Origin: a virus | UHGV virus genome: UHGV-0072595 | Direction: 5' to 3' (one strand) | DNA: 18,059 nt | Part shown: piece by piece, positions 1 to 18,059 of the stretch | How positions within the stretch are numbered: the stretch's first letter is position 1 | Layout: each line of letters begins with the position of its first letter | Made by a program: the position numbers and the translations under genes | Notes under the pieces: generated by a model | Database searches by the model: none | Seen by the model: only the letters and a program-made list of their open reading frames with translations | What the model was told of the DNA's origin: nothing

Positions 1-312
1 AAACTTGCCATTAACGATTCCATTTTTTCTTGTGCAGGATTTATTACCTTCTTTAATATATTCGCTTTCCCCTCCAACACATGAGGCTGAATATGGCTCA
101 GTTATACGAACCCATTCACCTTTTTTTTCTAGAAAATCTACGCCTTCCCTGAAAAATAGTTTCCCAGCCACTCCACATTTACTTGAAGGGCAGGTATGTC
201 TTTCCGTTCGATCAACAACAACCCATAGTTTTGATTCATTTTTTGCCATTGCCGATGGTATTTGAGATGAGACAATTAACGTAAGCCCTAAAATTAGTAT
301 TGATTTTTTCAT
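1..312 (-). CDS. Secreted protein of unknown function, 5' part only (gene runs off the left edge); N-terminus MKKSILILGLTLIVSSQIPSAMA then a Cys-containing mature region
   Basis: Hand translation of minus strand from ATG at 312: 104 codons with no stop to position 1; AGGAA Shine-Dalgarno 8 nt upstream; classic signal peptide (basic n-region, hydrophobic core, AxA-like site). Not in ORF track because no stop in window. Confidence 0.6.
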   Translation of the reverse strand, partial: MKKSILILGLTLIVSSQIPSAMAKNESKLWVVVDRTERHTCPSSKCGVAGKLFFREGVDFLEKKGEWVRITEPYSASCVGGESEYIKEGNKSCTRKNGIVNGKF

Positions 313-610
313 TGTAATTTCCTTTTACTTTTTACAAAGCGTTTAATCATGGCTGATTATCTCTAAGTGTAGTAACAGCCTTGTGCGAAACATGTTACCA
401 AATCGCCATTTCAGTGTATCCGCAGTTAGGCTGCCACTTCAAGGATTCCTAATTACATGGTACGTAAGCGTAAAATCCCGTTGGTTGGCGGGTAATAACT
501 CTGATCAAATCTCCCTTGTCTTTTGCTCTTACGTATGCAGCTCTTGTGTATTCAACCCAGGCCTCCAGTTCAGCAATACGCTTACTTCCATCCGAGATAA
601 CACCTTCTAC

Positions 611-889
611 TCACGCTGCTCGTTGAGTTTTGATTTTTGCTGTCTCCAGCTCAACACGCAGTTTCCCCACCGTTAGCGCAATATCCTCGTTCTCCTGGTC
701 GCGGCGTTTGATGTATTGCTGGTTTCTTTCCCGTTCATCCAACAATGCCAGCGCGATATCTGGCGAAAAGTGCTTCATAAAATCGTTAAGCGCATTAATT
801 CGCTGATCGAAAGGCATTACAGGTGCTTCACCAGCAATTTTTGTTTTTTCAGCGATTTCACGAAGCTTTTGATAATCAATCTTGCTCAC
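611..889 (-). CDS. Hypothetical protein (about 92 aa from GTG start)
   Basis: Track ORF 611..922; preferred start is GTG at 889, preceded by AAGGAGG at 6 nt spacing and overlapping the upstream stop (GTGA); no recognisable family. Confidence 0.5.
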   Translation of the reverse strand: MSKIDYQKLREIAEKTKIAGEAPVMPFDQRINALNDFMKHFSPDIALALLDERERNQQYIKRRDQENEDIALTVGKLRVELETAKIKTQRAA

Positions 890-1485
890 TGGTTGCCTCC
901 TTTGCGAATCTGTTCCGCCCATTCTTCAAGGGATTTCTCCGCATATTCACCAGACAGGCCATCAATCGGGTGCGGTTCATTAGCTAACTCTTCTTTCGCT
1001 GACAGAATCATGCGTGTAACGTCGAAAACTTCAGCCAAAGGCTTATTGATAAATCCGTGATTGAACGCAGCAGCAAGACGGCTTGCAGTGTAGTTAATCC
1101 CCTCATTGCGTGCTTCCGCGCGAATTTCAGCCAGAAAAGCATCGGTAGCTGGGTGTTCTGTCTGGCTATGCATTGCCCATTCAGATAAGTACTCGAGGCA
1201 ACGGCGAAACTCCTGCCAATCACTGCACATGTTTAGGTTTCCGCCTTCACACTCGAACTGGTAATTCTCTAAACGGTCTGCAAACGCTCTGCCATTCTCG
1301 ATGGCACCAAGTGGAGCATCATATTTCAGCCCCGCATTCTCCGCCGCCAGCGCCGCGCACTTGGCCTCCGCTTCAGCAAATTTACGCACCAGATATTCAG
1401 CGTTTGTTTCGTTAACCTTTAAATCTTGTGGGATGCATTTACCTTTTAGAAATCCATCCATCTCAATTAGTGACATTTGTTTCAT
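886..1485 (-). CDS. Hypothetical protein (about 199 aa)
   Basis: Track ORF 886..1503; preferred start ATG at 1485 forms an ATGA overlap with the upstream stop (1482-1484); no recognisable family. Confidence 0.6.
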
Positions 1486-1664
1486 TTCTTCCCACTCCGC
1501 CACATCGCATTCAGATATTTGTTTTGATTCACTGATGGAAAAGAATTTCTCTTAAGCAATTCCTCTCTCGATGGCATTGGCTTTACGCGTTGGCGAATAA
1601 TCATTTCTGCCGGAAGAATGCCGGGATTGTATGCAAGTCCTCTCATGGTAAATTCCTCAGTCAT
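1482..1664 (-). CDS. Hypothetical small protein (about 54-60 aa; start ambiguous between ATG 1664 and ATG 1646)
   Basis: Track ORF 1482..1799 trimmed to internal ATGs; ATG 1664 overlaps the upstream stop by 8 nt, ATG 1646 has a GAGGA SD. Confidence 0.4.
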
Positions 1665-1953
1665 TACTGATAGCGCCATAGCGTGAGCGGTAATTACGCA
1701 GGCGCGGTTCGATATATTCAGGGAAGTTGGTATATGTGGCTTTGCGGAATGGTCGGATTGATGTCTGGTAAATTCGCTCGCGTTCTTCTTTCTCTGCAAG
1801 CCATATACAGTGGCGAAATTCCTTTTCCTCTTTCGTTTCCTGCGGTAGCGACATTATCCGATCGTAGTTTTTTCTGAATTTATCCAGCACCTCCGATACG
1901 GAATTGCCGGAACAGCGGCGCGCGTCGTCCGCACCATACAGAGGCGCTGGCAT
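1657..1953 (-). CDS. Hypothetical protein (98 aa)
   Basis: Track ORF; AAGGA SD 7 nt upstream of ATG; starts 24 nt after the ssb stop. Confidence 0.55.
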
Positions 1954-1976
1954 AATGGAATCCTTATTTTGCTAAT

Positions 1977-2360
1977 TTAGAAGGGAATTGAATCGTCGTA
2001 TTCAGGATGATTTTGATGATTACTACTTTGCTGCTGCGGGCCATTTCCTGAAGCTGCAAATCCAATCTTTGCATTCAGTAATTCAAGAGTGATTGATTGA
2101 CCATTTTGCCCCTGATAAACATCAACCCTGATGTTTTCTCCGGTAATTTCTACAATGCCACCTTCAACAAGAACACTACGGTAGTAATCCGCTTGCGCTC
2201 CCGGCTTGGCAAATACAACGGCGCTGTAGTTTGTCCATTCTTTCTTTTTTGTCTGGCGATCGTAATACTGAACGCCAGCACGGATGTTGAATCCGATATT
2301 TTCCCCGGCCTGAAACTCTCTTACGGGCTTGTTTAGTCTTACAGTAATCGAATGTGCCAT
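1977..2360 (-). CDS. ssb: Single-stranded DNA-binding protein (phage SSB, about 127 aa)
   Basis: Track ORF 1977..2450 trimmed to ATG at 2360 (MAHSITVRLNK...); OB-fold-like N-terminus, Gly/Gln-rich linker and C-terminal acidic tail DDSIPF typical of bacterial SSB; start overlaps erf stop (TAATG). Confidence 0.85.
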   Translation of the reverse strand: MAHSITVRLNKPVREFQAGENIGFNIRAGVQYYDRQTKKKEWTNYSAVVFAKPGAQADYYRSVLVEGGIVEITGENIRVDVYQGQNGQSITLELLNAKIGFAASGNGPQQQSSNHQNHPEYDDSIPF

Positions 2361-2965
2361 TAAGCAGCCGCTCCTTCTAATTCGTCTCGTCTGATGTTGT
2401 AAACGTCCTGCGCTTTTTGCTGCTCCGGTGTGCCTTCGAGCATCTTCCACGCTTTGGCGAACGCCTGTTTAAGCTCTTCCACGGTGTTTTTCTGCAATGC
2501 TGCGTCAGTGAATGCTTTTAGAACCTGTTCAGGTGTAGGTGATGGTTTTGATTGCTTTGCTGCTGCGCTCTGCTGATGTTTATGCTCGTCTGTATCTGCA
2601 TCTTTCGCATCATCAATGCCGAACAAACCATTGAGGCAATACTTGCGTGCATAAGAGCTTGTAGCGCCCGTAACTTGTGCAGAATCCATTCCTTTCTTGC
2701 TTTCTTCCTCTCGTGCTAGTGCGGTTGCCGTATGACTGTTTTCGCCATCGGTAATAGTTGCCGTGGCTTTCACGTAATACCGATCACCAATCAACACAAC
2801 TTCATCGCTGATTGATAAAAACAGGCCATTCAGTAACGGCTTAACGCCTTCAAGAATGTCTTCGCAGCTTCTGTATTTATATTTACCGAATGAGTTGTAC
2901 TGATTCTTTGGCGCGTTCAGATTCTCCTGAATGGCTGCCAGTCTTGCGTAAAATTCTTTGCTCAT
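2360..2965 (-). CDS. erf: Erf-family single-strand annealing recombinase (P22 Erf-like, about 201 aa)
   Basis: Track ORF 2360..2995 trimmed to ATG 2965 (MSKEFYARLAAIQENLNAPKNQYNSFGKYKYRSCEDILEG...), matching my recollection of P22 Erf. Confidence 0.85.
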   Translation of the reverse strand: MSKEFYARLAAIQENLNAPKNQYNSFGKYKYRSCEDILEGVKPLLNGLFLSISDEVVLIGDRYYVKATATITDGENSHTATALAREEESKKGMDSAQVTGATSSYARKYCLNGLFGIDDAKDADTDEHKHQQSAAAKQSKPSPTPEQVLKAFTDAALQKNTVEELKQAFAKAWKMLEGTPEQQKAQDVYNIRRDELEGAAA

Positions 2966-3054
2966 ATGTTTGTTCTCAGAATGGACATGGCACAAGGAAA
3001 TAACGCTGATTTAATACTTCAGTCTTTGCCGCATTTAAAAATACGCGAACACCT

Positions 3055-3240
3055 TCACGATCTCCCTTCTGGCGATACATTAACGCCTGCTGAGTGTACA
3101 TGCGTCTCTGTAACTTGCTCTCCTTCACTGTGGTTGCAAGTGACATGCATATCTCCTTCGTTACCGATTAAATCTTTCATCTGACGAATGAATTCTTCGT
3201 CTGACCAGTTATCTGTAAAACTCATTTCCTGCGATACCAC
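3055..3240 (-). CDS. Small acidic hypothetical protein in the kil position (56-61 aa; GTG at 3240 or internal ATG)
   Basis: Track ORF; no good SD; position between the cIII-like ORF and erf. Confidence 0.3.
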   Translation of the reverse strand: MVSQEMSFTDNWSDEEFIRQMKDLIGNEGDMHVTCNHSEGEQVTETHVHSAGVNVSPEGRS

Positions 3241-3358
3241 GGAATGTTGATCGCTGATTTCATCGCTTTATTTGCTTCAAGCCACATTTTGGAATCACCA
3301 ATAAATCTGGCTATTACTGCTTTGTTCTGTGCAGCACGAAGCATCTGGTGATTAATGG

Positions 3359-3493
3359 CTATTTCATTGCGCATAACGCCTCCAGTTGTTTCTTTGCTGC
3401 TCTGATTAATTGTTTAATTCGGCGTGATAATTCAGATTCGTGCGGGTAGAAAGCGGACATGACGCCGCTACCCGCGAGCTGAAAGTGCATCAT
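3359..3493 (-). CDS. cIII-like small protein (about 44 aa)
   Basis: Track ORF 3359..3544 trimmed to ATG 3493 with AAGGAG SD at 6 nt; position (between ea10 and the recombination genes) and a short basic helical segment (ESELSRRIKQLIRAAKK) reminiscent of cIII; does not match lambda cIII closely. Confidence 0.45.
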   Translation of the reverse strand: MMHFQLAGSGVMSAFYPHESELSRRIKQLIRAAKKQLEALCAMK

Positions 3494-3568
3494 GGGTAAC
3501 TCCTTATATTTGATTGCATAACGAAAATGCCTCTCGTGAAGCATTATTGGTATGCGGTAAAGCCGCGC

Positions 3569-3937
3569 TCAGGCGGCTTTGATAGTCATATCATCTGAAT
3601 CAAATATTCCTGATGTATCGATATCGGTAATTCTTATTCCTTCGCTACCATCCATTGGAGGCCATCCTTCCTGACCATTTCCATCATTCCAGTCGAACTC
3701 ACACACAACACCATATGCATTTAAGTCGCTTGAAATTGCTATAAGCAGAGCATGTTGCGCCAGCATGATTAATACAGCATTTAATACAGCGCCGTGTTTA
3801 TTGAGTCGGTATTCAGAGTCTGACCAGAAATTATTAATCTGGTGAAGTTTTTCCTCTGTCATTACGTCATGGTCGATTTCAATTTCTATTGATGCTTTCC
3901 AGTCGTAATCAATGATGTATTTTTTGATGTTTGACAT
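3569..3937 (-). CDS. ea10: Ea10 protein (lambda early-left, 122 aa)
   Basis: Track ORF; sequence and length match my recollection of lambda Ea10; located left of ral as in lambda. Confidence 0.8.
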   Translation of the reverse strand: MSNIKKYIIDYDWKASIEIEIDHDVMTEEKLHQINNFWSDSEYRLNKHGAVLNAVLIMLAQHALLIAISSDLNAYGVVCEFDWNDGNGQEGWPPMDGSEGIRITDIDTSGIFDSDDMTIKAA

Positions 3938-3957
3938 CTATTCATATCCTCACAGAT

Positions 3958-3983
3958 AAAAAATCGCCCTCACATTGGAGGGC
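3958..3983 (-). terminator. Intrinsic terminator-like hairpin (GCCCTC/GAGGGC stem) followed by a U-tract on the leftward transcript, between ral and ea10 (tL2-like)
   Basis: Plus strand shows an A6 run then gccctcacattggagggc; on the minus strand this is hairpin plus U-run. Confidence 0.5.
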
Positions 3984-4119
3984 AAAGAAGATTTCCAATA
4001 ATCAGAACAAGTCGGCTCCTGTTTAGTTACGAGCGACATTGCTCCGTGTATTCACTCGTTGGAATGAATACACAGTGCTGTGTTTATTCTGTTGTTTATG
4101 CCAAAAATAAAGGCCACCA

Positions 4120-4320
4120 TCAGGCAGCCTTGTTATTCTGTTTACCAAGTTCTCTGGCAATCATTGCCGTCGTTCGTATTGCCCATTTATCGACATATTT
4201 CCCATCTTCCATTACAGGAAACATTTCTTCAGGCTTAACCATGCATTCCGATTGCAGCTTGCATCCATTGCATCGCTTGAATTGTCCACACCATTGATTC
4301 TTATCAATAGTCGTAGTCAT
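4120..4320 (-). CDS. ral: Ral restriction-alleviation protein (66 aa)
   Basis: Track ORF MTTTIDKNQWCGQFKRCNGCKLQSEC...; matches lambda Ral as I recall it. Confidence 0.9.
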   Translation of the reverse strand: MTTTIDKNQWCGQFKRCNGCKLQSECMVKPEEMFPVMEDGKYVDKWAIRTTAMIARELGKQNNKAA

Positions 4321-4390
4321 ACGGATAGTCCTGGTATTGTTCCATCACATCCTGCGGATGCTCTTCGAACTCTTCAAATTCTTCTTCCAT
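4304..4390 (-). CDS. Small acidic ORF (28 aa, MEEEFEEFEEHPQDVMEQYQDYPYDYDY), lambda orf28-like, overlapping the ral start by 17 nt
   Basis: Hand translation of minus strand; same size and same overlap with ral as lambda orf28 by my recollection. Confidence 0.55.
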   Translation of the reverse strand: MEEEFEEFEEHPQDVMEQYQDYPYDYDY

Positions 4391-4398
4391 ATATCACC

Positions 4399-4725
4399 TC
4401 AAATAAGTGGTTTGCTGCCTAATTTCATTTTCTGGCGACCAACACAAGTCACCCCCATTTCACTGCGTGGCTTGCTGTACCATGTGCGCTGATTCTTGCG
4501 CTCAATACGTTGCAGGTTGCTTTCAATCTGTTCGTGGTATTCAGCCAGCACTGTAAGGTCTATTGGATTCAGTGCGCTTTCTACTCGTGATTTCGGTTTG
4601 CGATTCAGCGAGAGAATAGGGCGGTTAACTGGTTTTGCGCTTACCCCAACCAACAGGGGATTTGCTGCTTTCCATTGAGCCTGTTTCTCTGCGCGACGTT
4701 CGCGGCGGCGTGTTTGTGCATCCAT
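4399..4725 (-). CDS. N: Antiterminator N (lambda N-like; C-terminal residues differ slightly from my recollection of lambda N)
   Basis: Track ORF MDAQTRRRERRAEKQAQWKAANPLLVGVSAKPVNRPILSLNRKPKSRVESALNPIDLTVLAEYH... including the arginine-rich boxB-binding motif; downstream of nutL on the pL transcript. Confidence 0.9.
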   Translation of the reverse strand: MDAQTRRRERRAEKQAQWKAANPLLVGVSAKPVNRPILSLNRKPKSRVESALNPIDLTVLAEYHEQIESNLQRIERKNQRTWYSKPRSEMGVTCVGRQKMKLGSKPLI

Positions 4726-4914
4726 CTGGATTCTCCTGTCAGTTAGCTTTGGTGATTGGATGGCCGGCGCTGAACCCCGGCTTACTGGTTAGAGCGCCCG
4801 CACTACCAGTGACGCTGTCTTGAGGCGCAGATTGGTTACTGCTTGCCATGAGCGCTGTTTATACATTGGTCGAGCATCAGCCTGCTCATTCATCCAATCC
4901 CAAAGCCTTCTGCT

Positions 4915-4945
4915 TTGAATGCTGCCCTTCTTCAGGGCTTAATTT
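4915..4945 (-). promoter_or_regulatory. nutL (boxB hairpin GCCCTGAAGAAGGGC at 4915-4929 and boxA CGCTCTTA at 4938-4945, read on the minus strand)
   Basis: Exact lambda boxA and boxB motifs seen on the reverse complement. Confidence 0.85.
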
Positions 4946-4993
4946 TTAAGAGCGTCACCTTCATGGTGGTCAGTGCGTCCTGCTGATGTGCTC

Positions 4994-5056
4994 AGTATCA
5001 CCGCCAGTGGTATTTATGTCAACACCGCCAGAGATAATTTATCACCGCAGATGGTT
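4994..5056 (-). promoter_or_regulatory. pL promoter with operators OL1 (4996-5012), OL2 (5020-5036), OL3 (5040-5056); -10 GATACT (4994-4999) and -35 TTGACA (5017-5022) on the minus strand
   Basis: Three 17-bp TATCACCGC/CAACACCGC-type operator half-site pairs identical in form to lambda OL; promoter hexamers at 17-bp spacing. Confidence 0.85.
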
Positions 5057-5202
5057 ATCTGTATGTTTTTTATATGAATTTATTTTTTGCAGGGGGGGCA
5101 TTGTTTGGTAGGTGAGAGATCTGAATTGCTATGTTTAGTGAGTTGTATCTATTTATTTTTCAATAATACAATTGGTTATGTGTTTTGGGGGCGATCGTGA
5201 GG

Positions 5203-5229
5203 CAAAGAAAACCCGGCGCTGAGGCCGGG
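5203..5229 (-). terminator. Intrinsic terminator immediately after the rexB stop (CCCGGC/GCCGGG stem plus U-tract on the minus strand), tIMM-like
   Basis: Plus strand acccggcgctgaggccggg preceded by aaagaaa; on the minus strand hairpin then UUUUCUUU. Confidence 0.6.
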
Positions 5230-5664
5230 TTATTCTTGTTCTCTGGTCAAATTATATAGTTGGAAAACAAGGATGCATATATGAATGAACGATGCAGAGG
5301 CAATGCCGATGGCGATAGTGGGTATCATGTAGCCGCTTATGCTGGAAAGAAGCAATAACCCGCAGAAAAACAAAGCTCCAAGCTCAACAAAACTAAGGGC
5401 ATAGACAATAACTACCGATGTCATATACCCATACTCTCTAATCTTGGCCAGTCGGCGCGTTCTGCTTCCGATTAGAAACGTCAAGGCAGCAATCAGGATT
5501 GCAATCATGGTTCCTGCATATGATGACAATGTCGCCCCAAGACCATCTCTATGAGCTGAAAAAGAAACACCAGGAATGTAGTGGCGGAAAAGGAGATAGC
5601 AAATGCTTACGATAACGTAAGGAATTATTACTATGTAAACACCAGGCATGATTCTGTTCCGCAT
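5230..5664 (-). CDS. rexB: RexB (membrane component of the Rex abortive-infection/exclusion system, 144 aa)
   Basis: Track ORF; multi-pass hydrophobic protein of the right size immediately downstream of rexA as in lambda. Confidence 0.9.
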   Translation of the reverse strand: MRNRIMPGVYIVIIPYVIVSICYLLFRHYIPGVSFSAHRDGLGATLSSYAGTMIAILIAALTFLIGSRTRRLAKIREYGYMTSVVIVYALSFVELGALFFCGLLLLSSISGYMIPTIAIGIASASFIHICILVFQLYNLTREQE

Positions 5665-5679
5665 AATTACTCCTGATAA

Positions 5680-6519
5680 TTAATCCTTAACTTTGCCCAC
5701 CTGCCTTTTAAAACATTCCAGTATATCACTTTTCATTCTTGCGTAGCAATATGCCATCTCTTCAGCTATCTCAGCATTGGTGACCTTGTTCAGAGGCGCT
5801 GAGAGATGGCCTTTTTCTGATAGATAATGTTCTGTTAAAATATCTCCGGCCTCATCTTTTGCCCGCAGGCTAATGTCTGAAAATTGAGGTGACGGGTTAA
5901 AAATAATATCCTTGGCAACCTTTTTTATATCCCTTTTAAATTTTGGCTTAATGACTATATCCAATGAGTCAAAAAGCTCCCCTTCAATATCTGTTGCCCC
6001 TAAGACCTTTAATATATCGCCAAATACAGGTAGCTTGGCTTCTACCTTCACCGTTGTTCGGCCGATGAAATGCATATGCATAACATCGTCTTTGGTGGTT
6101 CCCCTCATCAGTGGCTCTATCTGAACGCGCTCTCCACTGCTTAATGACATTCCTTTCCCGATTAAAAAATCTGTCAGATCGGATGTGGTCGGCCCGAAAA
6201 CAGTTCTGGCAAAACCAATGGTGTCGCCTTCAACAAACAAAAAAGATGGGAATCCCAATGATTCGTCATCTGCGAGGCTGTTCTTAATATCTTCAACTGA
6301 AGCTTTAGAGCGATTTATCTTCTGAACCAGACTCTTGTCATTTGTTTTGGTAAAGAGAAAAGTTTTTCCATCGATTTTATGAATATACAAATAATTGGAG
6401 CCAACCTGCAGGTGATGATTATCAGCCAGCAGAGAATTAAGGAAAACAGACAGGTTTATTGAGCGCTTATCTTTCCCTTTATTTTTGCTGCGGTAAGTCG
6501 CATAAAAACCATTCTTCAT
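5680..6519 (-). CDS. rexA: RexA (sensor component of the Rex system, 279 aa)
   Basis: Track ORF MKNGFYATYRSKNKGKDKRSINLSVFLNSLLADNHHLQ...; matches lambda RexA as I recall it; cotranscribed with cI. Confidence 0.9.
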   Translation of the reverse strand: MKNGFYATYRSKNKGKDKRSINLSVFLNSLLADNHHLQVGSNYLYIHKIDGKTFLFTKTNDKSLVQKINRSKASVEDIKNSLADDESLGFPSFLFVEGDTIGFARTVFGPTTSDLTDFLIGKGMSLSSGERVQIEPLMRGTTKDDVMHMHFIGRTTVKVEAKLPVFGDILKVLGATDIEGELFDSLDIVIKPKFKRDIKKVAKDIIFNPSPQFSDISLRAKDEAGDILTEHYLSEKGHLSAPLNKVTNAEIAEEMAYCYARMKSDILECFKRQVGKVKD

Positions 6520-6631
6520 AATTCAATCCATTTACTATGTTATGTTCTGAGGGGAGTGAAAATTCCCCTAATTCGATGAAGATTCTTGCTCAATTGTTAT
6601 CAGCTATGCGCCGACCAGAACACCTTGCCGA

Positions 6632-7348
<717 letters not shown>

Positions 7349-7355
7349 TTAAATC

Positions 7356-7421
7356 TATCACCGCAAGGGATAAATATCTAACACCGTGCGTGTTGACTAT
7401 TTTACCTCTGGCGGTGATAAT
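7356..7421. promoter_or_regulatory. Right operator region: OR3 (7356-7372), OR2 (7379-7395), OR1 (7403-7419) with divergent pRM (leftward) and pR (-35 TTGACT 7393-7398, -10 GATAAT 7416-7421)
   Basis: Operator sequences TATCACCGCAAGGGATA, TAACACCGTGCGTGTTG, TACCTCTGGCGGTGATA read directly; these are the lambda OR sites. Confidence 0.9.
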
Positions 7422-7436
7422 GGTTGCATGTACTAA

Positions 7437-7646
<210 letters not shown>

Positions 7647-7653
7647 ATAACCC

Positions 7654-7685
7654 CGCTCTTACACATTCCAGCCCTGAAAAAGGGC
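7654..7685 (+). promoter_or_regulatory. nutR (boxA CGCTCTTA 7654-7661; boxB GCCCTGAAAAAGGGC 7671-7685)
   Basis: Exact lambda-type boxA/boxB motifs downstream of cro. Confidence 0.85.
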
Positions 7686-7764
7686 ATCAAATTAAACCAC
7701 ACCTATGGTGTATGCATTTATTTGCATACATTCAATCAATTGTTATCTAAGGAAATACTTACAT

Positions 7765-8043
7765 ATGCAACTTACAAGTACTCGCAAGAAAGCGAATGCA
7801 ATTACAAGCAACATCCTGAATCGAATTGCTGTACGTGGTCAGCGAAAGGTTGCCGACGTGTTAGGGATTAATGAATCGCAAATTTCGCGATGGAAAGACA
7901 GCTTTATCCCAAAGATGGCCATGCTTCTGGCTGTGCTGGAATGGGGTGTTGAAGACGAGGAGTTGGCGGAACTGGCTAAGCAAGTAGCCAGAATGCTGAC
8001 AAAAGAAAAAGCCCCGAAGAACGGCGAATTCTTCGAGGCCTGA
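7765..8043 (+). CDS. cII: cII-like transcriptional activator (about 92 aa; non-lambda allele)
   Basis: Track ORF 7705..8043 trimmed to ATG 7765 (AAGGA SD; same leader as lambda cII). Shares ...[20 protein letters not shown]... with lambda cII but differs elsewhere. Confidence 0.8.
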
Positions 8044-8077
8044 TGTAGAAAGACTGGATCAATCCACAGGAGTAATT

Positions 8078-8224
8078 ATGACAAAACAACTCAGTCCTTA
8101 CCAGGACAAAATTCACAAACACATACTACGTGATCGCTTCCTGTCCAGCTTCAAGCAGCCTGGTCGATTCCGGGCTGAGTTGGAAAAAGTGAAGCTGATG
8201 CAGAAGGAGAAAGGTCATGAGTAA
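8078..8224 (+). CDS. Small basic hypothetical protein (48 aa) between cII and the O-like gene
   Basis: Hand translation [48 protein letters not shown]; AGGAG SD 6 nt upstream; stop overlaps the O-like start region. Confidence 0.4.
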
Positions 8225-9077
8225 TCTTGCAACCGTAACACATTTAAGGCCTTCACAACGGCCTGTGGAGCGTCGTGTGGCAGAAGTTGAAGATGGTTAT
8301 ACCCGTCTTGCAAATGCCCTGTATGAAGAGCTTATCGGCGCAGATTTAACGAAAAATCAGAGCAAGGTTGCCCACGCCATATGCCGTAAAACATACGGCT
8401 ACGGTAAAAAGATGGATCGCATCTCTGATAGTCAGTTAGCTCAAATTACCAGGCTGCCAAGACAGAAGGTAAACAAGGCCAAGAATGAGCTTATCGCGAT
8501 GAAGGTTATCCTTCGCGAAGGCCAGCAAATCGGGCCTAACAAGAACATCGAGGAATGGCAAATCGAAGGGTGTCACTACTCTGGTGATAATGTCACTGCA
8601 TTGGTGACAAAAAGTGTCACCAAAACGGTGACAGCGCTGTCACCAAAACAGGGACACACAAAAGAAACTATTACAAAAGAAAAAAGAAATAATAAAAACA
8701 CTATGTCCGAAAGTGTTCGGACGGAGTGTGAAAAATCACATGACCGTCACGAAGAAACCGACAAGGCATTCGAGGAAATATTCTGGTGTGCAGGCATGCG
8801 GAAAGCCGGGAAGAAAAACGCAGCTTCGGCATTCAGAACACAGTTCAGGGAATGGCGTAAAACTACCAGGGGGACGGCAAGCGAGTTTGCCACGATGCTG
8901 GCAGAAGACATCGCATGCAGGAATGGTAAGCAGTTCGGATTCGACAGGTTGTTACCATCGAGCTACCTGAACGGTCAACGCTGGAACGACGAAAAGCCAG
9001 AAACCATTCAACCACAATCCAAACCATCATCCGCAATCACCGTATCGAAAACTGGCTACGTGTTTTTCGACAGGTGA
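8217..9077 (+). CDS. Replication initiator, lambda O-like N-terminal iteron-binding domain with a divergent C-terminal domain (286 aa)
   Basis: Track ORF; N-terminus shares the O-family pattern DDGYxRL...ADLTKxQxKV...RKTYGxxKxMDRIxDSQL...GPNKNIxEW with lambda O; gene contains its own iteron/AT-rich origin. Confidence 0.85.
8582..8700. repeat. Replication origin inside the O-like gene: three to four iterons built on GGTGACA/TGTCACC inverted half-sites (about 8582-8650) followed by an A-rich region
   Basis: Direct reading: ctGGTGAtaaTGTCACtgca, ttGGTGACAaaaagTGTCACCaaaac, GGTGACAgcgcTGTCACCaaaac, then acaaaagaaactattacaaaagaaaaaagaaataataaaaac. Confidence 0.7.
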
Positions 9078-9080
9078 ACC

Positions 9081-9188
9081 ATGAAATCAAAAATCAAATC
9101 GCTACTGGTCGCTGGTTATAACCACGGCTGGTTAAGTATTTCGTTTGTCGATTTCTGGTTTAAAAATCTCAATCTGAGGGAATCATGA
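9081..9188 (+). CDS. Possible small coupled ORF (35 aa) between the O-like gene and the primase-helicase
   Basis: Hand translation MKSKIKSLLVAGYNHGWLSISFVDFWFKNLNLRES; start 4 nt after the O stop; stop overlaps the primase-helicase ATG (ATGA). Confidence 0.3.
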   Translation: MKSKIKSLLVAGYNHGWLSISFVDFWFKNLNLRES

Positions 9189-11065
9189 CGCCAAGTGAAC
9201 TTAGCGACCTGCTTTGGGCGCAGGTTGACAGGGTGGCTCCGCACCTGTTGCCAAACGGCAAGAAAGAGGGGCATGAGTGGGTTGCCGGTAACATCAACGG
9301 TGACAAGGGAAACAGCCTTAAGGTCAACCTTAGCGGCAAGAAAAAATGGGCTGATTTCGCTGAGGGAGACGGCGGTGACATGCTTGATTTGTGGATGGCA
9401 TGTCGTGGAATTAACCTGCATCAGGCTATGCAGGAAGCGAAAGCATTTCTCGGTATCAAGGATGACGATCACCATTTCGATGCCAGACGTGAGAAAAAAT
9501 TCTCCAGACCTGATCGCAAGAAAATCGCCCGCTACGTTACCAGAACAGAATCCCATCTTGAGTACCTGCAATCGCGTGGCATATCGCCAGAAATCGTAAA
9601 GCGCTACGAGGTTGTCAGCGGCAAGGTGTGGAATGGAGAGCGGGAACTGGATGCTCTGGTGATTCCGTACAAACGCGATGGTGAGTTGTTGCAGGTCAAG
9701 CGAATCAGCACTGAGCGCCCGGACGGGAAGAAAGTCATTATGGCAGAAGGTGATTGCGAACCTTGTCTGTTCGGATGGCAGGCTCTGGACGCTGGCGTGA
9801 GGGCGGTTGTACTTTGCGAAGGCGAAATTGATTGTATGAGCTATGCGCAATACGGCATCTCGGCGTTATCCGTACCGTTTGGTGGAGGGAAAGGCGCTAA
9901 GCAACAGTGGATTGAGTTTGAGTATCACAACCTCGACAGGTTTGAGGAAATATTCATCTCGATGGACGTTGATGATGTTGGTCGTGAAGCCGCAAGGGAA
10001 ATCGCAAGCCGACTCGGTGAACATCGTTGCCGTCTTGTTACTCTGCCGTACAAAGACATCAACGAATGCCTGATGAACGGTGTTACCGAGGATGCAATCT
10101 GGCAGTACATCGGCACGGCATCCTACTTTGATCCTGAAGAACTCTACAGCGCGCGAGAGTTTTACCAGGACACTATCAACGCTTTCTACGGCAAGCAGCA
10201 GTATCTGTTTAATCCACCGTGGGAATCTCTGGCAGATAAATTCCAGTTCCGTGAGGCCGAGTTGACGCTGGTCAATGGTGTGAACGGTCACGGAAAAACG
10301 GAGGTTGTCGGGCATATGGCACTTGAGGCAATGCGTCAGGGTGTGAAGACGTGCATCGCGTCACTTGAGCTGAAGCCTGGTATTCTCCTTAAGCGCCTTA
10401 CCCGTCAGGCAACGTGCTGCAAGATGCCGCCAGTGCTGGAAATTGACTCTGCATTTAAATTTTATGACGAAAGACTTTGGGTGTTTGGCCTGACCGGAAC
10501 GGCGAAAGCCGACAGGCTGATCGAAATATTCGACTACGCTCGCCGCCGATACGGGATCCAGTTATTCATCATCGACAGCCTGATGAAATGTGGCATAGGC
10601 GACGATGACTATAACGGGCAGAAGGCGTTTGTTGACTCGATTTGCGACTTCAAAAACAAAACAAACTCCCACGTCATTCTCGTTACTCACTCGCGAAAAG
10701 GAGACAGCGAAGAAAAACCAACCGGGAAAATGGACGTAAAAGGCTCTGGAGCGATAACAGACCTGACAGACAACCTTTTCATCATCTGGCGTAACAAGGC
10801 TCGCGAGAGAGCGTTACAGAGAGTTCAGAGTGGTGAAAAGATGTCAGAGAAGGACGAACAGGTACTGGCGTCTCCGGCATCTGTTTTGATGCTTGAAAAA
10901 CAACGAAACGGCGAAGGTTGGGAAGGTGGTGTCCCGTTGTTCCTTGACGAGCAATCGCACCAGTTCCTGCAACTTGAATCAGGATCGCCATATAGCTACA
11001 TCGCCAATATGCCGAAATCGGAATATGACGAGGCGTGGCGACAGGAAAACGTGACGGAGTATTAA
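9185..11065 (+). CDS. Bifunctional DNA primase-helicase (N-terminal primase/Toprim-like region, C-terminal DnaB/RecA-like helicase), replaces lambda P (626 aa)
   Basis: Track ORF; acidic Toprim-like motifs (CEGEIDCMS, MDVDDVGRE), Walker A NGVNGHGKTE and Walker B-like LFIIDSLMK in the C-terminal half. Confidence 0.8.
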   Translation: MTPSELSDLLWAQVDRVAPHLLPNGKKEGHEWVAGNINGDKGNSLKVNLSGKKKWADFAEGDGGDMLDLWMACRGINLHQAMQEAKAFLGIKDDDHHFDARREKKFSRPDRKKIARYVTRTESHLEYLQSRGISPEIVKRYEVVSGKVWNGERELDALVIPYKRDGELLQVKRISTERPDGKKVIMAEGDCEPCLFGWQALDAGVRAVVLCEGEIDCMSYAQYGISALSVPFGGGKGAKQQWIEFEYHNLDRFEEIFISMDVDDVGREAAREIASRLGEHRCRLVTLPYKDINECLMNGVTEDAIWQYIGTASYFDPEELYSAREFYQDTINAFYGKQQYLFNPPWESLADKFQFREAELTLVNGVNGHGKTEVVGHMALEAMRQGVKTCIASLELKPGILLKRLTRQATCCKMPPVLEIDSAFKFYDERLWVFGLTGTAKADRLIEIFDYARRRYGIQLFIIDSLMKCGIGDDDYNGQKAFVDSICDFKNKTNSHVILVTHSRKGDSEEKPTGKMDVKGSGAITDLTDNLFIIWRNKARERALQRVQSGEKMSEKDEQVLASPASVLMLEKQRNGEGWEGGVPLFLDEQSHQFLQLESGSPYSYIANMPKSEYDEAWRQENVTEY

Positions 11066-11094
11066 ATGACCATCTACATCACTGAGCTTGTAAC

Positions 11095-11126
11095 AGGCCT
11101 GCTGGTAATCGCAGGCCTTTTTATTT
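11095..11126 (+). terminator. Intrinsic terminator after the replication genes (8-bp perfect stem CAGGCCTGC/GCAGGCCT plus U-tract), tR2-like position
   Basis: Direct reading caggcctgctggtaatcgcaggcctttttattt 30 nt after the primase-helicase stop. Confidence 0.65.
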
Positions 11127-11141
11127 GGGGGAGAGTAAATC

Positions 11142-11348
11142 GTGGTTGAGTTTATGCTCGTCGCACTCAAATGCGTTGGCGTTGGATGGATTCTTCTGAC
11201 GTTTTTTATTGTTCTGCATAGCTACATTCGCCTTGTGAATGACGGTAAAGATCCATGGTATACGTTGTTTGGCGCTGCATTTGTCTGGGTGATTATCGGT
11301 GTTATGCCTGTCGCTGTAGCAAAAATGGCGTGGCGTTTTGTGAGTTGA
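11142..11348 (+). CDS. Small two-helix membrane protein (68 aa from GTG; 64 aa if ATG 11154)
   Basis: Track ORF; GGGGGAGAG SD upstream of the GTG; two hydrophobic segments (GVGWILLTFFIVL and LFGAAFVWVIIGVMPVAV) separated by a short polar loop. Confidence 0.55.
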   Translation: MVEFMLVALKCVGVGWILLTFFIVLHSYIRLVNDGKDPWYTLFGAAFVWVIIGVMPVAVAKMAWRFVS

Positions 11349-11365
11349 ACTGAGGGTAAGTATCG

Positions 11366-11686
11366 ATGGACGAATCAAGAAAGCAGTTTGAAGAAAGTTG
11401 GTTGCGACGTGGAGGCGAATCTTCAGACCTTATCCGTTACCCTGAAAATCACCATGAAATTGGCAGTGGTGATATTGGTGGTCAATACGTGATGGACGAT
11501 GTTCAAGGCCACTGGCAAACGTGGCAGGCATCGCGAGCAGCTATTGAAATAACCGCGCCAAAGTTTATCGACAGCAGAGAAGCATTAGCCAAAGGGTTTA
11601 CTGTTGATTATTCCAATGGCTTCGGTGATGCAATGGATGCTTATGAGGAAAACATCCGCGCTGCTGGAGTCAAAGTGAAGGAGTGA
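11366..11686 (+). CDS. Hypothetical protein (106 aa)
   Basis: Track ORF; same-strand operon context; no family recognised. Confidence 0.55.
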   Translation: MDESRKQFEESWLRRGGESSDLIRYPENHHEIGSGDIGGQYVMDDVQGHWQTWQASRAAIEITAPKFIDSREALAKGFTVDYSNGFGDAMDAYEENIRAAGVKVKE

Positions 11687-11688
11687 GT

Positions 11689-11853
11689 ATGAGCGCATAC
11701 GAAGAAATCATGTTAGCCCTGCGATTCTTTTTCGGTGTGGAAGAAGATGAAAACGTAAATGAGATTATCGGGCAAGACCATGACCCGATAGGGACTATTG
11801 CAGCTGCACTTGACGATTACAGGAGTGTAAATGGTGAGGAAACTAACGTTTGA
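11689..11853 (+). CDS. Small acidic hypothetical protein (54 aa), 3' end overlaps the ninB start by 23 nt
   Basis: Hand translation MSAYEEIMLALRFFFGVEEDENVNEIIGQDHDPIGTIAAALDDYRSVNGEETNV; AAGGAG SD at 5 nt. Confidence 0.4.
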   Translation: MSAYEEIMLALRFFFGVEEDENVNEIIGQDHDPIGTIAAALDDYRSVNGEETNV

Positions 11854-12274
11854 ACTAAGAAGCCCCATCCATCAGCAGAACGCCATTCAAGCTATCCAGC
11901 AAATTCTTCCAGACCCAACCAAACCAATCGTAGTAACCATTCAGGAACGCAACCGCAGCTTAGACCAAAACAGGAAGCTATGGGCCTGCTTAGGTGACGT
12001 CTCTCGTCAGGTTGAATGGCATGGTCGCTGGCTGGATGCAGAAAGCTGGAAGTGTGTGTTTACCGCAGCATTAAAGCAGCAGGATGTTGTTCCTAACCTT
12101 GCCGGGAATGGCTTTGTGGTAATAGGCCAGTCAACCAGCAGGATGCGTGTAAGCGAATTTGCGGAGCTATTAGAGCTTATACAGGCATTCGGTACAGAGC
12201 GTGGCGTTAAGTGGTCAGACGAAGCGAGACTGGCTCTGGAGTGGAAAGCGAGATGGGGAGATCGGGCTGCATGA
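11831..12274 (+). CDS. ninB: NinB (Orf family recombination mediator, 147 aa)
   Basis: Track ORF MVRKLTFELRSPIHQQNAIQAIQQILPDPTKPIVVTIQERNRSLDQNRKLWACLGDVSRQVEWHGRWLDAESWK...; matches lambda NinB as I recall it. Confidence 0.9.
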   Translation: MVRKLTFELRSPIHQQNAIQAIQQILPDPTKPIVVTIQERNRSLDQNRKLWACLGDVSRQVEWHGRWLDAESWKCVFTAALKQQDVVPNLAGNGFVVIGQSTSRMRVSEFAELLELIQAFGTERGVKWSDEARLALEWKARWGDRAA

Positions 12275-12798
12275 CTATCAAATCAAATACGCCAGCACAC
12301 GACAAGGACTGCTGGCAAACGCCGCTTTGGCTTTTTGATGCACTGGATATTGAGTTTGGATTCTGGCTGGATTCGGCAGCGAGCGACAAAAATGCTCTGT
12401 GTGCTCACTGGCTAACTGAGGCCGACGACGCGCTCAATTCTGAGTGGGTAAGCCACGGTGCAATCTGGAATAACCCACCGTACAGCAATATCAGGCCGTG
12501 GGTGGAAAAAGCCGCTGAGCAGTGCATACAACAGCGACAGACGGTAGTTATGCTTGTGCCAGAGGATATGTCAGTCGGATGGTTCAGCAAGGCTCTGGAG
12601 AGTGTCGACGAAGTTCGCATCATCACTGATGGACGGATTAATTTTATCGAACCATCGACAGGGCTGGAGAAGAAGGGAAACAGCAAAGGCTCCATGCTGC
12701 TGATTTGGCGACCGTTCATCAGTCCTCGACGGATGTTTACTACCGTATCCAAAGCGGCATTGATGGCGATCGGGCAGGGCGTCAGGAGGGCGGCATGA
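12271..12798 (+). CDS. Phage DNA N6-adenine methyltransferase (Dam family; motif WNNPPYSN), about 175 aa
   Basis: Track ORF 12211..12798 trimmed to ATG 12271 (ATGA overlap with ninB stop); NPPY catalytic motif of N6-adenine/N4-cytosine MTases; small size and no adjacent restriction enzyme. Confidence 0.8.
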
Positions 12799-12971
12799 GG
12801 CGACAGCGACGAAGTTTCACCGACATCATCTGCGAAAACTGCAAATACCTTCCAACGAAACGCTCCAGAAATAAACGCAAGCCAATCCCAAAAGAATCTG
12901 ACGTAAAAACCTTCAATTACACAGCTCACCTGTGGGATATCCGGTGGCTAAGATATCGTGCGAGGAAATGA
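12795..12971 (+). CDS. ninE: NinE (58 aa)
   Basis: Hand-trimmed from track ORF 12705..12971; [58 protein letters not shown] matches lambda NinE as I recall it; ATGA overlap with the MTase stop. Confidence 0.8.
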
Positions 12972-13393
12972 CAATGGATTATTCACAGTTAAGTGATTTT
13001 GAAATTAACAGACGAGTATGTGAGGCTTTAGATATGGAGGAGCATTTCTTCATACCTGATGACGAAGCAGACTTCGATTCTGAGATCCCCACTGACGAAA
13101 GAGGTCCTATTTGGCAGACGCAAAAAAGGGATATTAATGGCTTCCGTTCTTCAAACGGGAATTGCTTCAATCCTTGCAATAATCCTGAATACGCGTGGCC
13201 AATTATCACTGAAAGCAAAATCAGCACTATGTGGATGACAGCGGAAAAAGAATGGTGCGCATGGTCAGGAGGTGATTTAGAGGAAGGTTGTTGGGAATGG
13301 GAAAATATTCCTGGCTACTACTTCTGTGGCGAATCGCCTCTCCGCGCCGCCATGATTGTCTTTCTCATGATGCAGGACGCTAATAATGCTTAG
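12968..13393 (+). CDS. NinX-position protein, Cys/Trp-rich, unknown function (about 141 aa)
   Basis: Track ORF 12932..13393 trimmed to ATG 12968 (ATGA overlap with ninE stop); sits between ninE and ninF where P22-type nin regions carry ninX. Confidence 0.5.
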
Positions 13394-13562
13394 TCCATCC
13401 CAATCTCTTCAATACCAGAAAGAAAGCGTCGAGCGAGCTTTAACGTGCGCTAACTGCGGTCAGAAGCTGCATGTGCTGGAAGTTCACGTGTGTGAGCACT
13501 GCTGCGCAGAACTGATGAGCGATCCGAATAGCTCAATGTACGAGGAAGAAGACGATGAATGA
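13386..13562 (+). CDS. ninF: NinF (58 aa, Cys-rich)
   Basis: Hand translation [58 protein letters not shown]; matches lambda NinF as I recall it. Confidence 0.8.
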   Translation: MLSPSQSLQYQKESVERALTCANCGQKLHVLEVHVCEHCCAELMSDPNSSMYEEEDDE

Positions 13563-14277
13563 GTTAATAAATGGCAATGCCATCAAAATGACAAGCATTG
13601 AAATCGCTGAGTTGGTGGGTAAGCGTCATGACAATGTGAAACGTACCATCGAAACGCTGGCTAAAAATGGTGTTATCCGGCTTCCTCAAATTGAGGTTTC
13701 CGAAAGAATCAATAACTTAGGGTTCAATGTTCAGTACGAGCATTACGTCTTCGAGGGCGAACAAGGTAAGCGAGACAGTATTGTCGTTGTTGCCCAGTTG
13801 TCGCCAGAGTTCACCGCTCGTCTTGTTGACCGTTGGCGAGAGCTTGAAGAAACTGCGGTTAATATCCCCAAAACGCTACCAGAAGCATTGCGCCTTGCTG
13901 CTGATCTTGCTGAGCAGAAAATGCAACTGGAAAACCAGCTCGCAATTGCCGCACCTAAAGTTGAGTTTGCCGATCGCGTTGGCGAGGCCAGTGGAATTTT
14001 GATTGGAAACTTTGCAAAGGTTGTTGGTATTGGTCCGAACAAACTGTTTGCGTGGATGCGCGATCACAAAATCCTTATTGCTTCAGGTTCCCGGCGCAAT
14101 GTGCCAATGCAGGAATATATGGATCGCGGCTATTTCGCAGTGAAAGAAACAGCGGTCAACACAAATCACGGAATACAGATATCGTTCACCACAAAAATCA
14201 CCGGGCGTGGTCAACAGTGGCTGACCAGAAAGCTGCTCGATAACGGAATGCTGAAAGTAACAGGGGAGGCTGCTTAA
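13555..14277 (+). CDS. Roi/Rha-like phage regulatory protein with antirepressor (KilA-C-like) C-terminal region (240 aa)
   Basis: Track ORF; N-terminal MTSIEIAELVGKRHDNVKR motif typical of lambdoid Roi/Rha proteins; assignment from memory of family patterns. Confidence 0.6.
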   Translation: MNELINGNAIKMTSIEIAELVGKRHDNVKRTIETLAKNGVIRLPQIEVSERINNLGFNVQYEHYVFEGEQGKRDSIVVVAQLSPEFTARLVDRWRELEETAVNIPKTLPEALRLAADLAEQKMQLENQLAIAAPKVEFADRVGEASGILIGNFAKVVGIGPNKLFAWMRDHKILIASGSRRNVPMQEYMDRGYFAVKETAVNTNHGIQISFTTKITGRGQQWLTRKLLDNGMLKVTGEAA

Positions 14278-14567
14278 TGGCTAACCTACGCAAAGAAGCG
14301 CGCGGCAGAGAATGCCAGGTACGTATTTACGGCGTATGCAATGGTAATCCTGAAACTACAGTTCTGGCACATTACCGGATGGCTGGAATTTGCGGAACTG
14401 GAATGAAGCCTGACGACCTGATCGGCGCATGGGCTTGTAGCGCGTGTCACGATGAAATCGACCGACGCACAATGATTCTCGACAACAAAGACGCCAGACT
14501 TTACCACCTCGAAGGCGTGATCAGGACGCAGGCGATACTGCTGAAGGAGGGGAAGATTAAGCCATGA
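14277..14567 (+). CDS. YbcO-like (DUF1364) Cys/His-rich putative zinc-binding nuclease (96 aa)
   Basis: Track ORF; conserved CxVR...C...HxR...C...CSACH arrangement; immediately upstream of rusA as in the E. coli DLP12 prophage. Confidence 0.6.
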   Translation: MANLRKEARGRECQVRIYGVCNGNPETTVLAHYRMAGICGTGMKPDDLIGAWACSACHDEIDRRTMILDNKDARLYHLEGVIRTQAILLKEGKIKP

Positions 14568-14926
14568 ACGAATATCAGTTTGTGCTTCCATACCCGCCGT
14601 CGGTGAACACCTACTGGCGAAGACGGGGAAGCCAATACTACATCAGCGATAAAGGCCAGAAATACCGAAAAGACGTTCAGCAAATCATCCGCCAACTCAA
14701 GTTAGACATTTTCACCAAATCACGACTCCGCATCAAAGTCATCGCAGACGTTCCAGACTCCCGCCGCCGCGACCTCGATAACATCCTGAAAGGTTTACTC
14801 GATTCCCTTATCCACGCCGGATTTGCGGAAGACGACGAGCAATTCGATGACATTCGCGTAATTCGTGGTGTGAAAGTACCAGGCGGACGGCTTGGAATAA
14901 AAATCACCGAACTGGAGAACGCATGA
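14564..14926 (+). CDS. rusA: RusA Holliday-junction resolvase (120 aa)
   Basis: Track ORF; LPYPPSVNTYW... N-terminus and DxRRRDLDN catalytic motif characteristic of RusA. Confidence 0.9.
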   Translation: MNEYQFVLPYPPSVNTYWRRRGSQYYISDKGQKYRKDVQQIIRQLKLDIFTKSRLRIKVIADVPDSRRRDLDNILKGLLDSLIHAGFAEDDEQFDDIRVIRGVKVPGGRLGIKITELENA

Positions 14927-15111
14927 ACGCCACAATTCAAACGATACCAGAGCTTCTTATCCAGACACGAGGCAATCAGACCGAAGTGGCTAGGATGCTT
15001 TCCTGCGCAAGAGGAACAGTGCTCAAGTACAACCGAGACAGCAAAGGCGATCGTCACGTAATAGTTAACGGCGTCCTGATGGTCAAACAGGGAAAGAGGG
15101 GAAGACGATGA
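14923..15111 (+). CDS. ninH: NinH-like protein (62 aa)
   Basis: Track ORF; ...GNQTEVARMLSCARGTVLKY... matches the NinH HTH-like core; ATGA overlaps on both sides. Confidence 0.75.
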   Translation: MNATIQTIPELLIQTRGNQTEVARMLSCARGTVLKYNRDSKGDRHVIVNGVLMVKQGKRGRR

Positions 15112-15626
15112 GCATAAGAGAACTAAACCTCACCAAAGAACAGCATGAGTGGCTGAATGGCTGGCTTGAACTGTGGGGCGCATGGGTTTATTCAGGTCGT
15201 CTGGAAAAGCGCATGAGCAGCGTAATAGCGAAGTTCATGGAGAGCGTAGAGCCGGGAAGAGTTATGACAAGGCCAATGTGTAATGATGATGATGGAATGT
15301 TGATTTCTCAGGTCGTCGATTCCGTCATGTACATTGACAAGAAAGCCTTTGGCATCCTCCTCAGCTACTACGCTCATGGTTCATCTAAGCGAGCAATTGC
15401 ATCCTACTATCACGCGACTGCAAAGCCACGCAAGATGTGTGGACGTGGTGGCGAGGGATGGAGAAAACCTTCACTGGCAACCTGTAGAAACGAAATTGAC
15501 GACATCCTGAAAGCGTCATTATTTGTTTTGTACCAACCAATGCAAAATGCTTTCAAAATGCGTAAACGTGTTGAGAAAGTTAAGCATGTTGCTGTTAAAA
15601 ACCTTGACATGCAATTAGCCATTTAG
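15108..15626 (+). CDS. Q: Late antiterminator Q (non-lambda type, 172 aa)
   Basis: Track ORF; last gene of the nin operon, immediately upstream of a pR'-like promoter, terminator hairpin and the lysis cassette; pattern WGAW...P.C.DDD resembles phage 21/82-type Q proteins (from memory). Confidence 0.7.
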   Translation: MSIRELNLTKEQHEWLNGWLELWGAWVYSGRLEKRMSSVIAKFMESVEPGRVMTRPMCNDDDGMLISQVVDSVMYIDKKAFGILLSYYAHGSSKRAIASYYHATAKPRKMCGRGGEGWRKPSLATCRNEIDDILKASLFVLYQPMQNAFKMRKRVEKVKHVAVKNLDMQLAI

Positions 15627-15633
15627 CCATAAT
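15604..15633 (+). promoter_or_regulatory. Candidate late promoter pR' (-35 TTGACA 15604-15609, 18-bp spacer, -10 CATAAT 15628-15633), overlapping the Q stop
   Basis: Hexamers read directly; position relative to Q and downstream terminator fits the lambdoid late-control architecture. Confidence 0.5.
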
Positions 15634-15644
15634 TAGAGGGTAAG

Positions 15645-15689
15645 CTGCCGTTAGTGACTCTTAAGTTGCAACGGTGGCTTTTTTTATTT
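15645..15689 (+). terminator. Terminator-like imperfect hairpin followed by a U-rich tract (TTTTTTTATTT), candidate tR'
   Basis: ctgccgtt...aacggtggc stem with G-U pairs and an extended inner stem, then U-tract, directly downstream of the putative pR'. Confidence 0.45.
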
Positions 15690-15764
15690 GGGTCAGTCGT
15701 ATAAAGGTCATTACGGAAGGCTGTTAACCTTCTTATCGTGGTTCGAGTCCACGCTGTCCCGCCA
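15690..15764 (+). tRNA. tRNA-Asn(GUU)-like gene with encoded CCA; atypical (one U-U mismatch in the acceptor stem, weak D-stem)
   Basis: Manual fold: acceptor GGGTCAG/CTGTCCC, anticodon stem GAAGG/CCTTC with loop CTGTTAA, T-arm CGTGG-TTCGAGT-CCACG, discriminator G, CCA. Confidence 0.5.
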
Positions 15765-15769
15765 AATAT

Positions 15770-15845
15770 GCTGGTTTAGCTCCAATGGTAGAGCAGTCGC
15801 CTTGTAAGCGAATGGGTAGCGGTTCAAGTCCGTTAACCAGCACCA
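15770..15845 (+). tRNA. tRNA-Thr(UGU) gene with encoded CCA
   Basis: Manual fold: perfect 7-bp acceptor GCTGGTT/AACCAGC, D-arm GCTC-CAATGGTA-GAGC, anticodon loop CTTGTAA, T-arm AGCGG-TTCAAGT-CCGTT, discriminator A, CCA. Confidence 0.65.
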
Positions 15846-16089
15846 TAACTGAGCCGTAGCCACTGGCTATCCTGAATTCATCAGTGATAGTTACGCTGCG
15901 GCCTTCTACACATGACCTTCGTGAAAGCGGGTGGCATGAGGTTGCGCTAACAACCTCCTGCCGTTTTGCCCGTGCATATCGGTCACGAACAAATCTGATT
16001 ACTAAACACAGTAGCCTGGATTTGTTCTATCAGTAATCGACCTTATTCCTAATTAAATAGAGCAAATCCCCTCAATGAAGGGGTAGAGC

Positions 16090-16293
16090 ATGTACCGTAT
16101 GGACAAAATCAGAGAATGGTTCAGTTACAGCTTCGGAGGACTGACTGCGATGGGTGGCATTCTCTCCCTGAATGACTGGGCTGTCATCATTGGTATTCTT
16201 TGTACTGTCGGCACATTTGGCATCAACTGGTACTACAAGCGCAAAGAGCGCGAGGACAGATTGAATGGCAATGTCACCGGCACTACGAAATAG
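16090..16293 (+). CDS. S: Holin, class II/pinholin-like, with dual-start motif (M-Y-R-M) predicting antiholin and holin forms
   Basis: Track [70 protein letters not shown]; two TM segments, charged C-terminus; immediately upstream of and overlapping the endolysin gene. Confidence 0.75.
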
Positions 16294-16768
16294 CGTAATA
16301 GCGGCGATAAGTGGCGGGGCTATTGCTATAGCATCTGTGTTAATCACTGGACCAAGTGGTAACGATGGCCTGGAAGGTGTCAGCTACATACCATACAAAG
16401 ATATTGTTGGTGTATGGACTGTATGCCACGGACACACCGGAAAAGACATCATGCTCGGTAAAACGTATACCAAAGCAGAATGCAAAGCCCTCCTGAATAA
16501 AGACCTTGCCACGGTCGCCAGACAAATTAACCCGTACATCAAAGTCGATATACCGGAAACAATGCGCGGCGCTCTTTACTCATTCGTTTACAACGTGGGT
16601 GCTGGCAATTTCAGAACATCGACGCTTCTTCGCAAAATAAACCAGGGCGATATCAAAGGCGCATGTGATCAGCTACGTCGCTGGACATATGCTGGCGGTA
16701 AGCAATGGAAAGGTCTCATGACTCGTCGTGAGATTGAGCGTGAAGTCTGTTTGTGGGGGAAACAATGA
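16265..16768 (+). CDS. R: SAR endolysin (T4-lysozyme-fold muramidase with N-terminal signal-arrest-release domain; phage 21 R-like)
   Basis: Track ORF; Gly/Ala-rich weakly hydrophobic N-terminus [21 protein letters not shown] followed by the lysozyme core; matches my recollection of R21. Confidence 0.85.
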
Positions 16769-17226
16769 GCAGAGTAACCGCGATTATCTCCGCTCTGGTT
16801 ATCTGCATCATCGTCTGCCTGTCATGGGCTGTTAATCATTACCGTGATAACGCCATTACCTACAAAGCCCAGCGCGACAAAAATGCCAGAGAACTGAAGC
16901 TGGCGAACGCGGCAATTACTGACATGCAGATGCGTCAGCGTGATGTTGCTGCGCTCGATGCAAAATACACGAAGGAGTTAGCTGATGCGAAAGCTGAAAA
17001 TGATGCTCTGCGTGATGATGTTGCCGCTGGTCGTCGTCGGTTGCACATCAAAGCAGTCTGTCAGTCAGTGCGTGAAGCCACCACCGCCTCCGGCGTGGAT
17101 AATGCAGCCTCCCCCCGACTGGCAGACACCGCTGAACGGGATTATTTCACCCTCAGAGAGAGGCTGATCACGATGCAAAAACAACTGGAAGGAACCCAGA
17201 AGTATATTAATGAGCAGTGCAGATAG
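16765..17226 (+). CDS. Rz: Rz i-spanin (153 aa)
   Basis: Track ORF 16753..17226 trimmed to ATG 16765 (ATGA overlap with endolysin stop); [49 protein letters not shown]...; lambda Rz. Confidence 0.95.
16985..17167 (+). CDS. Rz1: Rz1 o-spanin lipoprotein embedded in the +1 frame of Rz (60 aa, proline-rich)
   Basis: Track [63 protein letters not shown]; lipobox VVGC; matches lambda Rz1. Confidence 0.9.
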
Positions 17227-17257
17227 AGCTGCCCATATCGATGGGCAACTCATGCAA

Positions 17258-17551
17258 TTATTGTGAGCAATAGACACGCGCTTCCAGCGGAGTATAAATG
17301 CCTAAAGTAATAAAACCGAGCAATCCATTTACGAATGTTTGCTGGGTTTCTGTTTTAACAACATTTTCTGCGCCGCCACAAATTTTGGCTGCATCAACAG
17401 TTTTCTCCTGTCCAATTCCCGAAACGAAGAAGTGATGGGTGATGGTTTCCTTTGGTGTTACTGCTGTCGGTTTGTTTCCAACAGTAAACGTCTGTTGAGC
17501 ACATCCTGTAATAAGCATTGCCAGAGCGGCAGAAAACAACATTTTTTTCAT
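17258..17551 (-). CDS. bor: Bor outer-membrane lipoprotein (serum-resistance/Iss family, 97 aa)
   Basis: Track ORF 17258..17599 trimmed to ATG 17551 (MKKMLFSAALAMLITGCAQQ..., lipobox LITGC; AGGA SD); matches lambda Bor. Confidence 0.9.
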   Translation of the reverse strand: MKKMLFSAALAMLITGCAQQTFTVGNKPTAVTPKETITHHFFVSGIGQEKTVDAAKICGGAENVVKTETQQTFVNGLLGFITLGIYTPLEARVYCSQ

Positions 17552-17910
17552 CTTATTATCCTGCATTGTTAAAAACGGCAGAATCCTATGTGACAACAAT
17601 TAAACGATAGTTAAATGGATTGATGAAAATTAAAACTATATAGGTGGATGCTCAGCCTATTGGAGGAGGGGGGCACTCAGAATCCTGTGGAATGAAATAA
17701 ACCGCTCTTTCTGTCCATTACCCTTTTAGCTGCGCTGTATCGTCGCCGTATTCCCGCATTAACCATGACCGTAGCCCGACGGGGAATTCCTTCTGCGTGA
17801 GTGTGCGGGAATAATCAAAAACGATGCACACCGGGTTTTACTGTGCTGACAGACGCAGGGTTACCCTCATAGTCGCTTTTCCGGTGCGATGGTGGAAGAA
17901 ACCGGGATGT

Positions 17911-18045
17911 TTATTCATCATCACTTTGGATTGATGTACATGCTCTCTTTTCTGACGTTAGTCTCCGACGGCAGGCTTCAATGACCCAGGCTGAGAAATT
18001 CCCAGACCCTTTTTGCTCAAGAGCGATGTTAATTTGTTCAATCAT
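17911..18045 (-). CDS. Possible small ORF (44 aa) with a ribbon-helix-helix-like N-terminus
   Basis: Hand translation of minus strand MIEQINIALEQKGSGNFSAWVIEACRRRLTSEKRACTSIQSDDE; weak SD; below the ORF-track size cut-off. Confidence 0.25.
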   Translation of the reverse strand: MIEQINIALEQKGSGNFSAWVIEACRRRLTSEKRACTSIQSDDE

Positions 18046-18059
18046 TTGGTTAGGAAAGC

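Follow-up and report, generated by a model that had tools for sequence, protein, structure and literature searches.

In Stx phages, the interval that runs from the antiterminator gene Q past the tRNA genes to the holin gene S houses stx and other cargo. In the virus genome UHGV-0072595, the same interval ends in a spacer of 244 nt between a tRNA-Thr gene and the holin gene, and the initial annotation took this spacer for an untranslated and unoccupied cargo insertion point that could hold a small RNA. Using the whole stretch of 18,059 nt available for this genome (the window), we investigated what the spacer is. We found that it was best explained as the 5' untranslated leader of a lambda-type lysis cassette, which probably controls late-mRNA processing and holin translation in cis.

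Locus layout and relatives of the spacer

The late region of the window is arranged entirely on the + strand, in the order Q, pR'-like promoter, terminator, tRNAs, spacer, holin, endolysin, and Rz. The spacer is on the late strand, between the Q-controlled promoter and terminator and the first lysis gene. The features of the region, including those predicted within the spacer, were as follows.

15108-15626, + strand: Q antiterminator gene (Pfam Phage_antitermQ, E = 1e-25)
15604-15633, + strand: pR'-like late promoter (TTGACA, 18 nt, CATAAT; promoter scan, 11/12 matches)
15643-15689, + strand: putative tR'-like intrinsic terminator, stem AGCTGCCGTT/AACGGTGGCT followed by a T-run (assigned by reading the sequence)
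15690-15764, + strand: tRNA-Asn (GTT) (ARAGORN; Rfam tRNA, 55.3 bits)
15770-15845, + strand: tRNA-Thr (TGT) (ARAGORN; Rfam tRNA, 61.5 bits)
15846-16089, + strand: untranslated 5' leader (the spacer) of the lysis cassette, 244 nt, homologous to lambda nt 44945-45181
15853-15902, + strand: predicted domain I hairpin (MFE -27.7 kcal/mol, z = -5.4)
15917-15989, + strand: domain II, an irregular hairpin of 73 nt (compensatory changes, covariance model, MFE)
15938-15957, + strand: perfect 7-bp hairpin, the apical stem P4 of domain II (sequence, covariation)
15987-16027, + strand: predicted domain III hairpin (MFE z = -5.2)
16028-16059, + strand: A/U-rich linker between B and A' (23-32 nt across leader types)
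16060-16069, + strand: A' (GAGCAAATCC), second complement of B (pairability in 78 distinct sequences)
16068-16083, + strand: SD-sequestering hairpin (CCCCT/AGGGG), positional equivalent of lambda sdi
16090-16293, + strand: class II holin gene, 67 aa, HP1 family, beginning M-Y-R-M (Pfam PF16080, E = 4e-21)
16265-16768, + strand: endolysin gene (Phage_lysozyme)
16753-17226, + strand: Rz gene

The pR'-like promoter overlaps the 3' end of the Q gene, and tRNA-Asn begins at the base directly after the tR'-like terminator. The hairpin of this terminator has a 17-nt loop, which exceeds the limit of the terminator scanner, and was hence absent from the scan output. The spacer is bounded by the end of tRNA-Thr at 15845 and by the holin ATG at 16090 and contains no conserved ORF, in agreement with its earlier description as untranslated.

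BLAST aligned the spacer with the lambda late leader along its full length, at 95.4% identity over query positions 2-240 (window 15847-16085). The lambda match, nt 44945-45181 of J02459, ends 4 nt before the start of S at 45186; domain I corresponds to lambda 44951-45001 and domain II to 45016-45088. The homology starts two bases past the 3' end of tRNA-Thr, and no homology between lambda and the window was found on either side, before 15847 or after 16085. When 50,697 phage records were searched with BLAST, 191 matched the spacer, 129 of which were 95-99% identical and came from P22-, lambda-, Sf6-, and HK-type phages. SEN22, BTP1, Sf6, HK75, HK446, and lambda were among the phages with a matching spacer, and matches were seen in phages of Escherichia, Shigella, Salmonella, Klebsiella, and Enterobacter. 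BTP1 has a Q gene of 519 nt, a 464-nt gap with two tRNAs, a class II holin gene of 204 nt, and a spacer 96% identical to that of the window. The spacer was also present in 1170 of 5426 complete E. coli genomes, about one fifth, with a 100% match in E. coli KE40. It was almost always unannotated in these genomes, and a few records annotate a "hypothetical protein" across it. The leader is among the most widely shared non-coding stretches of lambdoid phages.

Partial BLAST matches broke at recurring points that divided the spacer into three blocks, namely query positions 1 to ~71 (domain I), 72-186 (domains II and III), and 187-240 (linker and SD hairpin). The identity of the block with domains II and III was 74% in P22, 80% in g341c, and 75% in an Enterobacter phage. 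Two pattern scans of IMG/VR yielded 221 true domain II loci. Domain I was present in 78 of them, always 16 nt upstream of domain II and with or without tRNAs (32 had the tRNA-Asn/Thr pair, the rest having no tRNA as in lambda), and was missing in the other 143, as in HK97 and P22. The content that varied between relatives was located upstream of the leader, in the stretch from Q/tR' to domain II. Domain II began 50-1040 nt past the preceding large ORF, and the sequence in between contained tRNAs, orf-64-like small ORFs, or nothing. In most of 213 loci, 91-117 nt separated the end of domain II from the holin start (up to ~200 nt in one family), and the leader was found with at least eight holin families and with upstream ORFs of 161-273 aa. 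A scan of 596 Gb of contigs (GGATTTGTTC, 20-36 nt, GARCARRTCC) was estimated to give ~150 chance matches; among the matches listed, which were filled with unrelated taxa, 10 were real, and 9 of these came from assemblies labelled as non-enteric taxa and resembled lambda DNA contamination. Judged by its sequence, the leader of the window is a further copy of the lambda-type lysis leader, and for annotation such a spacer should be recorded as an ordinary lambda-type lysis leader rather than scored as a vacant toxin or moron site.

Predicted fold and covariation of the leader RNA

The fold of the leader is predicted throughout, and compensatory changes support two of its elements, domain II and the SD hairpin. 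The MFE of the whole spacer was -89.2 kcal/mol, versus -60.7 ± 4.5 kcal/mol in dinucleotide shuffles (z = -6.4, 0/200), and the z-scores of domains I, II, and III were -5.4, -3.7, and -5.2 respectively. The SD hairpin alone was not significant (z = -1.6), with 16 of 200 shuffles folding equally well. Domain I is predicted as a hairpin of ~20 bp (8 bp, an internal loop, and 12 bp with a bulge) that starts 8 nt after tRNA-Thr. No compensatory changes were seen in domain I, the variants being single-sided transitions only.

Domain II consists of the helices P1 (15918-15924/15983-15989), P2 (15927-15932/15968-15973), and P3-P4 (15933-15944/15951-15962), closed by a loop at 15945-15950. The perfect 7-bp hairpin reported earlier was exact (gaggttg at 15938-15944, cgctaa, caacctc at 15951-15957), and it forms the tip of this larger hairpin of 25 pairs. 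A search for covarying RNA structure, which had been suggested as a check, was made on the 25-pair structure in an alignment (A2) of 110 distinct sequences, and it showed that the pairing of domain II is kept through compensatory changes. Standard pairs filled 93.0% of cells, versus 31-51% when the 3' partners were slid by 1-3 columns. Nine pairs had changed on both sides, the number of double-change cells being 146 versus 40.9 ± 11.3 in column shuffles (0/500), and the covariation score was 0.193, versus at most 0.073 for slid partners. Covarying pairs included columns 27-38 (UA in 55 sequences, CG in 45) and 28-37 (UA in 90, AU in 8). In three leader types (L129, L131, and L155) the sequence of the apical stem was fully replaced and still paired, for example CCGTAAGTTG with CAACTCACGG. 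G.U pairs were frequent, with 49 at columns 11-59, 47 at 14-56, and 64 at 16-54, and the covariance model built from A2 (R1) scored the window at 91.8 bits on the + strand versus 18.7 on the - strand. The many G.U pairs and the strand bias of the model indicated that the structured molecule is the + strand RNA.

The MFE fold of the window's own sequence returned all of domain II, and RNAalifold recovered the basal helix, most of P2, and three apical pairs, with columns 17-18 paired differently. No compensatory changes were found in helix P1 among the 110 sequences, and its invariance was partly imposed by the search patterns. Two positions of the apical stem were often mismatched, columns 21.43 (window 15937.15958) in 67 of the 110 sequences and columns 26.39 (window 15941.15954) in 42. 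A comparison of the spacer and its flanking tRNAs with Rfam, using the gathering threshold as well as E <= 10, returned nothing except the two tRNAs and a chance match of 12.9 bits to a CRISPR repeat. We assign the RNA structure in the spacer to the mRNA leader.

Predicted pairing before the holin, proposed role, and alternatives

The predicted domain III is formed by arm A (GAACAAATC, 15987-15995) together with arm B (GGATTTGTTC, 16018-16027), and 3 nt of arm A are shared with the 3' strand of P1. The 10-mer B was invariant in all 78 distinct downstream sequences, including loci collected with a search pattern that did not contain B. The linker that follows was conserved in sequence within leader types, not between types. 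It leads to A', of the form GA[A/G]CA[A/G][A/G]TCC, which is directly 5' to the SD hairpin and overlaps two of its C residues. All 10 positions of A' remained pairable with B in 76 of the 78 sequences, and the variants of A' were nearly all A-to-G changes, giving U.G pairs. Two alternative states are predicted, one with P1 and B:A' (state 1) and the other with domain III and an intact SD hairpin (state 2), such that B could pair with either of two mutually exclusive and about equally stable partners. When 136 distinct leaders were folded under constraints, the states differed by 1.6 ± 2.2 kcal/mol, and state 2 was the lower one in 112 of them. An A/B/A' switch is proposed from this thermodynamic prediction and a handful of independent substitutions.

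The second hairpin described initially, CCCCT (16068-16072), CAATGA, and AGGGG (16079-16083), was also exact and, as had been noted, sequesters the SD of the holin: the G-rich Shine-Dalgarno sequence forms its 3' arm and is separated from the ATG by 6 nt. The arms of this hairpin covary between leader types (CCCC/GGGG, CCTCAC/GTGAGG, CCTCC/GGAGG, and CCCTCA/TGAGGG). It is followed by a holin with dual starts, Met1 (16090) and Met4 (16099), and dual-start motifs (such as MKM, MYRM, MFRM, MKNM, MNKM, and MKRM) were present in the listed starts of most holin families behind the leader. The 98-aa L134-type holin, which begins MANG, is a possible exception. In lambda and P22, sdi sets the ratio of antiholin to holin, as Blasi et al. 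reportedly found in 1989 and Nam et al. in 1990.

A cis-acting leader of this kind could work as follows. From the layout, it would be transcribed on the + strand only when Q permits readthrough of tR' and of the two tRNA genes, and the RNA would fold into three hairpin domains plus the SD hairpin. Excision of tRNA-Thr would create an mRNA 5' end only ~8 nt from domain I; this hairpin would cap and stabilize the long late mRNA, a role that may correspond to that of RNase III cleavage in lambda. No helix of ~20 bp is predicted in the spacer apart from domains I and II, which makes these two the candidates for the sites at which RNase III reportedly processes the late leader of lambda. Pairing of B with A would form domain III and keep the SD hairpin closed, pairing of B with A' would take two C residues from the SD hairpin, and the choice between A and A' would set initiation at Met1 (antiholin) versus Met4 (holin), thereby tuning the timing of lysis. 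Because the leader occurs independently of the type of Q and the type of holin, the element would have to act in cis through host factors, whichever Q or holin accompanies it. Processing of the late leader of lambda by RNase III is named in the title of Daniels et al. (1988), as cited in PMC7547250. Our searches of the full-text literature turned up no mapping of RNase III sites or terminators to lambda 44816-45185.

In a more elaborate form of this proposal, domains II and III, the A/B/A' segments, and the SD hairpin would constitute an undescribed, bistable family of leader RNAs that is absent from Rfam, and processing upstream would flip B and set the ratio of the antiholin start to the holin start. 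Excision of the tRNA, or an RNase III cut in domain I or II, would free the P1/A strand, B would flip between A and A', and the flip would open or close the SD hairpin, giving the lysis clock an input that depends on host factors across at least eight unrelated holin families. We regard this form as speculative and, on balance, doubtful. If the switch is real, an RNA-level input would be added to phage lysis timing.

The cis-acting leader was weighed against the possibility that the spacer is a recombination linker, i.e. a homology patch for swapping Q/tRNA and lysis modules that has no RNA function beyond the SD hairpin. Mosaic boundaries are sharp at 15847, ~15917, ~15946 (in the apical loop of domain II), ~16031, and 16085, and two chimeras, PhiR5_2 and the L134-type leader, break in the same apical loop. 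Diversity is high 5' of that loop and as low as that of S on its 3' side, and recombination may have left the frequent mismatches of the apical stem as scars. In 124 lambda-type loci, minor-allele frequencies of at least 8% between 15917 and 16072 occurred only at 15928, 15932, 15937, 15942, 15943, and 15958. In the 77 loci that carry lambda S, π was 0.005 for the leader 3' of domain II versus 0.0056 for S, and 0.039 for domain II. Purifying selection was rejected as a reading of this invariance within the clade, as the 3' part of the leader was no less diverse than S, and its near-invariance in the lambda-type clade could be due to hitch-hiking. For this reason the case for function rests on covariation between clades. 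P2-P4 were kept by compensatory changes across lineages that are at most 74-80% identical, the apical stem being wholly different in some, the G.U pairs show a strand bias, and most loci keep the distance to the holin start within narrow limits. A homology patch needs none of these three properties, which therefore count against a linker, and we consider it unlikely that the spacer is nothing else.

Another possibility is that domain I, and perhaps domain II, is a back-up transcription barrier that stops polymerase not modified by Q, when it has leaked past tR' or emerges from the tRNA genes, and so silences the lysis genes in the lysogen. After the GC-based hairpin of domain I comes CTTCTAC in the window, CTTTTAC in lambda, and TCTTCTTTTTCT in SfI. 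In lambda-type leaders GTTTTG follows the P3-P4 stem, and in PhiR5_2 a clear terminator stands just ahead of the holin. Luk and Szybalski reportedly described tandem terminators of the late operon of lambda in 1983. However, the terminator scan returned no + strand terminator in 15400-16400, the U-tract after domain I is weak in the window (CUUCUAC), and a convincing T-run was seen only in SfI. The GUUUU after P3-P4 is an internal loop within the covarying P2 and is replaced by UGAUCU or AUCUU in other leader types; with its U-run an internal loop that is not conserved, domain II was rejected as a terminator. The combination of a GC-rich hairpin and a U-tract that defines an intrinsic terminator was thus not found in the spacer, and a barrier function seems quite unlikely.

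The suggestion that the spacer could hold a small RNA was right in that a conserved RNA structure is present. A trans-acting sRNA would be a stable fragment with domains I-III, released to regulate host or phage genes, and the domains are indeed predicted to be very stable and compact. Such cargo is known from the Q-to-S interval of Stx-type prophages, for example STnc100 in PhiR5_2 and the Pas sRNAs; Pas and STnc100 sRNAs adjoin esterase-holin-lysozyme genes there (bioRxiv 10.64898/2026.05.13.724894), and the pR'-tR' transcript StxS is a further example (PMC7547250). Against this, the spacer had no promoter- or terminator-like match on the + strand and no match to an Rfam family at E <= 10, so that neither an own promoter and terminator nor a described family marks it as an sRNA gene. 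The distance to the holin start is fairly fixed, as expected of a cis element, and an RNA encoded downstream of tR' would be absent from lysogens. A trans-acting sRNA is accordingly a very improbable reading.

The idea of a vacant cargo (moron) site equivalent to the stx locus fared still worse. It had its origin in the use of the Q-tRNA-S interval for stx and other cargo in Stx phages, and in one record, PhiR5_2, the first ~100 nt of the spacer are joined to 3.7 kb of cargo. The absence of a toxin or other cargo gene from the spacer was confirmed, with neither a conserved ORF nor a known sRNA family present. However, the colinearity with cargo-less phages that had been named as evidence against such a site was exactly what we found: the spacer aligned base for base with lambda 44945-45181, and it is colinear with hundreds of other phages and prophages that lack cargo. 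No insertion inside the spacer was found among the 221 related loci. The stretch from the tRNAs to the holin contained neither an accessory gene nor an sRNA, occupancy of this exact point did not vary among relatives, and no repeats or att-like features were seen on reading the sequence of the spacer. PhiR5_2 was the only record with a junction to cargo. It has, in order, a tRNA relic, domain I, and the 5' half of domain II up to a breakpoint in the apical loop, and then two to three STnc100 sRNA copies (Rfam, 130-139 bits) and CP-933V-type ORFs, which we take to be Stx-phage late-region cargo. After the cargo come its own terminator and a holin annotated as S that begins MYQMEK, presumably of the Stx-phage type; the 3' half of domain II, domain III, B, and A' are missing. 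This single known junction cuts the apical loop of domain II, which it destroys, rather than using a dedicated site. It is highly improbable that the spacer is a vacant cargo site.

Model R1 found no domain II in PhiR5_2 or SfI, and since both manage without domains II and III, the leader element is not essential for lysis-gene expression. To our knowledge, Stx phages in general also lack these two domains. The Q-to-S interval is thus a real cargo zone in the Stx-type lineage, and the window has a lambda-type leader there and no cargo.

The initial annotation was correct that no ORF with an SD occupies the spacer, although two mechanical ORFs do exist inside it, one of 50 aa on the + strand (15884-16036, GTG start) and one of 28 aa on the - strand (15906-15992). 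No conserved coding gene, the other finding named as adverse to a cargo site, had been missed. The 50-aa ORF, across which lies the "hypothetical protein" of a few records, was rejected as a small protein gene, and the chance that it is one is negligible: only 44 of 154 distinct homologous versions carry it intact, most of the others (including lambda) lack its start codon, stops occur at many positions along with frame-shifting indels, and it has neither an SD nor a Pfam match.

Comparison with known systems

The likely function of the leader, by inference, is cis control of late-mRNA processing and holin translation. The analysis has yielded a 73-nt hairpin structure supported by covariation, an invariant 10-mer with two alternative partners, and a calibrated covariance model, for a leader that is almost never annotated and has no Rfam model and whose fold (domain II and A/B/A') appears uncatalogued. 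Combined with the older lambda observations of RNase III processing in the late leader and control of S by sdi, these lead to specific, testable mutations.

In Stx-type phages the Q-to-S region carries tRNAs, stx, the nanS-p esterase, and the STnc100, Pas, AgvB, and AsxR sRNAs. The window shares the interval and has its tRNAs right after tR' in the same way, but differs in having no cargo gene or known sRNA family, and it lacks the terminator of its own that PhiR5_2 has before S.

Domains I and II resemble the RNase III hairpins of the T7 R1.1 type, the lambda N-leader, and the lambda late leader, in that they are irregular helices of ~20 bp with internal loops in an untranslated phage leader; they are candidate substrates only. 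Domain I is further comparable to the 5' stem-loop stabilizers of the ompA kind, being a stable hairpin ~8 nt from what we expect to be the processed 5' end. As a 5' stabilizer hairpin it would differ in being missing from HK97- and P22-type leaders.

The late leader of lambda (nt 44945-45185) has other surroundings than that of the window. In lambda the leader follows orf-64 and ~130 nt of other sequence, and in the window it follows two tRNA genes. Lambda has the class I holin S, whereas the window has an unrelated class II holin of 67 aa, and the 172-aa Q of the window is encoded by a gene without nucleotide homology to the lambda Q region. Within domain II, the pair 15937.15958 is G-C in lambda and U.C in the window. 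Upstream of domain I, lambda has a cloverleaf-like sequence ending in CCA that is suggestive of a tRNA relic, in which ARAGORN and Rfam detect no tRNA. Both leaders have the same position, after pR'/tR' and directly before the holin, and in both an SD-sequestering hairpin is followed by two in-frame starts (S107/S105 in lambda) separated by a basic residue.

Late promoter, terminator and terminator-like matches

In the late region of the window, around 15640-15690, only about 45-50 nt separated the late promoter from its terminator, so a pR' transcript ending there would have very little length. The first base of tRNA-Asn came immediately after the T-run of the late terminator, so a promoter dedicated to the tRNA genes would not fit between them. 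When 15400-16400 was inspected for terminator-like matches, the only one found lay on the minus strand, where the SD hairpin (16083-16068) runs into ATTTGCTCTA. Since one such match was observed versus 1.1 expected by chance, it was probably meaningless.

Variation within domain II of the leader

We found that diversity in the untranslated leader between tRNA-Thr and the holin gene was concentrated in domain II (15917-15989), at positions 15937 and 15958 together with 15928, 15932, 15942, and 15943, while the rest of the leader was invariant. Across 124 lambda-type loci, position 15937 carried G (61 loci), A (41), or T (22), and position 15958, which faces it, carried C (82) or A (42); mismatches between the two were frequent. 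No site in 15959-16072 reached a minor-allele frequency of at least 8% in the lambda-type loci.

The subgroup of loci resembling locus L134 retained domain II, segment B (16018-16027 in the window), its alternative partner A' (16060-16069 in the window), and the SD hairpin. In the apical stem of its domain II, the 5' strand derived from one leader type and the 3' strand from another, and pairing between them was lost. About 85 nt of extra hairpins were inserted between the SD hairpin and the holin gene (in L134, some 85 nt upstream of the ATG of the holin), and the encoded holin was 98 aa, without an obvious dual start.

In a pattern scan of contigs, the lambda leader and the start of the S gene were found identical or nearly identical to lambda in L244, L246, L282, L294, L300, L308, L326, L330, and L347, among the matches listed. 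These assemblies were labelled Pseudomonas sp. 30_B and Veillonella sp. R32, or as metagenome-assembled Chromatiales, Pseudomonadales, Cellvibrionaceae, and Bacillota, and the leader in all nine most likely represents lambda DNA contamination.

Possible tRNA relics and leader arrangements in related phages

The following features were located in lambda (J02459), PhiR5_2, and SfI.

Lambda 44862-44944: cloverleaf-like multiloop in the RNA fold, a short way upstream of where homology to the window begins
PhiR5_2 3930-4000: putative tRNA-relic segment
PhiR5_2 320-394 and 421-505: isrK and C4 antisense RNA matches, 5' to ninB
PhiR5_2 4146-4339, 4375-4550, and 4615-4824: STnc100 sRNA copies (Rfam RF02076)
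SfI 2501-2618: arrangement around domain I, described below

The predicted lambda multiloop was closed by GUUGUGCUG/CAGCACAAC and ended 3' in CCA, and a T-arm relic, GGTTCGATTCC, was clearer in PhiR5_2 and HK75 than in lambda. Neither ARAGORN nor Rfam called these features as tRNAs; they may represent degenerate tRNA genes in the place where the window carries tRNA-Thr.

The domain II breakpoint of PhiR5_2 immediately preceded the STnc100 copies, two of them strong (138.7 and 129.9 bits) and one weak (30 bits). In SfI, TCTTCTTTTTCT came after tRNA-Thr and domain I, the holin gene lay no more than about 60 nt further on, and domains II and III were absent. Domain I of SfI looks like a real intrinsic terminator, and the holin gene behind it is annotated as similar to the holin of prophage DLP12.

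Follow-up and report, generated by a model that had tools for sequence, protein, structure and literature searches.

The lysis genes in the window (the whole 18,059-nt stretch of the virus genome UHGV-0072595 that was analysed) are the ordinary ones of a lambda-like E. coli phage, and their components are all of known kinds. The best explanation, which we consider probable, is that they form the lysis cassette in the late operon of a phage-21-like lambdoid phage or prophage in which about 410 nt has been replaced relative to phage 21; the pinholin/antiholin mechanism proposed for this cassette is drawn from analogy. The replaced segment (15908 to about 16330) comprises a lambda/P22-type leader, a holin of the HP1 family and the first ~16-28 codons of a PS119-type endolysin. 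The genes and signals follow the order Q, pR', terminator, tRNA-Asn, tRNA-Thr, holin, SAR endolysin, Rz/Rz1 and then bor on the opposite strand, and the five genes of the cassette are all given Pfam and PHROG assignments. The features of the region are the following:

15108-15626, + strand: Q-family late antiterminator gene, 172 aa (its protein and phage 21 Q share 85% of their amino acids; E = 2e-93 to PHROG 943, anti-termination protein Q-like)
15604-15633, + strand: pR'-like late promoter, TTGACA-18-CATAAT (agrees with the consensus at 11 of 12 positions; in the alignment the -35 falls on that annotated for phage 21 pR')
15642-15689, + strand: terminator directly 3' of pR' (every base the same as in the annotated terminator segment of phage 21, OL657228)
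15690-15764, + strand: tRNA-Asn (GTT) (ARAGORN; Rfam tRNA; about 100% identical to phage 21)
15770-15845, + strand: tRNA-Thr (TGT) (ARAGORN; Rfam tRNA; about 100% identical to phage 21)
15847-16085, + strand: lambda-type holin leader (95.4% identical to lambda 44945-45181; phage 21 shares the first ~60 nt only, to 15907; in PS119 from 15917)
16068-16083, + strand: predicted SD-sequestering hairpin with a 5-bp stem, cccct (16068-16072) and agggg (16079-16083), and a 6-nt loop (MFE and centroid folds; homologue of the lambda RBS stem-loop)
16078-16084, + strand: SD-like element AAGGGGU (strongest pairing with the anti-SD in this region, at -7.6 to -8.0 kcal/mol; spaced 6 nt from ATG1, 15 nt from ATG2)
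16090-16293, + strand: long form of the class II holin, a predicted antiholin of 67 aa, MYRMDK... (PF16080, 75.1 bits; PHROG 20, holin; 100% identical to PS119 gp13; two helices by AF2)
16099-16293, + strand: short form of the class II holin, the predicted pinholin-like active product of 64 aa, MDK... (39 of 40 diverged relatives have the second in-frame ATG, and an R/K between the two Met codons)
16265-16768, + strand: SAR endolysin, GH24 lysozyme, 167 aa (PF00959, E = 1e-45; 95% identical to R21 and 92% to PS119 gp19; PDB 3HDE, E = 2e-107)
16311-16350, + strand: crossover interval from PS119-type to phage-21-type sequence, within the SAR-domain codons (phage 21 mismatches dense to 16310, PS119 mismatches from 16351)
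16765-17226, + strand: Rz i-spanin, 153 aa (PF03245, E = 3e-54; amino acid identity of 100% with the lambda protein, 97.4% with that of phage 21)
16985-17167, + strand: Rz1 o-spanin, 60 aa, inside Rz in the +1 frame, lipobox VVGC (PF06085, E = 3e-20; identity of 100% with the phage 21 protein, 98.3% with that of lambda)
17258-17551, - strand: bor/iss lipoprotein gene (PF06291, E = 6e-31; amino acid identity of 99% with the phage 21 protein, 92% with that of lambda)

Phage 21 is annotated (OL657228) with tRNA-Asn, tRNA-Thr, S21 71/68, SAR endolysin, i/o-spanin and bor, and its gene order is identical to that of the window, both tRNAs included; endolysin, Rz, Rz1 and Bor are 95%, 97%, 100% and 99% identical between the two. 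A matching cassette (97% identity across 100% of the query) occurs in the E. coli prophage STEC719. The endolysin gene overlaps the holin gene by 29 nt and has a second ATG at 16271. Its product starts with a hydrophobic, Gly/Ala-rich SAR segment (KD 2.43, 53% G/A/S/T), matches PDB 3HDE/3HDF (E = 2e-107) and also 4ZPU, and has E37, D46 and T52 aligned to invariant columns. The catalytic triad of R21 is E35/D44/T50. The protein thus has, as read from its sequence, the Gly/Ala-rich N-terminal TMD and the Glu-Asp-Thr triad of an R21-type SAR endolysin, the kind to which it had been assigned at the outset. The spanins are of the two-component embedded type, since Rz1 lies wholly within Rz and carries its lipobox and both proteins match their Pfam families; the lambda likeness initially seen in them is borne out by the identities listed above.

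The holin itself is, on its sequence, of the HP1/PS119 type and was probably swapped in from a Salmonella-phage type; it is not S21-type. Its residues 5-53 align to profile positions 1-49 of 56 of PF16080 (HP1 holin family, Phage_holin_2_3) at 75.1 bits (E = 4e-21; Pfam gathering threshold 28.8 bits), whereas PF04971 (P21 holin S; threshold 26 bits) is matched by residues 25-54 only, at 19.5 bits (E = 0.001). BLASTP of the holin against S21 gave no match at E <= 10, PF16080 is present in 44 of 45 database homologues, and gp13 of Salmonella phage PS119 has exactly the same sequence (100% identity). These results contradict the initial annotation, in which holin and endolysin were both of phage 21 type (S21 pinholin and R21) and were joined near 16765 to lambda-type spanins, a reading that we now regard as very improbable. 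It agrees with the 95% identity of the endolysin to R21, the 100% identity of Rz to lambda Rz, the start of lambda nucleotide homology at 16765, and a second start that together with its next three codons (ATGGACAAAATC, MDKI) is the same as that of S21. However, phage 21 carries lambda-like Rz/Rz1/bor itself, downstream of R, and no break in collinearity with phage 21 occurs at 16765: in the 462 nt of Rz the window differs at 5 positions from phage 21 and at 3 from lambda, and in the 89 nt downstream of bor it differs at 1 position from phage 21 and at 36 from lambda. A junction at the end of R was also considered and rejected; the cluster of differences from phage 21 and PS119 at 16744-16780 amounts to ~5 nt and is flanked by phage-21-type sequence on both sides. 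Where phage 21 nucleotide homology is missing is 15908 to 16269. Phage-21-type sequence covers 15690-15907 and about 16330-17839, PS119-type sequence runs from 15917 to about 16345, and lambda-type sequence covers 15847-16085 and, in common with phage 21, 16765-17605. This map places the actual junctions relative to phage 21 at about 15907 and within 16311-16350, in the SAR-coding 5' end of the endolysin gene, with another boundary where the lambda-type leader homology is lost, by the holin start codon. The features that the initial annotation had described in the sequence (dual start, hairpin, SAR endolysin and Rz/Rz1) are all found where it had put them; the type of the holin and the position of the junction had to be revised.

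The leader that precedes this holin places its sole SD-like element in the 3' arm of the hairpin. Both predicted folds contain the 5-bp stem over the SD region, as had been noted before, with the 3'-arm G residues about 100% paired in the ensemble, P(unpaired) about 0.00-0.03 for the element, and about 0 for the SD guanines. As a predicted fold, 16068-16083 is a stem-loop that holds the RBS directly upstream of a dual start, which is the arrangement of an sdi-type structure, and the RBS-containing stem-loop of lambda occupies the equivalent position. The resemblance to the lambda sdi, earlier called an analogy, holds, but with leaders that are 95% identical the relation is one of homology. PMC3369941 reports that the S105:S107 ratio of lambda is set by a stem-loop including the RBS. 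The hairpin of the window is short and by energy alone statistically modest: shuffling of the whole sequence gave z = -1.2, 2% of trials in which only the 5' flank was shuffled yielded a fold at least as good, and just 8 of 34 leaders (32 from the family, lambda and phage 21) beat 95% of such 5'-flank shuffles. The weak significance arises because C-rich 5' flanks readily pair with a G-rich SD. A function as + strand intrinsic terminator was rejected, as the stem is not followed by a U-run. A terminator-like match at the same site lies on the minus strand.

Comparative data weigh more than the folding energy. One leader and stem, with differing loops, is found in front of 96 holin genes of lambda/P22 type and 26 of PS119 type (122 sequences); this lambda-type stem has no compensatory changes, its variation being confined to the loop plus a few stem-weakening variants. 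Among the diverged relatives of the holin, 31 of 31 distinct leaders fold into a hairpin with the SD as 3' arm. When 32 leaders were aligned with MAFFT, misalignment of the 5' arms kept RNAalifold from returning a structure, and a hand-specified structure on a well-aligned subset of 15 sequences, together with per-sequence folds, was used instead. Within this subset 93% of cells are paired, compared with 39-50% in slid controls; one pair swaps from G-C to C-G in 4 sequences and another from A-U to U-A in 1. The covariance model built from these S21-like hairpins matches the S21 leader of phage 21 (E = 0.0015); it does not find the lambda-type hairpin of the window and therefore gives no direct support for that stem. 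An Rfam scan of 15400-16400 returned only the two tRNAs, with no curated family over the hairpin.

Downstream of the hairpin, the codons ATG (16090), TAC, CGT and ATG (16099) at 16090-16101 encode M-Y-R-M and open the 67-aa ORF 16090-16293, so that two in-frame starts lie two codons apart and the longer product gains Arg3 between them. The dual-start motif with an added positive charge, part of the initial description, is conserved well beyond the window: a Met-(x)-Arg/Lys-Met start is found in all but one of the 40 diverged relatives (39), the most distant of them at about 50% identity, in the variants M[YQH]RM-DK, MRM-DK, MKM-DK and M[TAK][RK]M-ST. The first Met, the R/K and the second Met are constant, the remaining residue varies, and the spacing of the two starts shifts from one to two codons. 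According to PMC9636201, it is the extra positive charge that gives S107 and S21-71 their antiholin role. The holin has hydropathy peaks at residues 9-25 and 24-40, and its AF2 model, of low to moderate confidence (pLDDT 68), has two helices, H3-22 and H27-58, with a loop of about 4 residues between TMD1 and TMD2 predicted from the model and hydropathy. A small protein with two TM helices and a charged C-terminal tail is predicted, as in class II holins. TMD1 is weakly hydrophobic (KD 0.69, 47% G/A/S/T), which is compatible with a SAR-like helix that may leave the membrane but less extreme than in S21 (0.49, 65%), and TMD2 has a KD of 1.90 against 2.02 in S21. The lower Gly/Ala/Ser content of TMD1 and the short loop count against the pinholin reading. 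The gene is paired with a SAR endolysin, as pinholin genes are, and the next gene in all 37 relatives with a readable downstream gene encodes an R21-like lysozyme with a SAR-like N-terminus. A class II, pinholin-like architecture is supported by the two predicted helices, of which the first is weakly hydrophobic, and by the constant SAR lysozyme neighbor, and to that extent the term pinholin-like used at first can be retained.

Experimental evidence for the family comes from Hol of Haemophilus phage HP1, the namesake of PF16080, which behaves as a pinholin in that it kills cells without releasing beta-galactosidase (PMC7312051). In the literature searched, this protein, which has no dual start, is the only PF16080 member with experiments, and no experimental work on the window holin or PS119 gp13 was found; PMC12774745 deals with unrelated holins. 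Since HP1 Hol lacks a dual start and is reported to have an active topology unlike that of S21, the mechanism is not transferable by family membership alone.

Two other readings of the holin gene were weighed against the proposed one. A single start might be used, which could be Met4, as assumed by some gene callers, or else Met1, in which case Met4 is an ordinary residue inside the protein; the hairpin would then be a passenger of the lambda leader that sets at most the overall level of translation. Several database entries do begin at MDK and give the 64-aa protein, HP1 Hol functions with no dual start, the window-type stem is without covariation, and the 15 nt between SD and ATG2 is unfavourable. 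The geometry of S21 is similar, however, with spacings of 7 and 16 nt compared with 6 and 15 nt in the window, and both its products are annotated and cited as holin and antiholin; moreover, both ATGs and the R/K are kept in 39 of 40 relatives despite the change in spacing and the variable neighbor residue, and unrelated leaders all put the SD into a hairpin. Use of one start only is in our view rather unlikely. About equally doubtful is the idea that the protein is a canonical large-hole class II holin whose SAR endolysin is released earlier or in parallel. Class II topology by itself is no proof of pinholes, TMD1 is less SAR-like than that of S21, and the family is distinct from S21; against this, a SAR-type lysozyme and never a cytoplasmic endolysin comes next in 37 of 37 relatives, and HP1 Hol left beta-galactosidase in the cells it killed. 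Taking S21, lambda S and HP1 Hol as models, we infer that the holin of the window would form small holes, that both starts would be used, and that the long form would be an antiholin; the comparative data support the proposed regulatory logic of dual start, SD hairpin and SAR partner.

It is proposed that transcripts from pR', antiterminated by Q, would pass through the tRNAs into the holin gene, the sole SD of which would be kept in the 5-bp hairpin inherited from the lambda leader. Initiation would be split between ATG1, giving the 67-aa form (MYRM...) with an extra Arg, and ATG2, giving the 64-aa form (MDK...). The short form would be the pinholin-like holin, whose weakly hydrophobic TMD1 may exit the membrane so that TMD2 could oligomerise and depolarise it; the long form, which has an additional positive charge at its N-terminus, may delay this step and so act as antiholin. 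Depolarisation would free and activate the membrane-tethered SAR endolysin, and Rz/Rz1 would next disrupt the outer membrane.

The closest known relative of the replaced segment is found in the P22-like Salmonella phage PS119 (genes 13-19-15, AJ011581; also ST104, SE1 and SPN9CC), which shares with the window the identical holin protein, lambda-type leader, hairpin and dual start and the 29-nt overlap of the holin and endolysin genes. The endolysins are 92% identical and the first ~16 residues of the window protein are PS119-type, whereas its body is phage-21-type from about 16350; the window further differs from PS119 in its lambda/21 Rz/Rz1 spanin, 61% identical in amino acids to PS119 gp15, and in the region upstream, where it has the two tRNAs of phage 21 and a Q gene like that of phage 21. 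Phage 21 has a class II holin with an M-x-x-M-D-K-I dual start, a similar SD spacing and an SD-containing hairpin, all as in the window, but the window holin belongs to another Pfam family without BLASTP similarity to S21, its extra positive residue is Arg3 rather than Lys2, and its leader is lambda-type from 15908 onward. The lambda S leader is 95% identical up to the hairpin and has the CCCC/GGGG stem with the SD in the 3' arm; lambda S likewise makes a longer product with one extra positive charge, and the spanins of lambda and the window agree at 100% (Rz) and 98% (Rz1) identity. In contrast, lambda S is a class I large-hole holin with three TMDs and is unrelated in sequence to the window holin, its starts are one codon apart (MKM) rather than two (MYRM), and lambda R is a cytoplasmic transglycosylase where the window has a SAR lysozyme. 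In HP1 the hol gene also overlaps a SAR endolysin gene, and small-hole behaviour of Hol was seen experimentally (PMC7312051). HP1 Hol, of 78 aa, has neither a dual start nor a known antiholin, and its active topology is reported to be an unusual N-in, C-out one; HP1 is a P2-like myovirus and the window derives from a lambdoid phage.

As a whole, the cassette is textbook lambdoid mosaicism and matters little beyond its correct annotation, which changes the holin from S21-type to HP1/PS119 type. Its more general interest is that two unrelated holin classes are served by one lambda-type region of translational control, made up of the hairpin, the SD and the dual start. The co-occurrence of the start motif, an SD hairpin and a SAR-lysozyme partner in about 40 diverged enterobacterial relatives points to a second family of putative pinholin/antiholin pairs. 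We would give an even chance to the wider proposal that the enterobacterial branch of HP1-type holins is a second dual-start pinholin/antiholin lineage, distinct in sequence from S21; that the lambda RBS hairpin with its SD is a portable module for translational timing, which recombines with class I (lambda/P22 S) or class II holins at the start codon or shortly upstream of it; and that, as the crossover in the SAR codons would indicate, a holin and the N-terminus of its endolysin move as one exchange unit.

The window segment at 15.1-17.6 kb looks like the opening part of a lambdoid late operon; its features and family assignments are listed below.

Features of the late region (window coordinates)
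15108-15626: Q-family antiterminator gene (PHROGs: Q-like antiterminator)
15604-15633: strong sigma-70-type promoter, TTGACA-18-CATAAT
directly after the promoter: terminator, same sequence as the annotated phage 21 terminator downstream of pR'
15690-15764: tRNA-Asn
15770-15845: tRNA-Thr
upstream of the 67-aa ORF: holin leader, 244 nt
16090-16293: holin ORF, 67 aa (Pfam Phage_holin_2_3/HP1 family, 75.1 bits; PHROGs holin)
16265-16768: endolysin ORF, 167 aa, overlapping the holin ORF by 29 nt (Pfam Phage_lysozyme; PHROGs endolysin)
16765-17226: Rz (Pfam Rz; PHROGs Rz-like spanin)
16985-17167: Rz1, embedded in Rz (Pfam Rz1; PHROGs Rz-like spanin)
17258-17551, opposite strand: bor (Pfam Lambda_Bor)

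At the protein level, Q and Q21 are 85% identical. The window and phage 21 share the same -35 hexamer and downstream terminator, whereas the promoter-proximal direct repeats (ATTAGCCA/TTTAGCCA at window 15604-15641) differ from those of the phage 21 reference locus (ATTGAGCA/AATGAGCA at 1256-1292), where its Q-binding elements are annotated; Q specificity may co-vary with its DNA site. Farther upstream, minus-strand ORFs of 144, 279 and 237 aa (5230-7345) correspond in size and order to lambda rexB, rexA and cI, and the best phage matches over this segment carry RexA and cI repressor annotation. The phage may join a lambda-like immunity region to a phage-21-like late region; any one phage record accounts for at most 50% of the window.

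Assignment of the holin to the phage 21 type, as proposed in the initial annotation, was rejected. It scores 19.5 bits on the Pfam P21 holin S family (threshold 26), BLASTP against the phage 21 holin S21 (OL657228) detected no similarity at E <= 10, and no nucleotide homology of phage 21 to window 15908-16269 was found. The protein is instead 100% identical to gp13 of the Salmonella P22-like phage PS119 (AJ011581). ST104, SE1, SPN9CC and related Salmonella phages carry this pairing of holin and lysozyme too, as do a few E. coli prophages; the prophage of strain STEC719 has the full order Q, two tRNAs, holin, RrrD, RzpD and Iss at 97% identity to the window. The holin is already represented in GenBank, as PS119 gp13, and the cassette in an E. 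coli RefSeq genome.

Architecturally, the protein is a class II holin, with a weakly hydrophobic helix 1 and a strongly hydrophobic helix 2 (KD 0.69 and 1.90; 0.49 and 2.02 in S21), two helices in an AlphaFold model whose pLDDT is only 68, and a charged C-terminal tail. Its TMD1 is less SAR-like than that of S21. The second start codon and the next three codons are identical in the two genes (ATGGACAAAATC, MDKI). These 12 nt lie at window 16099-16110 and at 1625-1636 of the phage 21 locus, the rest of the proteins being unalignable by BLAST, and may reflect an N-terminus of common ancestry or serve recombination as a micro-homology site. A group of 84-92-aa relatives (L136, L138, L142-L157 and L162-L164 among the GTDB loci, and the database homologue P0042) begin M-T-R-M-S-T, and in them about 25 additional residues separate the first hydrophobic segment from the conserved TMD2; P0042 is annotated with both PF16080 and PF04971, and such proteins may form a bridge between the S21 and HP1 holin families.

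The idea of a chimeric cassette stood as to mosaic origin; the parents and junctions differ from those first named. Bin-wise comparison (30 nt) and mapping of mismatch positions against phage 21, lambda and PS119 gave phage 21 as the closest relative over 15690-15907 (about 100%), lambda over the leader at 15847-16085 (95%), PS119 from 15917 to about 16345 (97-100%) and phage 21 again from about 16330 to 17839 (96.5% overall). Since phage 21 mismatches are dense as far as 16310 and PS119 mismatches start at 16351, the right-hand crossover lies in 16311-16350, within the SAR-helix codons, where the two parents hardly differ. Homology to lambda indeed sets in at 16765, the junction originally suggested, but the same boundary is already present in phage 21, whose Rz, Rz1 and bor are lambda-like. 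Mismatches to phage 21 and lambda number 5 and 3 over the 462 positions of Rz, 9 and 20 in bor, and 1 and 36 downstream of it. By these counts bor and the downstream segment are clearly phage-21-like and, with the boundary shared, 16765 is no junction relative to phage 21. A short patch from a third parent may account for the small substitution cluster at 16744-16780 (end of endolysin, start of Rz), which differs from phage 21 and from PS119.

The endolysin and spanins are as initially described. The former has a hydrophobic, Gly/Ala-rich SAR-type N-terminus, is 95% identical to R21, the phage 21 endolysin, and matches the solved structures of R21 (3HDE/3HDF) and RrrD (4ZPU); one basic residue (R8) precedes the SAR helix in the PS119-type N-terminus, against two (R6, K7) in R21. 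Rz and Rz1 are 100% and 98% identical to their lambda counterparts. The endolysin gene has two in-frame ATGs (MAM..., 16265-16273), 8 and 14 nt from a GAGGA at 16252-16256, and the second is the RefSeq annotated start in STEC719. Endolysins of relatives start with MAM, MAI, MVM or MAV, and their genes overlap the holin gene by the same 29 nt, a pattern that favours the first ATG.

The holin gene is headed by the dual start ATG(16090)-TAC-CGT-ATG(16099), preceded by a hairpin of cccct (16068-72) and agggg (16079-83) around a 6-nt loop, seen in both MFE and centroid structures; both had been recognized earlier. AAGGGGU (16078-84), 6 nt from the first ATG and 15 nt from the second, is the only element of the region with appreciable anti-SD complementarity (about -8 kcal/mol). 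The hairpin has this SD as its 3' arm, and pairing of the SD guanines is essentially constant in the ensemble. The folding energy itself is unremarkable (z = -1.2 against whole-sequence shuffles; 2% of 5'-flank shuffles fold equally well), and the short stem has no covariation among lambda-type leaders. A search with one 20-mer of the leader returned 120 viral contigs which, with reference loci and the window, gave 122 leaders, 96 of them preceding a class I holin of lambda/P22 type (ATGAAGATG...) and 26 a class II holin of PS119 type (ATGTACCGTATG...). Because both groups share the CCCC(U)/(A)GGGG stem, while the loops differ (UUAUUG in one holin type; CAAUGA, CAAUAAA or CUAUGA in the other) and similarity falls off from the loop on and is lost by the start codon, the window hairpin is, on sequence comparison, a homologue of the lambda stem-loop. 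The latter contains the ribosome-binding site of S and reportedly sets the ratio of the short and long S products, S105:S107 (PMC3369941).

A wider set comprised 45 database homologues and 40 loci from GTDB genomes of Citrobacter, Raoultella, Yersinia, Photorhabdus, Serratia, Pectobacterium, Kluyvera, Erwinia and others. The start is M[YQH]RM, MRM, MKM or M[TAK][RK]M in 39 of the 40 GTDB loci, which thus keep both Met codons and a basic residue, with variable spacing and remaining residue. Their leaders are unrelated in sequence to that of the window, yet all 31 distinct ones fold into a hairpin with a GGAGGUG SD as 3' arm. Within a subset that aligned well, pairing extends to 93% of cells (39-50% in slid controls), with a G-C to C-G swap at one pair (4 sequences) and A-U to U-A at another (1). 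The covariance model of this hairpin also matches the S21 leader (E = 0.0015), and over 34 leaders (32 of the family, lambda and phage 21) the SD core has a mean P(unpaired) of 0.12, compared with 0.30 after shuffling. The next gene, wherever readable, is invariably an R21-like lysozyme with a SAR-like N-terminus (37/37 loci). By the model of SD hairpin plus ATG, three Citrobacter/Kluyvera prophages have another copy, which lies 450-1150 nt upstream of the holin gene (L147:1884-1918, L143:1674-1710, L154:1208-1240). No ORF of at least 40 aa starts at the L147 copy, and a 91-aa ORF starts 18 nt downstream, at 1936. Such copies may be duplicated leaders remaining after insertion between leader and holin gene.

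An extra N-terminal positive charge makes S21-71, the long product of S21, and S107 antiholins (PMC9636201), and HP1 Hol, whose partner is a SAR endolysin, kills cells without beta-galactosidase release (PMC7312051); unlike the window holin, HP1 Hol has no dual start, and its active topology may differ. We propose that both starts are used, the 64-aa form acting as a pinholin-like effector and the 67-aa form, with Arg3, as its inhibitor, in a ratio that would be set by the hairpin. Membrane depolarisation would then release the SAR endolysin, and Rz/Rz1 would complete lysis. All cassette parts belong to described families, and the cassette is a new mosaic of a well-known type. Mildly interesting are the sharing of a lambda-type translational control module by holin genes of classes I and II, and the enterobacterial HP1-family holins, which look like a second dual-start lineage, one not yet characterised in the literature searched.
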